Part shown: one piece after another, positions 1 to 64,000 of the stretch | Position numbering within the stretch: the first letter of the stretch is position 1 | How the letters are laid out: each line of letters begins with the position of its first letter | Source of the DNA: a virus | Direction: 5' to 3' (one strand) | DNA: 64,000 bases | Virus record (IMG/VR): IMGVR_UViG_3300030109_004085 | Coordinates: 19,882 to 83,881 of that record | Position numbers and translations under genes: made by a program | The notes under the pieces: generated by a model | Database searches by the model: none | What the model was told of the DNA's origin: nothing | What the model saw: only the letters and a program-made list of their open reading frames with translations

Positions 1-494
1 CCGCCCAAAAGCACCCCCAGAAAAGCTTCAAATGAGAAACCAGCCGAGGAAGCGTTGAAGTGGGCGACAATCTTTGTTAGGGTCTTATAGAAAGTTAGAT
101 AACCTAAAGCTTTTGAAATACGTTCCTTGTCAGTATCTCCAAAGAAACCCTGTTCAAGAAGTTGAACCGGGTCGGTCTGATAGAACTTTGCTAGACCCTC
201 AACTTTGTCTTTTAGGTCATCTCCTGCGATATCATCTAGGAACTGTTCAAGCTGCTTTCTCTGAGGGCTCGGGATATCAGCCCCTCCTTCAACTGTCTGA
301 ACAGAGGACCAGGGAATTTCCGAGATTGGAATATCGGGGACACCATCAAAGGTTAAAGTGATTGCCTCTCTTTGTTCTCTGATTAAGGCTTCGGCTTGTT
401 CTCCACCTACTAATAGACTTAGAACTTCTTTAATTATGCTTTCAGTCTCGTCTTTTTTGGAGTAGAAACTCTCCACCAGTGTATCAATATTCAT
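1..494 (-). CDS. Hypothetical protein, 3'-truncated by the window (not in ORF track)
   Basis: Open frame from ATG at 494 (MNIDTLVESFYSKK...AGFSFEAFLGVLLGG) runs off the left edge; GAGG upstream. Confidence 0.8.
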   Translation of the reverse strand, partial: MNIDTLVESFYSKKDETESIIKEVLSLLVGGEQAEALIREQREAITLTFDGVPDIPISEIPWSSVQTVEGGADIPSPQRKQLEQFLDDIAGDDLKDKVEGLAKFYQTDPVQLLEQGFFGDTDKERISKALGYLTFYKTLTKIVAHFNASSAGFSFEAFLGVLLG

Positions 495-520
495 TTTAAA
501 TCCTCGGGAACTAATACTAA

Positions 521-1165
521 TTAGATGATTTCATCAGCAAGACCCATTTCAATTGCCTCTTCAGCAGAGAAATATTCGTCTATATTCTTAGAAAACATGT
601 TATGAATCTCGCCAACAGAAAGATTGGAGTTCTCGGCAATCACCCGAACCATATTGTCTTCCATTAAGCGCATTTCATCGTGGCTTGCCTTCATATCGGC
701 AGTGGATCCCATACCGCCCGATGAACAACGGTGCAACATAATGCGAACATTGCGCGTCACGAAACGCTTACCCTTTGTTCCCGAGACCAATAAAGGCACG
801 CCAGCAGAGAACACCTTGCCTGTTCCTAGCGTTGCGATATCGCGGCGTCTCTTCACAATATTCATTATGTCAACAACACCGAACATATCGTAGACAGCAC
901 CGCCGCCAGTTGAAATAAGAAAGTGAACGTCCTCTGGGACTTCCTCTCCTTCTTCTAATGGGTTTGGAAAGACCTTCCCTCCGTTTAACTGAACAAGCCC
1001 CATATATAATTCTTGAGTTGATTCCTCATTTAATTCTCCAACCAAGCCAAGGGTATTGGGTTCTTCGCCATCCTGGCCAGCTGCCATCGCTGCCATAACC
1101 ATTGCAGCCTGATGCTCACAGATCTCCTCTTCTTCATCTGGGGTTTCGTTATTGAAAATTAACAT
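521..1165 (-). CDS. clpP: ClpP-like (S14) protease subunit, paralogue 1
   Basis: ISTGGG, VFSAG (Ser), MLH (His), DEYFSAEEAIEMGLADEII (Asp). Confidence 0.85.
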   Translation of the reverse strand: MLIFNNETPDEEEEICEHQAAMVMAAMAAGQDGEEPNTLGLVGELNEESTQELYMGLVQLNGGKVFPNPLEEGEEVPEDVHFLISTGGGAVYDMFGVVDIMNIVKRRRDIATLGTGKVFSAGVPLLVSGTKGKRFVTRNVRIMLHRCSSGGMGSTADMKASHDEMRLMEDNMVRVIAENSNLSVGEIHNMFSKNIDEYFSAEEAIEMGLADEII

Positions 1166-1172
1166 TGTTTTC

Positions 1173-1571
1173 CTATTCTCCCTTAAGGGAATTGTTTAAG
1201 AACCGCATAGCACTGTCCCAGTCGTGGAACGGTAACATCGATTTAAAGTGTCGGGGGGCTCTCTTCACTAGCGATACTATAACAGAGTCCTTCCAGTTTG
1301 TCAAGAATTGGTCGTCAACTTTCTGGAACTGACGAATCTGCTCCTCTGTAAAGCCTGCGTCGTGCATCGACTTCGACTTTAATTCCTGCAGGAACGATAA
1401 GTCCTCTACCATCTTTACCAGCATCCATACCACAGAAACAACAGCCTCTTGCACTATTCTCCAAGTATGCACAATCTCCAGAAACCGAGACAAAAACATA
1501 CTCGCGAATACGCCGGCGAAGAAAGCCATCGCAGCGATGGCGGTTAAATCATCTGTTGTTAGTTCTAACAT
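1173..1571 (-). CDS. Hypothetical membrane protein
   Basis: N-terminal hydrophobic segment IAAMAFFAGVFASMFL. Confidence 0.7.
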   Translation of the reverse strand: MLELTTDDLTAIAAMAFFAGVFASMFLSRFLEIVHTWRIVQEAVVSVVWMLVKMVEDLSFLQELKSKSMHDAGFTEEQIRQFQKVDDQFLTNWKDSVIVSLVKRAPRHFKSMLPFHDWDSAMRFLNNSLKGE

Positions 1572-1580
1572 AATTCATCC

Positions 1581-1617
1581 AAAATAAAAAAAGCTGTGAG
1601 GGTCACTCACAGCTTTT
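1581..1617 (-). terminator. Intrinsic terminator
   Basis: AAAAGCTGTGAG-TGACC-CTCACAGCTTTT followed by a T-run on the minus strand. Confidence 0.75.
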
Positions 1618-1646
1618 AGTATACGTTAGGAATTTTGGTTTGTCAA
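1618..1646 (-). promoter_or_regulatory. Sigma70-type promoter
   Basis: TTGACA-17 nt-TATACT. Confidence 0.75.
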
Positions 1647-1647
1647 C

Positions 1648-2358
1648 CTATTTCTTAGTGCTAAGAGCCTCCATAAGAATTCTCTTTGCAACTCTCTTCG
1701 TGATGGTCTCCATTAGATCATCACCCATCTCGTCTGCATCAGCTGGCTCGTCTGCCATGGCGTCCATAGCATCTGGGGGCTCGTCTGCATCTGCAACCTC
1801 GTCAGCGTCAATTTCGACTTCCTCACCCATTGCGTCTTCAAGGGCGCGCTCAAGGGCTGAAAGGAAATCATCAACTGAAACCATCTTGCCTGCATCTGCG
1901 GCTGGCTCCTCAGCTGGTGCCTCTATCTCTGCATCTACTTCTAGTTCCTCGTCACCGGCAGCATCTTCCATTTCGGCTGCGTCGACTTCCAACTCTGCAT
2001 GCTCCTCTTCCTCAAGACGATCGGCTGGTCCGCGGCCTCTGCCGTGACCTCTTCGTGCGTCCTGTAGACCTCCACCAGCAGCGTCGGTGCGGACTTCATC
2101 CATCTCGTCTTCATCTCGTGCGTGACGCATCTCGTCAAGATCGTCTTCATCACGGCGCATGCCACGCATGCCCTCTTCCATCTCTTCCTCATCCTCACCG
2201 CGCATGCGCATTCCTCGACCTTCTTCTAGGTCCTCATCAGCGTGCTTCTCTTCGGTAAGACCCTCTACAAAGCCTGGGGTCAAAGGCTCTAGCCTAGCTA
2301 GCTTCATGAACTGGCGAATCTGTGACTCGCTTAAAATTGTTTTATTCTTTTTGGACAT
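1648..2358 (-). CDS. Highly acidic low-complexity protein, putative internal head/scaffold-like protein
   Basis: E/D-rich with imperfect repeats; N-terminal LSESQIRQFMKLARL resembles the scaffold C-terminus (RMLRLAGL); late motif upstream. Confidence 0.6.
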   Translation of the reverse strand: MSKKNKTILSESQIRQFMKLARLEPLTPGFVEGLTEEKHADEDLEEGRGMRMRGEDEEEMEEGMRGMRRDEDDLDEMRHARDEDEMDEVRTDAAGGGLQDARRGHGRGRGPADRLEEEEHAELEVDAAEMEDAAGDEELEVDAEIEAPAEEPAADAGKMVSVDDFLSALERALEDAMGEEVEIDADEVADADEPPDAMDAMADEPADADEMGDDLMETITKRVAKRILMEALSTKK

Positions 2359-2397
2359 CCTGCAAAACTCCTAACATTATTCGCGAATATGCTATTT

Positions 2398-2640
2398 TTA
2401 AATAGTATTTTGATCTGATAATGTCTTTTTTAATTTAACAAGTGATTCATCGACTAATTGTTTTGCCCTTACAATGCTCACGCCGTGTCGCTCTCCTATC
2501 TGTTTAAGGGTCATAGCGCCGTGTTTATAGACGGCGATATCAGTACAATTTAAATCCTCTTCGTAATCTAAGTGCAACCTGCATTCACTTTGCGAGCAGG
2601 GTACGTGATGTATATAGCATTTGCTGGCACATTCTTTCAT
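2398..2640 (-). CDS. Small sigma70 region-4-like HTH protein with Cys/His-rich N-terminus
   Basis: MTLKQIGERHGVSIVRAKQLVDESLVKL matches the sigma r4 HTH pattern. Confidence 0.65.
   Translation of the reverse strand: MKECASKCYIHHVPCSQSECRLHLDYEEDLNCTDIAVYKHGAMTLKQIGERHGVSIVRAKQLVDESLVKLKKTLSDQNTI
2399..2406 (-). promoter_or_regulatory. Putative late promoter ACTATTTA
   Basis: Same motif found upstream of many structural genes. Confidence 0.6.
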
Positions 2641-2972
2641 AACTCTGGTAAATCCTCTTCTAATATATCGAATATGTTTTCGATGTCTTCTTCAGTTAGC
2701 GCAAGGTCTTGTAACATTTTCTCGCCATCCTCACGCAGTTTGCGAGATTTAGTAACACGCTTTTTAGATTGAACTTTCTTGTTAATTTTGTAGTCGTCAA
2801 GAAACTTCATAAAAAGTTTGTCTTGTGATAGATAAGATTCAACGCAGTATCGAAAGAACTCGCTCTGTGTTTTAATCTCATCGTAGAACAATCTAATCTT
2901 TAAGTTCTCGTGGAGTTTTGAATCCAACGAGAAAGATAATATAGAGTGTCCTTCTGGGTACGATCTTTTCAT
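2637..2972 (-). CDS. Hypothetical protein, possible ribbon-helix-helix regulator
   Basis: ILSFSLDSKLHENLK...QSEFFRYCVESYL; ATGA-coupled to neighbours. Confidence 0.5.
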   Translation of the reverse strand: MKRSYPEGHSILSFSLDSKLHENLKIRLFYDEIKTQSEFFRYCVESYLSQDKLFMKFLDDYKINKKVQSKKRVTKSRKLREDGEKMLQDLALTEEDIENIFDILEEDLPEL

Positions 2973-3988
2973 CTCAAGATATGTGTCCCACTCTCAGTCT
3001 GTCCGCTAGAAGTCTGGCGGATAAACCGAGCTTTTGCTTGTAGCTCTGTAATGGTTCGTGCTCCGGAATATGAAAGTCCCGAACGAATGCCGCGGTCTAG
3101 TTCCATTAGTATATCTGCCACTGGACCCTTACAAGGCACTGTCGTTGCAATACCCTCTAATGACGCTGTTCTTCCACGCCACTCGACCTGAGCATCCTTT
3201 GAAGCCATTCCACGGTAAGCCTTAAACTTACCTTCTCTGGTATTGATTATATCCCCAGGAGTCTCATTAGTACCTGACAAGAGAGAACCAAGCATAACGA
3301 AGTCAGCCCCAGCTGCCAAAGCTTTGACAATATCCCCCGAGTTTCGGATTCCCCCGTCAGCAATGATGGGAACGTTCCTGTCTGATCTCGCGCAATCAAT
3401 AATTGTGTGAAGGCCCGGGACACCGTGGCCAGTCTGAACCCTAGTTGAACAAATAGAACCGCCGCCAATATTGCAACGCACACTATCGGCTCCCCAATCG
3501 ACCAAGTCATTATAACCCTCCAAGGTGGCAACATTGCCAGCCATGATATGAACAGAGTCTTTAAGGATCCCACGCAACTCTTGAAGCGCATGCTTCATTA
3601 GTATGTGGTGTCCGTGAGCTACATCAACACAAAGTATATTTGCGCCGTGCCCCACAAGAGCCACTGCTCTTTCTAAATAGTCACCAGACGTTCCTATTGC
3701 TGCGGCGACCGAACTGTCGGGATTCACAAGGTTTGCTATTGAGTGCTCTACTATGTTGACTTGCTCTTCAATAGTGTTGTATCTGTGAACAATAGCCAGC
3801 CCACCTTCGTCAGCCATTGCCACAACCATATCCTTTTCAGACACAGTGTCCATTGGACTGGCAATAATTGGCAATCTAAATTGATTGTCTGATAAGTTTG
3901 AAGTAAGTTTAACTTCGTTCCTGCTTTTAATGTCCGAATACTGCGGGACCAGTAGGACATCATTATAAGTTACTGCTTCTTGTATCAT
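2969..3988 (-). CDS. IMPDH/GMP reductase family protein lacking CBS domains
   Basis: [29 protein letters not shown] (catalytic Cys), IIADGGI, YRGMAS. Confidence 0.9.
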
Positions 3989-4233
3989 TTTATCTTCTCC
4001 AATGCTTCCGTTATTTTACCCCAACAATCTGGGCAAGTCAAGCGAACTCTATCTTCTACTACTGATACTTGCCAAGTCTTAACTGTTTCGTGGTTCCTCA
4101 CAAACGGAATTCCACAAACACAACATTCTTTGGGATGGTCAAGGAAAGCAGCGGTCTGCTTTTCAAGCTTCTTCTGAGCTTCCTTGCGTTCCTTCTTTCT
4201 TTTGTTTGTGTTTACTTTTCTTACCTTTTTCAT
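3985..4233 (-). CDS. Small Zn-finger protein
   Basis: CCVC...CPDC with a basic N-terminus. Confidence 0.65.
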   Translation of the reverse strand: MKKVRKVNTNKRKKERKEAQKKLEKQTAAFLDHPKECCVCGIPFVRNHETVKTWQVSVVEDRVRLTCPDCWGKITEALEKIK

Positions 4234-4720
4234 TGATCTTTAAAAACTCTCTGTATTCTTTATTAAGGTTATCATAATATTTCGTTTTGCGCAAGGACTT
4301 ATGTGCATTATTTAACGCTTTTTTGTGCGCGATATTTATCATAAAGTAAGGCGCTTCTGCTCTTGGGTTATACCCCTGCACTTCCACCTCGTCGTTTGGG
4401 TTGAAACAAATACATTTATAATCTTTTAGTCCCAACCTTTTTAAAATTGCATTAACAAAAACCTGAAACGGTTTGGTGTTTTCAGCTGATAACTCGTGTG
4501 GAAGTGCTATCAAAGCACTATCATAATCTGATGCTGCGAAATCTTCAAGAAGATCTTTAATTCCTTTGTCTTCCTCGTGCATCATAACAACCATTAGTTT
4601 ATCTTTAGCCAACTCTGGCGCAGCAAAGGGACAGGTGGCCACATCATTGAACTCTGGTCTCTTCTTATTCAGAACATTGTTAATGTAATCAGCTATTTTT
4701 TGTTTGTACGAACTTGACAT
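4163..4720 (-). CDS. DUF1415-like hypothetical protein
   Basis: CPFA, FNP and APYFMINI motifs. Confidence 0.5.
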   Translation of the reverse strand: MSSSYKQKIADYINNVLNKKRPEFNDVATCPFAAPELAKDKLMVVMMHEEDKGIKDLLEDFAASDYDSALIALPHELSAENTKPFQVFVNAILKRLGLKDYKCICFNPNDEVEVQGYNPRAEAPYFMINIAHKKALNNAHKSLRKTKYYDNLNKEYREFLKINEKGKKSKHKQKKEGTQGSSEEA

Positions 4721-4910
4721 GACGCTTTAGGTACCACTCCGCTTTCTTTAAATCTTCAATATTATCTTGTGATTTCTTGCCGGCTCTTGAAATGTATTTG
4801 ACGACATTACCAAGATGAAAGTTTAAATCCCACGCTTCAATAACTTTAATTGCTTCGTAAGTGTTGTCCTCGCCGCCATAATGTCCTGGGTGATTTACTT
4901 TTTCAGCCAT
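4689..4910 (-). CDS. DUF3310 family protein
   Basis: VNHPGHY, F.LGNV.KY..RAGKK, EDLKKAEWYL; start reassigned to MAEKV. Confidence 0.8.
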   Translation of the reverse strand: MAEKVNHPGHYGGEDNTYEAIKVIEAWDLNFHLGNVVKYISRAGKKSQDNIEDLKKAEWYLKRHVKFVQTKNS

Positions 4911-5628
4911 TATCCCTAATCCTTCTGTAGGCTCCAACTGTCTCAGGGAATAGATCCGTAGCGATCTCCAAGCAAGCCTCAGCAACCTTTTGAATCTCCC
5001 ATTGCGCGCCTTCGTGTGTGCGAAGGTCAACGAACTTCAAGAGGTTAGATAGATTAACTGTGCCATAGTATTCGGTGTAGAGGTTCTGCGGTAGAATTCC
5101 TCTTGCCTGCTCTCGGCAAACGCCGGCTTCAATCATCTTGTTATAAAGAGCGAGACAATCCTTATGATGAACCTGCAGCGCATTGCTAACAGATGTTTTA
5201 TAAAGCTTGTTCTCGCCCGGAATGTAACAACCGATATCAGGATCGATCAACTCTTCGGCGTTTGATGCTTGTCGGTTTGACTTATGCTGTGTTCTGAAAG
5301 CCTTTGGCTCATAGAATCGGAGATCCACATCAGTATACCGCCGGGATATCTCATTATAAGACCAAGTTCGATGACGGTGATGCTGACTACGAATATATAA
5401 AGGTACACAAAGGCGGTAAGTGACAAGGTTATGCTCCAAAGTTGAGGTATGTCTATGTTTGATTAGATAGTTGATCAGCTTCTTATCTTTGTTATCCAGT
5501 TCTTCTTTCTGGACTCCAAATGAAACTCTAGCCGAGTTGACGACGGTAAGGTCAGACCCCATATGTGAAACATAATCAACCTTTCCAATACCGTCGCCGT
5601 ATAAATCAATAGACTTACTGTAACTCAT
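4903..5628 (-). CDS. thyX: Flavin-dependent thymidylate synthase
   Basis: RHRTWSYNEISRRY ThyX motif; VNSARVSF; EQARGILP. Confidence 0.95.
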   Translation of the reverse strand: MSYSKSIDLYGDGIGKVDYVSHMGSDLTVVNSARVSFGVQKEELDNKDKKLINYLIKHRHTSTLEHNLVTYRLCVPLYIRSQHHRHRTWSYNEISRRYTDVDLRFYEPKAFRTQHKSNRQASNAEELIDPDIGCYIPGENKLYKTSVSNALQVHHKDCLALYNKMIEAGVCREQARGILPQNLYTEYYGTVNLSNLLKFVDLRTHEGAQWEIQKVAEACLEIATDLFPETVGAYRRIRDNG

Positions 5629-6191
5629 TAAATGATCTCGTCAATCACACCCAACTTAAGAGCTTCTTCCGCGGACATGTACCAATCAATCTTGTTCTTA
5701 AGAATGTCGTTTAACTTCTTCTTAGAGATGTTGGTCTTTTCCAGGGTAATATCCTCTATCATCTTCTGAAGGCGCTTAGTTTCCTTTAACTTCTCCTCCA
5801 TGTCCTGAACCTTACCGATAAAACCGCTAGAGACCTGATGGTAGAGTGGAGTGGCGAGATTGTATGCAAACCTCTTGTGGCCACAGATTAGAATCATGAA
5901 ACCACAAGACATAGCTGCACCAGTTACAATAGTGTGGATTGGAGTTTCAGATCTCTCCATAACCCCGAGCAATCCAAAGCACTGATACACAGCGCCCCCA
6001 TACGAATCAATGTGTAGCTTAATTGGTGCCGCCACGTATTCTAGATCGTGAACGGCATACAACTTCTTCAAGTGAGTATCACTGGCATTAATACCGATGA
6101 TGCTCTGCGTGAGCTTATGCATTGATTCCTGATTAACTTGTTCAGGAAGATACAGATACCGATCCTTTGGCAATGGTAGTGAAGGAGGCAT
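5628..6191 (-). CDS. clpP: ClpP-like protease subunit, paralogue 2
   Basis: IDSYGG, AAMSCG, YHQ, DWYMSAEEALKLGVIDEII. Confidence 0.85.
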   Translation of the reverse strand: MPPSLPLPKDRYLYLPEQVNQESMHKLTQSIIGINASDTHLKKLYAVHDLEYVAAPIKLHIDSYGGAVYQCFGLLGVMERSETPIHTIVTGAAMSCGFMILICGHKRFAYNLATPLYHQVSSGFIGKVQDMEEKLKETKRLQKMIEDITLEKTNISKKKLNDILKNKIDWYMSAEEALKLGVIDEII

Positions 6192-6655
6192 TACTTACCC
6201 GTGCTCCCTAGCGCACCCTCACCGCGGTTAGAAATGGTAATGGGATGCCAATCATAAATATCTGGATCGTCAGAAGCAACAAACCGAGCGTGGACCACTG
6301 GCACAACGACAGCCTGGGCAATCTTGTCTCCGGGTTCTACAATCTGGAAGTGACTTCCAATATTGTGAAGGTTTACGAAGACCTCACCATCGTAGCCGGA
6401 ATCCACCACGCAAGCTCCAACTAGAAGCTGACGCTTCGCTGCCATACTGGATCGGTTCTTAATCTCCATCATATAGCCGTGCGGGATCGCAAAACGTAGC
6501 CCGGTAGGCAGTAACTTGCTTTCTCCCGGCTCGATGCGTAGGGCACGGACTGCTTTGTCCTCGGGGTTAAATCGCAAGTCTAAACCTGCATCTGACGGGT
6601 TAGACCTCGTCGGGGGTTCCACATTATCGTGAACCATATGGTACTGCAAAATCAT
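6191..6655 (-). CDS. dut: Trimeric dUTPase
   Basis: DAGLDL, RSS, VDSGYDGE, KIAQ, RGEGALGSTG. Confidence 0.95.
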   Translation of the reverse strand: MILQYHMVHDNVEPPTRSNPSDAGLDLRFNPEDKAVRALRIEPGESKLLPTGLRFAIPHGYMMEIKNRSSMAAKRQLLVGACVVDSGYDGEVFVNLHNIGSHFQIVEPGDKIAQAVVVPVVHARFVASDDPDIYDWHPITISNRGEGALGSTGK

Positions 6656-6657
6656 TT

Positions 6658-7674
6658 CTAAATCCTTTCTGGTGATTCTGAAAAGACAACTCTAACAGTT
6701 GCCTTGGTGTTGAGGTAACGCTTGATATATTGTTTCCAAGATGTCTCCGTTCCCAACTTAAGCATAATAGCATCATTATCGGAAGAACGCAAGTTCCAAG
6801 TGCGCGCGGAACGCAGAATATCTACTTTATTAATGATTACATCTGTGACACCATTAATATCAACTGCTTTCTTTAGATTCCGAATATTAAGCCAATTGCA
6901 CTGTCTCGGGCGTCCGGTGGTTGCACCGAACTCTTGACCGAGTTGTTGAAGAAGATTAAATACTCTTCCTTCTCCATGGAACTCCTTGGCACCAACATAA
7001 GTGTCGTATGCCTTAGCCACTCCGTATACACGGCGAACAGCCTGCGGCGGGATGCCGTTTAGGAGCGCCCCAGCGGACGTACAGTGGCTTGAAGTAACAT
7101 AAGGGTAGTCTCCCCAGTCAATGTCCAACCCAAAGCCTTGAGCGCCCTCACAGAGGATGATACTGGAACAATCAAATTCCTCATCGGAATCGTACAGTTC
7201 TGTATACAAATCAATTAAGTATGGAGTACCGGCGAGTGCCTCGGAAGCAAGTGTCCCTCTACGATCATACTTATCCCGATAAGCGGGCCCGTTCCCTTGT
7301 TTGGTGGTGCCGAGCGTTGTGTCTTTACCGTCCTCTTCTAAATGAGCATCAGTAATGATGTGAGCGTTGTTTGCAATATAAATCAAACCTTCGGTTTTAA
7401 TTCCGCCATCGTGAAGCATCTGCAGTTCTCTCTGGAACTGATCGATATTCACAACACATCCATTACCGATAATGGACTTTACTCCAAAGAACACCCCGGC
7501 AGGGATATGGTGCGTTACAAACTTAACGCCTTCGTGATAAATGGTATGACCAGCATTGCAGCCGCCGTTAAAGCGAATACAATGAGTGTAGTCCCCATTC
7601 TTCAAAAGGTGATGTGTTACTTTTCCTTTGCCCTCATCACCATAAGACAAACCTACTACGATATCAGCTAACAT
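6658..7674 (-). CDS. purA: Adenylosuccinate synthetase (short form)
   Basis: GDEGKGK, NAGHT, EGAQG, YPYVTSS, EFGATTGRPR. Confidence 0.95.
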   Translation of the reverse strand: MLADIVVGLSYGDEGKGKVTHHLLKNGDYTHCIRFNGGCNAGHTIYHEGVKFVTHHIPAGVFFGVKSIIGNGCVVNIDQFQRELQMLHDGGIKTEGLIYIANNAHIITDAHLEEDGKDTTLGTTKQGNGPAYRDKYDRRGTLASEALAGTPYLIDLYTELYDSDEEFDCSSIILCEGAQGFGLDIDWGDYPYVTSSHCTSAGALLNGIPPQAVRRVYGVAKAYDTYVGAKEFHGEGRVFNLLQQLGQEFGATTGRPRQCNWLNIRNLKKAVDINGVTDVIINKVDILRSARTWNLRSSDNDAIMLKLGTETSWKQYIKRYLNTKATVRVVFSESPERI

Positions 7675-7677
7675 TTT

Positions 7678-10600
7678 TTATCCTAACAATCTTAGATTTC
7701 TTTTAATCGATCGAGTTGAAAAACCCCACGCAGGGTCATAATCCAACTTACCCATGTAAGGACGGTTCAGATGAATCCTGTCCTTGCCCTCAACTATACC
7801 CCAACATCGGAACTTTGTCAAGGCAGAATTGGAATCAATTACCTCCACAATCCAATAAGGTTTACCGTTTTTCGTTTTCTTGCGAATGATCTCGCGTGGG
7901 ATAAACCACACAAGCCCCAACTCTGGATCGTAATCCGAAATCGCCGGAATGTAATATTCATCCAGCTTTTGCTGGACCTCCGGAGTTACAACCAACGACA
8001 TAGGAAAGATTCCAGTGATTGTCGTTAGATTCTCGATTTCTTCCGCCGAAGTGAAGTCGCCTTCGTCCTTGTACTTGTCAATGTTTTCATTGAACTTCTT
8101 GCGGTTGTAGACTCTATCGACCGCGACAGCGGACCAATAATGTTTGCGGCCCGTAAAGCGGTCATCCATTAGACTATTCATTGCACCTGAGCGAACCAAG
8201 CAATCCAATGCTTTCTTATTTAGCTTGCTGTATACAATGTCGTCGTGGAATAGAAACTCCTCGATATTCGCGAACGGACGGTTGTCGACAATCTGCTGGA
8301 TCGCTGCGTCACCTAGCCCCTTCAAGCCCGCAAGAGGCTGAATAAGCTTGCGGTCATCATCGGGATCGATCTCCCAAACAAATGATGAGCGGTTTACGTC
8401 TGCCTTCTCGATAAAGAAGCCGTTCTGCTTCGCGATATTAATTGCCTTTTCCTTTCGCTTCTCGGGCTCCTTGTCCAAGAATGAAGCCATCCACTCTACC
8501 GGGTAATAATTCCATAGCCACGCGCATTGGAACGAGATAGCCGAATATGAAATAGCGTGAGACTTGTTGAAGCCATACCCGGAGAAGTATTCAAACCTCT
8601 CCCACATATCCTCGGCTTCGCGTTGGCGAATCCCCTTCTCCACGCAACCGTTGATAAACTTCTGCTTGAGTTGGTTCTTAACTCGTGCTCCCTTACCCGT
8701 TCCCTTCTTCGTTAGCACCTTACGAAGCATATTGCCTTCGTCTAGGCTTAGATCCTTGCCGAGCTTGTGGGCGAGCAATGCAATCTGTTCCTGGAAGATA
8801 AGGAACCCGTAAGTTTCCTCCGTAACATCCTTAATATGATGATTCATGTAATCAATCTCGTCTGCGTTCTCCTTAGCTTGAATATACTGCTCGTGAACAT
8901 TTGCCGATAGAGGACCCGGACGATAAATGGAGGTAATAGCGGAAATGTCAACTAAGCTCTTGGGTTTTACGTTCGAACAGAATTCCTGTGCCCGCCCTTC
9001 GGTAAACTGAAAAATTCCCGCGAAATTGCCCTTCTGAAAAACATTCTTATACACCGCTTGATCGTCAAAATCAATCACGTCCGGATGGAGGTGCTTGTTG
9101 TAGAAAGCCTGAACATCCTTGAATGTCGGCTCTGGAATATTATGATGCCGAACAAGAATGTGACGGACCGCACCTTCGATCATCCGAAGCGTGGAGAGTC
9201 CCAACAAATCAAACTTAATAAACCCGAGCGGTTCCAAGTGACGAAGGTTTTGACCTTCTGCCCACGGAGACTGGCGAACACCACCTGAACTAATAATTGG
9301 CATATGCTCGTTTAGGTCGTCTGCAATCAAAACACCCCCCGCGTGACGGGAGCAGGAACGAACCTGACCCACAAGCGCCTCAACGTGTGTTTTGATATGC
9401 GGATGCTTTACAAGGAACCCGCGGAGGGACGGAGATAGTTCCATAACCTCCTGCCAAGTCGGATTGTATACACCAGCCTTGATACCGTGCTTTGCCTTTG
9501 CAGCAGGCGTTGCCTCAAAGATCATCTGAGAAGTAACTTTGTTTACCTCGATAAACGGAACCCCATAGAACTTTGAAATGTCCTTAATCAGCGACTTCAG
9601 TTGCAGCGTGTTCCAGTTAGAGATCGGAACCACCGAGTTCTTGCCCCATTCGTCCATTAGAAGTTCTTTAAGTTCCATAGGCTCTGCGACATCATAATCA
9701 ATATCGGGGTAATCCGTTGCATCCTTACGAAGGAATCTCTCAAAAAGAAGTCCGTACTTAATAGGATCAATCTGCGTGATTCCAAGAACATAAGCCACCA
9801 GCGAACCCGCAGCAGAGCCGCGGCCAGGACCAGTCAACTGAACTTCGTTTGCCTTGTCTGAGATAGCCTTCATAGTCAAGAAGTATTTACTAAATCCTCG
9901 GTCATCGATAACATCCAACTCCATCTTGAGCCGGTCTGTGTATTCTTTGTTCTCATGCAGATCACGCTGACGCAATCCCTCTAAAGAATAGTTTACCAAA
10001 GCTGAGGTAGCCGTGAACCCTGCTGGAACCACAAAGTCTGGAAGTTTCACGGTCGTGTCCGGGACAAAGTCTTCAACCCGGTTGAAGGCAATGTTATGAG
10101 TCTCAGTGATGGAGTTCATTACCAACTCATCATCATACTCGTGTCCACCGACCTTTGAATAATACTTATAGGCATCCCACATTTGGTTGCCGTTCTTCGG
10201 ATACAGCTCGTATCCAATCTCTTCAACTCCCTCGGGGAGTTCCGTATTGTCCTCGGCCCAAGCAGGAGTTCCCTTGCCAAGCCAGCCAAGCCGCTTGTAC
10301 AACTCTCGGTCCTTCCAGGCTTCGGTGTTTGGATAATGACTATCCGCAGTAGAAATGAGCGTAATATCAAACTCTTTGCATACCTTAATAATATACTGGT
10401 TTAATTCATGTTGCTCTGGAATGTTGTTCCATTGAAGCTCCCCATACCAGCGATCACCGAAGATCTCCACAAAGCGACGACTGGTTTCGCGCATCGCCTC
10501 CATAACAGCTTCGGACCCTTCTTCTCGGTTAGCCCAATAGTTTCCTGCATACGGACCACCCAAACAGGCTGAGGATGCAATCACACCTTCCGAATACTTG

Positions 10601-11118
10601 TCCAGAAGCTTGTAATCCACACGAGGATAACGATAGAAGTTCTCTTCCTTGTAGGACTCAGAGATCAACTTGAATAGATTGTTCAATCCTGTCTGACTCT
10701 GAGCCAGAAGGACCAAATGACGGCGACGATTGATAACAGACTTCACAGCCTTCTTAGAGGCTTCTTCGTCCTCCACGGTCGCACCAGAGGTGTCCCCCGC
10801 CTTGGCCAGCGTCTTAGCTAGTTTAGCGTCTGCCTTGATGCGATCATACTCCTTTTGCCATTCCTCAATAGAAGGTAAGAAATAAGCTTCAACACCAAAG
10901 ATAGGCTTGAAGTCCTTGCCTTCTGCCTTCATCTTCTTCCAATGAAGAAACTGGTGTGAGAACCCATTCATGTTCCCGTGGTCTGTGAGTGCGAGAGCTT
11001 CGCCTCCATTCTCATAGCAGAAATCCATATGCTCATCGGGGTATCCGATAGCATCAAAAATGGAACCCGCCACAGAGTGAGCGTGAAGTCCAACAAAAGG
11101 TATCTTTTTATCCGTCAT
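7678..11118 (-). CDS. dnaE: DNA polymerase III alpha subunit
   Basis: PHP domain (HAHS, LTDHG), GRGSAAGSLVAY, PDIDYD, KFDLLGL, YGFNKSHA. Confidence 0.95.
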   Translation of the reverse strand: MTDKKIPFVGLHAHSVAGSIFDAIGYPDEHMDFCYENGGEALALTDHGNMNGFSHQFLHWKKMKAEGKDFKPIFGVEAYFLPSIEEWQKEYDRIKADAKLAKTLAKAGDTSGATVEDEEASKKAVKSVINRRRHLVLLAQSQTGLNNLFKLISESYKEENFYRYPRVDYKLLDKYSEGVIASSACLGGPYAGNYWANREEGSEAVMEAMRETSRRFVEIFGDRWYGELQWNNIPEQHELNQYIIKVCKEFDITLISTADSHYPNTEAWKDRELYKRLGWLGKGTPAWAEDNTELPEGVEEIGYELYPKNGNQMWDAYKYYSKVGGHEYDDELVMNSITETHNIAFNRVEDFVPDTTVKLPDFVVPAGFTATSALVNYSLEGLRQRDLHENKEYTDRLKMELDVIDDRGFSKYFLTMKAISDKANEVQLTGPGRGSAAGSLVAYVLGITQIDPIKYGLLFERFLRKDATDYPDIDYDVAEPMELKELLMDEWGKNSVVPISNWNTLQLKSLIKDISKFYGVPFIEVNKVTSQMIFEATPAAKAKHGIKAGVYNPTWQEVMELSPSLRGFLVKHPHIKTHVEALVGQVRSCSRHAGGVLIADDLNEHMPIISSGGVRQSPWAEGQNLRHLEPLGFIKFDLLGLSTLRMIEGAVRHILVRHHNIPEPTFKDVQAFYNKHLHPDVIDFDDQAVYKNVFQKGNFAGIFQFTEGRAQEFCSNVKPKSLVDISAITSIYRPGPLSANVHEQYIQAKENADEIDYMNHHIKDVTEETYGFLIFQEQIALLAHKLGKDLSLDEGNMLRKVLTKKGTGKGARVKNQLKQKFINGCVEKGIRQREAEDMWERFEYFSGYGFNKSHAISYSAISFQCAWLWNYYPVEWMASFLDKEPEKRKEKAINIAKQNGFFIEKADVNRSSFVWEIDPDDDRKLIQPLAGLKGLGDAAIQQIVDNRPFANIEEFLFHDDIVYSKLNKKALDCLVRSGAMNSLMDDRFTGRKHYWSAVAVDRVYNRKKFNENIDKYKDEGDFTSAEEIENLTTITGIFPMSLVVTPEVQQKLDEYYIPAISDYDPELGLVWFIPREIIRKKTKNGKPYWIVEVIDSNSALTKFRCWGIVEGKDRIHLNRPYMGKLDYDPAWGFSTRSIKRNLRLLG

Positions 11119-11974
11119 TAATTTTTCCTCTTCTGTACATTATCTTTTTAGATGGTCGCTTCATGCGCTTGCCGAGCGGCGACCCTAGTAAATTAGCATA
11201 CCCAGCCCAGGTTGTCAAGTCAAAAAACTCTTCAATCTCTTGATCGTTGCTAGTGGGCCCTCCACCGAACACATCTTCAAGATTATACTTTAGGGACACC
11301 AATCGTTCCTCGGGGGGTAACTTCTCTGTTGGGATGGCCTCTCCATCGGTTGACTTCCAAACCGAAGCATTTGTGGTTATTGTGTGTTTTGCTCTGCGCC
11401 ACTCTTCTGGTTCCATAACAAATGAGATAGGATATCCGTCCCTTACAGTCTTGCCTTTGTGCGAAAAGTAGAATGTTTTCTTTTTTTGCACCTTGGCCCG
11501 ATGTTTAAGTAGTTCTTTTGGGTCCAGCATTCCCAAAGGAAAGGAAACGTAATAAGCAGCCGGTGTTGTCCAGCGCGAGAACATGCGCATAACCCAAAAA
11601 CATACATTTGCGCCATAAATGGTGGACCAAGCGTAGTTGTCGACCCTGTCTCTATGTTTCGGGTGAATAGGAACATAATAAATGGGAACTTCCAAATGAT
11701 TGGGACTGCCCCAGTTTTTGAACGCACCTTGCTCCACAGAACGCATATCTGTCGCGTATTCACCAATGCGATGGCGGATAAGAGGGGCAATGTCGTCGTT
11801 TGCAACAATCCAAATAGAATTGCACCCAACGTGGATGCATTCAAAGATAGCCGATTCCAATGCGGTGTAGTTTGGAGCAACAGGTATAAGAGAAGAGTCC
11901 CATTCCATACCAAACTCGGAGGTCATTCCTGCGACTGGAATAATGCCCGGTAGGTTTTCTTTACTACGGCTCAT
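11108..11974 (-). CDS. Divergent sugar-phosphate nucleotidyltransferase-fold protein
   Basis: N-terminal GIIPVAG...LIPV pattern; the usual GxGTR and K residues are absent. Confidence 0.45.
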   Translation of the reverse strand: MSRSKENLPGIIPVAGMTSEFGMEWDSSLIPVAPNYTALESAIFECIHVGCNSIWIVANDDIAPLIRHRIGEYATDMRSVEQGAFKNWGSPNHLEVPIYYVPIHPKHRDRVDNYAWSTIYGANVCFWVMRMFSRWTTPAAYYVSFPLGMLDPKELLKHRAKVQKKKTFYFSHKGKTVRDGYPISFVMEPEEWRRAKHTITTNASVWKSTDGEAIPTEKLPPEERLVSLKYNLEDVFGGGPTSNDQEIEEFFDLTTWAGYANLLGSPLGKRMKRPSKKIMYRRGKINDG

Positions 11975-12695
11975 GCAGGACTATTCTATCATCCAAATCT
12001 TCTGTTGTCTCGAAATAAAAGTTTCTTTTGCTTATGTGACGGTCGCTATGACTTAACTTTAAGTATTCTTTGTTGTTTCGCTTGAGCTTCATTTGCTTTA
12101 TTTTTCTTTCCAAAAGCAAGCGCACAATGGTGTCGGAATAATCAAAGTTTTTGATGTCTTGGGCGTCAATGATACTTGTTGCTAAAAAGTCCTTGAAATC
12201 TCCGGTTGAATTCCTATCAACTCGGTTGGTTCTTATGGTTCTGAACTCTTTAACGAACGAATCGTGGGGCTTGACGATAATATCGTGCCCTAGCTTGGAA
12301 CCTACTGTAATATCAAAGTAATCTTTAACAATGTAATCGTTAATGGTCTGATCCACGCCATCAAAATAGCAGTTTTCAAGGTCAAAAATATGAAGGAACT
12401 TAAACTCGACTAGAATCTTGGTGTTTCCCTTTGTAATAATCTTTAATTTGTCGTCTTCCATTCCGATAGTTTGAATATCAAACGGAACAGGAAGTTTGGA
12501 TTTCATTCCAAGTTCAAATATGCCGTTATACCAGTTGCTTTTTACATCTTCATAACGAAAGAAATGAACAAAAGGTCTTTGCTCATCATTGACGATTAGG
12601 TGGTAGTTCTTTTTGTTCGCGAATGTAATCGCTTCTTCCCGCCAGCCAATCACAACGTTGGGAAGTTTGATTTGTATAGGTGAAAGCCCAGTCAT
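11964..12695 (-). CDS. Hypothetical protein (probably leaderless mRNA)
   Basis: 243-aa ORF; -10 box ends 6 nt before the ATG. Confidence 0.7.
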   Translation of the reverse strand: MTGLSPIQIKLPNVVIGWREEAITFANKKNYHLIVNDEQRPFVHFFRYEDVKSNWYNGIFELGMKSKLPVPFDIQTIGMEDDKLKIITKGNTKILVEFKFLHIFDLENCYFDGVDQTINDYIVKDYFDITVGSKLGHDIIVKPHDSFVKEFRTIRTNRVDRNSTGDFKDFLATSIIDAQDIKNFDYSDTIVRLLLERKIKQMKLKRNNKEYLKLSHSDRHISKRNFYFETTEDLDDRIVLHEP

Positions 12696-12701
12696 ACTAC
12701 T

Positions 12702-12730
12702 AATGTAGCATAACCGGGCTTACAAGTCAA
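12702..12730 (-). promoter_or_regulatory. Sigma70-type promoter with extended -10
   Basis: TTGACT-17 nt-TACATT, TGn before the -10. Confidence 0.65.
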
Positions 12731-12738
12731 GTATTATT

Positions 12739-12972
12739 TTATAGAATGTTTTTTAGCGCTTCCTCAAGGAATGCGCGGAGAACATTTATATCTACATTTT
12801 GCTGGGCATCACTGATGGCACTGTCAAGTATCTCAAGAGTTCCGATTTCTGCTTCGTTTCTGCCGTATCTTTCGCCGGCAGTTCGCATATCGGGCTCTTC
12901 CTCTTCGGATACAGCACCAAGCCCCAACTCTTCCTTAATAATCTCTTGTAATCTTGCTTTTGTGATTTTCAT
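12739..12972 (-). CDS. Small acidic protein with MKITKARLQEIIKEE leader
   Basis: N-terminal motif shared with 12985-13293 and 51617-52060. Confidence 0.75.
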   Translation of the reverse strand: MKITKARLQEIIKEELGLGAVSEEEEPDMRTAGERYGRNEAEIGTLEILDSAISDAQQNVDINVLRAFLEEALKNIL

Positions 12973-12984
12973 TTTATGCCCCTA

Positions 12985-13293
12985 CTATAGATTAGCTATA
13001 TATTCATCAAAGAACTTATCACCCATGCTTCGAACGGAGGCAAAATCGGCGCCCATGGCACCTTGTTTTCCGAGAGCTTGATAAATCTTCTTGCCGGAAT
13101 ACTTGGTCGCCTCTACATAGTCATCGTATGGGATACTGTTTGGATCGAGGCCGCGGGCGGCAAGGTACTCATCGTATTCACGCATCTCGTCGCGGTCGAC
13201 AAGAGGAAGTTCCGTCTGTCCTTCAAGTTCCTCGGACACAGCTGCAATCTCTTCCTTAATAATCTCTCTTAGTTTTGCTTTTGTAATTCTCAT
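12985..13293 (-). CDS. Small protein with MRITKAKLREIIKEE leader
   Basis: Start reassigned to ATG 13293 (AAGGAG SD); motif shared with neighbour. Confidence 0.75.
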   Translation of the reverse strand: MRITKAKLREIIKEEIAAVSEELEGQTELPLVDRDEMREYDEYLAARGLDPNSIPYDDYVEATKYSGKKIYQALGKQGAMGADFASVRSMGDKFFDEYIANL

Positions 13294-13322
13294 GGCTTTA
13301 TAATCTCCTTTTGCCGACAACT

Positions 13323-13330
13323 TAAATAGT
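13323..13330 (-). promoter_or_regulatory. Putative late promoter ACTATTTA
   Basis: About 30 nt upstream of ATG 13293. Confidence 0.65.
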
Positions 13331-13333
13331 TGT

Positions 13334-13612
13334 TTAATCGGATAAAATCCCAATAACATGGTTTTCTTTAATGACCGTGAAGGTTTCGCCATTATGGTCA
13401 ATGTCTCGCAACATATGAGCCTCCACAACCAACCGCAGTCCAAATGCCCATAGGACGTTGTTTGAAGTGGTATGAGCTTGTCGTAGCTCCACAACCGCAA
13501 ACGGTGATTCAACAGATCGGTAATCCTGTGGAAGCAAGATTCCGCTGTCTTCTGATTCATTATCCTCTACGGTTCTAACGTAAAGGTAGTTATTTACTGG
13601 TACAAAGTTCAT
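13334..13612 (-). CDS. groES: GroES-like co-chaperonin
   Basis: PVNNYLYV, SGILLP mobile loop, IKENHVIGIL. Confidence 0.75.
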   Translation of the reverse strand: MNFVPVNNYLYVRTVEDNESEDSGILLPQDYRSVESPFAVVELRQAHTTSNNVLWAFGLRLVVEAHMLRDIDHNGETFTVIKENHVIGILSD

Positions 13613-13620
13613 TTTATCTC

Positions 13621-13929
13621 CTAGCTAAATGACATTCCGCAGCCACACGTTGAATTGGCGTCGGGGTTTCTAAACACAAATCCATGTTGTTGTAGTCCAG
13701 ATTGGTAATCCACCGTCGTATTCTTCAGTATGTCTGCGCTATGTGGATCAATATACACCTTCACGCCGGGAATGTCAAGCTTAATATCTTCTTCATCTAT
13801 TTCCTCGGTAAAAGCTAAAGTATAAGTGAACCCACTACAACCGCCGCCCACAACAGCAACACGGATGATTTCTTCTTCTTCTACACCTTCCTTCAGATAC
13901 TCCTTTGCGCTCGCTGTAAATTCTATCAT
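13621..13929 (-). CDS. iscA: IscA/HesB Fe-S cluster carrier
   Basis: GGGCSGFTY and FRNP...CGCGMSF. Confidence 0.9.
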   Translation of the reverse strand: MIEFTASAKEYLKEGVEEEEIIRVAVVGGGCSGFTYTLAFTEEIDEEDIKLDIPGVKVYIDPHSADILKNTTVDYQSGLQQHGFVFRNPDANSTCGCGMSFS

Positions 13930-13930
13930 G

Positions 13931-16345
13931 TTATCCGCACTTTGCGTAGCCGCACACCGTGCAAGTCACGCAACCCTCAACATATATTAGGCCATCGGCA
14001 TCACACTCAGGACAAGTCTTTTCAGTTGCTTCTTGTCCATCGGGAATGTAATTCTTAAGGATACGAGCGATACACTTTGAGAACGAGAACATATCAGAGT
14101 CCTTGTCTTTTTGTAATTGCTCTACAACATACTGAATGTTTGCTCCGTGGCGCAGGCCAAGTGAAATCATACGAGTGAAGGCGCTATGGTTTGCGTTGTC
14201 AAATACCTTAACGAGGTCCTTGATGATAACAGTATCACCATTTGTACCGACGCGCAAGTCATAAATAGAATTTACAGTTTTTCGTGGGTTCTTAACAAGA
14301 ACTCCCTTTGCTTTGCCTCTCGGAATCTCGATAAGGTTTGAAAGTCCTCCCATGACCTCGTACGGCTTGTCGCCAAGAAGTCCGACCATAACAACCCACT
14401 TTTCACCCTTAATGGTGGTATGGTGGATATTACACTCCAACTCCAAGGGACGCTTTGGCGCCCGGTGTTGAGGGAATGTCTCTTCCGCTTCTTTATCGTC
14501 CTCGGTCAACAAAACACCAGTTCGGGAACCATCAACATATACAGTGATGCCCTTGAGTCCCATTTCCCAGCCTTGCTGATATAATTTGCCAACAACTTCC
14601 GGGGCGGTGCCCTTTGGAAGGTTGATTGTGGAACTAATAGAATGATCAATAGACTTTTGAATTGCCGCCTGAATGGCCACTCGCTGTGACCAGTCGATAG
14701 AATCGGACTCCACAAAGAAATCTGGAATGTCTTCAGTTTCTAATAATTTAAGATACTCGCGGACATTGTGATGGAACACCTTATATTCCAACCAACGATC
14801 TCCTAGCTCATCTACAAAGTCAGGCGTGACATCTGTCTCATTATGCGACAGTTTGCGGCGGCGAATGTAGTAGTTCTTAAATACGGGCTCCAAACCAGAT
14901 GAAGTCTGTGACATAATAGAAACAGAACCAGTAGGAGCGTTCGTCAGAATAGAAATGTTACGACGACCATGAGTTTGAATTAAAGCCTGTATTTCATCGG
15001 GAAGGCGCTGGATGTAGGCGTTGTTGCTTTCCAGTTCCCAATCAAATACCGGGAATGCTCCACGCTCTTGTGCAAGGTAGCAACTTTCAGTGTAAGCGGT
15101 GTCTCTAACGGTCTCATAGATTTTATCAATCAAAGCCAAAGCCTCGTCTGAGTCATAGGCAAGGTTCATTCGAGCGATAGCGTCTGCAAGACCGTGAGTC
15201 CCAAGACCAGTTCTGCGGCCATTTGCGGCTGCATTATAAAGTTTAGTCCATAGTTCCTTTTCATCATCTGAATCGGCAACGGCGCGGATGTTTTCTAACT
15301 TTTCTAGCTCCAATTCCACAAGGTTGTCTGAAAGTCGCATACCAACAGCCGCTATCTCCTGCAGTTTGTTATAATCAAACACCGCGAGGTCCGTAAAGGG
15401 CTCCAAAACAAGATGCTTGAGATTCAGAGAAATAAGACGACAAGAATCATAAGCAGAAAGTGGGATTTCTCCACAGGGGTTGGTAGTCTTCGTTTGAAAC
15501 TGTGGATAAGAGTGTGCCGGTAGGTTATTGATGATATTATCCCACATAAGAAGTCCGGGCTCTGCCGTCTTAGTGGCTGACTCTACAATGTCGTTCCAAA
15601 GCTCTACGGCGTTGATAGAGCTAATATGCGTTGGAGTCTCGGCATCTACCGGGAAACGAAGTGTAAACTCCTCTCCGTCCCTCACAGCCTCCATAAAGTC
15701 GTCTGTAATCTTTACAGAAACGTTGGCGCCCGTAACCTTAGTCAGATCGTGCTTCATCTTTACAAATTCTTGAATGTCCGGGTGACGAACGTCCATAGAA
15801 ATCATAAGGGCTCCCCGACGACCATTCTGTCCGATCATCCGACAAACGTAAGAATAAAAATCAGCAAAAGACCAAGCCCCAGTTGTAGTGCGAGCAGAGT
15901 TGTTAACGGGAGCACCCTCGGGGCGCAAATCAGAAATATCAAGCCCAACCCCACAACGGCGCTTAAACAAGTTAGCAATGTCTTTGCCAGCATCCATAAT
16001 AGAAGAAATGGAGTCTTTAGGATTCTCCACGACAACGCAGTTAGATAGTGATACATTAACATAATCATTTCCAATCCCCATCATGGGCGAACCCTGTGGG
16101 ACAATATATTTGAAGTCCTTTAAGTAAGAGTAGATTTCTGATTCAGTCGGGTGGTCTCCACCGAACTTTTCTTCCATCCGAGCGAATTCGCTAGCGATGC
16201 GGAGATGCATCTCATCGGGGGTCTTTTCAACATAATTCCCCTTATTGTCGCGAAGACAATATTTCGTCATAAAAACGTTTGTTGCGAGTTCATCGCCATC
16301 AAAATAATCGAGCGTGGCCTCTCTTACTTCACCTTCATTATACAT
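13931..16345 (-). CDS. nrdJ: Class II (B12-dependent) ribonucleotide reductase
   Basis: LSNC, GRRGA, TNPCGEI, APTGSVS, KGITVYVDGSR, C-terminal CPEC...CTVCGYAKC; no beta subunit nearby. Confidence 0.9.
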   Translation of the reverse strand: MYNEGEVREATLDYFDGDELATNVFMTKYCLRDNKGNYVEKTPDEMHLRIASEFARMEEKFGGDHPTESEIYSYLKDFKYIVPQGSPMMGIGNDYVNVSLSNCVVVENPKDSISSIMDAGKDIANLFKRRCGVGLDISDLRPEGAPVNNSARTTTGAWSFADFYSYVCRMIGQNGRRGALMISMDVRHPDIQEFVKMKHDLTKVTGANVSVKITDDFMEAVRDGEEFTLRFPVDAETPTHISSINAVELWNDIVESATKTAEPGLLMWDNIINNLPAHSYPQFQTKTTNPCGEIPLSAYDSCRLISLNLKHLVLEPFTDLAVFDYNKLQEIAAVGMRLSDNLVELELEKLENIRAVADSDDEKELWTKLYNAAANGRRTGLGTHGLADAIARMNLAYDSDEALALIDKIYETVRDTAYTESCYLAQERGAFPVFDWELESNNAYIQRLPDEIQALIQTHGRRNISILTNAPTGSVSIMSQTSSGLEPVFKNYYIRRRKLSHNETDVTPDFVDELGDRWLEYKVFHHNVREYLKLLETEDIPDFFVESDSIDWSQRVAIQAAIQKSIDHSISSTINLPKGTAPEVVGKLYQQGWEMGLKGITVYVDGSRTGVLLTEDDKEAEETFPQHRAPKRPLELECNIHHTTIKGEKWVVMVGLLGDKPYEVMGGLSNLIEIPRGKAKGVLVKNPRKTVNSIYDLRVGTNGDTVIIKDLVKVFDNANHSAFTRMISLGLRHGANIQYVVEQLQKDKDSDMFSFSKCIARILKNYIPDGQEATEKTCPECDADGLIYVEGCVTCTVCGYAKCG

Positions 16346-16347
16346 TG

Positions 16348-17730
16348 TTAATTTTCTCCTTTGTTCTTCTTGAAATTCTTGTATTTTTCTGCAAGTGATT
16401 GCTTTTGCTTTTTAGCATTCACTTCCACATTCTCATCCTCCTCAGATGGCTCCAAAACCTTGATACTGACTGTGCTCGTATCCATAAAAATAGGAAATAC
16501 AAGCCCATCAGGTCCATTTCTGTTCTTTGCCACAAAAACCCTTCCACCGTTCGCAACCTTATCATCCACAGTTCTTGAGACTGTGAAAATAAAGTCAGAA
16601 ACAAAACATTTGTTGAACGCTTCGGAGATCGCCTCCATCGTGATAACCTCGGCATTCAAGCCAGACCTGTTAGTCTGTGAAGCCGTCCAGATGGGGCATT
16701 TCACCTCTGCCGCAATACCGCGGAGTTCTTCGTAAATAGTCTCTAGCTCATTTCTCTTCTCTCTTTGAGTACGAACCGGACGAAGCAGATCAGCATAATC
16801 TACGATAATCATATCAACGTTGATATCGCGCATCTTTAACTTTTCAAGGTGCGTCTTAATTGTGTGAGTTGTCGCAGACTTTGTTGGGTATTCCTTAACA
16901 ATAAGGCGACCTTCAATATCCTGGACCTCTTCATAAATCTTCTCTTTGAACGACATAAGATTACCCAAAGGCACCTTCGTCAGACATGAATCATAACGAG
17001 ACGCGATAACCGTATCCTGAAGTTCTAGGGTATAATGAACAACGGTTTTACCAGCCTTTAGTGCTTGCGTGCCAAGGTGAACGAGCACCATTGATTTACC
17101 AGCACCGGTCGGGGCAATAACAACACCAAGCTCCTTCTGTCCCAGACCGCCCTTAGAGATATTATCAATTAGATCCCAACCAGTTGAAATAGGGTTGCGG
17201 AAACGAGGCTTGAAGCGTTCTTCAAAGTCCTTCTTCCAGTCATAACCCTCGTCATTGTTCATACCAAGTCTTAGCGAGTCATTAATAACTTGCGAGATCT
17301 CATCATATGAAGAGTTCTGGAGCAGTCCGATGGACTTGACCATTGCAGACTTGAGATTCTGCTTTTTACAGAAGTCAAGCGACGTATCTTTGATATACTC
17401 TACGTCTGTAAGATTTGCGATTTGTGAGCGTACATAAAACTCACGCACTTGTTTCGCAGTTAGTTCGTTCTCGCCATCTAGATCGGAGCGCAAGATAGTC
17501 TTCATAATATCACGGGATGGGTGGACCCCATACTTCTCGCGATAAGAGAAAACCTTCGTTAAAAAGAGTTTTAGGTAGTTTAACTCCAAAAAGTTAATAT
17601 CAAGGACTTCTTCAATCTGGTCTGCAAATGAACGATCGTCTAGGATCACCATACAAAGCTTTTCTTGAAAGGACTTGCCATACTTTGAAAAGTTGGCGTT
17701 TTCGTTTTTACCGATAATAGTTTGATTCAT
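16348..17730 (-). CDS. Replicative DnaB/gp41-like helicase
   Basis: APTGAGKS Walker A, IIVDYADLL, ASQTNR, KNRNG; start at 17730 (leaderless) or 17736. Confidence 0.9.
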   Translation of the reverse strand: MNQTIIGKNENANFSKYGKSFQEKLCMVILDDRSFADQIEEVLDINFLELNYLKLFLTKVFSYREKYGVHPSRDIMKTILRSDLDGENELTAKQVREFYVRSQIANLTDVEYIKDTSLDFCKKQNLKSAMVKSIGLLQNSSYDEISQVINDSLRLGMNNDEGYDWKKDFEERFKPRFRNPISTGWDLIDNISKGGLGQKELGVVIAPTGAGKSMVLVHLGTQALKAGKTVVHYTLELQDTVIASRYDSCLTKVPLGNLMSFKEKIYEEVQDIEGRLIVKEYPTKSATTHTIKTHLEKLKMRDINVDMIIVDYADLLRPVRTQREKRNELETIYEELRGIAAEVKCPIWTASQTNRSGLNAEVITMEAISEAFNKCFVSDFIFTVSRTVDDKVANGGRVFVAKNRNGPDGLVFPIFMDTSTVSIKVLEPSEEDENVEVNAKKQKQSLAEKYKNFKKNKGEN

Positions 17731-17736
17731 AGCCAT

Positions 17737-17765
17737 ATCTTACTCTTCTCTCAGTGCTTTGTCAA
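17737..17765 (-). promoter_or_regulatory. Sigma70-type promoter for the helicase
   Basis: TTGACA-17 nt-TAAGAT, 6 nt before ATG 17730. Confidence 0.65.
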
Positions 17766-18708
17766 TACAAATTTTGTTCATAGTGCTGTGCAGATCCTCC
17801 CAGTTAAAGACACCAAAGCCATCCTGATTCATCATACGAAGAATCTCGGTTTTGTTGTAATCGTGCTCAAAGTTGTTTAGTGCGTAGTGTACCTTTTCTT
17901 GACTCTGCAACGAGATGGCTGGAGCATACAGTTGCATAAGTTTATAGTTACTTATAACTATGTCTTTGTGCTCTAAAATGTTCGTGAAAAACTTTGCTTT
18001 TGAGTCGATATTCTCGCAAAAATCGAAAACCTCGTGTAAAGTCACATCTTTATCTTCTCTCAGAAAATTAAGATTTTTTGCGATGGACTTAAGACCAGCA
18101 CGAGGAACACCCACAAGATTGTCGGATGCATCGCCAGCGATGGCCCGGGCAAGAGCAAAGTTACGAGGGTGGATATTGAAATCATCAACCACATTTAGCT
18201 TATTATGTACAATCTTCTGAGTGGGACGAAGTAATACGGTTTCGTCGTCACATAGCTGAATGAAGTCCTTATCATTGGACACAATAACTTTCTGCCACCC
18301 ATCATATTGCGAGAGGCGACTGACATAAGAGATAATGTCGTCAGCCTCAATCTCGTCAAAGCGGAACTGAATAACAGGTAATTCATTTAGATACTCGATA
18401 AGTCGTACCTGCTGCCATACCATGTTCTCACGCTGTTGTTCGGGCGTGAGATTATTGGGTCGATTGACCCGAATGGGCTTGCGACCCTCTTTATAATTCT
18501 TGTTTTGTTGTCGACGCTTACGTGAGCCTCCCGGCCCATCCCAGACAATTACAATACTGTCTGGGTTAATATCCCGGCAAAGCTTCTGTAGAATGCCTAG
18601 AAAACCCTTAAGACCACCAATTGGCTGTCCGTGGATCGAAATACTTGGATTTACAATGAAAGCCCTGAAGTAAGCATTCAGAGCATCCACAATCATTACT
18701 CTTTTCAT
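17740..18708 (-). CDS. 5'-3' exonuclease / flap endonuclease (T4 RNase H or PolI N-terminal-like)
   Basis: IVDALN, YKEGR, EADDII, SNDKDF, GDASDNLVGV. Confidence 0.9.
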   Translation of the reverse strand: MKRVMIVDALNAYFRAFIVNPSISIHGQPIGGLKGFLGILQKLCRDINPDSIVIVWDGPGGSRKRRQQNKNYKEGRKPIRVNRPNNLTPEQQRENMVWQQVRLIEYLNELPVIQFRFDEIEADDIISYVSRLSQYDGWQKVIVSNDKDFIQLCDDETVLLRPTQKIVHNKLNVVDDFNIHPRNFALARAIAGDASDNLVGVPRAGLKSIAKNLNFLREDKDVTLHEVFDFCENIDSKAKFFTNILEHKDIVISNYKLMQLYAPAISLQSQEKVHYALNNFEHDYNKTEILRMMNQDGFGVFNWEDLHSTMNKICIDKALREE

Positions 18709-18730
18709 TTGTTATCCCCTAACGTAGAAA

Positions 18731-18773
18731 GCGACTGTGAGGTTATGATACCCCACAGCCGCCGGTTTGTCAA
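18731..18773 (-). promoter_or_regulatory. Sigma70 promoter embedded in a terminator-like hairpin downstream of recA
   Basis: TTGACA-17 nt-TATCAT; the -10 lies in the loop of GCGGCTGTGGGG/CCTCACAGTCGC, followed by TTTCT. Confidence 0.65.
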
Positions 18774-18784
18774 CCCTTATTTAC

Positions 18785-19909
18785 TTATTCTTCTTTATCT
18801 ACGTCGTAGAAATCGCCTGCGTCTCCTTCGCGATTATCAAACTTCTTGATAATCTCCTCATCCATAATCTTAAATACACGATTTCTAAACTTATCATCTT
18901 CCAACTTATCTAACCAATGGGCTGACTGGAACTTTTCTTCTGTGCCATCTGCATAAACTAATGAATACCAAGCTCCTGCTTGCTTCAAATTGTCGGAGAT
19001 CTTGATTGCCTCCAACCAACTTTCCCTATCTTGCACCCCGATGTCTTCTGAGCCCCAAAGAATTTTGAAGGCGCAGTTTCTACCGGCAGTTCCAAATCGT
19101 GACTTCTCCAACTTAACTTTTACTTCTGAACCAATGCGGAAGCCACTTTCATCTACAATAAAGGCAGCCTTTGCCTTTCTTCCTGTCAGCCAAATGCGCA
19201 GGGAGTACACATAATGCATAGACTTGCCGCCCGGAGTGATATAGGGCGTGGTCATAGCAATAATACGCGCATTTGGACCCTGTGGGATATTCGTCTTTAA
19301 CTGATTAAGAACCAAGAACGCAGACTGTGTGTTTGCGATTGGAACCGTCAGCTTTGACATTCCCTTTGATAGAACACGAGCCTTGACGGCCATCGTAGAG
19401 TTCGGGTTGAAATCTCCCTCTACATCTGAGACCGTTGGAGTCAGAGCAAGTGAATCCCAAATGAATAGGGTTCGGGTCGCTCCTGAATCCAAAACTGCCT
19501 CAACAGTCTCAAGAACATGTTCCACGCTCTGTGCCTGAACATAAATAAGGTTTTCTAAATCACATCCCGTACGCTGTAAGAAGCTCGGGTCAATAGCAGA
19601 CTCTGCGTCCATATAAACAACATTCATACCCATCTTCTGGGCGTTTGCAGCAGTCTGCGCAGCCATAAAAGACTTTCCTGTTGCTTCAAGTCCAGCAATC
19701 TCCGTAAACTTGCCGACCGGGATTCCAGCCAACTGTCCTCGGCAAATGATAGAGTCAAGCCAGCGCGAACCGGTTGGAATCCATTCTTTTACCTCAGTTG
19801 GATTTTCTTGATTTAGATTGTGGGCACACTCCACCCCTGAAGTCTTATTAATGAGACTTCGTAGACCGTCAATCGAAATCTTGCCAGCCTTTGATTTACT
19901 CTTCGCCAT
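18785..19909 (-). CDS. recA: RecA/UvsX recombinase
   Basis: IPTGS, GLEATGKS, DAESAID, WDSLA, NQLK, TPGG. Confidence 0.9.
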   Translation of the reverse strand: MAKSKSKAGKISIDGLRSLINKTSGVECAHNLNQENPTEVKEWIPTGSRWLDSIICRGQLAGIPVGKFTEIAGLEATGKSFMAAQTAANAQKMGMNVVYMDAESAIDPSFLQRTGCDLENLIYVQAQSVEHVLETVEAVLDSGATRTLFIWDSLALTPTVSDVEGDFNPNSTMAVKARVLSKGMSKLTVPIANTQSAFLVLNQLKTNIPQGPNARIIAMTTPYITPGGKSMHYVYSLRIWLTGRKAKAAFIVDESGFRIGSEVKVKLEKSRFGTAGRNCAFKILWGSEDIGVQDRESWLEAIKISDNLKQAGAWYSLVYADGTEEKFQSAHWLDKLEDDKFRNRVFKIMDEEIIKKFDNREGDAGDFYDVDKEE

Positions 19910-20063
19910 CTTTATTAAACCTTTCTAAGTATTTCTTATACATTTCTTCTGCGAAATCTTTATGCAAAGCCTGAAGGGCTTGCTCAACTTCGTTTAATTG
20001 GCGCCGCAAATCTAACAGATACCAGATTAAAAGCGCTGTCAGAGTTGCGACGACCAATATCAT
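19896..20063 (-). CDS. 55-aa membrane-anchored protein (not in ORF track)
   Basis: MILVVATLTALLIWYLLDLRRQLNEVEQ...; fills the gap exactly. Confidence 0.65.
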   Translation of the reverse strand: MILVVATLTALLIWYLLDLRRQLNEVEQALQALHKDFAEEMYKKYLERFNKDGEE

Positions 20064-20067
20064 TTTA

Positions 20068-20241
20068 TCACTCTGCGCTATCGTCGTCGTCTACAGCAGC
20101 CGAATCATCATCATCGGTGGCAGAGTCGTCGTCGTCGTCGGCGTTAGCAAGCGGACAGCCACTTAGGACCACCATTGCAAAGCCCATAATCAAGCTGAGA
20201 AACGCTGTTAGCGCAATTCTATTATTTCGTACGATCATCAT
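20068..20241 (-). CDS. 57-aa lipoprotein with DDDDSA repeats (not in ORF track)
   Basis: AAAGGA SD; signal peptide with LSGC lipobox, then DDDDDSATDDDDSAAVDDDDSAE. Confidence 0.7.
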   Translation of the reverse strand: MMIVRNNRIALTAFLSLIMGFAMVVLSGCPLANADDDDDSATDDDDSAAVDDDDSAE

Positions 20242-20250
20242 ATATCCTTT

Positions 20251-20781
20251 CTAGTCGAACGTTAGGGTGCCGTTTGCAGTCTGGACAGAGACATTAAAGC
20301 CGGACACAAAACTATCTACATCAAAATACTTGAAACGACCGTCAGTGTCAAGCTCTGCGTTAAGAATATCTCCAAAACGAACCTTGACCGCGGTGGAAAT
20401 ATCACAACGGCCGCGCTTGTAGTCATACTGCTCGGTTGAATACTCTAGAGAATACTCTCCCTCGTAGATGGTCTCCACAAGACGTTCAGTAATGAAATCC
20501 TGGAAATACTCCTCTCCTCGCTCATACTCATCAAGCTCATTATTAGCACGCATCTCATTAAGAATATCGTTGCCTTCACTTGGCTCGCCGTAGGTGCTGT
20601 ACACCGGAACACCAGATGCAAGCAGTCCTGCAAGCATACTAGCAGTCGCCGTCTCAGCAACCGAATCAGCAACATACCCATCATTGATATGCCACACATC
20701 ATTACCCTCTGTGAAAGAGAGGGTTACAAAACTATCCTCTGACATCTCCAGCTTCTTTAGCTGGTTAATAAAATCACTCAT
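20251..20781 (-). CDS. Hypothetical acidic protein
   Basis: 176-aa ORF with GGGAG SD. Confidence 0.75.
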   Translation of the reverse strand: MSDFINQLKKLEMSEDSFVTLSFTEGNDVWHINDGYVADSVAETATASMLAGLLASGVPVYSTYGEPSEGNDILNEMRANNELDEYERGEEYFQDFITERLVETIYEGEYSLEYSTEQYDYKRGRCDISTAVKVRFGDILNAELDTDGRFKYFDVDSFVSGFNVSVQTANGTLTFD

Positions 20782-20809
20782 TTTAAACTCCCTTTGTTAA
20801 GTGAAAAAT

Positions 20810-20839
20810 GGGGCACCTGTAACCCGTGCCCCCCTGCGG
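20810..20839 (-). ncRNA. Structured motif copy 1 (also terminator-like)
   Basis: CCGCAGG-GGGGCAC-GGGTTACAG-GTGCCCC then ATTTTT. Confidence 0.6.
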
Positions 20840-20849
20840 TTGGTAGAGT

Positions 20850-21038
20850 TTACCTAGCGTTCTTAGTCTCTTGGACCTCAACGCGAAGCTCTTGAGCAAG
20901 CGTCTTTACTTCTTGCATAGCCTTGCGAACACGAGTTCCGGCGGCATTGTTTCCAGTGCCGAAGAACTTCTCGTGATCTTCGCGAGTCTGTTCAAGAAGC
21001 GTAATCAGCGTCTCAAGTCGGTTCGTTGTAGTAGTCAT
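20850..21038 (-). CDS. Histone H1-like Hc1 family nucleoid protein
   Basis: KFFGTGNNAAGTRVRKAMQEVKTLAQELR matches the Hc1 core GNKAAGTRARK. Confidence 0.75.
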   Translation of the reverse strand: MTTTTNRLETLITLLEQTREDHEKFFGTGNNAAGTRVRKAMQEVKTLAQELRVEVQETKNAR

Positions 21039-21208
21039 AACTCTTCCTTTCTAAATTGTGAGACCCCTGTAACCCCGGGCCTCCCTGCGGAGGGGATGTT
21101 TTCCAATTTTGCCTGAACTGCAAGGACTTGCTTTTCAAGGTATTTTATCATTCTACGGTAAGAATGCAACTCCTTGACAAGAAAGTCTTGTTCTTGCTCC
21201 ATGGACAT
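21035..21208 (-). CDS. 57-aa ORF reading through hairpin copy 2 (not in ORF track)
   Basis: MSMEQEQDFLVKELHSYRRMIKYLEKQVLAVQAKLEN...; stop overlaps the Hc1 start (ATGA). Confidence 0.5.
   Translation of the reverse strand: MSMEQEQDFLVKELHSYRRMIKYLEKQVLAVQAKLENIPSAGRPGVTGVSQFRKEEL
21060..21090 (-). ncRNA. Structured motif copy 2
   Basis: CCGCAGG-GAGGCCC-GGGGTTACAG-GGGTCTC; compensatory changes relative to copy 1. Confidence 0.6.
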
Positions 21209-21210
21209 TT

Positions 21211-21987
21211 TTACAGAGAACCCAACTCTGCGAATGCGGCATCGACAGAGTTAGTCTCACTGTCGCTGTTCTTATTGCCGTACTTCGTGGTCTCACTGCT
21301 AATCGCCTCTGGATCCTCGACCTGCGAGTTAATAAAATTATCAAGCATCGTTTGGACATCAGAAGTCGACTTGCGCTCAAATAGTCCCCCGAATTCGGGA
21401 ATACCATCAAGAAGCTCAGCGCACTTATCTGGAGTTAAATCCTCACAGAGAGCGGATGAACGTCGTCGTGGGACCAACTTAGTCTGGGGGAACGACGCTC
21501 CTGGGGGCTTACCGTAAGTAAGAGTCAGATCAGTGCCTGCCTCCGTATCGGTAATATCACCGTACTCAGGGTTGAGCACGAGAGAAAGAAGGTTTTCGTA
21601 AGCCATCTTGCCATAACCCCAGATACGAACTCCGAGATTTTCCTCGCCGCGGACCATCACCGGGGAGAAGAAACGCTGACGGACGAAGAGAGACTTCGCA
21701 GTCTTCTTGGAATGTTCGTCGTTGTTGTTTACACCCTCACGCCATAGCTGAGAAGCAAAATCGCACACAGGACAGTCATCACCGAAGTTACGCTTCGGAC
21801 AAAGGAAGCCGCCCTTTTCTACATTGTAATGGAAATGCATTTCCTTGAAGGGGTCTCCATCAGCAGTCGGAACAATACGAATGTCCTGATCACCTTCTGA
21901 AGGCCGCCAGAAAACGGAATCTCCACCTTTTCCCTCACCTCGCAAGGCTGAGAGCTTTTCTCGCATTTTGTCTAGATTAATACCCAT
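21211..21987 (-). CDS. Single-stranded DNA-binding protein, gp32-like
   Basis: FWRP, IRIVP, CPK...CPVC Zn site, IWGYGK, YGDITD...G.DL, acidic tail. Confidence 0.85.
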   Translation of the reverse strand: MGINLDKMREKLSALRGEGKGGDSVFWRPSEGDQDIRIVPTADGDPFKEMHFHYNVEKGGFLCPKRNFGDDCPVCDFASQLWREGVNNNDEHSKKTAKSLFVRQRFFSPVMVRGEENLGVRIWGYGKMAYENLLSLVLNPEYGDITDTEAGTDLTLTYGKPPGASFPQTKLVPRRRSSALCEDLTPDKCAELLDGIPEFGGLFERKSTSDVQTMLDNFINSQVEDPEAISSETTKYGNKNSDSETNSVDAAFAELGSL

Positions 21988-22021
21988 TTTTTAATCTCCT
22001 TATTGTTGGGTTAAAGTACGA

Positions 22022-22888
22022 TCAGCTAATATCCTGATCGTCTAAAAGTTTGTTAATATATTGTACCACAGAGGAATACCGAATGCAATAACAATATTTC
22101 TGCTCGTAACTCGTTCTGAACACACCATACGATACATTCTTCCCCGTGTCAAGCCGAGACTTGACAAAGTTGTTGATTTTTCTGAACAGAGTGCCGTCAT
22201 TCTTCAGGTCGTCCTCTCCAATACCATAGTAGTATACCACGTCCTTCGTGTTTGTCAAGGGATAAAACCACTTTTCCTTATACTGAGTGTAGTCATCGCC
22301 CTCCAGTGTTACTGCGCCTATGGTGCAGATACGCGATAATTCAGACGGAGTGATAAAATTACCAATTACAGGTTCTGAATGTCTAAACACATTAGTCATA
22401 TGAATAATATTTACGATTGCTTGGTTCAGAGTGTCATAATAACCAATAATCGACATATCACCAATGCTTCGCTCAATGTAAGCGTTATTAACCATAATAA
22501 TTTGCTCCAACATACCCGAACGAGCATATTCCTGCAACACAGAGGATACAATTTTCTCTTGCTTCTTCTGAACCTCGGACATAATCGAGAGGTCGCCCTC
22601 AATATACAAAACAGTCAGTCTGTTCTTTTGAAGTTGCTCCAACAGTCGTAGTGAGCCGCCAGAAATCTTACCTGCGCCAGCAATAACAACCAATACATCC
22701 TCATCTTTAAACTTTAGCTTCCTCTTAAGATCCGGGAATGAACTATCGTACTCTTCGTGGTTCTTTTTAGCTTTAATTGTGATATCAGCGTCTGGGTTGG
22801 CATCGATACCATAAGTTTGGTATTGCGGAAACTTTGAGAAAGCCTTCGCTATGTTGCAACCAGCCTTGCCAAGGCCAACCACGATCAT
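22022..22888 (-). CDS. Divergent tubulin/FtsZ-superfamily protein
   Basis: VVGLGKAGCNIA loop, IDAN, AGAGKISGG in place of GGGTG(S/T)G, IIMVNN, YDTLNQAI; start MIVVG via ATGA overlap. Confidence 0.65.
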   Translation of the reverse strand: MIVVGLGKAGCNIAKAFSKFPQYQTYGIDANPDADITIKAKKNHEEYDSSFPDLKRKLKFKDEDVLVVIAGAGKISGGSLRLLEQLQKNRLTVLYIEGDLSIMSEVQKKQEKIVSSVLQEYARSGMLEQIIMVNNAYIERSIGDMSIIGYYDTLNQAIVNIIHMTNVFRHSEPVIGNFITPSELSRICTIGAVTLEGDDYTQYKEKWFYPLTNTKDVVYYYGIGEDDLKNDGTLFRKINNFVKSRLDTGKNVSYGVFRTSYEQKYCYCIRYSSVVQYINKLLDDQDIS

Positions 22889-23199
22889 TCCTGAACCCAC
22901 TCCAGAAAATATCCCATATCAAAACCACCGCGCTCAATTCGCTTGACAGTAGTAGCCGTCATAATCTGAGAATCTCGGATGCCTTCGCGCTCGCAAATAA
23001 AATGAAGAATTTCCATGATATCGGCTGCTTCTTCGGCACAAGGGTTCTCGATAAATTCCGTCACTTCCTCTTGAAGCTTCTTGAGAGCCGCGGACGTAAG
23101 AGCTTCACCTTCAAGAATTGTGGTTTGGTGAACTTTGCCCGCTTCTTCAATAATCTCTGGAATTCGATCTCGGACAAGCTTGTGATGTAGTGTTTTCAT
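22885..23199 (-). CDS. MazG-like nucleoside triphosphate pyrophosphohydrolase
   Basis: KLVRDRIPEII, KLQEEVTEF, EEAADIMEIL, ERGGF. Confidence 0.85.
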   Translation of the reverse strand: MKTLHHKLVRDRIPEIIEEAGKVHQTTILEGEALTSAALKKLQEEVTEFIENPCAEEAADIMEILHFICEREGIRDSQIMTATTVKRIERGGFDMGYFLEWVQE

Positions 23200-23423
23200 C
23201 GCTGGGCCTCTTCCAACTGAAACTCTTCTTCCTGGTCAACCAAATATTCAAAAATATCTGCCACCGTAAGTTCGGTATAATCGCACCCAAATTTCTCAGC
23301 GCACTCTTCAAATATCTCAATAAGTTGAAGCCTCATAAATCCGGCGACACCATCGACTTTTCGTACGCCATTAACATAATGACTGTGTCTTGGAGGTCTG
23401 ATCTCTCTTACGTTGTCTTTCAT
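23196..23423 (-). CDS. Hypothetical protein
   Basis: 75-aa ORF, ATGA-coupled on both sides. Confidence 0.6.
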   Translation of the reverse strand: MKDNVREIRPPRHSHYVNGVRKVDGVAGFMRLQLIEIFEECAEKFGCDYTELTVADIFEYLVDQEEEFQLEEAQR

Positions 23424-24607
23424 AATTTTAATTCCTTCATTGCTCCGAGGTTCCTTCCAGCGGAGACATTCACCTTAAAGTCACCATAGCGGGTTTTTTT
23501 GAACGTGTCAAGCATTTCTACAATTGCTTGTCGTTCGTCATTTGCGAGATCGATGTATACAGCGTCGTGAATAAGAAACGCGATATTGCTTTTCATCCCC
23601 CTCAAAAGCTTAAAAACCTTATATGCCTGCTCATGCACCATATCAATGGTGGTGCTTTGCACAATGTAGTTTAGAGAGCGATGCTCATCTACATTATCCA
23701 TTATTCTACCATAATCAGTCTTGATTTTGAAGCCATTCCAGAACTTATTTCGTACAATATCCTTATTGTAAAGTTGCTCTAACTGCTTGTTTTCATTGGA
23801 AGAATACAACCAAGCGAAAGTCTTGACTTTGGCTTCCTCACGGGTTAATGTATTATTGAATACGCTCTGAACATTCCAATCATGAATGTCATTTTGCGGC
23901 TGTTCTTGCTCGGATAGAGCCAAAAGTACTCTTAACTCTGCGGCGTTGAAGTCAAGTTCCACGAGCCAATCATTGTTCGGCTTAATACATCCGCGAAATT
24001 CCTTGCCCATCGTCAGAATCGGAAAAGACTTAGGCTTTGTCGCAAGTCTGCCGGTTACAGTGCCCCAGGCGTTATAATCACACACCCAACGTGAGTTACG
24101 GAGCCTGTGATGGAAGTTCCGACCCTTTACAGAAGACAAAAGATGCTTGATAGGCTCGATATCGATGTTTAAGTCTCTCGACTCAATGTCCGAGAGCATC
24201 TGAACCAGATTAGACATATGCTCGTAATTCTCAGGACGATCGAAAGTGTCCAAAACGTGCTTTGTGACCTCATTTTTCGCATTCATATAGCGATAAAGGA
24301 AATATTCCGGCAATACGTCATAGAAGCAATTATCGTCCAAGGAAAGGTCAGCAGTTTTGAAGGCTCTCAGACACGATCTAAGCGTGTTTTTGATTTCCTC
24401 CCAGTCAGCCTTCATATCCTCCGGACAAACGTCTGTAATCGACGCTCCGTTGGCGTAGATGCGTGCTATCTCGTAGTTACCTTCACCCAAATGACTGGAA
24501 TATTCCCAAGTGCCACCTTCTGATGGAAGATCCGTCGTAGAGTTTATCTGATTTTTAGCGAAATAGCCAACACAATCGCGCTTGGCGTCTAGAACTTGAA
24601 AAAGCAA
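23420..24607 (-). CDS. Minimal family A DNA polymerase (polymerase domain only)
   Basis: TVTGRL, motif A LDFNAAELR, motif B REEAKVKTFAWLY, NYIVQST, motif C IHDAV. Confidence 0.8.
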   Translation of the reverse strand: MLFQVLDAKRDCVGYFAKNQINSTTDLPSEGGTWEYSSHLGEGNYEIARIYANGASITDVCPEDMKADWEEIKNTLRSCLRAFKTADLSLDDNCFYDVLPEYFLYRYMNAKNEVTKHVLDTFDRPENYEHMSNLVQMLSDIESRDLNIDIEPIKHLLSSVKGRNFHHRLRNSRWVCDYNAWGTVTGRLATKPKSFPILTMGKEFRGCIKPNNDWLVELDFNAAELRVLLALSEQEQPQNDIHDWNVQSVFNNTLTREEAKVKTFAWLYSSNENKQLEQLYNKDIVRNKFWNGFKIKTDYGRIMDNVDEHRSLNYIVQSTTIDMVHEQAYKVFKLLRGMKSNIAFLIHDAVYIDLANDERQAIVEMLDTFKKTRYGDFKVNVSAGRNLGAMKELKL

Positions 24608-24616
24608 GTTACCTCC

Positions 24617-25891
24617 CTAGTAACTGGACTGAATCGCAACAGCGGTTTCAGCCACTGTGTCTACTATATCAGATATTTCTGTCATGTCAAGGGAAGAATT
24701 CAGTTGACCATAATTTTTGGGGTAGATAAAGTTTTTGTAAGTTTCATCAACATACTTAACAATTTTCGCCATGGCCGTTTCTAGGGATGTTTGTGTTTTG
24801 AATATTTCGTAAGCTCTTCTCTTAGTTTTCTTAACAGATGGTCCCTCATAGTTTACCTCTGCATTTCTCAGATCAATGTAAAGATCAATTAGTTCCTTCG
24901 TTGTTAACGTTTGAGAACCTAATTGATCTCTTTGTTTTGTTACTAACTTATCCTTACCGCATGCTTCTTCGTAAAAAGGCTTTCGGTCAATAAACATTTG
25001 ATATGCCCTTTGAATAGAATATTCTAATAAGCTTAAATCAGTTTCACTAGCATCAGAATAAAACGTATTAAAGAAATTTTGTTCTGTAATATCTTCTCCT
25101 TGATTTGTTAGGTAATAATCAATGTAATTTAAAGAAGCATCTGTGAACAAGTCATATGTTAATATCCAAGGCACATACTTGTCAACCAGAAAGCCAAACT
25201 TTTTTGCGGCGCGCGCATAAAACTTAAAATTAGGGTCGTTAATAAACTGATCGTATTTGATTGCATCATTACCGGCATCTTGCTGGGCGATTGCGATCTT
25301 TAAACCGCTGCCAAAAGTTGAGGCGAAAGGAGACAAAACAAAGCTGGTCATGGTTATGGGCATACTTTTAACCATACTTAAAAGATATTTGACATATATA
25401 TGCTTAAAATCTATAAAGTTTCTAATTGGGGATTCGTAAGAAGGAACATAATTGTTGATAAAAGCCTCTATTATCTTGTTAGTGTGTGTGATGTGGGAAG
25501 AAGGCCAATCGATGTAACTAATAACAGCCCTTATATTATACAAAGATGAATTTCCGCCTCTATCAATACAATTTGTCAAATAAGCTGTTTTCATATGCTC
25601 AACAAAATCAGAAAATGCTTTGTTAACAAAGTTTAAACAAAACATGTTTGGCTGCACGCCGTACTCAATTTGAACTATGCTAGACTGCTTGGGTATCACG
25701 ACTGTCTGCTCTTGATTAACTCTACCGTATAAGTTCTTATCATACCAACTATCAAGAGGCTTAACAATATCGTCAGGATAGATAACTTCTTTGTATAATG
25801 AACGTTGAAAAAACTTAGCTCTGGCAGATTGAGAGTTTCTACCTGACGGGTTAGCCATCTCTTCCTCGGTATAATCGTATGTTGTAGTCAT
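24617..25891 (-). CDS. Hypothetical protein (end of baseplate operon)
   Basis: 424-aa ORF. Confidence 0.7.
   Translation of the reverse strand: MTTTYDYTEEEMANPSGRNSQSARAKFFQRSLYKEVIYPDDIVKPLDSWYDKNLYGRVNQEQTVVIPKQSSIVQIEYGVQPNMFCLNFVNKAFSDFVEHMKTAYLTNCIDRGGNSSLYNIRAVISYIDWPSSHITHTNKIIEAFINNYVPSYESPIRNFIDFKHIYVKYLLSMVKSMPITMTSFVLSPFASTFGSGLKIAIAQQDAGNDAIKYDQFINDPNFKFYARAAKKFGFLVDKYVPWILTYDLFTDASLNYIDYYLTNQGEDITEQNFFNTFYSDASETDLSLLEYSIQRAYQMFIDRKPFYEEACGKDKLVTKQRDQLGSQTLTTKELIDLYIDLRNAEVNYEGPSVKKTKRRAYEIFKTQTSLETAMAKIVKYVDETYKNFIYPKNYGQLNSSLDMTEISDIVDTVAETAVAIQSSY
24663..24690 (-). promoter_or_regulatory. Sigma70 promoter opening the replication module
   Basis: TTGACA-16 nt-TATAGT with TGn, inside the 3' end of the last structural-module gene. 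Confidence 0.6.
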
Positions 25892-25892
25892 A

Positions 25893-28800
25893 TTAATTTC
25901 CCGAGGTCTTGGGGTTCAATACTGTTCGCCCATCATAACGAATTAGTTGTGTAACAGAATTTCCAGCACCCGAAAAGTCGATTCCTTCTTGAAGCGCGTC
26001 AATCGTTACGTTAAACCCGGCAGAAGATATATCGTGTGAAACTTTAGTCACCATATAATAGCCTCCTATGCCCAGTAATCGAGCTAAGTTTGGCAAGCTT
26101 CCTTTTTGCTGCATGCTGCCTGCTCCGATCGCAATGGGATTCACATAAATATATTGTCCATTTTTATGTAAATTGTTACCAATCATTTGAATATTCGCGT
26201 TGTAAAGCTCTCTCAGCTGCAGCGCCGACAGCGCACTCTTTCTTTGGAGGCGTCCTTCACGATAATATGGGATATCGGTTCTATTAAACGATATCTTTTT
26301 GGCAATTCCGCATGCTGCCCCCAGGTAATAATGATAAATCCCTGTATTCAAGTCATCATCATAGTTTCCAGTCATTGGTCTGGAGTCAACAGAATAGAGA
26401 ACAAATGTTGGTATTGTCGGACTTTGGTTTTGAGGCAGAGCAATACAGTCTTTCTTATCGGCTGATTTTTTGGAGGACGCCAATTCTTCTACAGTTGTAA
26501 CTTTGCCGGTAAATGTCTTATCGAAATTAAATATTGAAGTATCAAATCTTAAATTAAAGTTAAGATCTTCAAAACAAGAGGCATTAAAAGCTTTTCCAAT
26601 TAATGAGCTACATACTGTTTTAATAAATCTTAAAACATTATAGTTGTCTACCTGAGGTTTCACAATATTATTGATAAACCACTCTTGGAAGACTTCCAAA
26701 GAAATTGGCATGCTCGCTATATTGGTGGTAAACTTCATTCCCACAAGTCCACGAAATCGCATTGGGTCTATTTGCGACATTTGTCGCAATACTTCAACAT
26801 CTTTGTTGTCCGGACACTGAATCTTGACTGATTCGATCTGGTAAGCCAGGAGCGGATCCAACAACTCAACCTGAGACAGAATTAGTTGAAAACTTCCTCG
26901 GTCACCTTCTTTGTCGACAATAATATCAATATGTTCCAGAACAGCATCTAGCAGATCGCCCAAATAAAAAAATGGAATCTTCAAGTCTGTGTTTGTTTTG
27001 CTCGCGGCTGTCCTCAAATTAAAGTTTGAGACCGCACCTTTAGCCTTGGCTTCTTCAGACAAGACCTCGTCGCTTTCTTCAGATTTACTAATTTCGCTAA
27101 TTTGTTTTGCAGCTGAATCATATATTGCTGCTGCTGCGCCTGAATCAGACTGCGCTTCCCAACCAACTTGATATTCGTTAGACGCCACTCTGGTTGCAGC
27201 TTTCTTTGCTCTTTCCTCAGGTGTCATGTTTTTGAAAAGAATTCTTTCAGAGGCTGGTACCACATAAGTGTATATTTTTTGATCGTTGTACAACTTGTTC
27301 AAGAACCTTTTGTACTTAATCGCTTTGCTTTGCTTTGTGAGCTTAACTTTTTCCTCAAGAAGATCTTCTTTATCTCTTCTCAAATCATTTATCGCATCAT
27401 CTTCTAGTGCTAGCGTTCGATTTTCTGGATCGTACGCATTGGTTCTTTCACTTATTCTTTTATTTTTTTCTTTAAGCTTTTCATTAATCTGTTTTAGTTG
27501 CCGGGACAATTCCGTGCCCCCAGAAAATATGTTTGCTGCTGGGGATCTTGCCAGTCCAGACAATCTTGCTTGGTAGTTTACACTCAGATCAACAGAGCCA
27601 TTTTCATTAAAGTTTAGTTCGTGGGTGGTCAGGGTTAAGTATAGCCCAACTCTTGTCTCGTTGATCGCAGCTTCAAGATTTATCCCGTAGTCCGGTCCCT
27701 TATCTCTAGAGGATTGCAAATCATTTATAATGTTTGAGAAATTTGCTGGCGTTGACCACCCTACGCACGCTTTGATTTCAAAATCTCTTGGATCATACTC
27801 CATCATCGTAGCTTCAAAACATTCTGTCGAGATAGGGGCTGCCGCGGCCTGCTCGTTGAGAGCAGTTCCCCCCCCAGATTTGTTGGATCGTTGCCTTGCA
27901 GACTTGATGATAAGATCTAGATACCCGGGCTTCGCCTGTCCTGCAGCTAGCCCCTGGTTTAACGAGAACAGATCTTGAATTGTTTGGAAATGTAAGTCCA
28001 ATCGGGCGCTTATGTTATTATCAACCTCTGCTGGGTTTACACCATCTAAATTCCAAGAAAACGATTTAATGCCGGCGCCTGGGAATCGACCATAATCATT
28101 ATTCATAATAGCCTGAATGTCCGACGGGTCTATGAAGTTTGGAAATGGTATTTCCTGTTGAAGTGTAGGAATTAACTTATTTTCACCTTCATATTCGACG
28201 CGATATATTTTAATATGTGGCGTTAGTAGAGCGTACACCTCCGGACATAAGTTTAAAAGAGCGTTTACTTCGTCAGTTTTGTCTGCATGATTAATATACG
28301 AAATCAAGTTGCCCGGGAGTGAATTCTTTCCTTGTGTACTGTTATATATCGTGCTGATATTCTCATATTTTTCCACACCACCCGCAATAACGCTATCTTT
28401 ATACTCAGTTAAAACTCTAATGTTTTCCAACAAATAGCACTGATGATCGACTGGCTTCAGGGCTTCTTTCTTCGGTGTTCTAACCACTTTTTTAGTGAAG
28501 GGTGTTCTGACGTCACCCTCATCAGCGCCTAGTATCCCTTCGGCCTGCTTAATATTTTTGTCAACTTCTCCAACAAAATCTAATAAAACTGACTTAAAGA
28601 CTGACCAAGTTACGCTTGGATATAAGGTGGCTATAGAGGTTATTACATCTTCATTCCAACCGTATATAGCTTCGAATATAGGTCCGCGCGCTTGTCGGAC
28701 TTCATCACCGCCATTATAAAATAAAATGTTTCCCGCAAAAGGCTGCCCGGGTCTTTCGTCGTACAATCCGCCGGTAAGACCTCTAAAATCATAACCTTCA

Positions 28801-29732
28801 CTTTCAAGCTCTTCTCTTGTTTTGACTTCAATTGTGCCGGCATTAGACATATATGATATTTCAACATCTGCAGGACCGAAAGTTCCCCCTGCAGGGATAC
28901 CAACAAGCTCAGTGTTTTCTGTTAGTTTTGTAACCTCCCTAGTGGAAGGGGGTATACCGTCTCGAACGGACCCTGGGTTTCTTACAGTCTTCGTCTCGTA
29001 AACTGGCGCGCCGTCTGGTACCATGTACGGGAAGTAGATGGGATTAAGGACGCCCGCAAAACGATCACCTAGTTCAGCCCTATCATCTGGCAGCGAAGTT
29101 GCGCCAAGTTTTACAGGTAAGTTTTCTGTATAATCTTTTGTGAACCACCCTGTTTGATACACAAACAGAAAGAACAAATAAATGCCTTCGCTTTGTAAAT
29201 TTAGTGTCATTCCAGCAGTTGGCCAGTCTAACACTGGCTTGTCTACCGCGCCACCGAGATTGGCAGCTTCAATATTCGCTACATCCTCCCTTGGATTAAG
29301 TCTAGGATCTCGGAAGACTTCATTTGCGTTTTGTAGAATTGTGTACAAAACGGACTTTCCAAGTTCAGTTGTAAAAAGTTTCCTTATCGACTTGTAGGTG
29401 TTAGAAGCAACCGTATTTGTGTGCAGAGTAAATTGGTTTTTTACGAAATTATCATAGGCTTCTTTGGTGTTGTCCACCCGTTTGTATTCCGTAACCTCCT
29501 CACCGGTCTCTTCGTCTGTATAAGTTTCTTTTAAGAACGCAAAATCAGGATCATTCTTATAAGCCTCCAGAAGTGTATTGAGTTTATCAGCCCACACAGC
29601 TGGGTCTACACCCTCGGGGGCAGCCCCACCAGAAGACAAGTATTCATAGACATATGATTGACATATATTTTCTATAATTTTGTTGTTAATCAAAAAATCA
29701 ACTGCTTGTTTAATGTTATTGGGCTGTGTCAT
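25893..29732 (-). CDS. Large putative baseplate hub protein
   Basis: Follows the LysM/gp53-like gene; C-terminal GGYYMVTKVSHDIS...F is typical of hub (gp27/VgrG-like) ends. Confidence 0.55.
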   Translation of the reverse strand: MTQPNNIKQAVDFLINNKIIENICQSYVYEYLSSGGAAPEGVDPAVWADKLNTLLEAYKNDPDFAFLKETYTDEETGEEVTEYKRVDNTKEAYDNFVKNQFTLHTNTVASNTYKSIRKLFTTELGKSVLYTILQNANEVFRDPRLNPREDVANIEAANLGGAVDKPVLDWPTAGMTLNLQSEGIYLFFLFVYQTGWFTKDYTENLPVKLGATSLPDDRAELGDRFAGVLNPIYFPYMVPDGAPVYETKTVRNPGSVRDGIPPSTREVTKLTENTELVGIPAGGTFGPADVEISYMSNAGTIEVKTREELESEGYDFRGLTGGLYDERPGQPFAGNILFYNGGDEVRQARGPIFEAIYGWNEDVITSIATLYPSVTWSVFKSVLLDFVGEVDKNIKQAEGILGADEGDVRTPFTKKVVRTPKKEALKPVDHQCYLLENIRVLTEYKDSVIAGGVEKYENISTIYNSTQGKNSLPGNLISYINHADKTDEVNALLNLCPEVYALLTPHIKIYRVEYEGENKLIPTLQQEIPFPNFIDPSDIQAIMNNDYGRFPGAGIKSFSWNLDGVNPAEVDNNISARLDLHFQTIQDLFSLNQGLAAGQAKPGYLDLIIKSARQRSNKSGGGTALNEQAAAAPISTECFEATMMEYDPRDFEIKACVGWSTPANFSNIINDLQSSRDKGPDYGINLEAAINETRVGLYLTLTTHELNFNENGSVDLSVNYQARLSGLARSPAANIFSGGTELSRQLKQINEKLKEKNKRISERTNAYDPENRTLALEDDAINDLRRDKEDLLEEKVKLTKQSKAIKYKRFLNKLYNDQKIYTYVVPASERILFKNMTPEERAKKAATRVASNEYQVGWEAQSDSGAAAAIYDSAAKQISEISKSEESDEVLSEEAKAKGAVSNFNLRTAASKTNTDLKIPFFYLGDLLDAVLEHIDIIVDKEGDRGSFQLILSQVELLDPLLAYQIESVKIQCPDNKDVEVLRQMSQIDPMRFRGLVGMKFTTNIASMPISLEVFQEWFINNIVKPQVDNYNVLRFIKTVCSSLIGKAFNASCFEDLNFNLRFDTSIFNFDKTFTGKVTTVEELASSKKSADKKDCIALPQNQSPTIPTFVLYSVDSRPMTGNYDDDLNTGIYHYYLGAACGIAKKISFNRTDIPYYREGRLQRKSALSALQLRELYNANIQMIGNNLHKNGQYIYVNPIAIGAGSMQQKGSLPNLARLLGIGGYYMVTKVSHDISSAGFNVTIDALQEGIDFSGAGNSVTQLIRYDGRTVLNPKTSGN

Positions 29733-29735
29733 CCT

Positions 29736-30074
29736 TTATTCCAAAATGTAATTTAATATCTTTTCTAGCGGAGTCGGTATGTAAATAATATCTCCGACAG
29801 TCAGATCAGCTTCGGTTGGTTTTTTGTTATAATGCGCAATAACCCACCAATACTTTGGATTGCCGTAATACTTTGAAGCTAGTTTGTAGTACCTGTCTCC
29901 TACACTCCAGACGTGTTGCACCCTTGTTAGGTTCTTGATTTCATCGACAGTTGGATATTTTATAAATCTAGTTCCATACTGGAAGATTTGTTTGACTCCC
30001 CTGTCTTCAAGAATATTCTCATACTCTTCTAGATTGTTTTTAAGAACTCGTCGGTTATCGTATCTGCTGGTCAT
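29736..30074 (-). CDS. LysM-like baseplate protein (gp53/tail X-like)
   Basis: GDRYYKLASKYYGNPKYWWVIAHYN...GDIIYIP. Confidence 0.8.
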   Translation of the reverse strand: MTSRYDNRRVLKNNLEEYENILEDRGVKQIFQYGTRFIKYPTVDEIKNLTRVQHVWSVGDRYYKLASKYYGNPKYWWVIAHYNKKPTEADLTVGDIIYIPTPLEKILNYILE

Positions 30075-30085
30075 AATATGAATTC

Positions 30086-30919
30086 CTAGGTTTTCTTAGT
30101 AATTTTTTCCTGCTGAGCCTCAGCTTCAGTTTGATTTGTGCCAATTCCGGTCTGCCAAACATCGGCAACCCCGTCGTTATTGAGATCGGGAGTTGTTATC
30201 TGTGGTGGTCCGACGTCTGGATTTGGATATTTGGGGACATAACCACTTGCGCCGGCGTGAGGGAAATTTCCATTTAAGCTGGCAGCCTCGCGCGATTGGT
30301 CAGCCCTTCCAAAAGAGTATGTAACTTTACCATCGGCTCCCTGACCACCTTCTGTCTGTACCCAGCCAGTTAGGTGTGTGTGCAGCACGTTAAACGTCAA
30401 TTGAACATTATGAGATTGATAAACAAAGTCTTTATCTTTATTAGCAAAAAACTGACCCACCTCTATATTTGGAGCATATGTAAAACCATTTAAAAAACCA
30501 ACCAAGTCGCTTCCATCGACTGCGTTTCTTACAAGAGAGTTGAACTTCATTTTCAATAGAGGCGCGGCTTTGAGAACCTGACTATTTTCTCTAGAGGATC
30601 CGCCGGCAACTGGATTAGAATATACAGGATACAAGAACTGAGTTAGTGTATTAAGTCTTGCCTGATTAAGCCTTGCTTCGTTAATATCAGCTGCCACAAC
30701 ATCAAAACTCATTGTTATCACGCGTCCAGTTTTGGCAAAGGTGTATAAATCGTCCATTCGCCCGTATACGGGGGTTCCTTGCCAAGTAGAGGAAAAAGCA
30801 TCAGTAAAGCCTGTAAGCCACGAATGAAACTCAACCTTTTTATTGGTTGGAATATGAGTGATATGAATTAAAAAATTTGAATCATTAAAAAATGTTGGTT
30901 GTTTTACTCTGTCGGCCAT
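30086..30919 (-). CDS. Baseplate/tail tube initiator-like protein
   Basis: Follows the tape measure gene; W...VYGRMD...R.I...F and LYPVY...PLLKMKF patterns. Confidence 0.55.
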   Translation of the reverse strand: MADRVKQPTFFNDSNFLIHITHIPTNKKVEFHSWLTGFTDAFSSTWQGTPVYGRMDDLYTFAKTGRVITMSFDVVAADINEARLNQARLNTLTQFLYPVYSNPVAGGSSRENSQVLKAAPLLKMKFNSLVRNAVDGSDLVGFLNGFTYAPNIEVGQFFANKDKDFVYQSHNVQLTFNVLHTHLTGWVQTEGGQGADGKVTYSFGRADQSREAASLNGNFPHAGASGYVPKYPNPDVGPPQITTPDLNNDGVADVWQTGIGTNQTEAEAQQEKITKKT

Positions 30920-30931
30920 TTACTTTACCTC

Positions 30932-33130
30932 CTATCCCTCGTAAAATGGGGAAATTGAATTTCTTCCTCTTGTAGAGTTCATAGCTTTGACAACAACATC
31001 ACCTAATTGCTGGTCACCGACCTGAACCTGTACATTCATCGCGTTTTGTATAGCCTCAACAAGGACAGCGGTCTGTTTTTCAACAGATTCCCTAATCGCC
31101 TTATCCAAAGTTCCGTCTGGCTTAGCAGCGACGACGCCGTCAGCGACTCTTTCAAATGTATCTTGGTTGCTGAACTGAACCATTTTTATCTCGCCATCCT
31201 GAATCTTTGTAGCACTGCTAACGCCTGCCGCGCCGCCGATTGCACCTCCAACCAATGCGCCAATTCCAGTACCGATGACGGGTATAAATGATCCGATAGC
31301 AGCACCGGTCAAGGCGCCGGTAGCAACACTGCCGCCAATAGATGTTGCTTGCGCTGCCCCGGTTTGTCCTTTCGATTTAAAATAATCAACACCCTTTGCG
31401 GTGGCGTAACCTGTTGCTCCAGCAGCTAGACCAAATGCGCCTCCGCGGGCGAAGCGACTGAACTTACCGGCTGCGCCGGCAGCTCGTCCAGTTTGGGAAG
31501 CCAAGCCTGACATCTCTCCTGTCGATCTTCTTAGTAAACTAGGCAAACGCATAAAAGGACTAAATAAGAACCCTACAGCTTTGAGTGCAAGCCCTAGACC
31601 CCCCAGCGCCAGGGCTAGTTTCCCAACACCAAACTCTATATCCATAAAGCTGGCTTTGCCTTCATTTACTTTCTGTACAAAATCAGAGAACTTATTTATA
31701 CCCTCAGATACGCTGGTTATTAAAGGAGCAAAAGAAATAATCAGCGAATTGATTGCATCGGTTAGTTTTTCCATTATGGAGCGAGCATCGCCGGCGCGCT
31801 TTGCCAACTCTTCTTGCTGTAGCGCTTGTAGTTGAACTTCTGGATCTAGCTCGTTTAAAGACCTACGAAGAGTATCAACATCAGTTCCCATGGCAGATGC
31901 AAATGCTTTTTGCTCAAACTTGTTCAATTGATCAAATTGAACACCGCCGGCCTCAATAGCTTCTTTAATCATTTCAAGACGGTCAGCCTCAGAGGCGTTC
32001 AACATATCAATGGAGTTAAGGTATGGTCCGCCCAGGATGGCGTTGAGGCGCCCTACAGCTTGTCCTGCGCCTTCAAAGGTATCGAACTTCTCACCAACCA
32101 AGCCAAGCAAAGAATCGACCGACAAGCCCGTAGCCTTTGATTGTCTTTCTAACTGTGCGAACACATCAAACATTTGCTTGCCGTAAAAAGCCAATTTTGG
32201 ACCTGCAGATGCTAAGTCTCCCGCAACTTCTGTTAATGGTTTTCCTATGTCTATCGCCAATGTTGCGGCTTGTCTAGTTAGAAGCTCGGCTTCTTGAGTA
32301 TTCATGTATAAAGACTTTGTTGCTTGATCAAGAATCGTGGCGGTCGTAGTCGCAGAAACGCCAAACTGTTTTAACGTTGCGGTTGTGGCAATGACATTGG
32401 TTCTCTCACTCTCGGAAAGATTTGTAAAATCACGGAAATTAGAAAATAAATCTTGTGCGGCTGCACCGGCATCTTCAACATTTATTCCGTAAGCTGCGAA
32501 GGCTAGTCCAGCATTTGCAATAGAACTTGCGTATTCATTTCCGGCGCCCGTTGACCTCTTAAAGGCAGCGTTTTGCCTATCAAGTTCGAAAGCAAAATTA
32601 ATAGAGTTGCCAATTACCTTTTGGAAAGTTTTTACAAACAAATCTCCTGTTATTACTGCTTTACCAAGACCAGTAACGAATCCAGCTAACCTCCGAGGCG
32701 AGGCGCCAATAGTTTGGAAGAACTTGGCGCCTTCTTTGTCAAGCTTAAGGAAACTGTTAGCTAGGTTGTCAGCTTCGGCTGCACCCTTTTCAAACTCGGC
32801 ATTCAGGTTTTTTGTGCTGCGTTCTAGTTTTTGATTTGAATCCGAAAGTTCTTTGGCGCGCCCAATAGCTTCTTCGTAACCTTCGTTTCCTTCGCCAATA
32901 GCTACAGCTTGTTTCCTGTAAAAGTCAAGTTGCTCTTTTTGATATTTTGAATCCAGAGCTGCAAGTTCTTTTTTGCTTTTAAGAGTTTCTCTTTCTAACT
33001 TGTAAAACTTTTCGGCGGCTTTTCTTTTAGCTTCGATTTGCTCAGGCGTTTGACCACCAGCGGTGCCTTGACCCTGCAATTGTGCCGTGAGTCTGTTAAC
33101 TGCTGCTGTGAGATCTGTAATTTCAGACAT
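30932..33130 (-). CDS. Tape measure protein
   Basis: Ala/Gly-rich helical protein with hydrophobic segment and glycine zipper; canonical position. Confidence 0.75.
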   Translation of the reverse strand: MSEITDLTAAVNRLTAQLQGQGTAGGQTPEQIEAKRKAAEKFYKLERETLKSKKELAALDSKYQKEQLDFYRKQAVAIGEGNEGYEEAIGRAKELSDSNQKLERSTKNLNAEFEKGAAEADNLANSFLKLDKEGAKFFQTIGASPRRLAGFVTGLGKAVITGDLFVKTFQKVIGNSINFAFELDRQNAAFKRSTGAGNEYASSIANAGLAFAAYGINVEDAGAAAQDLFSNFRDFTNLSESERTNVIATTATLKQFGVSATTTATILDQATKSLYMNTQEAELLTRQAATLAIDIGKPLTEVAGDLASAGPKLAFYGKQMFDVFAQLERQSKATGLSVDSLLGLVGEKFDTFEGAGQAVGRLNAILGGPYLNSIDMLNASEADRLEMIKEAIEAGGVQFDQLNKFEQKAFASAMGTDVDTLRRSLNELDPEVQLQALQQEELAKRAGDARSIMEKLTDAINSLIISFAPLITSVSEGINKFSDFVQKVNEGKASFMDIEFGVGKLALALGGLGLALKAVGFLFSPFMRLPSLLRRSTGEMSGLASQTGRAAGAAGKFSRFARGGAFGLAAGATGYATAKGVDYFKSKGQTGAAQATSIGGSVATGALTGAAIGSFIPVIGTGIGALVGGAIGGAAGVSSATKIQDGEIKMVQFSNQDTFERVADGVVAAKPDGTLDKAIRESVEKQTAVLVEAIQNAMNVQVQVGDQQLGDVVVKAMNSTRGRNSISPFYEG

Positions 33131-33141
33131 TGCTTAGCCGC

Positions 33142-33459
33142 CTAGTTCTTAAACGGCCACCGTAAGCCTGTTTCTTTCTCAAATCCAGAGACTGCTCTAT
33201 CTAAGTCTCTTCTGTTCGTCATGGTTCTAGAGTCGCTCAGTCCGTGTCTTATATAAGAATCCATATACCTCTTCTCGCCCCGAAGAGCTTTAAAGAACGA
33301 CTCAATCTGAGCTTGTGTCCCTCTAATAGTGGGGTTAATATTTACGCCGGCGTCATATAAATCCAGCAACAATCGGTTGACCTTATAAGAAAAATCTGTA
33401 TAAAGCCTCTCATTAAGGGACTTATCCGTTAAATCAATAACAATCTCATCTTTGCTCAT
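33142..33459 (-). CDS. Hypothetical late protein
   Basis: 105-aa ORF with GAGGTG SD and late motif. Confidence 0.7.
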   Translation of the reverse strand: MSKDEIVIDLTDKSLNERLYTDFSYKVNRLLLDLYDAGVNINPTIRGTQAQIESFFKALRGEKRYMDSYIRHGLSDSRTMTNRRDLDRAVSGFEKETGLRWPFKN

Positions 33460-33479
33460 GTGGGAACACCTCTTCTAAT

Positions 33480-33487
33480 TAAATAGT
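33480..33487 (-). promoter_or_regulatory. Putative late promoter ACTATTTA
   Basis: About 21 nt upstream of 33459. Confidence 0.65.
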
Positions 33488-33492
33488 AGCAT

Positions 33493-33520
33493 AAAGAAAA
33501 AGGCGCACTTATCGTGCGCC
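33493..33520 (-). terminator. Intrinsic terminator
   Basis: GGCGCAC-GATAA-GTGCGCC then TTTTTCTTT. Confidence 0.7.
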
Positions 33521-33703
33521 CGACATAGCTTTCTCTTCTGCAGCCTTCTTCTCATCAAAATGTTTTACGAGTCGATCCAAGAACCAGCGCCGTAATCCAG
33601 TGGGAAGCGAATAAGCCTCAGCAAAAGACCAATTTCCATGCTGCTTTAAAATAAAGAACTCTTCGTATAAAGTTGCTTGATAATCAGAGTTTAGGCCAAA
33701 AAA
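33509..33703 (-). CDS. Frameshift extension (gpT-like) of the tail assembly chaperone
   Basis: Open +1/-2 frame without a usable start, beginning at a T7 run: FFGLNSDYQATLYEEFFILKQHGNWSFAEAYSLPTGLRRWFL... Confidence 0.65.
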   Translation of the reverse strand, partial: FFGLNSDYQATLYEEFFILKQHGNWSFAEAYSLPTGLRRWFLDRLVKHFDEKKAAEEKAMSGAR

Positions 33704-34538
33704 AGTCGATATTAATCGGCACCTCCATTCGCTCTATGTGGGAGCAGTTGTCGCAATTAAAATCGGCTTTTAGTTGAATGTTTGGCATTGCCTCTTCGTA
33801 AGCTTTACGAATTTTTCTTGATAGATTGACTGGAATCTGATTTATGACCTCCTGCAAAGCGCTCGGCTGTGAGATGCCATTAACAGATACAAGGATGTTC
33901 TTCAAAAGTTCTGTAACAGTACCAACTTCCATCTTAAGCTTTCGTCTTCCTTCGACATACTTGCTGATTTTCTGTTCATCATGACCGGTCAGTAATTTGA
34001 TTTCAAAAGTAATCTCTGGGTTATACTCGTTAGCCGTAAGCAAAAAGTTGCCGTTGTCCAGAAGTTGCACATTTTCGAGCAAATTAGATTCTTTAATTTC
34101 TCTCTCTTGTAGAGAAAACTCTTTTTCGTTCAGGTGCCCGCAAGAAGGACAATTTACGCTTGTTCCATACAATGGACCAAAGCCTGTCTCTCGGACGGAC
34201 ATAATAATAGCGTTTTTATCGCCAATCAAAAGCGATGAAGGGTTAATGTTATCATCCACCAAAACAGAGCGCAAAAGCTTATCCATAACGACGCCCTTTT
34301 TAATCAGCGCTTCGGAGGAGAGGATATCTTCCTCTTTTGCTGTCATGTGTTTAATTTCAATTGTTTCTACTTTATGAAGTGGGTGTCCTTCACCATAAAA
34401 CAGTCCCTTACTTGGAAGTTCAACGAACTCCGTTGGGACCGGGAAGGAAAATAAGTTTTGTTGAAATTGTTCTGGTAGTTGCTGTTGTGGTGGCGGGGGC
34501 ACATCAGGCGCCCCTTGTCTGTTTGAATTTCTACTCAA
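33684..34538 (-). CDS. Tail assembly chaperone / T4 gp26-like baseplate assembly protein
   Basis: VELPSKG.FY, MTAKEEDIL, LLIGDK, CPSC, CDNC, FFWP end. Confidence 0.75.
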   Translation of the reverse strand: MSRNSNRQGAPDVPPPPQQQLPEQFQQNLFSFPVPTEFVELPSKGLFYGEGHPLHKVETIEIKHMTAKEEDILSSEALIKKGVVMDKLLRSVLVDDNINPSSLLIGDKNAIIMSVRETGFGPLYGTSVNCPSCGHLNEKEFSLQEREIKESNLLENVQLLDNGNFLLTANEYNPEITFEIKLLTGHDEQKISKYVEGRRKLKMEVGTVTELLKNILVSVNGISQPSALQEVINQIPVNLSRKIRKAYEEAMPNIQLKADFNCDNCSHIERMEVPINIDFFWPKL

Positions 34539-34557
34539 AAATCACCGTCTCTTTCTT

Positions 34558-35133
34558 TTATCGAATGTTTGCTAAAGCTCTAGTTGCTGGACCTACGTCA
34601 TAAGTTGCCCAGTCGTAACGCATCTGGATTGTAATATCTAGAAGTTCCTCGCCTGCGTAATCTAAATCACCGAAAGTTACATTTGTAATAAAAGCATTCT
34701 GCAACTTCCAAGTTCCAAGTGTACCACCTTCTCCAGAAAGCTCGTCAAACTGAACCTGACCAAGCGCTGCTAGCGCAGCCTGCTTGTTCGGCGTTGAGGC
34801 TGGAAGGTTCTGTAGGAAAACATCTTCCTGAACGTCAGGCTTTAGATAACCCATCTGCTGGAGTGCCTGATAAAGAAGCTCGTTACCATCTGGCGAGACG
34901 GAGTTAACAATAGTCGCTGTGCATTCATTCCATGTGACCGCGCCTGGGTAGTAATATGTGTTCCCTAAAAACTTGTGCGATGTCTCGCCAACTGTGTAGG
35001 AGGGCTTTGTAACAGACTTGGCCAAATACTCGGCGTACGCAAAGTCTCCATCCGGCGTGATAAGCTCCGGGAATCTCAAAATAAATCTGTGTTGTCTCTT
35101 AGGTTCTGAAAGTGCGCTTGTCCAAAAGGCCAT
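34558..35133 (-). CDS. Tail tube protein (gp19-like)
   Basis: EPKRQHRF, W.L.NAF...V.FGDLDY, I...MRYDWA; follows the sheath gene. Confidence 0.85.
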   Translation of the reverse strand: MAFWTSALSEPKRQHRFILRFPELITPDGDFAYAEYLAKSVTKPSYTVGETSHKFLGNTYYYPGAVTWNECTATIVNSVSPDGNELLYQALQQMGYLKPDVQEDVFLQNLPASTPNKQAALAALGQVQFDELSGEGGTLGTWKLQNAFITNVTFGDLDYAGEELLDITIQMRYDWATYDVGPATRALANIR

Positions 35134-35160
35134 TGTTATTATCTCCTGATAGGTCTAAGT

Positions 35161-35191
35161 TAAATAGTGTGGGGAGTCGGAACTCCCCCAC
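35161..35191 (-). promoter_or_regulatory. Hairpin followed by late promoter ACTATTTA (35161-35168)
   Basis: GGGGAG-TTCCGA-CTCCCC stem directly before the motif. Confidence 0.6.
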
Positions 35192-35197
35192 TTTTAT

Positions 35198-38035
35198 TTA
35201 ATCGTCAAATGACGCTCCTGTTCTTGTGATATTGAAGTCAATCGCAATGAACTCGATTGCCCGCGTTGGCTTCAAGAAAATCTTCGCATATAGAATGTTT
35301 CTATCTACAAGATCAGGGGTTGTGGTTGTATCATCAAGAATAACTCTGTAATCCGAAAGACCAAAGTTTGTCTTTACATCAGCCAAGAAAGGATCAACTC
35401 GCGATGTGAATCTCGTCCAAGTTGTCTGAATATTTGGATCAAAGAGAATGCCACTGGCAATCTGCGAGATACGCTTCTTGACGAAGATCATTAGTCGTCG
35501 TACGTTAATACGATCCAATGCCGAAGGGGTAACCTGCAGTGTCTTCTGACCGAAGATCACAATACCTTCTGCTGGGAACTTAGCAATTGGGTTAATGTTC
35601 GCAGCGTAGAGGTCATCACGATCCTTTCGGCGCAGCTGGTGTGCAACGTCAACAACTGGAATTCCTGCGGAACCTTCTGTGAGTCCACCGCGGTTGAAAC
35701 CAGCTGGTGCGAACCAAACCTGTGTTCTGCGCTGTGAGCTAGAGAATGTGCCGATGGCCGCGACAGATGGTGGAAGCCATATGAACGAACCATTAATGGT
35801 GTCCCTAGCTCTGACCCATGGGTAGTATGCCGCGCCGTAAGAGGAATTTAGGTTCCTGCTCCGAAGCCCATTGATAAGTGTAGTGATTGTGCTAGCAGTG
35901 TTATTTCTGTTGAGTTCCTCGCCGTCTTCTCTAGGAACGAATGCGTCCGGAAGATCAATAACAGCCATGGCGTCACCACGCTCCTCACAAGTTCTGACCA
36001 AGTGCGTTGTGAGACCGTCTTGAGTCTGAGCCGGGATGGCTGCAAGGTTCATCTCAACCACCTCTGGATCCGCGATAGAGTCGATGGCTCTTCTAATTGA
36101 GAAGAAGGCGTAACTATTATCGTCGGTTGGCGCTGAAGGCATTCCCTTAACGCTAGAGAATGGATCCATCTGAAGGATGTCAACACCGTCGAAGCCACCG
36201 AAAAGTGGAACTGTGAAACGATCGTATCCTTGATCTAGGACGCCTGATACAGCGCCACTCTGAGCGGTCAGGGATGTTTCGGTACCGGAGTTACCTGATC
36301 CGGTCACATATGTCCCATCAGATCCAGAAATATCATCCAAGGTAAATGTTGGGGAAAGAGCACCATTAGTTGGAACCGTGAATCCAACAGCGCCACCTCG
36401 TGGTCTGAACAAGTCAATGGTTGACTTACCAAAAACAGTAGAAGTAGCCGCCTCAGACGTTTGGACACCGAAGTATGCATCTGTTGGGTTAGCCAAGTTT
36501 CCGTCCGACGCGTTAACGCGAAGAACTGGTCTTGGGAACTCAACCGAGGCTGTTACCGAGACGCCGGCAGATGCCTGCGCCGAGGATGACACGACAAAGA
36601 TTGAACCTGACGACGCGGCGACGAGGTCGTTCATCGAGCCCGAGCCGATCGATGCGGAGAGCCAGCTAGCCTGTCGTCCAGCAACATGAGATGAAATATC
36701 AATATACTTAACAATTCCCTGGAATCCGAATGGGAGCAAGCTTGGGTTTGTGTTACCGGCGTCGACATCAGAGTTAATACTAACGTAAACGTAGTCAGAA
36801 TTATTAGCGTAATTACCCTGCTGCCTGTATCTTCGTTCATCCTGGCGCCAGTCCAGATAGGAGTCACCAATCTTGCGACCAATGTAGTTAAGGGAGTTTG
36901 GATTTAGGTTACAGTTATTAAACTGCTCAACCACCCTCACTACATTATCACTGTCGCTTAGGTGCCGAATTACAACCGAGAAAGAGCCGTAAGGATCATC
37001 GTCATTTGTGGAGCGCTTAATATCTTGAATGGATACTTTAAGATTTTTGTTTGTCCAATCACCTGCCTTGCCCCTCGCAACAAACTTAAACAGCTTTGTT
37101 GGCTCAGCCGATGGAGAGAGCTTGCAGCTGATGATGAACGGAGTCTCTGCAGCTTGCGCTTCGTATCTAAAGTCGTCGCCCTCTGTGGTGGAGTTGTTGA
37201 TTCTAACAAAAGCTGCCGCGATGGAAGAATCAGTATCTGTCAAAACATTGGTAAGGTGCCGATCAAATGTCTCGCCTAGGAAGTAATTCTTCTCATTGGC
37301 GGCAGTCGTAATCTCGCCATTTAATAGCTGCGGATTTGTGTTGAGAACCTTTCGAATGTACTTCGAATCATTTTGATTGAAGTTAAATGTAATGGTGTCT
37401 AAAATAGTGCCCGTGCTGTTCTTGATAAGTGCCTTGAATTCTTTCGATGAATTGTTGGTAGAAAGTATAACTAGATCAGAGCCTGTGATCGCCATGCCAG
37501 AGTCAACATAGCGGTTCGTCAAGGTGTCTCTATTCTCAAGAATATTACCACTTAGTTCTAAGCTAACGCTATCCTCAGCGTATACAATGGCGCCTAACGC
37601 ACCTGTCAAGCCCATAGCAGCAGACGACCCGGTTTGGAATACTACGAGTCCCCAGGCTCTTCCGTTTGTTCCACCATCCCAGCCGGCTTCGCCACCGCCC
37701 GACGCATTATCAGTCTCTGCTCCAAGCAAGCGAATGTAAGTTAGAGGAGAACTATTACGAAGATAAGCCTGCGCGGCGTACGCACCATAAGTTGTGGCAG
37801 TTGTGTTTGCGCCCTGGCGCCAAACGTCATCGCCAGAGTTTCCTGGGTTTGGGGTGCCGAAAACATTAACGAACTCTTCAAAAGAACTAACAGTTGTTGG
37901 TCTTAGTGACGGCCCTTTTTCGGCTCGTCCGATGATGACTGGTCCTATACCTGCTGGCGAGGCTGGTAGCTGTGAGTTGTCAATTTCATTGACAAAAACG
38001 CCGGGGGATACAAATCGGTAATTTTTAACTGACAT
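35198..38035 (-). CDS. Contractile tail sheath protein (gp18-like)
   Basis: FVSPGVFVNEID, YYPWV, WFAPAGFNRG, GQKTLQ, LDRINVRRL, IEFIAIDF. Confidence 0.95.
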   Translation of the reverse strand: MSVKNYRFVSPGVFVNEIDNSQLPASPAGIGPVIIGRAEKGPSLRPTTVSSFEEFVNVFGTPNPGNSGDDVWRQGANTTATTYGAYAAQAYLRNSSPLTYIRLLGAETDNASGGGEAGWDGGTNGRAWGLVVFQTGSSAAMGLTGALGAIVYAEDSVSLELSGNILENRDTLTNRYVDSGMAITGSDLVILSTNNSSKEFKALIKNSTGTILDTITFNFNQNDSKYIRKVLNTNPQLLNGEITTAANEKNYFLGETFDRHLTNVLTDTDSSIAAAFVRINNSTTEGDDFRYEAQAAETPFIISCKLSPSAEPTKLFKFVARGKAGDWTNKNLKVSIQDIKRSTNDDDPYGSFSVVIRHLSDSDNVVRVVEQFNNCNLNPNSLNYIGRKIGDSYLDWRQDERRYRQQGNYANNSDYVYVSINSDVDAGNTNPSLLPFGFQGIVKYIDISSHVAGRQASWLSASIGSGSMNDLVAASSGSIFVVSSSAQASAGVSVTASVEFPRPVLRVNASDGNLANPTDAYFGVQTSEAATSTVFGKSTIDLFRPRGGAVGFTVPTNGALSPTFTLDDISGSDGTYVTGSGNSGTETSLTAQSGAVSGVLDQGYDRFTVPLFGGFDGVDILQMDPFSSVKGMPSAPTDDNSYAFFSIRRAIDSIADPEVVEMNLAAIPAQTQDGLTTHLVRTCEERGDAMAVIDLPDAFVPREDGEELNRNNTASTITTLINGLRSRNLNSSYGAAYYPWVRARDTINGSFIWLPPSVAAIGTFSSSQRRTQVWFAPAGFNRGGLTEGSAGIPVVDVAHQLRRKDRDDLYAANINPIAKFPAEGIVIFGQKTLQVTPSALDRINVRRLMIFVKKRISQIASGILFDPNIQTTWTRFTSRVDPFLADVKTNFGLSDYRVILDDTTTTPDLVDRNILYAKIFLKPTRAIEFIAIDFNITRTGASFDD

Positions 38036-38071
38036 TCGTTCGGTTCTCCTACATTGCGAAAATGTTCAAAG

Positions 38072-38079
38072 TAAATAGT
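38072..38079 (-). promoter_or_regulatory. Putative late promoter ACTATTTA
   Basis: About 37 nt upstream of the sheath ATG. Confidence 0.65.
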
Positions 38080-38099
38080 GCTAAGTAGTAGGAATAGAA

Positions 38100-39044
38100 T
38101 TATTCTCTGTAAAATCCGTCCTTTATATTCTCAGGAATATCGCCAAGAATTGTTCTCTCTCGTCCAAGCTTTATGCTAACTGCATTTTCGCGCCGCACAA
38201 TCTTTGGTCTTTCTTGGTTTTCTCCCTCACCAATAAGATAACCAAGAGTTTCAATATTAATATTGGTTTCGTAGTTCCTCTGCTCCATTCCAAGATTAGC
38301 TTGATTAGAGTTGTTTGCAAAACTACCATCAATAAATATTTCGTAATAGTGCCCTTCGGCTTCAATGCGTTTTGGTGTTCTTGAGTTACCTGGAATTGTT
38401 ATAAACGGACGAATTAACTCATTCATTTGCTGCTGATACTCTGTTCTGATAGATATCTCATAGGTTACTTTAATCCAAGTAGGGATAGGGATTGTTATTG
38501 TTTCGTAAACAGCTTTCGCCGTAGACATATTTCTTTTATTGGTATTGAGCATCTTACTAGAGACGTTACCGTCGGCGCCGTATTTTCTATTAGCCTGTGC
38601 ATTCTGGAACTCTGCTGTTTTCTTTTGATTAATCTGTCTGGCAATCGTTATAGTGCCGCCCTTTTCATCATTAATAGGATACAAGTTGGCGAATACAGTG
38701 CCACGAAAGTTGTCTTCTTTCGTCACGCTTGAGCGATTAACAGTGATTAAAGGAAGAATCAATGTTTCTTCTTTATCTCTTAAGTCTTTATTATGTTTTA
38801 TCTGAAAGGCACGCTCGGCTGTAACCCAAAGGACTGGGACTTTCTTGAACCCATCATTGGTATTAGTGAAAAGATTAAGCTCTTCATCAATAAAACTAAG
38901 CATAGCTCTATCAATGGTTTCCAAAGAAGATGGCATAAACTCAATTTCTTGAAGTTTTTTTGCTACATCCTTATCCCCCACATAATCAAATCGCTGAGAT
39001 CTCTTATCTTTTATTTGCTTTTCGGATCTTTTGCTGCGTGACAT
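38100..39044 (-). CDS. Tail completion/terminator-like protein (gp15-like)
   Basis: Position between neck and sheath; VPVLW..ER, LPLI, P...V.YEI...QQMNELI. Confidence 0.6.
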   Translation of the reverse strand: MSRSKRSEKQIKDKRSQRFDYVGDKDVAKKLQEIEFMPSSLETIDRAMLSFIDEELNLFTNTNDGFKKVPVLWVTAERAFQIKHNKDLRDKEETLILPLITVNRSSVTKEDNFRGTVFANLYPINDEKGGTITIARQINQKKTAEFQNAQANRKYGADGNVSSKMLNTNKRNMSTAKAVYETITIPIPTWIKVTYEISIRTEYQQQMNELIRPFITIPGNSRTPKRIEAEGHYYEIFIDGSFANNSNQANLGMEQRNYETNINIETLGYLIGEGENQERPKIVRRENAVSIKLGRERTILGDIPENIKDGFYRE

Positions 39045-39048
39045 TAAA

Positions 39049-40317
39049 CTATCCTACGAATATGCCGGTTGGAATGTTCTCTAGAACCTTCTTAGCGGAG
39101 TCTTGCAGTGATGAATCAACGGTGGCCAGCTTGTCATAGGTAGTATCATCAAGAATAGTTTTAAGTTCCTCTCTCAACTGATCCATTTCAGTTCTGGCTT
39201 GTGATAGTAATTCAGACGCATTTAATGTCACTGATTCACCTGGAATAGGAACAGTGGAAAATTTACCTCTTACCTGTCCGAGTATCTCTTTTGTTAAGGC
39301 CAAGGCAAACCTGCGGATCCATTGTTTACCGATCGCATTAATGTTCTCAAACGGAATATTCTCAAATGGCAGTGTGTTTATGTTGTTAATGCCCTCAGCG
39401 CCCGTGTCACCTCGACCGGTGTCTTCCCAAGGCTCATACTGTCTTTCAATACTGAACTGAACCCAAAACTTTTGTGGCGATGTGTTATCGGGCGTGGGGA
39501 ATATTCTTAGATTATTGTCGTGTATTTCATAAGAGTAGTGCGAGACTCTAACATTCAGAGCATCTTCGTAGGCGATTGCCTGAAGCTTGTTTTGCCAAGT
39601 TGGTACGATCTCAAAGGTTGAATCATCTGCGTACTGTCCGTATGTACGAAGGTTGCCCACAACAGAAAAGCCACCATAGTAGCCGTAGAACCGCCACATT
39701 GCTCGTGGCGTCTTGAAAAACACTTTTCTAATAATAACTCTTTTATCGCCAACTTGCCCGTAGTAAGCAGCAGTTGTATCAGTTGCAGCCGAAGATGAAA
39801 TTAAAGTCTGCAAATCATAATCTTGCTGATCGGTGACTTTGTCAACCGAAGCAGAGTAAATTGGTGTTGTACCGCCGAAACCAGCTTCTGTTGCCAGCCC
39901 TTCCGAAACTCTTCGAACATAGCCATAATCAAACTTTGGATATCGCAAAGCAATATTAGACCCTGAGAGAGAGCTTCCAGATACTATCTGCCCATCTTGA
40001 TCAAAGGAGCCCGTCGTCGCGCCCAAGAGAGATGAAAGAGAATTCTTTGTTTGATATAGATTTACAAGATACGAGTATTCTAGAACAGCCTCCTCATAGG
40101 CTGAATATACTGAGCCCTCTGCCAACTCAATGTCCAGTACATCGCCGCCCAACTTCTTATAGGTATACGCAACCTGATCGGCGGCTCCCGATAGGAAGGC
40201 AGTTGAATTAGCGTAAATAGCAAAAGGTAGTGTAGCTGCCACATTTGCAGCTGCCCCTGTAACGGGAAGAATATTAGCGTTTGAAGTGGAGGCTGGGTTT
40301 AAATTTGGAATTGACAT
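39049..40317 (-). CDS. Neck protein (gp13-like head-tail adaptor)
   Basis: KLGGDVLDIEL, WIRRFALALTKEILGQVRGKF, VTLNASELL. Confidence 0.75.
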   Translation of the reverse strand: MSIPNLNPASTSNANILPVTGAAANVAATLPFAIYANSTAFLSGAADQVAYTYKKLGGDVLDIELAEGSVYSAYEEAVLEYSYLVNLYQTKNSLSSLLGATTGSFDQDGQIVSGSSLSGSNIALRYPKFDYGYVRRVSEGLATEAGFGGTTPIYSASVDKVTDQQDYDLQTLISSSAATDTTAAYYGQVGDKRVIIRKVFFKTPRAMWRFYGYYGGFSVVGNLRTYGQYADDSTFEIVPTWQNKLQAIAYEDALNVRVSHYSYEIHDNNLRIFPTPDNTSPQKFWVQFSIERQYEPWEDTGRGDTGAEGINNINTLPFENIPFENINAIGKQWIRRFALALTKEILGQVRGKFSTVPIPGESVTLNASELLSQARTEMDQLREELKTILDDTTYDKLATVDSSLQDSAKKVLENIPTGIFVG

Positions 40318-40344
40318 TAAGGTCCCTCAGATTTTATCTATTAA

Positions 40345-40382
40345 TAAATAGAAAGCCCCGCCTCAAAAGAGACGGGGCTTTC
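40345..40382 (-). terminator. Capsid gene terminator followed by late motif variant TCTATTTA
   Basis: GAAAGCCCCG...CGGGGCTTTC inverted repeat, then TATTTATT. Confidence 0.75.
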
Positions 40383-40409
40383 ATTATTTTGACCTCAAGT
40401 CAGGCTAAA

Positions 40410-42146
40410 TTAGCCTTCGAGACCTCGGCAGATGACCAAGCCGTACATATCTGGACGGACCATCTTCTTGGCGTAACGGGTCATAACACCCTTGCGAGGT
40501 ACGAAGTCCTCTACACCGAAGATAGTAGGTGTGGTCTGTAGTGGCACATAAGGTGCGTATACATAACCGCTCTCAAGGAAACTACTTCCGCGTCGACCCA
40601 CAAGGATCAAGTTACGTGGGAAGTATGGATCGACCATAACGTCGAACTTCTTGGAGAGAGCGCCAACCTTAACGGCACCAATATCACCACGATCAGCATC
40701 AGCAGTCACGTTAGCACGGAAACCAGCTGTGAACTCAAGGATGTTAGCAATCTCTGGGGATGTAACCACAAAGTTTGCAGCACCACGGAGTGTCTTTCTG
40801 TGGATCTGTGCGGAGACGTCGTTGATTGTCTCAACAAGTGTCTCGTACCACTCACTGACGTTACCGGTGAAGTCCTGCGTAACGCTAGAAACAGCACCTG
40901 TCTCGCGATCGAGGAACTGACCTGGGTGACGCGACCAGTAGCGAGTGCCACCGGTGGACAACTTGATAAGGTCCTCAAGGATCTCACGATCGATCTCAAG
41001 GGCGATCTGCTCAGAAAGAATCTGAGTAAGCTCGACCTCGGCATCAAGGTTGTGGTAAGCGTTGAGATCCTGTCCCAACTCTGGAGTCCACTTAGCCTTG
41101 AGCTTCTTAGTGACAGCTGTGACGGCCACTGAGTCGACCTTGATGTCGATCTCTGGAATTGCTTCCTGGTTCTCTAGACCCCACTCAGATGCACCTTCGA
41201 CTGAACCAAGGGCACCACCAACAACAAAGTTATCAGCCAATGGAGCAGCGATGTGCTCGTGACCACCAACGATCGTTGAAAGCGCGGCAAGGTGAGCAGC
41301 AGTTGTTGAAGCAGTCGTAGAAGCGACTGTGACAAGAATCTTGCCCTCATCGACAAACGACTCTCTCTGGAGACGTCGAACCTGAATTGTGTTGACACCA
41401 AGCGACTGTGAAAGTGTAAGTGCAACAAGGTCTTCCAAGTTTACATCTGCAGCAACCAAAGTGGATCTTGGCATTGTAGCAACTACGAACTGTGAACCAG
41501 AAATTAGATCTGGGTCGAAGCGTAGAAGACGATCAGTCTCATAGCCAGCTGTTGGCGTGTTACCAGCGTAAATAGTAAAATCTGGAACACCACCAGCACC
41601 AACGTTACCCGAAGCGACTACAGTAAAGGCCATACCAATTGAACCGGTTGGCGAAGAGTAGCCGTTGTTAAGGGCGTATGGTCCAGTCTCAGCGTTGGCG
41701 TTCGTTAGAAGAACACCACCGGTGATCTGGGCACCAACTCGACCACCACCATAGAGGGACGTGTCAACGGCGTTGGCAAGGCGGTCGCCTGTCGTGTCGC
41801 TGAGTGTTCCACCAAAGGTGAAGTCAAGGAAGAAAATGAGACCCGATGGGAGACTCATTGGCTGAACGCTAACGAGATCGTTGGCGATCAAATTGCCGAA
41901 TACTCGGCGTACTAGTGGGAATGCAACAGCTGCAAAACCCTCTACATCTCCAGCAGCCATGGCGCTGGACTCACGGAGAAGCTCTTTTGCTTGGTTTTCA
42001 AGCAAACGGGCCATACCGTTTCTCTGGGTATCATCGGAAATGCCCTCTAGAAGACCAGTCTGCTCCCACTTAGAAATAAGTGCGGCACCCTCGGTCGAGA
42101 GGTCACGATTGACAATACCTTCAGTCAATCTTTCTACAATAGACAT
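40410..42146 (-). CDS. Major capsid protein (T4 gp23-like)
   Basis: VSVQPMSLPSGLIFFLDF, KLKAKWTPELGQDL, EIDREIL, YAPYVPL, GVMTRY; AGGAGG SD. Confidence 0.95.
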   Translation of the reverse strand: MSIVERLTEGIVNRDLSTEGAALISKWEQTGLLEGISDDTQRNGMARLLENQAKELLRESSAMAAGDVEGFAAVAFPLVRRVFGNLIANDLVSVQPMSLPSGLIFFLDFTFGGTLSDTTGDRLANAVDTSLYGGGRVGAQITGGVLLTNANAETGPYALNNGYSSPTGSIGMAFTVVASGNVGAGGVPDFTIYAGNTPTAGYETDRLLRFDPDLISGSQFVVATMPRSTLVAADVNLEDLVALTLSQSLGVNTIQVRRLQRESFVDEGKILVTVASTTASTTAAHLAALSTIVGGHEHIAAPLADNFVVGGALGSVEGASEWGLENQEAIPEIDIKVDSVAVTAVTKKLKAKWTPELGQDLNAYHNLDAEVELTQILSEQIALEIDREILEDLIKLSTGGTRYWSRHPGQFLDRETGAVSSVTQDFTGNVSEWYETLVETINDVSAQIHRKTLRGAANFVVTSPEIANILEFTAGFRANVTADADRGDIGAVKVGALSKKFDVMVDPYFPRNLILVGRRGSSFLESGYVYAPYVPLQTTPTIFGVEDFVPRKGVMTRYAKKMVRPDMYGLVICRGLEG

Positions 42147-42172
42147 TTTTATATCCTCCTGAATGTTATTGT

Positions 42173-43231
42173 TTATTTATTCAAACCTGCTAAACGCAGC
42201 ATACGACCCATAGATGGGTCCTTAGTTGCCTTGTTGTTTCTCTTAGAATTGATCAAAAGCGATGTAGGTCTTTGAACTGCTTCACGAAGTGTTTGTGGGC
42301 GTGTTCGGGGATCAGCCGATGCCCCCACTGCGTTTTGAATTGTTTCAAAAATCATACTTGCTTCTTCAACAGAATTGGCAGATTGAACAGCTTCGACAAT
42401 TTGTGTTTTTTGTCGCTCATTCAGGGAGGCGCTGCCCAAAGCCTTGTTTTGATAAACAAGCTTGGCGTTATCAAGATTCAGCTTTGTAAGCTGATCCTTT
42501 GCTTCAACAATGAGAGCACGAAGCTCTCTGTTAGATTCTGTAAGTTCGGAGATCTTTGTTTCGTGAAGTTCAACTGGCACAACGTCTGGTGCGGTATCTT
42601 CTTCAATCTCCTCTTCCTCTTCTTCCTCAAGGTGTGCTTCCTTAGCGGCTGCAATGGCATCATTGTTTGCCTGCAGCACGCTATTTTCAGCACCACCGAG
42701 CGAAGAGAAACCTGCTGGAGATGTGTCCATATCCAGGGTTAGTTCTTCTACTAATTCTTTAATAAAGTCTTCGGACAAGTTAAGGTCCTCGTCTTCTTCT
42801 AGTGGCTCGACGGGGGTGGCGCCTAGCTCGGCGGCATCCTCTTCGGCATCGCGGTCTGCCATTTTATCTAGCGGATCGCCTTCTGCTATTTCGTCAGCCA
42901 TTTCTAAAGCGTCGTTGAGGGTATCTTCCTCTACAACTTCATCTTCCTCTTCTAGGCGTGTCTTCAACGCATCAAAGTCGATTTCAACGATTTCGTCTTC
43001 TGGGGCTTCGTCTAGCTCTTCGTTCTGAAAAGCATAGGGAACATCCTCCGTGAACTGTGTTTGAGTCTCATCCACTTCACCCTCTTCTAAATCTTCCTGT
43101 TCTAGTAAAGTATCTAATGCTTTCTTAACTTCGCCAGAATACTTTTCCAATACAACATTCTCAGCATTCTTCAATGCTGCTTCCTTAAGGGCTTTGGCGT
43201 CTACGATCGCCTCTTCTAATAGTGAAGACAT
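42173..43231 (-). CDS. Prohead core/scaffolding protein
   Basis: Acidic coiled coil directly upstream of the capsid gene; NAKLVYQNK; C-terminal RMLRLAGL. Confidence 0.75.
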   Translation of the reverse strand: MSSLLEEAIVDAKALKEAALKNAENVVLEKYSGEVKKALDTLLEQEDLEEGEVDETQTQFTEDVPYAFQNEELDEAPEDEIVEIDFDALKTRLEEEDEVVEEDTLNDALEMADEIAEGDPLDKMADRDAEEDAAELGATPVEPLEEDEDLNLSEDFIKELVEELTLDMDTSPAGFSSLGGAENSVLQANNDAIAAAKEAHLEEEEEEEIEEDTAPDVVPVELHETKISELTESNRELRALIVEAKDQLTKLNLDNAKLVYQNKALGSASLNERQKTQIVEAVQSANSVEEASMIFETIQNAVGASADPRTRPQTLREAVQRPTSLLINSKRNNKATKDPSMGRMLRLAGLNK

Positions 43232-43266
43232 AAAAATTAACTCCAAACACGATAACTCGTCAAAAA

Positions 43267-43274
43267 TAAATAGT
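43267..43274 (-). promoter_or_regulatory. Putative late promoter ACTATTTA
   Basis: About 36 nt upstream of the scaffold ATG. Confidence 0.65.
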
Positions 43275-43358
43275 GTTTTATTTCTCTAAATGACGAAAAC
43301 AGTTTTATTTAAGAAGCGTAAAGTTAGTGCGGTCGACTGTATAACAACAAAAGTTCGA

Positions 43359-44108
43359 TTATGGGGTAGCTGTATACTCGGAGCCGTTAAGTATGACTTT
43401 ATAAAGTCTGTAAGTTTCCTCTGATGCGGAACCAGCAAAGAATGATATTCCGATCGACACAGCGCCTCCTCCCGCATCCCACTGTTTGTCGGTGTCGGAC
43501 CAACTTGGAGTTGCCGCCGTACCGCCTTCGCGGAACGAAACTGTCTGGCTGACGCGCTTTAGACCGACCCACCTTGCTGTAGTTCTAGACACATTCTGAG
43601 TTCCGTTGTGTGTAAGTCCACCGGATGCCCAGGCGCCTATCCCATAGTATTTAGCGTTGGCTGCGTTCCATCTTCCATATCTATGTCCCAGCCAGTGAGC
43701 TTCACCCGTCGCATTGCCGCCGCCAGCCATCAAAGCTATCTCTGTGTTTACATTCTCGGCACTTGCACCTTGGTCAACATATATGGATAGATCAAAATCA
43801 CCCATAAGAAGGTTAGGGTATATAATACGTCCATTGGTTAAGATGCCATTGCCATTAGAAGGTGTTGAGGTGCCTCCGTCTCCCTGATCGAATTTGACAT
43901 TAAATGTAGTGCCATCATCCACCATAGCATTAAAAACTCCATTTGGATCTTTAACAGTCCATCCACTTAGCATCCCGGCGTCTAGCGTAGCTCCATCTGC
44001 GATACTCGACGGGGTTCCAGCTGCAGGAACCTTGGTCTGAGCAACAGCTGTGACATTACTGCCGCCGGACTGTAATAACCAAATACCATTCTCTAATACT
44101 AATGCCAT
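43359..44108 (-). CDS. Putative virion appendage / lectin-like beta protein
   Basis: Gly/Trp-rich beta composition; follows the fibre-like genes. Confidence 0.5.
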   Translation of the reverse strand: MALVLENGIWLLQSGGSNVTAVAQTKVPAAGTPSSIADGATLDAGMLSGWTVKDPNGVFNAMVDDGTTFNVKFDQGDGGTSTPSNGNGILTNGRIIYPNLLMGDFDLSIYVDQGASAENVNTEIALMAGGGNATGEAHWLGHRYGRWNAANAKYYGIGAWASGGLTHNGTQNVSRTTARWVGLKRVSQTVSFREGGTAATPSWSDTDKQWDAGGGAVSIGISFFAGSASEETYRLYKVILNGSEYTATP

Positions 44109-44120
44109 CTTATAATACCT

Positions 44121-45809
44121 TTATGTTGTTGAAACAATTCCCCAGCCAAAGCCGCCCTTTGATGAGGAGAATGCTGTTACAGTTAGTGCTCCATAATCAG
44201 TTTGTATCTTGGCCTGTGCGGCGCCATCAATCTTTTGCGAGCCCGAAGGTGATACAACCACATTGTTGGTTGATCCAGAGCCGGCAATGTCTTTAAAAGT
44301 GTAAGTCAAGCCTATGTCAGCATGTGACGCAACCCCAGGAAGAGACCCAGTAATCACAGATCCTGTAGAGTTAACAATATATGTTCGGAAATCACCAGCA
44401 GAAGCACTGAAGTTCATGGTTTGTTCAGCAGAAACACCAAAAGTGACCTTACCTTTGGCAATTAAGCCATTGGAGCCAGATATGTTGCCTCCTTTTGACA
44501 ATGATATAACGGAATTAGTGCCAGCTTGGTCATCAAAAATAGTGATTGGGGCACCGAAGGATTTCACACCTTCAGACGGATTGGCGACAAACTCAACACC
44601 AGATGAAGCAGACAACGTAATACTACCGGCGTCGTGACCCATGACGAAAAAGTCATCACCACCATCTTGCAAAGTTCCTATCGTTCGGACTGTTCCAGAG
44701 CCAACAAATATATCTTCACCGTTAGCAGCCGACGCGGATACCCTCATACCAACTGATGCTGTTAATGATCCAGAAACAAAGACTACATCGCTAGAGGCAG
44801 CACCTAAAATAAGCTCATCAAGTCCATTCTCATCAAGAATGATAAAAGATTTACCACCAGCTTCAATCGATATCGAATCGGAGCCTCTACCAGCCGCGCC
44901 AAACCTGATTCTTGTGTCGGGATCTCCGTTAGAGGCTACATATCCCACGCCTGTACCGGGGCCAACTTTTACTTGACCCTCAATAATCGCATCACTTGTA
45001 AGATTAAGAGTGGTTGAATATAAATTAGAAGCAGAAAGGTTAGAGGATGCTGAAACTTGCGTTGCAGCATTTAATATAATATTAGCTCCATTAATATCTA
45101 AGTTGGTACCGTTATTGGCAATCTTAAAGGTTTCTGTATTGCCATCGAAGAAAATAGATTTTCCAGGTTTTAAGTAGAAGTTTGAGCCTGAGATATTTCC
45201 AGAGCCTGAAATATCGCCAGAGTTGGCTAGCGATATGGCGGTTGTAGTGCCAGCCTGTGTAGTATAAACTTTGATATCAGACCCGAAGGAGCCAACACCT
45301 TCAGACCCACCAATAAGCTCAATACCGGATGAGGCTGATAATGTGACAGCGCCACCGTCGTGACCCATCACAAAGAAGTCGTCGCTGCCATCAATCAAAG
45401 TTCCTATGGTTCGGGCTGTTCCCGAGCCAACAAAAATATCTTGTCCGTCAGCTGCAGAGGCTGAAAGGAATGTGGTGCCTGACATAAAAAGATTTGTGGT
45501 GTCAGAGCTAACCTTGAGGTTGGCAGAGCCCGAGATCTCTCCTGTTATAGGGGAGTCTCTCCTAAATTGAATAGAATACTCAGGACCATCTGCTACGTTA
45601 ACAGCAGACGCCGTGAGTCCTGTTAAATTTGAACCGTCACCATAAAAAGCAGAAGCTGATATATTCACGGATGCCGATAGGGACCCAGAGCCATCCGTGA
45701 TTAGTAAGGCAGAGCCACTAAATGAACCGTTATTATTGAATTGTACTTCTTTATCGTTGCCGCCCGGTGACGTTGTGCCCCCACCCGGTCCGTATACCCA
45801 TCCTGACAT
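44121..45809 (-). CDS. Fibre-like virion protein with internal repeat
   Basis: VQFNNNGSFSG, FYGDGSNLT, duplicated DIFVGSGT.RTIGTL.DG.DDFFVMGHD. Confidence 0.7.
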   Translation of the reverse strand: MSGWVYGPGGGTTSPGGNDKEVQFNNNGSFSGSALLITDGSGSLSASVNISASAFYGDGSNLTGLTASAVNVADGPEYSIQFRRDSPITGEISGSANLKVSSDTTNLFMSGTTFLSASAADGQDIFVGSGTARTIGTLIDGSDDFFVMGHDGGAVTLSASSGIELIGGSEGVGSFGSDIKVYTTQAGTTTAISLANSGDISGSGNISGSNFYLKPGKSIFFDGNTETFKIANNGTNLDINGANIILNAATQVSASSNLSASNLYSTTLNLTSDAIIEGQVKVGPGTGVGYVASNGDPDTRIRFGAAGRGSDSISIEAGGKSFIILDENGLDELILGAASSDVVFVSGSLTASVGMRVSASAANGEDIFVGSGTVRTIGTLQDGGDDFFVMGHDAGSITLSASSGVEFVANPSEGVKSFGAPITIFDDQAGTNSVISLSKGGNISGSNGLIAKGKVTFGVSAEQTMNFSASAGDFRTYIVNSTGSVITGSLPGVASHADIGLTYTFKDIAGSGSTNNVVVSPSGSQKIDGAAQAKIQTDYGALTVTAFSSSKGGFGWGIVSTT

Positions 45810-45831
45810 ATTAAAACTTCTCCTGCTTCCT

Positions 45832-45883
45832 TAAATAGTTGTCCAAAACTAAAAAGGGAGCCCCCCTTTCGGAGGACCCCCAA
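45832..45883 (-). terminator. GAAA-loop terminator followed by late promoter (45832-45839)
   Basis: GGGGGTCCTCC-GAAA-GGGGGGCTCCC-TTTTT ... ACTATTTA. Confidence 0.7.
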
Positions 45884-45915
45884 TTTATTAGCAGGATTAA
45901 CCAGCTAGTTCTAGA

Positions 45916-47826
45916 CTAGACGATTCTCCAAGCGTTTGCTGCAACGTATACCAAAGATATAGCAGCGTATGGGGACTCAAGACTAACGTTGGCTTCGCCA
46001 TCAATTAGGTGAGAACCCTGGCACGCGACTCTAAGGGTACGGGAGTTGGTAATGTTACCAGCCTTGACGTGTACAACATCACCAACAGTTGGTGCTGCTG
46101 GAAGGTCTACGCCTACATTGCCCGCTGAAATGTCAGCGAAGTAGTTGTAACCTTCTGCGAGTACATCGCCATCAGCCTTAAGAGCAACATCGTTACCAGT
46201 AACGCTAAGCTGACCGGAAGCGGCCGAAAGACCGGCTCCTGCCATTAAGCCTACAAGATCAGCCCACTTTTCTTTCTTGGCGTCACCAGTAGCACCGCCA
46301 TCAAGGAACATCACGTAATCGTCAGCAACTGTCATAGCTGCTTCAGTCAACAATGCTGGACCGTCAATGAAGAGGTTATCAACACCGATCTTCTTGAGTG
46401 TTCCACCATCGGAGATCAAAAGCTCATCAGCTGCAGCAAGTCCGTCTAGAGCAAGCTCTGTCTGGGCGCTAATGACGTCGTCGTTAAGCATGGTAGCGTG
46501 GACAGCGTCAGCAGCGATGGATACTACACCAGCGTTTGTCATGGAAATGTCACCAGAAAGCTCGAAAGAACTGTAATCAGATCCGTCAGCAATCATAATG
46601 TGCTTGTTGGTAGCTGCCAATGAATCATCAAAGATGCTCATCATGGAAGGCTCAACAGCGTCAGCAGCGATGGTGAGAGCACCACCGGCAGCAATTGTAG
46701 CATCACCGGAAACCGATGCGTAGATCAAGTTGTCACGAACGTCAGCGAAAGAATCACCCTTCATCAAGCTGTCGTCAGCATCTCGGAAGTAAACCAAGTC
46801 TGCTGCAGCAGCCACTGCGGATGCAACACCGTCAAGACGAACTGTGCCACCAAGCTCAAGCTTGCTGGAACCGGAGATCGCGCCGCCGAACTCGCCAGCG
46901 CCGTCGACTGCAACGGATGCACCCTGGAGCTGACCGGAACCGGAAACTGTCGAGGTAGAGACAAGGCTCTTAGCACTAAGGTCACCATCAGCGTCGACTG
47001 AGAATCCAGTCATTGTGATGGTAGCCATTGTGAGATCGCCAGTGCCGTCTACGTTACGGTAGCCTGAAATGTCCTTGTTGGCATCAACGATAACAGCCTT
47101 GGAAGCAGCAACTGTACCGGCGGTGATACCGTCGACTAAGTTAAGCTCTGCAGCTGTCGAGGTGACGAGTACGCCACCAAGCTTTAGACCGTTAGTCGCA
47201 TCGTGAGATGCAATGTCAAAGTCGTAAGCACCGTCCTTGATTGTGATGTCACCACCACCAGCAAGTGTAATCATGTCACTGATTGAATCTGGACCGATGG
47301 TTGATCCATCGTCCACCTTAAGGCTCTTAAGAGCCGTGTCACCATCAGCGTCGACTGCAAAACCAGTCATTGTGATGGTAGCCATTGTCAGATCTCCGTC
47401 GCCATCGACGTTACGGAAACCGCTAGCGTCTTTGTTAGCGTCTACAACAACTGCCTTAGAAGCAGCAACAGTACCGTTGGTGATGCCGTCGAGCTTCTCC
47501 ATGTCAGCTTCGTTAAGATCGGCAGAACCAATGATGAACGAAGTAGCAGCAGTGACTGAACCACCAAGGAATGTAGCTGAGCCGAACTCAAGCAGAGTTG
47601 AACCAGAGACATTGCGGAAACCGTCAGCGTCACTGTTAGCGTCAACAACAACTGCCTTATTAGCTGATACTGAACCAGCTGTGATGCCGTCAAGCATCTC
47701 AAGCTCAGACTCCGACAATGAAGCGTTACCAATAACAACTTCGAAGCCGGAAGCAAGCTCTACGTTACCCTCTTGAAGAAGGGCACCTGAAAGGATCGCA
47801 GATCCTCTTTGGAATTTATAAGCCAT
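45916..47826 (-). CDS. Fibre/decoration-like virion protein with three internal repeats
   Basis: DGIT.G.V.A.KAV.VDAN.D..G.RNV three times; strong AGGAGG SD. Confidence 0.7.
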   Translation of the reverse strand: MAYKFQRGSAILSGALLQEGNVELASGFEVVIGNASLSESELEMLDGITAGSVSANKAVVVDANSDADGFRNVSGSTLLEFGSATFLGGSVTAATSFIIGSADLNEADMEKLDGITNGTVAASKAVVVDANKDASGFRNVDGDGDLTMATITMTGFAVDADGDTALKSLKVDDGSTIGPDSISDMITLAGGGDITIKDGAYDFDIASHDATNGLKLGGVLVTSTAAELNLVDGITAGTVAASKAVIVDANKDISGYRNVDGTGDLTMATITMTGFSVDADGDLSAKSLVSTSTVSGSGQLQGASVAVDGAGEFGGAISGSSKLELGGTVRLDGVASAVAAAADLVYFRDADDSLMKGDSFADVRDNLIYASVSGDATIAAGGALTIAADAVEPSMMSIFDDSLAATNKHIMIADGSDYSSFELSGDISMTNAGVVSIAADAVHATMLNDDVISAQTELALDGLAAADELLISDGGTLKKIGVDNLFIDGPALLTEAAMTVADDYVMFLDGGATGDAKKEKWADLVGLMAGAGLSAASGQLSVTGNDVALKADGDVLAEGYNYFADISAGNVGVDLPAAPTVGDVVHVKAGNITNSRTLRVACQGSHLIDGEANVSLESPYAAISLVYVAANAWRIV

Positions 47827-47976
47827 TTTTTAAATCCTCCTATGGAAATGACCGAGACTATAATCACAAATTTAGGGTAGCACTACGGAGGAGAAGGAAT
47901 CTAAAATATACCCACATCAGTCTCTTGAAATATATACCAGTTGGACGATTAAGAATCAGAAATATTTTAAATTATT

Positions 47977-49953
47977 TTAATAAATAAACCAGTCGGACCC
48001 ATCGGTGTATAGGAACACCGATCCGTAAGGTGATTCAAGGTATATAGCTGGGGCTCCGTCAATCGTTTGTGATCCTGCTGGGTTAAGAATTACGGAGGTT
48101 GCAGAAGAGGCTTGTCCGGACTCGTCTTTAACAACTAAAGTCTGACCCGCAGAAAAATCTGTGGCATTAAACAATATGTTTGTTGGAACTGCTGATACAC
48201 CAATAATATAATTTCCAGCTGACGCAGTATAACTTGTCGCCACAGACACTCTATTGTGTGCTAAACCGCCATTAACTGTCAGCCTATTGTTGGCAACATT
48301 ATATGACACTTTTGTCGTGCCACTGATTTCATTTGAAATTGGATTGTCAACCCTAAACTGAAGGGCACCAACTGGGCCGTCTCCTGTTGTGATGGCTGAT
48401 GCTGTAACGTTTGTAAGATGTCGCCCATCACCGAAATACAAGCTTGCTGACACAAAGGATGAGCATGTCAGGTTATGCCACAAAGAAGTAGTCGCTGTCA
48501 TTGCACTGGCTGATATAAGAGTTGTTGAGGTTACATTAGCAAACTGACCAGCGCTGGCTGACATCGTGGTTGTCCCATCTTCAGACACATCGCCCAGGCT
48601 AGCGACAACACCGCCGCCATTTGAAATATCATGAATCTCAATTGCGCCGGCGATCTTAAGTGGTGATCCACCAATAAGTGTGCCGGCAATTGAAACATCG
48701 CCGCCGAAGAAAGAGTTGGCTGACGCAGAGAGACCCCCTACAACAGTTAGTTCATGAGATGGGTTAGAGGTTCTAACACCGACTTTACCCGAGCCAGTTA
48801 CGACTAATATATCAGCCGCCGCCGAACTAGAGACTTGCAAAAGATTTTGATTGCCAGAACCTGATATATAAATTCTGGCTGGGATTGGCTCTCCTGCGGC
48901 GCCGTCGCGAAACGCCATATTACCGCTTGAATTCATTTGCCAACGAACCGTGGCACTATCAAAATCATTGTTTTGTGTCTGAAACTTCAGCATACCGTTA
49001 GAGGACTGAATTTGATATTGAGTCGTCTGGTCGGTTTCAAAAAACTGGATCCTTGGACGTAACCCCGTAAAACGAATTGCTGGGCTGGTGTCTACAGAGC
49101 TAGTTCCTATTTCTAGAGTCACATCTGGTGTAAAAGTGTTTACGCCTAGGCGCCCAGAGCCAGTTAGGAAGACTAAGTTACTGTCTCCCGTAAACGCGCC
49201 AGACCCAGACTGCAATTGCACTGCACCAACGATACCGTCGGCAGCTTCGCCGGTCGCGGAGATAGTAAGGGTGCTATTAGGTCCTGCATCAACAAACTCT
49301 ATACCTGTTCCCGCTGCGAGCCTTCTTTCATTTGGTAGCTTGATTTCTGAATTAAGTGTGATGTACGTCGCCTCTAAGGGAGGGTATGGCACCGGTCGCG
49401 GAGCGGGGGATGAAACATCAGACTCTTCCTGCTGTTGCAAGGTAGGTCGATCTATACCGGGGACAATTCTAAACGCGCCATCCCGGGCCCTTACACACTC
49501 GGCGCTAATTTGAAACTTGTGTTCTACCTGTCCAAAATAAAAGCGAGTATCATTGTAGGTTTTAACAATCTCATAGAACACATCGCCATACTGTACAAAG
49601 TCACCGACGCGAACAAAGAGATTCTGATCTTCTACGAGTCTGCGACGATGAAAGTTAACTGTGAGTTTAGTTTGATATTCGTAACCAAACTTAGTATTGG
49701 TCTGTTCATTTTGAACATCGACATATGCAAACACGCGCACCGGTGGCAAGGATACTTTTTCTTTAGCTTCGCCATAAACATCATTGAAGTTTGATTCTTC
49801 TATACTTATGGGATAGTAAGCTATTGTTTGACCAAGAACTCTTTCGGCTAGCTCATCATTAACTTGCTTTACAAGATTACGCTCCTTTTCACCAAAAAAC
49901 ATTGGCGCCGGTGGCGTCTGGGGTCTTGTCCATTTATTTTTTGGATCGGACAT
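47977..49953 (-). CDS. gp14-like neck domain fused to a fibre-like C-terminus
   Basis: First ~160 aa are highly similar to 49969-50481; followed by GVNT.TP...L and GKVGV fibre repeats. Confidence 0.7.
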   Translation of the reverse strand: MSDPKNKWTRPQTPPAPMFFGEKERNLVKQVNDELAERVLGQTIAYYPISIEESNFNDVYGEAKEKVSLPPVRVFAYVDVQNEQTNTKFGYEYQTKLTVNFHRRRLVEDQNLFVRVGDFVQYGDVFYEIVKTYNDTRFYFGQVEHKFQISAECVRARDGAFRIVPGIDRPTLQQQEESDVSSPAPRPVPYPPLEATYITLNSEIKLPNERRLAAGTGIEFVDAGPNSTLTISATGEAADGIVGAVQLQSGSGAFTGDSNLVFLTGSGRLGVNTFTPDVTLEIGTSSVDTSPAIRFTGLRPRIQFFETDQTTQYQIQSSNGMLKFQTQNNDFDSATVRWQMNSSGNMAFRDGAAGEPIPARIYISGSGNQNLLQVSSSAAADILVVTGSGKVGVRTSNPSHELTVVGGLSASANSFFGGDVSIAGTLIGGSPLKIAGAIEIHDISNGGGVVASLGDVSEDGTTTMSASAGQFANVTSTTLISASAMTATTSLWHNLTCSSFVSASLYFGDGRHLTNVTASAITTGDGPVGALQFRVDNPISNEISGTTKVSYNVANNRLTVNGGLAHNRVSVATSYTASAGNYIIGVSAVPTNILFNATDFSAGQTLVVKDESGQASSATSVILNPAGSQTIDGAPAIYLESPYGSVFLYTDGSDWFIY

Positions 49954-49968
49954 TCACTCGTTACTCCT

Positions 49969-50481
49969 TTAAGGTCTTGTAATAGCTTCCTTAACTCTAA
50001 ATAGACCTCTACGAGCGCGAACACACTCAGCACTTACTTGAAATTTGTGCTCTACTTGTCCAAAGTAATATCTTGTATCATTATATGTTTTTACTATTTC
50101 GTAAAATAAGTCGCCATATTGAACAAAATCGCCAGCGCGAACAAAAAGGTTTTGGTCTTCGACCAATCGGCGGCGATTAAAATTAATTGTAAGTTTGGAT
50201 TGATATTCATATCCATACTTTTCATTATCTTGTTCGTTGTCAACAATAACGTACGCAAACACGCGCACGGGCGGAAGCGTAACTTTATCTATTGCTTCGC
50301 CGTATGTTGAATTAAAGTCAGTGTCTTTCATGCTGACAGAATAGTAAGCTACTGACTGACCTACAACACGTTCGGCCAGCTCATCATTAACTTGCTTTAC
50401 AAGGTCACGCTCGTTTTGCCCAAAGAACATTGGGGGCGGGGGCGCATCAGGTTGCGTCCATTTGTTCTTAGGGTCAGACAC
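49969..50481 (-). CDS. Neck/head-closure protein (gp14-like)
   Basis: YGEAIDK...PVRVFA, L..RAGDFVQYG..FYEIVK. Confidence 0.65.
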   Translation of the reverse strand: MSDPKNKWTQPDAPPPPMFFGQNERDLVKQVNDELAERVVGQSVAYYSVSMKDTDFNSTYGEAIDKVTLPPVRVFAYVIVDNEQDNEKYGYEYQSKLTINFNRRRLVEDQNLFVRAGDFVQYGDLFYEIVKTYNDTRYYFGQVEHKFQVSAECVRARRGLFRVKEAITRP

Positions 50482-50487
50482 GGGGCG

Positions 50488-50901
50488 CTACCCCACTGAG
50501 GCGTTAAGGGAGCCAGACCAGTTTGAACCAGACGGTGAAAGAGCAGTGTGGTCAAGTTGATCCGTATTGATAAAGGTCAGCCCAGCAAGAAGACCAAAAG
50601 CATCCACTGAGCCCGTATAGTAAAACTCTGTGACTTTTAGTTCGTATAGCACGGACGATGTCGCCGGAACCACAAACACATTAGTTAGTTCGCTAACTCC
50701 AAGGGAGCTAAAACCGCAGATTAGCTCGTTAGTTTCATCTGTGTTTGTTACCGATATAAACTTGGTCACATTGGGGAACGTGATTTTATGCGGTCCAGCA
50801 CCAGCTGACGCATTGTCGATGGGTCCTTTGACAAAGGGAATACCGGAAACCTGATAGGCTCCTACCAGACCCAGACCCGGCTTATAATTGTATGTTGACA
50901 T
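50488..50901 (-). CDS. Hypothetical virion protein
   Basis: GLG.VGAYQVSGIPF; late motif at 50919-50926. Confidence 0.65.
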   Translation of the reverse strand: MSTYNYKPGLGLVGAYQVSGIPFVKGPIDNASAGAGPHKITFPNVTKFISVTNTDETNELICGFSSLGVSELTNVFVVPATSSVLYELKVTEFYYTGSVDAFGLLAGLTFINTDQLDHTALSPSGSNWSGSLNASVG

Positions 50902-50918
50902 CTATATCTCTCCGTTAT

Positions 50919-50926
50919 TAAATAGT
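50919..50926 (-). promoter_or_regulatory. Putative late promoter ACTATTTA
   Basis: About 18 nt upstream of 50901. Confidence 0.6.
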
Positions 50927-50940
50927 AAAGTAAAACAAGA

Positions 50941-51162
50941 TTACCTAAACAATTTCTCTTGTTCTTTTCTTACTTGCTTCTGTTGCTCACGAATGGCCTT
51001 TTGTTTTTTCAATCGCTTTGTTATAGAAGGCTTAATATAATAATCAGTTTTACTTCTATATTCCTGTACGATTTTTTGTTTCTTACACTTGCGATTAAAC
51101 CTTCTGATTAGCTTTTCGTCGGATTCTCCGCGTCTTTTAGTGACTCTAACATTGACAGGCAT
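50941..51162 (-). CDS. rpsU: Phage-encoded 30S ribosomal protein bS21
   Basis: V...GES.EKLIRRFNRKC...I.QEYR...YYIKPS..KR.K...AIR. Confidence 0.85.
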   Translation of the reverse strand: MPVNVRVTKRRGESDEKLIRRFNRKCKKQKIVQEYRSKTDYYIKPSITKRLKKQKAIREQQKQVRKEQEKLFR

Positions 51163-51166
51163 TTTA

Positions 51167-51616
51167 CTATTTTCTCTCTTTCATTTCATTCATGTGAGCA
51201 TTCCAGTTGTGTCCCACTGATCCAAAAAGGTTGGTAATATCAACTCCAGGGTCTTGTGAAGACTGTCCAGACATCGATGACGCCTGAGACGTTGGTGACT
51301 GCTCGGATGGCGCCGGCGTTGTGCCTTCAAACAAGTCAACGCCGTTATATGCCCCGCCGCCTATAGCAGCCATTAGTTTCTTTTTGTGTTGCTTAAGTTT
51401 ACCCGATTGCTCTTTACTGAATGCATTTGCTTTCATTCTTTCCATAGCAGGTTCCACTTTTGGCTCTGGAGCTTTGGCTTCAATTAAGGTCTGTGAGGAC
51501 ATGCCCTTGACAACCTCGGCAATAACACCGGAAATTAACCCGTCTTCAAGAAGCGATTCCTTAATACATTCCTGAACTATAGGTTTTATTAGTTTTTTGA
51601 ATTCTGATTTTTTCAT
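51167..51616 (-). CDS. Hypothetical head-associated protein
   Basis: MKKSEFKKLIKPIVQECIKESLLE leader. Confidence 0.65.
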   Translation of the reverse strand: MKKSEFKKLIKPIVQECIKESLLEDGLISGVIAEVVKGMSSQTLIEAKAPEPKVEPAMERMKANAFSKEQSGKLKQHKKKLMAAIGGGAYNGVDLFEGTTPAPSEQSPTSQASSMSGQSSQDPGVDITNLFGSVGHNWNAHMNEMKERK

Positions 51617-52060
51617 TTATTCCTCGGCTGCGACACCGGCCAATGTTTCAATGGCTTGTTTAAGAGATACGTTTACTTTGTTGAGATCACCGTAAACTAT
51701 TTGTTGAGCCCTATTGTCATCCAATCCTAGCTTTACAGCGTCAATAAGAGCAGCTTGTAATTCTTTTTGAAATCGAGCTTGAACCTTCTTTATTCTTTTG
51801 CCTAGTGACTTTCTCAACACAACCACTTCTTTATCTTGAGCAGCACCTTTTCTCGCTGCCGCCGCGCGCTCAAGTTCTGCTGCAGCTTCAGGCGCACCAA
51901 GAGCACCAGCAGCTTTGGCGCCTAATTTGGATGCAGCGCTGGCTGCTTTCCCTTTGGCGCTAGCAGCACGAGCCTTAAGTCTATCAAGTAAGCCCTCCTC
52001 AACTGCAGCATCAATTTCTTCTTTAATGATCTTTTTCAATCTTTCTTCTGATATTTTCAT
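51617..52060 (-). CDS. Putative internal head protein with MKISEERLKKIIKEE leader
   Basis: Leader shared with 12739 and 12985; Ala/Lys-rich. Confidence 0.65.
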   Translation of the reverse strand: MKISEERLKKIIKEEIDAAVEEGLLDRLKARAASAKGKAASAASKLGAKAAGALGAPEAAAELERAAAARKGAAQDKEVVVLRKSLGKRIKKVQARFQKELQAALIDAVKLGLDDNRAQQIVYGDLNKVNVSLKQAIETLAGVAAEE

Positions 52061-52063
52061 TTC

Positions 52064-52663
52064 TTAGTCCCCAGTAATCTCATTCATAAGATTAATAATC
52101 TTGTTATTTTTCTGAACTTGTTCGTTCATTAGCTTGCCTTCTGACAAAGCCATGAAAGCATTTGGGGTTGAAGGCTCGGACACAATGTCAAAACAAATTA
52201 ACTGGAAGTCATCTTCCACAATTGTCTTGCCCATTCTTTCGCTTACGGATCCCATGCCTCGGGAGGAGATGCCGATCTTGACACCCGAATCAACCAGAGC
52301 GCGTAGAATCTGTCCTGACGGCGTGTCAAGAACTTTGCACTTACCCATTACTGATGATCCATCCATCCATACCTCTGTAATCATATGTGACACATTGACA
52401 AGGTTAATAATAGAAGACTCTGGATGGTCAAGCTCGCCTAGGGCGCGGCGATCATCAACAACATCTTTGTATCTTTTTACTTCTCGCTGCAAGACCGGGA
52501 GCGGATACACGCGACCGTTGCCATTCTGTACCTCTGCCTCCTGCAGTTTGCCGGTCAACATCATACCACCATCACGGACAAAGGACTTCTCGGATTCCGT
52601 CAGTAAGTCCTGACAGACGCCGCCTTCGCATAGTTCATAAAATTCTCGTAGTAATTGGGCCAT
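52064..52663 (-). CDS. Prohead protease (gp21-like)
   Basis: NGNGRVYP, GELDHP, GISSRGMGS, FDIVSEPSTPNA. Confidence 0.93.
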   Translation of the reverse strand: MAQLLREFYELCEGGVCQDLLTESEKSFVRDGGMMLTGKLQEAEVQNGNGRVYPLPVLQREVKRYKDVVDDRRALGELDHPESSIINLVNVSHMITEVWMDGSSVMGKCKVLDTPSGQILRALVDSGVKIGISSRGMGSVSERMGKTIVEDDFQLICFDIVSEPSTPNAFMALSEGKLMNEQVQKNNKIINLMNEITGD

Positions 52664-52665
52664 AA

Positions 52666-53394
52666 TTATTCTTCGTAGGTTGTTCTGTACGCCCGGGTCG
52701 GACCATCGAAATCGCGGTCACGTTCGCGACTCTTACGATCTCTTTCGGCGCGTTCCTTTTCTTTCTGTCCGGCTTCCCACTTATCTAATTGGCGGTTTCG
52801 GATGTCCTGGGCTTTTCTTCTCTTTGCTCGATCTTGCGCACTCGCCCTGTCGCTGGCGGTTTTTTCCTTCTTGCGGGCAGCGCGATCGGCAACCCTCTGG
52901 TCGAGCGCTGCGGTGTCGGCGTCCATGCGGGCACGTTTCTGGCGCGCGTCCTTGCTGTATCCCCGGGGCTTGCCCAGCATAAGGTCGCCCATAAAGTCGT
53001 CAGCACCCTGAACGAAGTCTTTGAATCCCTCTTCGATCTCTTCTTCCTGGTTCCACATTGCCCAAACCTCTGGGTGGTCTTGTTTAAGAAACTGGTAAAT
53101 GTCTTGTTTGCCGGGAGGATTCGTGGCATAGTTGGATCGATCGATTGTACGTGCAGCGCGCGAGTGAGCCCTAGGGTCTTTCTCAAACGCGAGACGCTCT
53201 TCACCAGACGCGTCAAGATCGTCGGCAGCGAGTTCTTCCGCGCTGCGCTCGTCGGCCGGCATTGCCAGATCGATATCTCCATAAAGTCCCTCATCGAGAT
53301 CCTCTTCAAGTCGGGAACCATCATCATTGCGATTCACTGTCTCGTTCAAGAAGTATCTTGGGTCTATTCGTTTTACATTTTTTCTGCGTGCCAT
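52666..53394 (-). CDS. Charged hypothetical protein, possible internal head protein
   Basis: RIDPRYFLNE N-terminus; acidic half followed by basic half. Confidence 0.6.
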   Translation of the reverse strand: MARRKNVKRIDPRYFLNETVNRNDDGSRLEEDLDEGLYGDIDLAMPADERSAEELAADDLDASGEERLAFEKDPRAHSRAARTIDRSNYATNPPGKQDIYQFLKQDHPEVWAMWNQEEEIEEGFKDFVQGADDFMGDLMLGKPRGYSKDARQKRARMDADTAALDQRVADRAARKKEKTASDRASAQDRAKRRKAQDIRNRQLDKWEAGQKEKERAERDRKSRERDRDFDGPTRAYRTTYEE

Positions 53395-53453
53395 TGTTTT
53401 GGTTCCCTTAAAGTTTAAAAATTTAACGTGGGGGCTTTCACCCCCACAGATAG

Positions 53454-53504
53454 TCAGCTACCGGAGCAGCAGCGGCGCACGGGCTGGATTTGCCACTTTT
53501 TCAT
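53454..53504 (-). CDS. 16-aa micropeptide MKKWQIQPVRRCCSGS
   Basis: GGAGGTGA SD, ATGA overlap with the upstream gene, hairpin after the UGA. Confidence 0.5.
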   Translation of the reverse strand: MKKWQIQPVRRCCSGS

Positions 53505-53818
53505 GATTCACCTCCCTTATGGACCAGTTTGATCCCGAAATCATTTACCAACATACTCAAAAAGTATGAAGTTCCAGCACTAATACACCCATATAGAAAT
53601 GCATCTACGAGCGTATAGTCAAAATTAAATAGTTCCGTATAGGGACTTATGCCCCACAGAAACACACCAACCCAAAATCCCATACACAAATGGCAGTGGA
53701 ATAAACGACCAAATCCCCACATTGATTTGCAGGGTGGGCGGATCTTATTAAAGATGTGTCCGTGTATAATAATAAATGTCATGCCGTAAGCGGCAAGTAT
53801 AAAATGTAATAGTTCCAC
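53501..53818 (-). CDS. Membrane protein with CxxC (DUF1360-like)
   Basis: LFHCHLCMGFWVG and about three hydrophobic segments. Confidence 0.65.
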   Translation of the reverse strand: MELLHFILAAYGMTFIIIHGHIFNKIRPPCKSMWGFGRLFHCHLCMGFWVGVFLWGISPYTELFNFDYTLVDAFLYGCISAGTSYFLSMLVNDFGIKLVHKGGES

Positions 53819-53823
53819 TATCT

Positions 53824-54441
53824 TTATCTTTTCATTTCAATTGATGAAGCATCTGAATTTTTATATTCAGTGTTGCTGTTAATCCAGGTTACCAAATGCT
53901 TGGTCAGGTCAGGGACCTCCATGTCGTCGCCCTGTAGGGCTTGGGCGACAAGCCTTTTGATTTCATCAAAAATGCCTGACTCGTTGTAGTATTTTGCCTC
54001 ATACTCATTGGAGATCAAATCGAGTGTTTCATCGTCAATGCAAAAAACATTTAAAAGTTGTCGAATTTCTTTCTTGCCAGTATCAATCTTTTTGGCGCTT
54101 GACCGTTGAAGTAAGCTACTAATTAGCCCTGCCGTTGCCCCAACAAGACCGGCGATGCCCACTGAGAGCCCGCCAGTTGCCGGGGCAAAGAGAGCACCCG
54201 CGCCGACCAGAACGCCGACAAGCGGTTCGAGATCTTCAAGTCTTGCTTTAAGGGGACTATTAAGTTGTTTTTCAAGCTTATCAATCTCCTTTGCGCGTTG
54301 CTCGTCGTCTTCTATAGTGCCGACCATACTTAAAGCAACGTCTGATAATTTAACATTATTAGTAGGGCAATCTGAATACTCCTGCTCAAGGACGCGACCA
54401 TATGAGCGCCAGCTTTCCATTATGAGTTTCATATCAGACAT
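53824..54441 (-). CDS. Hypothetical protein with MKLIMESWR leader and hydrophobic hairpin
   Basis: LVGVLVGAGALFAPATGGLSVGIAGLVGATAGLI. Confidence 0.65.
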   Translation of the reverse strand: MSDMKLIMESWRSYGRVLEQEYSDCPTNNVKLSDVALSMVGTIEDDEQRAKEIDKLEKQLNSPLKARLEDLEPLVGVLVGAGALFAPATGGLSVGIAGLVGATAGLISSLLQRSSAKKIDTGKKEIRQLLNVFCIDDETLDLISNEYEAKYYNESGIFDEIKRLVAQALQGDDMEVPDLTKHLVTWINSNTEYKNSDASSIEMKR

Positions 54442-54444
54442 AAC

Positions 54445-54951
54445 TTAGTACCGGTTGCGTAGTGGATGATAGTAGTAGCCAGGACGCATTGAGCCCTTTT
54501 CGGCATACTGTGGAACCTCGCCGTATTCGGTGGAGTCGCGGTCGGATGGATGCGTATACATATCTTCCAACTCTCTCTCATACTCGTCGGCAATGCGCTC
54601 GTGCTCAGCCTCGTAGTGAATAAACTCAGCGATTACATAAGTGGCAGCCTGCAAAGGATTAACCTCATCATTTTCAAAAATCTTTCCTTCTAATGAACGG
54701 AATACATTTCCTCCCTGGATGGTGGAACGATCAACAATTCCTTTATCGGCTAGCAACTCCAACAGACGATCCTGATAATCATAGACATCATCCGAGATTG
54801 TCGTCTTAGGCATCGTTGTAACTTTCATTTGCTTCGGCATCACAGCAATATCAATTTTATTGTGATCCATAATAAGAAGCGAACCATCGAGAGCTTTGCG
54901 CGCTTTAAGTTCTACTGTGGCCTGTGGTCCGCCAATCTTGATGCTAATCAT
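54445..54951 (-). CDS. Hypothetical protein
   Basis: 168-aa ORF in the head module. Confidence 0.7.
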   Translation of the reverse strand: MISIKIGGPQATVELKARKALDGSLLIMDHNKIDIAVMPKQMKVTTMPKTTISDDVYDYQDRLLELLADKGIVDRSTIQGGNVFRSLEGKIFENDEVNPLQAATYVIAEFIHYEAEHERIADEYERELEDMYTHPSDRDSTEYGEVPQYAEKGSMRPGYYYHPLRNRY

Positions 54952-55756
54952 TTTGAGTTAGTTCCTGTACAAGTTCTTGTGTCTTAAGAATCTTGTTTAG
55001 ATCTTTGTCCGCAAACTCGCGCTTACGGAACTCCTCAAGATACTCGGACACTTCACTTAGTTTTTGCGAAATGAGGGGCTCGTCTGTATTTTGACTCGCG
55101 TCACTAATTAGACCCTTAAGTCTTTGCAATTCTTCGTTCAAGTAAATACGAAGCTCAAACCCGTCATCTGCAAAACTTGTGATATACTGATTGAGCAGAT
55201 CTTTCTGCTCCTTGAGGAGATTTGTGTACTTACTGTTGAACTTCTTAATAAAAGAGTTGTAGGTAAGATTGTCCAGAGATTCCATCTTATTTGACTCGGC
55301 TAGTGTTTGCTCGTTGCTCATCGCATCAACGATTGACTGCTCAAACAGAACCTTGCTTTTTACAGGAGTCTTGGTATTAAAAATAGCGCTGATGGAAGCA
55401 AGTGATTTAAAGTTTGGAACAAAGTTGGACCAGATATCTTTACCCAACTGCTTATTCATTGCAGCAATCATCTGAGACTGTGCATCGAATACCTCACCGG
55501 AATCCAACTTAGAATAAGCTAGCTTTGTTTCCTGAAGCATTCTCTCAGCCACATTAGCCTGGATGTTTCTTGTCTCAAGCAAAATCTTGTAAAGGGTAAG
55601 TTCTTTAGCGAGGGCCGTTTCGTTACCAAAGCCTTCCTTAATAATCGTAAGAACAACTTTCTTTTTGTTGTCGTTCTTGTCAACGATTGCTTTTGTTAGT
55701 TCTCGTGTAAGCGTTTCATAAATAAAGGCTGTATTTCTTTTTTTATTATGCTTCAT
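54944..55756 (-). CDS. Hypothetical head-module protein
   Basis: 270-aa helical ORF directly after the portal gene. Confidence 0.7.
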   Translation of the reverse strand: MKHNKKRNTAFIYETLTRELTKAIVDKNDNKKKVVLTIIKEGFGNETALAKELTLYKILLETRNIQANVAERMLQETKLAYSKLDSGEVFDAQSQMIAAMNKQLGKDIWSNFVPNFKSLASISAIFNTKTPVKSKVLFEQSIVDAMSNEQTLAESNKMESLDNLTYNSFIKKFNSKYTNLLKEQKDLLNQYITSFADDGFELRIYLNEELQRLKGLISDASQNTDEPLISQKLSEVSEYLEEFRKREFADKDLNKILKTQELVQELTQND

Positions 55757-57698
55757 TTTTGTCTTCCTCTTTATTTTCCATTTGGTCTACTAACATACGA
55801 ACTTTATTGGTGTTCTCAAAAAGTGTCTTTTCATCCTTAGTATAAGTAGGTTTGATATTCTCTTCCAGACCAACAAGCGATCTAAAGTCAGGCATACCAA
55901 GTTTGCCAGGGTGAACAGTTCTGGAGGTTGTGCCCATCTCAGGTCCCCGAACCATGCGCTTTAATTCTCTCTTCATTGGTCCTTGTGAATGTCTCGTAGA
56001 AGAGCCTTTTCTCTTATCAACTTTGACAGGCTTGTGCGGGGCGCCTTCGTGTCTTGTAGGATTATCTTCTCTACGTCCCGGGGTGGTTAAGAGAACATCG
56101 TCCTCAGCCTCTCCAGCTTCGCCTCCAAGCTCGTCACCGCCCAAGTCTAGGTCTCCCCCTAGGTCGCCTCCCAAATCGCCGCCCAAATCGCCACCTAAGT
56201 CGCCTCCGAGTCCGCCTTCATCGCCGCCAAGTTCTGCGCCTTCATCGACAACACCCTCTAGAGCTTGCTGGTATTTGCGATCATAAAAAGTCTCGCGCTG
56301 ATTACGAAGGAACTCAGAGTCCGACATACCAAGAATGTTGGCAGCTACCCAACGCTTTGAGAACGTGCCTTCTGGAACTGAAGTGGCAGTTTCGAACTTT
56401 GTCTTCATGTACTCAAGCTGCTGTAGTTCGGCAAGGCGTGAGGGATTGTTCAAAGTAATCTTAAATCCTAAAAGGTCTTGACCTCTGAAGCCTAATGTGT
56501 AAAGATGCACTATCGCCATCTTCTCCAATTCGGAAACCAACGATCTTTGAAGTCTATGAATAGTTCTTGCGAAACGGATATCCTTCTGTGCCAAGGTAGT
56601 TTTATCTTCTGTACCACCTTCAAGGTTGGTAAGATAAGACTGTGGAATCTTAATCGCTGCGAACAACTTATCGCGAAGATACTTAACATCCTCAATGTCG
56701 TCCAAAGACTTGGCGCCAGGGAGCGATACAATCTCTGATCCAACGCCACCACGCATCGGAATAAAGTAATCTTCTTCAAGCGATAGGGGATTGTAGCGAA
56801 GGTCCACTCGACCAGTTGTAGCGTTAACAAGAGAGTTGCGCTTCATCTCCGACTTAACTTTTTCCATATACTGCGGAATGTCTTGTGGCGGAATGTTACC
56901 GACGTCAATCTTAAATACTCGGCGCTCTGGTGCGCGGACAACACGATAGGCGATCATCGCATCCTCAAGAAGTGTAAGCTGTCGCCAAATGCGACGAGCA
57001 GGATCAAGCACTGATGTACCGTATGGTGAATAACGATCGTTGCCAAGAATGCGGAAGTGAGCAACCTGCCAGTTCTCAAAAGTCATTCCAGCGCCATTCC
57101 ACTGATACTGGACGTAGTTTGGATTTGTCTGGTCCTGTCCCTCTAGTCTTTCAACCTCGTTGTTTGGCATGCCGATAAGAGATGTGATGCCCATCTTATC
57201 ATCGATGTCCATATACAGGAAGAAGTCTCCGTACTTACACATCGAACGAGCCCAACCAAAACAGTTGAATTCAATGTTAAGAACGTCATAGAATAGGGAC
57301 TCAAGGATAGTCTTGATTTCGTGGTTAAGACAATCAATATTTAAAAGACGATCATACTCGTTTGATGTAGTCATCTCGTCAGCGTAGATGTCGAGAGCGG
57401 TCGCAATCTCTGGCATGTACTCCATCTGCTCAAAGTCAATGTATCTTTCGGCGCGTCCCTGATTACGAAAAGCAGCCGATGTGAAAAGGTTATAGTTCTG
57501 AGACATGTTTGAATCATGTCTCTTAAACTCCTGTCCTGACATTGAGCGGAAACGATAACGATATTTATCTAGATCTGCTCTTTTTTCTTGTCTGCCAACC
57601 TGCGTGCGGTAGTTAACGACCGGGCCAGATAAAAGTCTGGTCAGTCTTTTGAACAGCGGTGACGCTGGATTTCTTGGGTTGTTTTCTCTTTTAGCCAT
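55746..57698 (-). CDS. Portal protein (gp20-like)
   Basis: EDAMIAYRVVRAPERRVFKIDVGNIPP, EEDYFIP.RG, IRFARTI.RLQ. Confidence 0.93.
   Translation of the reverse strand: MAKRENNPRNPASPLFKRLTRLLSGPVVNYRTQVGRQEKRADLDKYRYRFRSMSGQEFKRHDSNMSQNYNLFTSAAFRNQGRAERYIDFEQMEYMPEIATALDIYADEMTTSNEYDRLLNIDCLNHEIKTILESLFYDVLNIEFNCFGWARSMCKYGDFFLYMDIDDKMGITSLIGMPNNEVERLEGQDQTNPNYVQYQWNGAGMTFENWQVAHFRILGNDRYSPYGTSVLDPARRIWRQLTLLEDAMIAYRVVRAPERRVFKIDVGNIPPQDIPQYMEKVKSEMKRNSLVNATTGRVDLRYNPLSLEEDYFIPMRGGVGSEIVSLPGAKSLDDIEDVKYLRDKLFAAIKIPQSYLTNLEGGTEDKTTLAQKDIRFARTIHRLQRSLVSELEKMAIVHLYTLGFRGQDLLGFKITLNNPSRLAELQQLEYMKTKFETATSVPEGTFSKRWVAANILGMSDSEFLRNQRETFYDRKYQQALEGVVDEGAELGGDEGGLGGDLGGDLGGDLGGDLGGDLDLGGDELGGEAGEAEDDVLLTTPGRREDNPTRHEGAPHKPVKVDKRKGSSTRHSQGPMKRELKRMVRGPEMGTTSRTVHPGKLGMPDFRSLVGLEENIKPTYTKDEKTLFENTNKVRMLVDQMENKEEDKNEA
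56138..56240 (-). repeat. Degenerate 12-bp tandem repeat encoding (GGDL)n in the portal tail
   Basis: LGGDLGGDLGGDLGGDLGGDLDLGGDELGG. Confidence 0.8.
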
Positions 57699-57706
57699 GT
57701 TTTATC

Positions 57707-59290
57707 CTAGCCCTTTAATAGTCCTATGTATTGTTGCTGAAAATCTACTGCCTGTTTGGCTCTTTCAGACTCTTTTGTAATCTTGTGACCCTGCATTCCA
57801 GGGATTGTTGTAGCAATAGATGTTTTCGCCGTACTTATCGCAGATAAGAATGACTTACTATACTCTACATTCTTTTGACTTTCCACGATCACTGTATCTC
57901 TCACCCAGCACCCAATAGCAAACGACATCGTTAGATCATCGTTATAACTTCTCATCGCCTGTGGTCTTCCATGATGCCAAATAAATGTTTTCATTTCAGA
58001 AAGTAGACGGTTAGAATTAATCGTAATTAGTTTATTTCTCATAAACTCTTCCATTTTCGCTACGATCAGTGGTCTTGTTTTGGAAGAGGTTGTAAAGCCG
58101 GGAATTACGTTTGATTGCCATTGTGCTGTCATGGGGTCGACGTATTGATGGTCACCCTTTGTAGTAAAGTATAAGTTAGGATACCCTTTATCAATCAATT
58201 TTTTAAGTACTGCAAAGCCAATATTATTGTTTTCTATCACTAACATAGGGTTTCCATATTCATTTGCCACATTAGAGAGAATGTCAGCAAAATCATCTGG
58301 TGTTGGTTTACCCACATACTCAGCGACTTGTTCAAGATTTTGTAGTTCTATGATGTGAAAAGCGCTGTTGTCTTTACCATCGCCGCGAGCGACGTCAGCT
58401 ACTATCAGATATGGAAGTTCCGGATTGTATTGTTTCCAGATCCAATAGTTTCTGTCAAATCCAGTGCGGTATTCGGGTGCTGTTATCTTTTCTAGATACC
58501 ATTGAAGATCATCGGGATGGACAACAGTTTCGCCGGAAACGTTGAAGTTGCACTCAAGCTCCTGGGCAATCTGTCGCTTGGACATATTTTTGGTTTCTTT
58601 GTCAAACCACTTCTTGTCGCGGTCGGGGTGAACATCCCACAGCAACGTGGTCATATGAAAGTCGTTCGTTCCGGATTCGGCTTCAACGCAATTCTGATGG
58701 AACCAGTTACCCACACCATTGGGTGTGGATAAAGCGATGCATCGTCCACCTGTGGATAACGTAGGGTAGAGTGCTGTCCACAGATCTTCTAACTTCTCAA
58801 CGTGAGCAGCCTCATCGATGATTAGAAGTGAAAGGGCTTCGGAACGACCAGCGTCCCCCGAGGTTGACGAGCCCTTAATCTGCGAGCCATTTGAAAGCTC
58901 AAACGATGTTCTATTATCAACAATAATATTAGAGATCTGCATCCACTTGGGTAGATTCTTAATGATGGCCTTTACCTTTTTAACAAGGTTTGTTGCCGTC
59001 TGCAATTTCGTTGCGACAACAAGGATATTCTTGTCTTTGTGGAACAGCATCAACCACGCAACATAGGCAGCACTGATGGTAGAAATGCCCAACTGTCGGG
59101 CTTTTAGAATTATATTAAAACGATAATCGCGGAAGTCTTTTAGCAGTTCCTGCTGATAGTCAAACGCTTTGAAAGGAATTAAGCCTTTCTGCGGGTGCGA
59201 AATCCGACAATAGCTTGTAGTAAAATAAACCGGGTCTTTGCCGGCCTTAACAATCTCTTTTAGTATCTCTTGCTTTGTAAGAGCAGCCAT
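57707..59290 (-). CDS. Terminase large subunit (gp17-like)
   Basis: KARQLGIST, IIDEAAH, STPNG, DVARGDGKD, DDL. Confidence 0.95.
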   Translation of the reverse strand: MAALTKQEILKEIVKAGKDPVYFTTSYCRISHPQKGLIPFKAFDYQQELLKDFRDYRFNIILKARQLGISTISAAYVAWLMLFHKDKNILVVATKLQTATNLVKKVKAIIKNLPKWMQISNIIVDNRTSFELSNGSQIKGSSTSGDAGRSEALSLLIIDEAAHVEKLEDLWTALYPTLSTGGRCIALSTPNGVGNWFHQNCVEAESGTNDFHMTTLLWDVHPDRDKKWFDKETKNMSKRQIAQELECNFNVSGETVVHPDDLQWYLEKITAPEYRTGFDRNYWIWKQYNPELPYLIVADVARGDGKDNSAFHIIELQNLEQVAEYVGKPTPDDFADILSNVANEYGNPMLVIENNNIGFAVLKKLIDKGYPNLYFTTKGDHQYVDPMTAQWQSNVIPGFTTSSKTRPLIVAKMEEFMRNKLITINSNRLLSEMKTFIWHHGRPQAMRSYNDDLTMSFAIGCWVRDTVIVESQKNVEYSKSFLSAISTAKTSIATTIPGMQGHKITKESERAKQAVDFQQQYIGLLKG

Positions 59291-59291
59291 A

Positions 59292-59834
59292 TTAGACCTT
59301 CACATTTGAAGGCTTTTTGGCTTTGTCTCTCCCTAATGCAAGAAAATCTCTGATTGCTTTATCAAGGCGCTCTTCATCAGAGCCGGCGTTTACCTCGCCA
59401 ACATCAGTCAAGCCGCCGATGCGGTAATCACAATGAGCCTGAACGTCGGTGCGGTAGTTGGAAATACGCTGCACGAGAACATGTGGCTCACCTTCCTTTG
59501 TCAAGGTTAGTGTATCACCCGTGACGGCTTTGTATTCTTTCTTTAGGAAGTTAGCAATATCTTGTAGACGCTGCTCAATCTCACCTTCAAAGCCTTTGTC
59601 TTGGACTTCTTTTAGTCTTGTCTCTGCCTGATAATTAATTCTTAAAATCGGACCGTGGAACTTAACACCAAAACCATCCATGACGCGTCGGTCGTGGATG
59701 TAATGACCGTTTTCTCTTTCGAGTCCGGCTGTGCGCGCCTTGCCATCAGCCTGGAGAGTTGCATCGTGCGCTCCGTCGTAAGCGTTAGCTGCTGCTTGGT
59801 TAATTCCTTTTACAATGTCGTATACTGAAGCCAT
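59292..59834 (-). CDS. Hypothetical protein
   Basis: 180-aa ORF upstream of the terminase gene. Confidence 0.7.
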   Translation of the reverse strand: MASVYDIVKGINQAAANAYDGAHDATLQADGKARTAGLERENGHYIHDRRVMDGFGVKFHGPILRINYQAETRLKEVQDKGFEGEIEQRLQDIANFLKKEYKAVTGDTLTLTKEGEPHVLVQRISNYRTDVQAHCDYRIGGLTDVGEVNAGSDEERLDKAIRDFLALGRDKAKKPSNVKV

Positions 59835-59835
59835 T

Positions 59836-60222
59836 TTATTGTTCCTTATTCGGTCTCCACCCGTTTATCCATCTCTCTTCTCTTCCACCTTCGATATATT
59901 GAACATAGCATTTAAAGCAAGCTTGATACTTGTTCATATATAAATCATCACGAGGATGAAAAGAATATTTGGAACAAACAGGACAAGTCCTATTATGATC
60001 TCTATTAAGTAGTTTTTTGTTTATTAAAAATCCATCTGCTTCTATTTTGTCTTGAGATTCGGCATTCTTGGCAAATTTTTGCTGTTCTTCTACGGACTGT
60101 TGCAGATATTCTTTTTCTTTTTCTTCGTCCCAATAGCGACGTGGATTATGGGTTGCTTCTTCGCCATATTTCTGCGAAATAGCTTTCTCTAGCCTAACAA
60201 TATAGTCTTGCTTGTCACTCAT
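59836..60222 (-). CDS. Zn-finger hypothetical protein
   Basis: CPVC...CFKC, ERW..GWRP. Confidence 0.7.
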   Translation of the reverse strand: MSDKQDYIVRLEKAISQKYGEEATHNPRRYWDEEKEKEYLQQSVEEQQKFAKNAESQDKIEADGFLINKKLLNRDHNRTCPVCSKYSFHPRDDLYMNKYQACFKCYVQYIEGGREERWINGWRPNKEQ

Positions 60223-60683
60223 TGCTTGGCTATCTCCGTTGAAAGCGCAAAAATTCCCAATGAGGTAAGGGTTCCGATACCAAAACCAAGCGCAACCATA
60301 AAAGGTTCGGACCCTGGTCTTTGCTTTGTGACCAACTCCATAAGGCGGTCGATCTCTGCTGCCTTAAGTATCATCATAGACTCATGCTTATCTTTCCAAG
60401 ATTGAATCTCTATATCCTTATAGTCAAGCCGCAAACTAAAGTTTTCTTCTTGAAGCTTTAATTCGTATTCTACACGAACTTCGCACTCTACATCAGAAAA
60501 CCTTTTTTCGTTTAGAACCTTTGCTGCAGCGTCAAGTGATAAGAGTATGCCGTCAAATGGCACAATATCGCCGGCCTCTATGGGCAGTACAACATAATCT
60601 GGATCCGGTGTTTCGTCCGCCAGAGCAAATGCCGGTGTTAGCATTGTTAGCGCTACGAAGGCGCTTAGTAGTTTCTTAGCCAT
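60219..60683 (-). CDS. Exported coiled-coil protein with C-terminal TM (spanin-like candidate)
   Basis: Signal peptide ending AFALA, coiled coil, FMVALGFGIGTLTSLGIFAL. Confidence 0.5.
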   Translation of the reverse strand: MAKKLLSAFVALTMLTPAFALADETPDPDYVVLPIEAGDIVPFDGILLSLDAAAKVLNEKRFSDVECEVRVEYELKLQEENFSLRLDYKDIEIQSWKDKHESMMILKAAEIDRLMELVTKQRPGSEPFMVALGFGIGTLTSLGIFALSTEIAKQ

Positions 60684-61083
60684 TTTCTAATCCAAAAGCG
60701 TCAGCTATTTGCTTTGCCAACTTCTCCGGATCATTATACCCCTCGTCTACAAGCTTTTTAAGTTCTGCTTCTTTTTCTTTATTGAGATTATCACCTCTTT
60801 CTTCTAGCTCGCGCTTCAGTTCTTCTTTTCTTTTGAGATGCTCCTCAAGCCTAAGGTTCTTTTCAGTTACCTCTGTGTTATGAATGTGCGACAGTGTTTC
60901 CATCTCTTGATCGTGTTGATCTCTTTTGGCATCAAGCAGATCCATAACCCGTGCTAGCAGTACGCCGTTACGCAGAAGCGCAGAAGCCATGGCGGCTCCT
61001 ACAAATAGCAACGCTATAACAATCACCCACCAAAACTTTTTAGCCCAAAGCCAAGCTTGTTTTGCAATTAGTTTAAATTTCAT
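60676..61083 (-). CDS. N-terminal TM plus coiled coil (i-spanin-like candidate)
   Basis: KKFWWVIVIALLFVGAAMA then a long coiled coil. Confidence 0.5.
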   Translation of the reverse strand: MKFKLIAKQAWLWAKKFWWVIVIALLFVGAAMASALLRNGVLLARVMDLLDAKRDQHDQEMETLSHIHNTEVTEKNLRLEEHLKRKEELKRELEERGDNLNKEKEAELKKLVDEGYNDPEKLAKQIADAFGLENG

Positions 61084-61283
61084 CGGTCACCAAATCCTTT
61101 AAGTTTTGTTACAGCGTCAATAACAGTCTGACCACCAATGTAGACTGTGGTAATTATCACCCAATCGCTTGAAGCCAGATCAGCAAACAATAGTAACGCT
61201 GTCGCGGTTCCCCACGCCAACAACTTTCTGGACACTAGCTTGTCCAAGCCTCTATCTATTATGTGTCGCATTTTCTTAGTCAT
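61080..61283 (-). CDS. Holin-like small membrane protein
   Basis: 67 aa, SRKLL, two hydrophobic segments, YIGGQ. Confidence 0.55.
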   Translation of the reverse strand: MTKKMRHIIDRGLDKLVSRKLLAWGTATALLLFADLASSDWVIITTVYIGGQTVIDAVTKLKGFGDR

Positions 61284-61298
61284 CGAATTTACTCCTAC

Positions 61299-61308
61299 TA
61301 TAAATAGG
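61299..61308. promoter_or_regulatory. Late motif between divergent genes
   Basis: TATAAATAGG on plus, CCTATTTATA on minus. Confidence 0.55.
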
Positions 61309-61321
61309 TTCTTGCATTATT

Positions 61322-62059
61322 ATGTCTAAACGCACCAAGCTTAAATTTAAGAAAATGTTGAAGAAAGCTGAGTTTGTGCATGCTGACTTAGAGTATCACG
61401 AGGAGTTGGTTTCTGAAGCAAGGGCAGGTTTTAACGAAGCTTTTCTTGAAAGGTTAGCCCGGCTGGACAAATTACAAAGAAGGGCATGGGACAGGCATCT
61501 AAAGAAACTGAATAATGAAAAAGCAAAGCAGCTCCTTGAGCAGGCTGAAAAGGAACAGAAGGAAAGATTAGAGCCCGTACAGGCAGATCTGCCCGCCAAT
61601 GTAGCAGAACAGAATAAAGAAGTCTTTATGGATGGCGAAACGGGCGAAGAGTTTTACATGAACCCTGATGAAATAGAACAAAACGATGACAATAAATTAG
61701 GTGTGATTAAAAAGCTTTATCGCAAAATTGCCAACGAAACACACCCCGATAAGTTAGTGGCCTCGGGCTTCTCTCTCGGAGAATCACAAAGAAAACAAGA
61801 GATCTTCAAGAAAGCCAAAGAAGCTTACGAAAGAGACAACTGGTATACTCTGTATTCTATAGCCATCGACCTTGGAATATCTCCTGGGGATATTGATGAT
61901 AAGCACATCGATTGGATTGAAGAAGACATTAAATTTACGATGGGACGTATTTCCAAAATAGGTCAACTGTTCGTATGGGTCTGGTATACGTCAACCGATG
62001 AAGTTAAAGAGAGAGTAATGGACCAATACTTTAACCAAGTATACAATTGGCCGAAATAA
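61322..62059 (+). CDS. J-domain (DnaJ-like) containing protein
   Basis: IKKLYRKIANETHPDK...F..AKEAYE. Confidence 0.75.
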   Translation: MSKRTKLKFKKMLKKAEFVHADLEYHEELVSEARAGFNEAFLERLARLDKLQRRAWDRHLKKLNNEKAKQLLEQAEKEQKERLEPVQADLPANVAEQNKEVFMDGETGEEFYMNPDEIEQNDDNKLGVIKKLYRKIANETHPDKLVASGFSLGESQRKQEIFKKAKEAYERDNWYTLYSIAIDLGISPGDIDDKHIDWIEEDIKFTMGRISKIGQLFVWVWYTSTDEVKERVMDQYFNQVYNWPK

Positions 62060-62120
62060 AACTAATTCTTCTTCTTTTTAAAAGCTAAGCCGCTAAAAAG
62101 CGCTTCCCAAAATGCTGAAC

Positions 62121-64000
62121 TCATTGGTTTATCCTCGCATAACCGTTAGTCTTATCTATTGTGATCTCTGTATCGACAATGTCTTTCAGAGAATCCAAGT
62201 GAGAAATAAGTATAACTGTTTTGAAATACGTTTTAACTAGGTCAAGCATACGAATAAAGCCCTCCATATTTTCAGCGTCTAGAGCAGTTCCGGGTTCATC
62301 AAGTATAAAGATGTTCCCCTTCGGCAACGACGACACAGAAAGCAACGCCAAGCGTATACCCATTGAAGCCAAAGTCTTCTCAGCACCAGAGCCCATCTCA
62401 ATGGGGCGAGCTTCAAAATTGGGGTGCTTAATAAGAACATCTAACTTGTTGCCATCCTCTTGGAAGAAGACTTCAAAGTCAACGATGTTTGAGATTGTCT
62501 TTGCTATCTCCTCATTGATGACTGGTAAGCGTCTTTTGATAATATGATAGGCGATGCCATTGGAATGCATGCAGCGCATAAACAAATCGTAAGCTGCGAA
62601 CTCTGCTCGGATATCAAGTAACTCTTGCTTCTTTTCTTTGAGAGTTTCCACCTTCTGCTCAAGCGATCCAATCGTTCTATTATGCACAGACAGTCCTTCC
62701 TCAAAGACTTCAATACCTTTTTTGTTGGCTTCTATCTTATCAGAAATCTCGTCTCGCGAGACGATAAGGTTTTCAATGTTTTGGATAGCTTCCTTGTTAT
62801 CTTCATACAGAGCGATCTTTTCATTAGTCTCAACTAACTCAGCCGACATTGTTTTAATCTTAGCGAACAATTTCTCAATTGATACCTTGTTATCGCGCTT
62901 TTCAATCTCAATACCGTTCTTCGCAATAATTGTTTCATTGTACCTATCAATTAATTCAACCATCTCTGCCGAGTTAACTGACACAACCTTCTTTTTGTAA
63001 CCCTTGGCTTCCTCGATCTTCTCGATGATTGTTTTTTCAAGGATCGGTAGATCCAGCGAAGCTGAGTGTGCATCAGTAATAAACTTACAGGAAGTCACAA
63101 AAGCGTCACCACAAGGAACCTCGTCAAGAAGATTCAGCTTCTTGGCCATTGTTTTATAATCGTTGTCCATAATCCGGGCACGGTTTACAGTCTCATCGTA
63201 ACGCTGTTTAAAATCGTCGTACTGCTTCTTCTCTTCTAATAATTCTTCAATGTTAATCGTCGTTAGGAAATCATCATAAGTTTTTAGCTTCCCATCGAAC
63301 TGAACTATCTCTTGCTTTAATTCGCTGATATTGTCCTTTGTGTCTTGAATATTAGTGGTTAGTTGCTTTCTTTTCTCGACCAACTTCTTGATGTTTAGAC
63401 GCTCAGTTGGGATAGAATCGATCTGCTCAGTCAAATCATTATACACTTGCTCGTTTTCAACCAACTGTAGGCGTATAGCATCACAGTTCTTAGTGTCGGC
63501 TAGTAGTTCTTTCTGAGCTTCTTCACTATGAACCTCAGCAATTGCGATGTCTTTATCATAATCTGCGTCACCGACGCGTCGAAGAACAGCTTTCAAGTCA
63601 GCTGAGTCTTCTTTTGCTAACTTAAACTTCTTCTCAAAGATCTCTAAATCCAAGAACTTAGCTAGGATCTCTTTACGTTTTGTGGATCCTTCCTTAATAA
63701 AGCTCAAAGAATCAAGCTGACTAGCCATTGACGTCAATAAAAAGTCCTCAATTGTGCCAAACTGCTTGCGAATATTAGCATCAGTTTCATTGCGCGTCGT
63801 GCCGTTAAGGCTCAAATCGTTGTCTTGTGTAAAGTCTAAGAAGGTCCTGGCCTCATTAGTCTCTACGCCTTTAAGGCGCTTTATATACTTCTCCGATTTT
63901 CTCTCGATTGTATAGGTCTTTTCACCAATTTGAAGGTCAATCGTGCCAATACAGTTCTTCTTGTTTTGATTAATAATATTGTAATTCTTGCGTTCGTTCT
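62121..64000 (-). CDS. SbcC/Rad50/gp46-like SMC ATPase, 5'-truncated by the window
   Basis: Long coiled coil, MGSGAEK signature, ILDEP Walker B, ISH; frame open to the window edge. Confidence 0.9.
   Translation of the reverse strand, partial: NERKNYNIINQNKKNCIGTIDLQIGEKTYTIERKSEKYIKRLKGVETNEARTFLDFTQDNDLSLNGTTRNETDANIRKQFGTIEDFLLTSMASQLDSLSFIKEGSTKRKEILAKFLDLEIFEKKFKLAKEDSADLKAVLRRVGDADYDKDIAIAEVHSEEAQKELLADTKNCDAIRLQLVENEQVYNDLTEQIDSIPTERLNIKKLVEKRKQLTTNIQDTKDNISELKQEIVQFDGKLKTYDDFLTTINIEELLEEKKQYDDFKQRYDETVNRARIMDNDYKTMAKKLNLLDEVPCGDAFVTSCKFITDAHSASLDLPILEKTIIEKIEEAKGYKKKVVSVNSAEMVELIDRYNETIIAKNGIEIEKRDNKVSIEKLFAKIKTMSAELVETNEKIALYEDNKEAIQNIENLIVSRDEISDKIEANKKGIEVFEEGLSVHNRTIGSLEQKVETLKEKKQELLDIRAEFAAYDLFMRCMHSNGIAYHIIKRRLPVINEEIAKTISNIVDFEVFFQEDGNKLDVLIKHPNFEARPIEMGSGAEKTLASMGIRLALLSVSSLPKGNIFILDEPGTALDAENMEGFIRMLDLVKTYFKTVILISHLDSLKDIVDTEITIDKTNGYARINQ

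Follow-up and report, generated by a model that had tools for sequence, protein, structure and literature searches.

Gene context of the two hairpins

The stretch of DNA analysed here (the window, 64,000 nucleotides) is included in an 83.9-kb IMG/VR viral contig with an estimated completeness of 46%. The minus strand is the coding strand of every gene around the two hairpins described below. The region begins with the gene for a gp32-type SSB (21211..21987, minus strand; Pfam gp32, E 6.5e-13; PHROG 1192, E 1e-20), which is followed on the same strand by hairpin copy 2 (21060..21090), by the gene for an Hc1-like histone H1-type protein of 62 aa (20850..21038; Pfam PF07432, E 7e-21) and by hairpin copy 1 (20810..20839). 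Hc1 is an accessory cassette placed between two hairpins. Its start codon lies 21 nt past copy 2, and the stem of copy 1 begins 17 nt past its stop codon. The next gene, o176 (20251..20781, minus strand; from the ORF list), starts 28 nt past copy 1 and encodes a protein of 176 aa that has neither an assigned function nor a match in Pfam or PHROG; it is a conserved neighbour in 69 loci. Two tiny ORFs separate o176 from the gene for a UvsX/RecA-type recombinase (18785..19909, minus strand; Pfam RecA, E 1e-37; PHROG 97 UvsX-like, E 2.5e-52), which forms the distal end of a variable interval. The Hc1 protein has 152 relatives in viral contigs, and orthologues of copy 2 are present in 80 of 81 Hc1 loci. 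Hc1 itself is missing from many phages that bear the hairpin.

A small coiled-coil ORF of 57 aa, cc57 (21035..21208, minus strand; from the ORF list), lies between gp32 and Hc1. It begins 3 nt past the gp32 stop codon, and its end overlaps the start of Hc1 (ATGA). Its frame stays open through copy 2 in the window phage, and its homologue in a related locus, L006, stops inside the hairpin. Some relatives (L006, L007, L008, L056) share a conserved N-terminal part of ~40 aa; in Pfam the protein gave only sub-threshold coiled-coil matches, and in PHROGs no match. A coding explanation of the repeat was considered and rejected, as the hairpin is 3' of a stop codon in most loci and indels in the loop shift the frame. 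The two copies also differ by a one-base indel in the loop, which alters the reading frame, so that what is conserved in the repeat is the nucleotide sequence and not a peptide.

Sequence and fold of the two copies

Copy 2 reads CCGCAGG / GAGGCCC / GGGGTTACAG / GGGTCTC from flank (21084-21090) through 5' arm (21077-21083) and loop (21067-21076) to 3' arm (21060-21066), and has no U-tract. Copy 1 reads CCGCAGG / GGGGCAC / GGGTTACAG / GTGCCCC (flank 20833-20839, 5' arm 20826-20832, loop 20817-20825, 3' arm 20810-20816) and is directly followed by ATTTTT, an A + U5 tract (20804..20809, minus strand) that resembles the tail of a terminator. The initial annotation had described two hairpins bracketing the Hc1 gene, with a U-tract at copy 1 alone, and the sequences it gave were reproduced exactly, on the minus strand. 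The stem differences that it listed between copy 1 and copy 2 are also correct: one pair changes from G-C to A-U, one from A-U to C-G and one from G-C to G-U.

The two short hairpins fold as drawn, with -15.0 and -14.6 kcal/mol, and the opposite strand of copy 2 fails to form this hairpin. Across relatives the consensus is an element of ~31 nt with a single-stranded 5' flank CCRCAGG, a G+C-rich stem of 7 bp and a loop of 9-11 nt, (R)GGGNNA(Y)YAG. A degenerate pattern for this motif matched two sites in the 64 kb of the window, both of them the known copies. Shuffled sequences gave a mean of 0.02 sites, and two or more sites occurred in none of 100 shuffles. A covariance model recovered copy 2 (61 bits, E 5e-15) and copy 1 (54 bits, E 3.5e-13) and no others across the whole 83.9-kb contig.

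Covariation of the stem and conservation of loop and flank

Relatives were collected as 80 viral contigs through a search with the Hc1 protein and 120 more through a search with the motif. In the resulting set of ~200 viral contigs the stem is paired in 100% of cases and covaries while loop and flank stay nearly constant, which bears out the covariation seen between the two window copies alone. The alignment held 98 distinct copies, and the 7-bp stem was paired in all 686 of its 686 cells. Compensatory changes were found at four of the seven stem pairs, among them A-U to C-G in 41 copies and C-G to U-A in 17. When the register was slid as a control, pairing never rose above 55%. One stem pair is G-U in 47 of the 98 copies, where the opposite strand would have A-C mismatches. 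Because G-U pairs are common and copy 2 in its complementary form does not give the hairpin, the constraint lies on the gene-sense strand, which points to an element acting at the RNA level.

The same structure is present in a second sub-clade, whose gp32 is ~40% identical to that of the window. Here 196 of 196 cells were paired, three pairs showed compensatory changes, and the element followed directly after gp32 in 52 of 52 loci. The hairpin was absent where gp32 relatives were at 25-32% identity.

Pairwise identities were compared over 36 non-redundant Hc1 loci. The loop is 95-96% identical and the 5' flank CCRCAGG 93-97%; the stem arms, always paired, reach 74-88%. Identity is 53-67% in the 8 nt on each side of the element and 50% at fourfold-degenerate sites of Hc1. 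Conservation of loop and flank exceeds even that of the non-synonymous positions of the neighbouring gene. Loop and flank are therefore under strong sequence selection, and the earlier proposal that they are kept beyond the need of an ordinary terminator is upheld by the contrast between 93-97% and ~50% at fourfold-degenerate sites.

Two further pairings are compatible with the fixed residues. An inner G-Y pair of the loop is GC in 94 copies and GU in 4, with one-sided variation only; going by the sequences, it could close a GNNA-like tetraloop and shrink the loop to 4-5 nt. The CC(C) of the flank could also pair with GG(G) of the loop in an H-type pseudoknot, where two C-G pairs are possible, both invariant and hence uninformative, and the third position pairs in 57% of copies. 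The loop G residues are compatible with either the flank pairing or the inner loop pair.

Home position of the hairpin after gp32

To define the usual position of the element, 140 non-redundant regions downstream of gp32 were sorted by gene order. The commonest layout, found in 29 distinct loci, is gp32, hairpin, uvsX. Other layouts contain one to three additional genes with a further hairpin between each, for example gp32>hairpin>o67>hairpin>uvsX, gp32>hairpin>Hc1>hairpin>o176 and gp32>hairpin>o67>hairpin>Hc1>hairpin>o176. Of 226 hairpin instances, 124 have the gp32 stop codon as the nearest one upstream. When contigs of 148 kb (82% complete) and 165 kb (91% complete) were scanned with the covariance model, all copies lay in the gp32-uvsX interval. 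Copy number ranges from one to four per phage, with two to three strong matches in contigs of 64-165 kb.

The ancestral position of the hairpin is directly after gp32, in phages without Hc1. The initial annotation had taken the repeat for an unnamed cis-acting element of an SSB-Hc1 operon, with protein binding, processing or antitermination as candidate functions. An unnamed structured element on the sense strand is indeed present, but it is not a device linked to Hc1, because its commonest position is after gp32 and it occurs in Hc1-less phages. Hc1 has a hairpin on either side because it belongs to the accessory cassettes of a hyperplastic interval in which hairpins mark the junctions.

The inserts of the gp32-uvsX interval include Hc1, o67, an FKBP isomerase, a GmrSD_N-like nuclease, a HATPase_c_3 protein, a LAGLIDADG homing endonuclease and Dam-type methylases. 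Loci such as L005, L021, L002, L130 and L170 illustrate this hot spot for accessory genes; the HATPase_c_3 protein is MORC-like. A 450-aa protein without a Pfam family occurs at several positions of the interval.

Junctions and exchange of cassettes

Comparison of close relatives allowed single exchange events to be read from the junctions. L006 has exactly one unit more than the window, consisting of a hairpin and o67. The left flank of window copy 2 matches that to the left of the first hairpin of L006, and its right flank matches that to the right of the second. Similarly, L016 and L025 differ by a 1.3-kb GmrSD_N-like cassette, present in L016 between two identical 30-nt hairpins, and in L068 the same cassette is found after gp32 and not after Hc1, again between two identical hairpins of the local type. 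The cassette gene (DUF262-type, 410 aa) occupies 260-1630 in L016 and 10-1390 in L068, counted from the gp32 stop codon. Judging from these junctions, the GmrSD_N-like cassette seems to have been inserted recently, the target hairpin being duplicated in the process.

The hairpins flanking Hc1 were also compared across genomes. Similarity was 0.889 between upstream copies, 0.857 between downstream copies and 0.80 between upstream and downstream copies, and judged by these values the hairpins on the two sides of Hc1 are long-established positional orthologues. No excess likeness of the two copies within a genome was found (0.802, against 0.796 for copies of different genomes; 985 of 5000 permutations reach it), so exchange between the Hc1-flanking copies is not frequent. 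Concerted evolution of these copies, considered as an alternative, was not significant by permutation. As shown by the junctions above, recombination between copies moves single-gene cassettes into and out of the gp32-uvsX interval, because the ~31-nt element is nearly identical between phages; each cassette is consequently bracketed by two hairpins. Hc1 in the window is one old cassette of this kind.

U-tract, spacing and promoters

The presence of a U-tract depends on what follows the hairpin. At least five T in the 8 nt after the hairpin were found in 72% of copies before uvsX, 37% before o176, 2% before Hc1 and 0% before o67, against a background of 9%. The last hairpin of an array tends to a terminator-like form and the inner ones do not. 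The lack of terminator features at inner copies is consistent with expression of promoterless cassettes by read-through.

The distance to the upstream gene is held tightly. Among 226 copies, 77% have a stem that begins 14-17 nt past the upstream stop codon, irrespective of the gene there, and there is a sharp lower limit at 14. With its 7-nt flank, the element would begin just past the expected front edge of a terminating ribosome. On its 3' side, the hairpin is 14-35 nt away from the next start codon (median 24, 189 copies), which places it just 5' of the Shine-Dalgarno (SD) sequence.

A promoter in or after the hairpin has no room, and aligned tails inspected by eye contain no conserved hexamers. 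The lone match to a promoter consensus near either copy, TTTTCA-16-TAAAAT (20807-20780), cannot serve o176 because its second hexamer runs into the o176 start codon. Near-consensus sigma70 promoters, TTGACA-N16/17-TATxxT, were seen on the minus strand at 22231-22258, 22124-22152 and 18745-18773, within or at the end of upstream genes and on the coding strand. The pair in 22124-22258 is the probable source of transcription of gp32 and of the cassettes that follow.

Both gp32 and Hc1 are covered by metatranscriptome contigs; being assembled contigs, these show neither RNA ends, strand nor level, and stretches that they leave bare carry no information. One contig of 151 nt, assembled from an RNA library (X19, record 18, 20985-21135), runs across copy 2, with DNA carry-over possible.

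Pairing outside the main stem was also considered. The AAACUCU that follows the Hc1 stop codon could form a helix with the SD region of o176, GGGAGUUU, around copy 1 (window 20776-20852, minus strand). This long-range helix was rejected as a conserved feature: 77% of cells are paired in 43 relatives, with little covariation, and it is outside the RNAalifold consensus. In the second sub-clade (L149, 1725-1790, minus strand; alignment A4) a conserved UCUCCA after the 3' arm can pair with the uvsX SD, UGGAGA. The 6-bp hairpin so formed overlaps the main stem by 2 nt and is a possible translation switch for uvsX in that sub-clade.

Searches for known families, partners and hosts

No match in the window reached the gathering thresholds of Rfam (release 15), and the element is uncatalogued. 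A permissive Rfam search of 20700-21300 returned chance-level matches alone (E above 3), and ARAGORN found neither tRNA nor tmRNA. No RegB homologue was found in the window's contig, which is incomplete. RegA and CsrA homologues were absent from the window's contig and three larger relatives, all incomplete, and the RegA model was also blank in control genomes. No tyrosine recombinase (PF00589) was detected in four contigs, one of them 91% complete, with all control genomes scoring.

Among 50,697 phage records no DNA match to a cultured relative was found, and the best gp32 protein matches were below 35% identity; there is hence no annotated homologue of the element among cultured phages. A search of 185,579 genomes with the pattern returned five matches. 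Four were checked against the window proteins and are phage-like pieces within MAGs of unrelated taxa, so that a host cannot be named. One locus, L212 (CP070664.1, 'candidate division WOR-3 bacterium bin77 chromosome', a 2.8-Mb MAG; locus 1300-2840), has the order gp32, hairpin, uvsX with 60-71% protein identity to the window. This segment may be an artefact of binning or assembly, or a hint to the host.

Comparison with described systems

The closest described system is the promoter-early stem-loop (PeSL) of T4-type phages (Arbiol et al. 2010, PMC2839356; Comeau et al. 2014, PMC4122927). Like a PeSL, the hairpin is a short conserved intergenic stem-loop just before an SD sequence and start codon (here at 14-35 nt), and it sits in a hyperplastic region at points where single accessory genes are gained, lost or swapped, as in the window and L006 and in L016, L025 and L068. 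Recombination between copies is the proposed mechanism. The resemblance is that of a junction, and the hairpin lacks two of the features that define PeSLs, the promoter and the spread over the genome. PeSLs carry a sigma70-like -35/-10 promoter between stem-loop and SD (PMC4122927, Fig. 3 legend), for which none fits here, and they are many across the genome, whereas the hairpin has one to four copies in the gp32-uvsX interval only. In addition, the PeSL stem-loop sequence is loosely conserved, while loop and flank of the hairpin are nearly invariant across deep divergence.

An intrinsic terminator or intercistronic stabiliser is likewise a G+C-rich stem soon after a stop codon, with a U-tract at many copies, and the placement of the hairpin suits 3'-end formation or protection from 3' exonucleases. 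The differences are the strong sequence selection on loop and flank, the loop of 9-11 nt and a U-tract that is dispensable and depends on position. Intrinsic terminators are expected to have loops of 3-8 nt, typically 4 nt in T4 (PMC2988022), so that a 9-11-nt loop on a 7-bp stem of -15 kcal/mol is long for a terminator, unless the inner G-Y pair closes it to 4-5 nt.

The arrangement also recalls the attC sites and cassette arrays of integrons, in which hairpin repeats separate promoterless cassettes of one direction and the content varies among close relatives. It differs in that no integrase was found in four contigs, attC core sites are not conserved, and a single hairpin is conserved where no cassette is present. 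In size, attC sites are 57-141 bp and the hairpin is 31 nt. Lastly, T4 gene 32 has an autoregulatory operator made of a 5' pseudoknot and an unstructured leader (PMC535899, PMC3014915). Both are conserved structured RNAs with a physical link to gp32 in a large lytic phage. The operator of T4 is upstream and acts on translation initiation, whereas the hairpin lies past the stop codon of gp32 and is found again behind other, unrelated genes. In the window, the gp32 leader of 34 nt contains no copy of the hairpin.

Proposed function and alternatives

These results suggest an account to which we give about an even chance: the hairpin would be the 3'-end hairpin of the gp32 message, a terminator or stabiliser whose loop and flank are read by a factor, and which has been reused as a cassette boundary. 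Its home position is the 3' end of the gp32 cistron, and the repeats of the window are copies of that stem-loop. There it would form or protect mRNA 3' ends. A copy with a U-tract, as before uvsX and weakly at window copy 1, would act as an intrinsic terminator. A copy without one, such as window copy 2, would be read through and serve as an intercistronic barrier or stabiliser uncoupling the gp32 message from the accessory genes. Since loop and flank are invariant, some factor that reads their sequence is implied. A point against the terminator or stabiliser role is that a plain terminator or exonuclease barrier needs no invariant loop and flank. Termination, moreover, cannot be the conserved function, because the copies that lack a U-tract (copy 2 and nearly all those before Hc1) are equally conserved.

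It is very improbable, and disfavoured, that the hairpins are ordinary intrinsic terminators with loops and flanks kept alike by accident, through recent shared ancestry or recent transfer. Such terminators would have the G+C-rich stem of -15 kcal/mol, the U-tract of copy 1 and that of 72% of copies before uvsX, but the 93-97% identity of loop and flank against ~50% at fourfold-degenerate sites is kept while gp32 falls to 40%. The stems change with compensation around constant loops, copies lacking the U-tract are no less conserved, and elsewhere in the genome intergenic regions do without this hairpin. A translational operator or leader of the next gene (Hc1, o176, o67 or uvsX) is a minor possibility, in which a phage or host RNA-binding protein on loop and flank would set translation or 5'-end stability. 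All copies are 14-35 nt (median 24) from a start codon and just before the SD, an invariant loop and flank on a covarying stem is the usual sign of RNA hairpins bound by protein, and the AAACUCU of the window and the UCUCCA of the second sub-clade can pair with the SD regions of o176 and uvsX, in the first case around copy 1. On the other hand, the downstream genes are mutually unrelated and a reason for one common operator is not evident; the distance to the upstream stop codon (14-17 nt) is tighter than that to the downstream start; the outer stop-to-SD helix is 77% paired with little covariation and absent from the RNAalifold consensus; and no RegA or CsrA homologue was found.

An element that is mainly a DNA or single-stranded DNA recombination site, attC-like and kept for the capture and exchange of promoterless cassettes behind gp32, is improbable. 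It would explain an array of promoterless single-gene cassettes in the same direction with hairpin repeats between them, the occurrence of one cassette at different repeat sites with identical copies on both sides, and indels of exactly one repeat-plus-gene unit. Against it, four contigs contain no tyrosine recombinase although controls were positive, and the core GTTRRRY is not conserved, with GGGGATACAG-type loops having no GTT. The element is also equally conserved in many single-copy, cassette-less phages, for which a capture site alone is no explanation, and the position-dependent U-tract and fixed distance from the stop codon point to RNA. The operator and attC-like roles are possible, and less well supported than the terminator or stabiliser account.

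One extension of these ideas is put forward tentatively, with the balance against it. The hairpin may be a docking site that a phage or host RNA-binding factor, maybe gp32, reads sequence-specifically and through which the stability or translation of the cistrons behind gp32 would be set. If this were true, a gene placed between two copies would be wired at once into replication-phase expression, and the element would in effect be a self-contained 'plug-in socket', open to accessory and defence-related genes, that needs neither a promoter nor a recombinase of its own.

Few non-coding sequences of these large marine phages, a widespread and uncultured group, are conserved as strongly as the hairpin, which is missing from the catalogues of RNA families. 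It is an exact sequence marker of a hot spot of accessory-gene exchange, whose genes include a histone-like protein, a methylase, a chaperone-type isomerase and nucleases. With it, the notion developed for PeSLs, that regulatory repeats serve as recombination points, reaches a promoter-less element in phages outside the classical T4 relatives. From the constancy of loop and flank, recognition of this RNA by a protein is predicted, and the pair might serve as a small module for the control of expression.

Follow-up and report, generated by a model that had tools for sequence, protein, structure and literature searches.

tubL, a gene fixed between the polymerase and single-strand DNA-binding protein genes of uncultured marine T4-like phages, encodes what is, by its predicted structure, a genuine member of the tubulin/FtsZ superfamily, very divergent, unusually compact and the founder of a phage-specific family. 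The gene lies in a 64,000-nucleotide stretch of viral DNA (IMGVR_UViG_3300030109_004085:19882-83881; hereafter, the window), taken from an 83,881-base IMG/VR record with a CheckV completeness estimate of 46%.

Predicted fold of TubL

An AlphaFold2 model of TubL was built from a family alignment (A1) of 123 sequences, comprising the query and 122 of 150 listed representatives; the 28 left out were fragments or matched too little of the query's length. The model has a mean pLDDT of 95.7 and a pTM of 0.92, and it shows a complete two-domain fold, with a Rossmann-like nucleotide-binding domain, the core helix H7 and a C-terminal activation-type domain. A divergent tubulin/FtsZ-like protein had been proposed at this position from the DNA alone, and the structural comparisons agree with that sequence-only reading. 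When the model was compared with the PDB using Foldseek, FtsZ, CetZ, TubZ and tubulin were returned with E values of about 1e-12 and TM scores of 0.63-0.71, and VIA-align of these matches gave Z scores of 21-25 over TubL residues 1-281. A Foldseek-independent scan of 48,161 representative PDB chains spoke against the possibility, named as refuting the sequence-only reading, that the predicted fold is not that of a tubulin GTPase: ranks 1-17 were all members of the tubulin superfamily, with Z scores of 15.5-24.8. These included CetZ (24.8 and 23.7), TubZ (22.9 and 21.6), FtsZ (20.8), tubulins, BtubA and Asgard tubulins (18.7-20.5), the TubZ of phage c-st (19.2) and PhuZ (15.5-15.8). Rank 18, at Z 8.9, fell to short-chain dehydrogenases that matched the N-terminal half only. 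Among the predicted viral structures of BFVD, the best match was a phage FtsZ (TMq 0.77), with PhuZ-type proteins weaker. On these models we hold membership of the superfamily by fold to be very nearly certain, and TubL to be among the shortest proteins with a complete tubulin/FtsZ fold. A predicted complex of two TubL copies with GTP and Mg (score 0.00, mark 0.42, run without controls) is uninformative on self-assembly.

Sequence libraries could be taken to point elsewhere, namely to a protein of the TrkA-N/RCK kind, with a Rossmann-type domain for NAD(P) or nucleotide, that is no relative of tubulin. The TubL query had no tubulin match in Pfam, PHROGs, NCBIfam or the PDB sequences (phmmer), PF00091 did not match it, and only 8 of the 123 family members touched PF00091 weakly (E <= 0.1; best 4.2e-4). 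The only Pfam match of the query was TrkA_N (PF02254; E 3.6e-4), a domain that matches 13 of the 123 members, and the best match of the family profile among PDB sequences was KtrA (E 8e-5). A GxGxxG motif and, where strand 2 ends, an acidic residue suit such a protein as well. However, the TrkA_N match covers residues 2-34 only and scores 21.3 bits against a gathering cut-off of 23.8; the KtrA match was to a tandem chain, and with a single KtrA domain its E value is about 0.15. Rossmann structures reach at best the Z of 8.9 over the N-terminal half given above, whereas the tubulin family matches over the full length at 15.5-24.8. The TrkA-N/RCK identity is contradicted by the unbiased fold scan and the VIA-align results; we rejected it and regard it as scarcely credible.

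Residue-level comparison with FtsZ

The family alignment was compared by hhalign with an FtsZ profile of five sequences (A3; E. coli FtsZ and four from MAG genomes). The two aligned with a probability of 66% and an E value of 5.4e-5 over 159 columns, and T1, T4, T6 and H7 fell in register. The register was unchanged, though statistically weaker, when a single FtsZ sequence was used. The T1 loop of FtsZ has the motif GGGGxN, which is also visible in A3. In TubL, residues 5-13 read GLGKAGCNI, which is the N-terminal GxGxAGxNI loop of the sequence-only reading. Its glycines G5 (106/123), G7 (123/123) and G10 (104/123) align with FtsZ G17, G19 and G22, those at FtsZ G20 and G21 are replaced, and the T1 asparagine is kept in 46 of the 123 members. 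At the end of strand 2, in T2, D29 is present in 90 of 123; the hhalign comparison assigned it no FtsZ counterpart. The T3 glycines (GAG) are absent, and P44-E45 (E45 in 113/123) corresponds to FtsZ P74-E75 at the start of the following helix. In T4 the tubulin signature is [SAG]-G-G-T-G-[SA]-G, and GGGTGTG is invariant in the five FtsZ sequences. The altered version that had been read from the DNA, GAGKISGG, occupies residues 71-78, and the family columns bear the change out: the family form, G-[ASG]-G-x-[IV]-S-G, departs from the canonical signature, lacks its Thr and has a 2-residue deletion. G71 (115/123) aligns with FtsZ G103 and, beyond a 2-residue gap, G73..G77 with G107..G111; G73, S76 and G77 occur in 72, 89 and 78 of the 123 sequences. 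The family has P98-D99 in T5, the query itself having G98. The T6-equivalent asparagine is followed by the aligned H7 residues Y151, N155 (108/123) and Q156, which stand opposite FtsZ F182, N186 and D187, position 156 being E or D in 71 of 123 members. The conserved pocket columns are G5, G7, G10, D29, E45, G71, G73, S76, G77, P98, D99, N135, Y150 and N155. As judged from these columns, the pocket is remodelled yet conserved within the family.

The T7 synergy loop, NxDxx[DE], completes the GTPase site of the neighbouring subunit, and to our knowledge T7/H8 is needed by all characterised cytomotive members of the superfamily. FtsZ N207 and D209 are invariant in A3. No NxDxxD/E follows helix H7 in TubL, as the sequence-only reading had observed, and none is conserved in the family. 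Residues 170-186, flanked by the conserved blocks HMxNVF and R-I-x-T-x-G, are the most variable of their region; the AlphaFold2 model has no helix H8 there, and the hhalign alignment does not reach the segment. Of the 123 members, 37 have acidic residues at both 180 and 183, and 89 have one at either of the two.

No motif in the family is more conserved than QEYARSG (Q119 121/123, R123 121/123, S124 118/123; longer form V-L-Q-E-Y-A-R-S-G), which is family-specific and sits where TubL has five residues more than FtsZ. The fold's topology would place both this block and the conserved end of H7 on the side that faces away from the nucleotide. Near the C-terminus Q276 is near-invariant (118/123). 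TubL ends about 10 residues past its last strand. In most members the chain stops at about residue 277-280, so few residues from Q276 that the family has no long C-terminal tail of the sort seen in FtsZ, TubZ or PhuZ.

Family size, distribution and selection

A word-indexed search recovered 516 relatives of TubL (E <= 0.001) among 1,123 candidates at 90% clustering. An exhaustive HMMER search recovered 559 cluster representatives at 50% identity, 379 of them at E <= 1e-10 and 172 at E <= 1e-30. Nearly all relatives are 265-300 amino acids long, and their source names are absent or read 'hypothetical protein'. In the ESM Atlas the family's clusters are 100% viral, and IMG/VR has relatives at no fewer than 596 loci, from marine samples. 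DNA near-identical to that of the phage occurs in marine or seawater metagenome runs from many studies: of the 20 runs listed, 17 contain 0.34-0.98 of the sampled words (2 of the 17 are possibly the source sample). Pairwise dN/dS values between tubL and related loci were 0.020, 0.064 and 0.085 in the pairs with estimable dS; in five more distant pairs dS was saturated. The homologues at both levels of clustering and these ratios establish that the ORF is real rather than a chance frame. By the same ratios, tubL is under strong purifying selection and is being maintained, not decaying. The term 'degenerate' in the sequence-only reading is thus misleading for a large family that is under such selection and conserves its pocket residues.

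A tblastn search of 50,697 phage records with TubL gave no match. The nearest cultured phages by major capsid protein are Flavobacterium phage immuto (41.5% identity), Microcystis phage Mel-JY01 and Rhodothermus phage RM378. Searched with the family profile, these three and the uncultured LR756508, also near by capsid, gave nothing real, so that these cultured relatives are without tubL; a 12-bit match in immuto was rejected, as it falls inside an annotated phosphoesterase. In a species-representative genome collection, a degenerate VLQEYARSG pattern had 21 matches, two of which are real tubL loci. These lie on contigs of a Legionellales MAG (L097) and a Flavobacteriales MAG (L101), and both carry the PolA-tubL-gp32(-UvsX) synteny. 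We treat both as phage contigs that reflect mis-binning or are weak host leads at most. One oligo-dT RNA run contained two 151-nt contigs spanning the tubL 5' end and the junction with the upstream MazG-like ORF, and one metatranscriptome contained a 151-nt gp32 contig; since contigs in RNA libraries do not prove transcription, these are only a faint hint of it, and a lack of RNA contigs elsewhere carries no meaning. A literature search of incomplete coverage, passages of PMC7824862, PMC2875224, PMC9871819 and PMC12153180 included, found the family described nowhere.

Genomic context

The features of the locus and of TubL are collected in the table. A GTG at 22900, four codons upstream of the ATG, is a possible alternative start, and the homologues start at the ATG rather than at this GTG. 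The ATGA overlap between the tubL start and the stop of the MazG-like ORF probably couples translation of the two, so that they would be co-translated. On the other side, a 34-nt gap separates the tubL stop from the gp32 start and contains gp32's own AAGGAG. Pfam places an A-family polymerase upstream and a gp32 SSB downstream, as had been described from the DNA alone; two small ORFs, of 104 (MazG-like) and 75 amino acids, intervene between polymerase and tubL. The A-family polymerase has a TTG start and no exonuclease domain was seen in it. 

Table. Features of tubL, its product and other genes in the window (residue numbers refer to TubL).
Feature	Position	Strand	Basis or remark
tubL, compact tubulin/FtsZ-fold protein (predicted), 288 aa	22022..22888	minus	translation; stop codon 22022-22024
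T1-equivalent glycine loop, residues 5-12 (GLGKAGCN)	22853..22876	minus	family pattern G-L-G-x-A-G-C
T4-equivalent loop, residues 70-78 (AGAGKISGG)	22655..22681	minus	two residues shorter than GGGTGTG
QEYARSG block, residues 119-125, end of helix H5	22514..22534	minus	most conserved family motif
N135, T6-equivalent asparagine	22484..22486	minus	N in 106/123; aligned to FtsZ N165
Core helix H7, residues 150-169	22382..22441	minus	helix in model
T7/H8-equivalent segment, residues 170-186	22331..22381	minus	variable; no conserved NxDxxD
C-terminal activation-type domain, residues 187-277	22058..22330	minus	structural alignments run to residue 281
ATGA overlap, tubL start/MazG-like ORF stop	22885..22888	minus	sequence read
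gp32-type single-strand DNA-binding protein	21211..21987	minus	PF08804, E 6.5e-13; downstream of tubL
MazG-like ORF, 104 aa	22885..23199	minus	Pfam dATP/dGTP pyrophosphohydrolase, weak, E 0.077; directly upstream of tubL
75-aa ORF	23196-23423		between polymerase and MazG-like ORF
A-family DNA polymerase, 395 aa	23420..24607	minus	PF00476, E 2.6e-14
424-aa ORF	24617-25891	minus	no Pfam/PHROG match
1279-aa ORF	25893-29732	minus	no Pfam/PHROG match
57-aa ORF	20068-20241	minus	hydrophobic N-terminus, lipobox-like LSGC
5'-3' exonuclease, separate gene	17740-18708		
243-aa ORF	11964-12695	minus	no Pfam/PHROG match
288-aa ORF	11108-11974	minus	no Pfam/PHROG match
DnaE-type Pol III alpha, 1146 aa	7678-11118	minus	PHP, NTPase, finger and HhH domains
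Nucleotide-metabolism cluster genes	2969-3988, 4903-5628, 6191-6655, 6658-7674	minus	
ClpP-like paralogues (two) and T4-type prohead protease, in order	521-1165, 5628-6191, 52064-52663	minus	

The arrangement around tubL is strict. In 77 of 80 kept loci gp32 directly follows tubL, the other three ending at or inside the gene. Upstream, 67 of the 80 have an A-family polymerase, and the remainder are cut off. A MazG-like ORF intervenes in 46 loci and is absent from 34, in which tubL abuts the polymerase gene. UvsX, exonuclease, helicase and RNR follow downstream in the same order wherever the locus reaches them. When 80 loci were chosen by gp32 instead (70-92% identity), tubL was directly upstream in 68 of the 68 with enough sequence; this set and the one chosen by tubL share contigs, and both are confined to the closer relatives. 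The position between polymerase and gp32 is kept down to 38% identity, and five large related records (102-184 kb; CheckV 56-100%) carry exactly one tubL copy each. tubL is a single-copy core gene of the replication/recombination block of an uncultured marine T4-like myophage lineage with genomes of about 150-185 kb, the order of the block being PolA - [MazG-like] - tubL - gp32 - ... - UvsX - 5'-3' exonuclease - DnaB. In three related loci (L035, L036 and L042) about 1 kb is inserted between tubL and gp32. The insert of L036 (6780-7751 of that locus) encodes a 323-aa protein with a DPPY motif, which we take to be a DNA N6/N4 methyltransferase; the insertion parallels the mobile segG that T4 has between genes 59 and 32.

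The large genes of the 84-kb record are all on one strand and include T4-type capsid, portal, sheath, baseplate and terminase genes. The record also encodes DnaE, ribonucleotide reductase, a DnaB-type helicase, a 5'-3' exonuclease, a RecA/UvsX recombinase and nucleotide-metabolism genes. The description of the locus as a T4-like operon accordingly holds for gp32, UvsX and the structural genes but not for the polymerases, which are of the A-family and DnaE types. DnaE, a short A-family polymerase and a separate exonuclease make an unusual replication set beside T4-type virion genes. Directly downstream of DnaE, the 288-aa and 243-aa ORFs of the table are candidates for unrecognised polymerase accessory subunits. 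The 424-aa and 1279-aa ORFs, between the polymerase and the baseplate genes, keep their synteny in 53 and 47 of the 80 related loci, respectively. The 57-aa ORF, which has three poly-Asp runs (DDDDD/DDDD/DDDD), is possibly a small acidic lipoprotein. The nucleotide-metabolism cluster contains an IMPDH/GMP-reductase family protein, thymidylate synthase, dUTPase and adenylosuccinate synthetase, and two ClpP-like 'head maturation protease' paralogues lie among these genes, in addition to the T4-type prohead protease of the structural block.

Possible functions of TubL

We propose, at a probability of roughly 0.45 for the explanation as a whole, that TubL is a scaffold for the organisation of replicating phage DNA, one that self-assembles in a nucleotide-dependent way and hydrolyses slowly or not at all. 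TubL would bind a nucleotide, most likely a guanine nucleotide, in the remodelled pocket formed by T1 (GxGxAG), T4 (G-x-G-x-[IV]-S-G) and the retained T6 Asn and H7 aromatic, Asn and acidic residues; binding is suggested by the alignment of conserved residues with the nucleotide contacts of FtsZ (N165, F182, N186 and D187). Canonical GTP hydrolysis, in which the T7 loop of one subunit completes the active site of the next, would be lacking, because the T7/H8 segment is variable and has no conserved catalytic acids. Produced along with the polymerase and SSB, the scaffold would organise or position the replicating DNA as TubZ and PhuZ do, but with other dynamics.

The strict position in a replisome operon fits a non-cytoskeletal role in replication equally well. 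The main rival explanation, which we judge unlikely, is that TubL is a non-filamentous accessory of the replisome or of recombination, a nucleotide-regulated adaptor whose partner would be gp32, the polymerase or the DnaB-type helicase. It might, for instance, fill the slot of the T4 helicase loader gp59, since gene 59 of T4 lies directly upstream of gene 32 with only segG between them. The fixed placement of tubL between polymerase and gp32, its putative translational coupling to the upstream ORF, the loss of a conserved T7 and the lineage-specific nature of its strongest motif, QEYARSG, are all consistent with this, as is the finding of no gp59 domain (PF08993/PF08994) in 5 records (completeness 90% or more in two) by searches that had no phage positive control. 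Nevertheless, gene position is weak evidence, and the whole nucleotide pocket and both domains are conserved, as they would be in a polymerising member too. The gp59 fold is mainly helical and unrelated to tubulin, and the domain searches showed no sequence relation between gp59 and TubL; gp59 is a positional analogue only, occupying the same slot upstream of gene 32 in a replication/recombination block. We know of no replisome-accessory or DNA-replication role described for any tubulin-fold protein. A stronger version, to which we give a decidedly low chance, has TubL as a tubulin-fold protein that departed from the cytoskeleton to become a T7-less, nucleotide-switched component of the replisome or recombination machinery in a gp59-type slot, perhaps loading the DnaB-type helicase onto gp32-coated DNA.

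TubL might instead act on the host, its defective bottom face capping or poisoning Z-ring protofilaments and so blocking division during infection. Small phage inhibitors of FtsZ are known, lambda Kil among them (PMC3961180), and TubL has the FtsZ fold with no conserved T7. We consider such antagonism of host FtsZ improbable: CetZ and TubZ are at least as close to TubL as FtsZ is, the gene sits among replication genes, and nothing beyond the common fold favours it. Mimicry of an FtsZ interface is not evident, because identity is 9-16% and the profiles match over the nucleotide-binding core only.

Implications and comparison with known systems

The characterised phage tubulins, PhuZ and TubZ, come from jumbo nucleus-forming phages and plasmid-like prophages. 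TubL would extend the superfamily to abundant uncultured marine T4-like myophages, as a fixed core replication gene, in a family that has gone unrecognised in marine viromes because no library searched names it. It would also offer a natural test of which tubulin parts serve assembly and which serve hydrolysis, since it appears to keep the nucleotide pocket but not the T7 loop within a complete, short fold. Should TubL polymerise, phages other than jumbo phages would also organise replication with a cytoskeleton; should it not, the tubulin fold has a new functional use. A replisome role, if true, would be a DNA-replication function new to the tubulin/FtsZ superfamily.

Within the superfamily TubL has 9-17% identity and, as far as its sequence tells, is a new branch that belongs to no named family, because it departs from the canonical signature in T4, lacks the T7 motif and stays below the threshold of Pfam. 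Its highest structural similarity is to the archaeal CetZ proteins (PDB 3zid, 4b45), with which it has the whole two-domain fold in common (rmsd 3.0 and 259 residues aligned for the match at Z 24.8; residues 1-281 of TubL). The two share 14-15% identity, and CetZ chains have 334-342 residues; in contrast to CetZ, TubL comes from a phage, its T1 and T4 loops are modified and it has no conserved T7. FtsZ (Z 20.8-22.7; 9-16% identity) is the only family with a sequence-profile link to TubL, which differs from it in having no GGGTGTG, no GAG in T3, no NxDxxD in T7 and no disordered linker and C-terminal peptide.

TubZ, which serves DNA segregation in plasmids and phages, matches TubL with Z scores of 22.9 (4ei7), 23.2 (2xka) and 19.2 (c-st phage, 4xcq). 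Like TubZ, TubL is carried by a mobile element and is DNA-associated; unlike TubZ, it has no long C-terminal tail and no conserved T7, and it belongs to a phage with T4-like structural genes in which no sign of a plasmid-prophage context was seen. No TubR-like adaptor adjoining tubL was seen, nor any HTH family (Pfam, PHROGs and 80 loci), and the upstream ORF looks, from its weak Pfam match, MazG-like rather than like such an adaptor. PhuZ (3rb8, 3zbq, 9pm9) is, like TubL, a phage-encoded protein with the tubulin fold, yet its Z of 15.5-15.8 is the lowest among the superfamily members that matched, and hhalign of the TubL family with phiKZ PhuZ aligned 36 residues at a probability of 4.5%. Six-frame searches with PF00091 found no second tubulin in the 84-kb record or the five related large records, and neither the 84-kb record nor four of the five showed any similarity to phiKZ chimallin, a weak test when made by sequence. 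Unlike the nucleus-forming jumbo phages in which PhuZ occurs, the phages that carry tubL have genomes of about 150-185 kb and structural genes of the T4 type.
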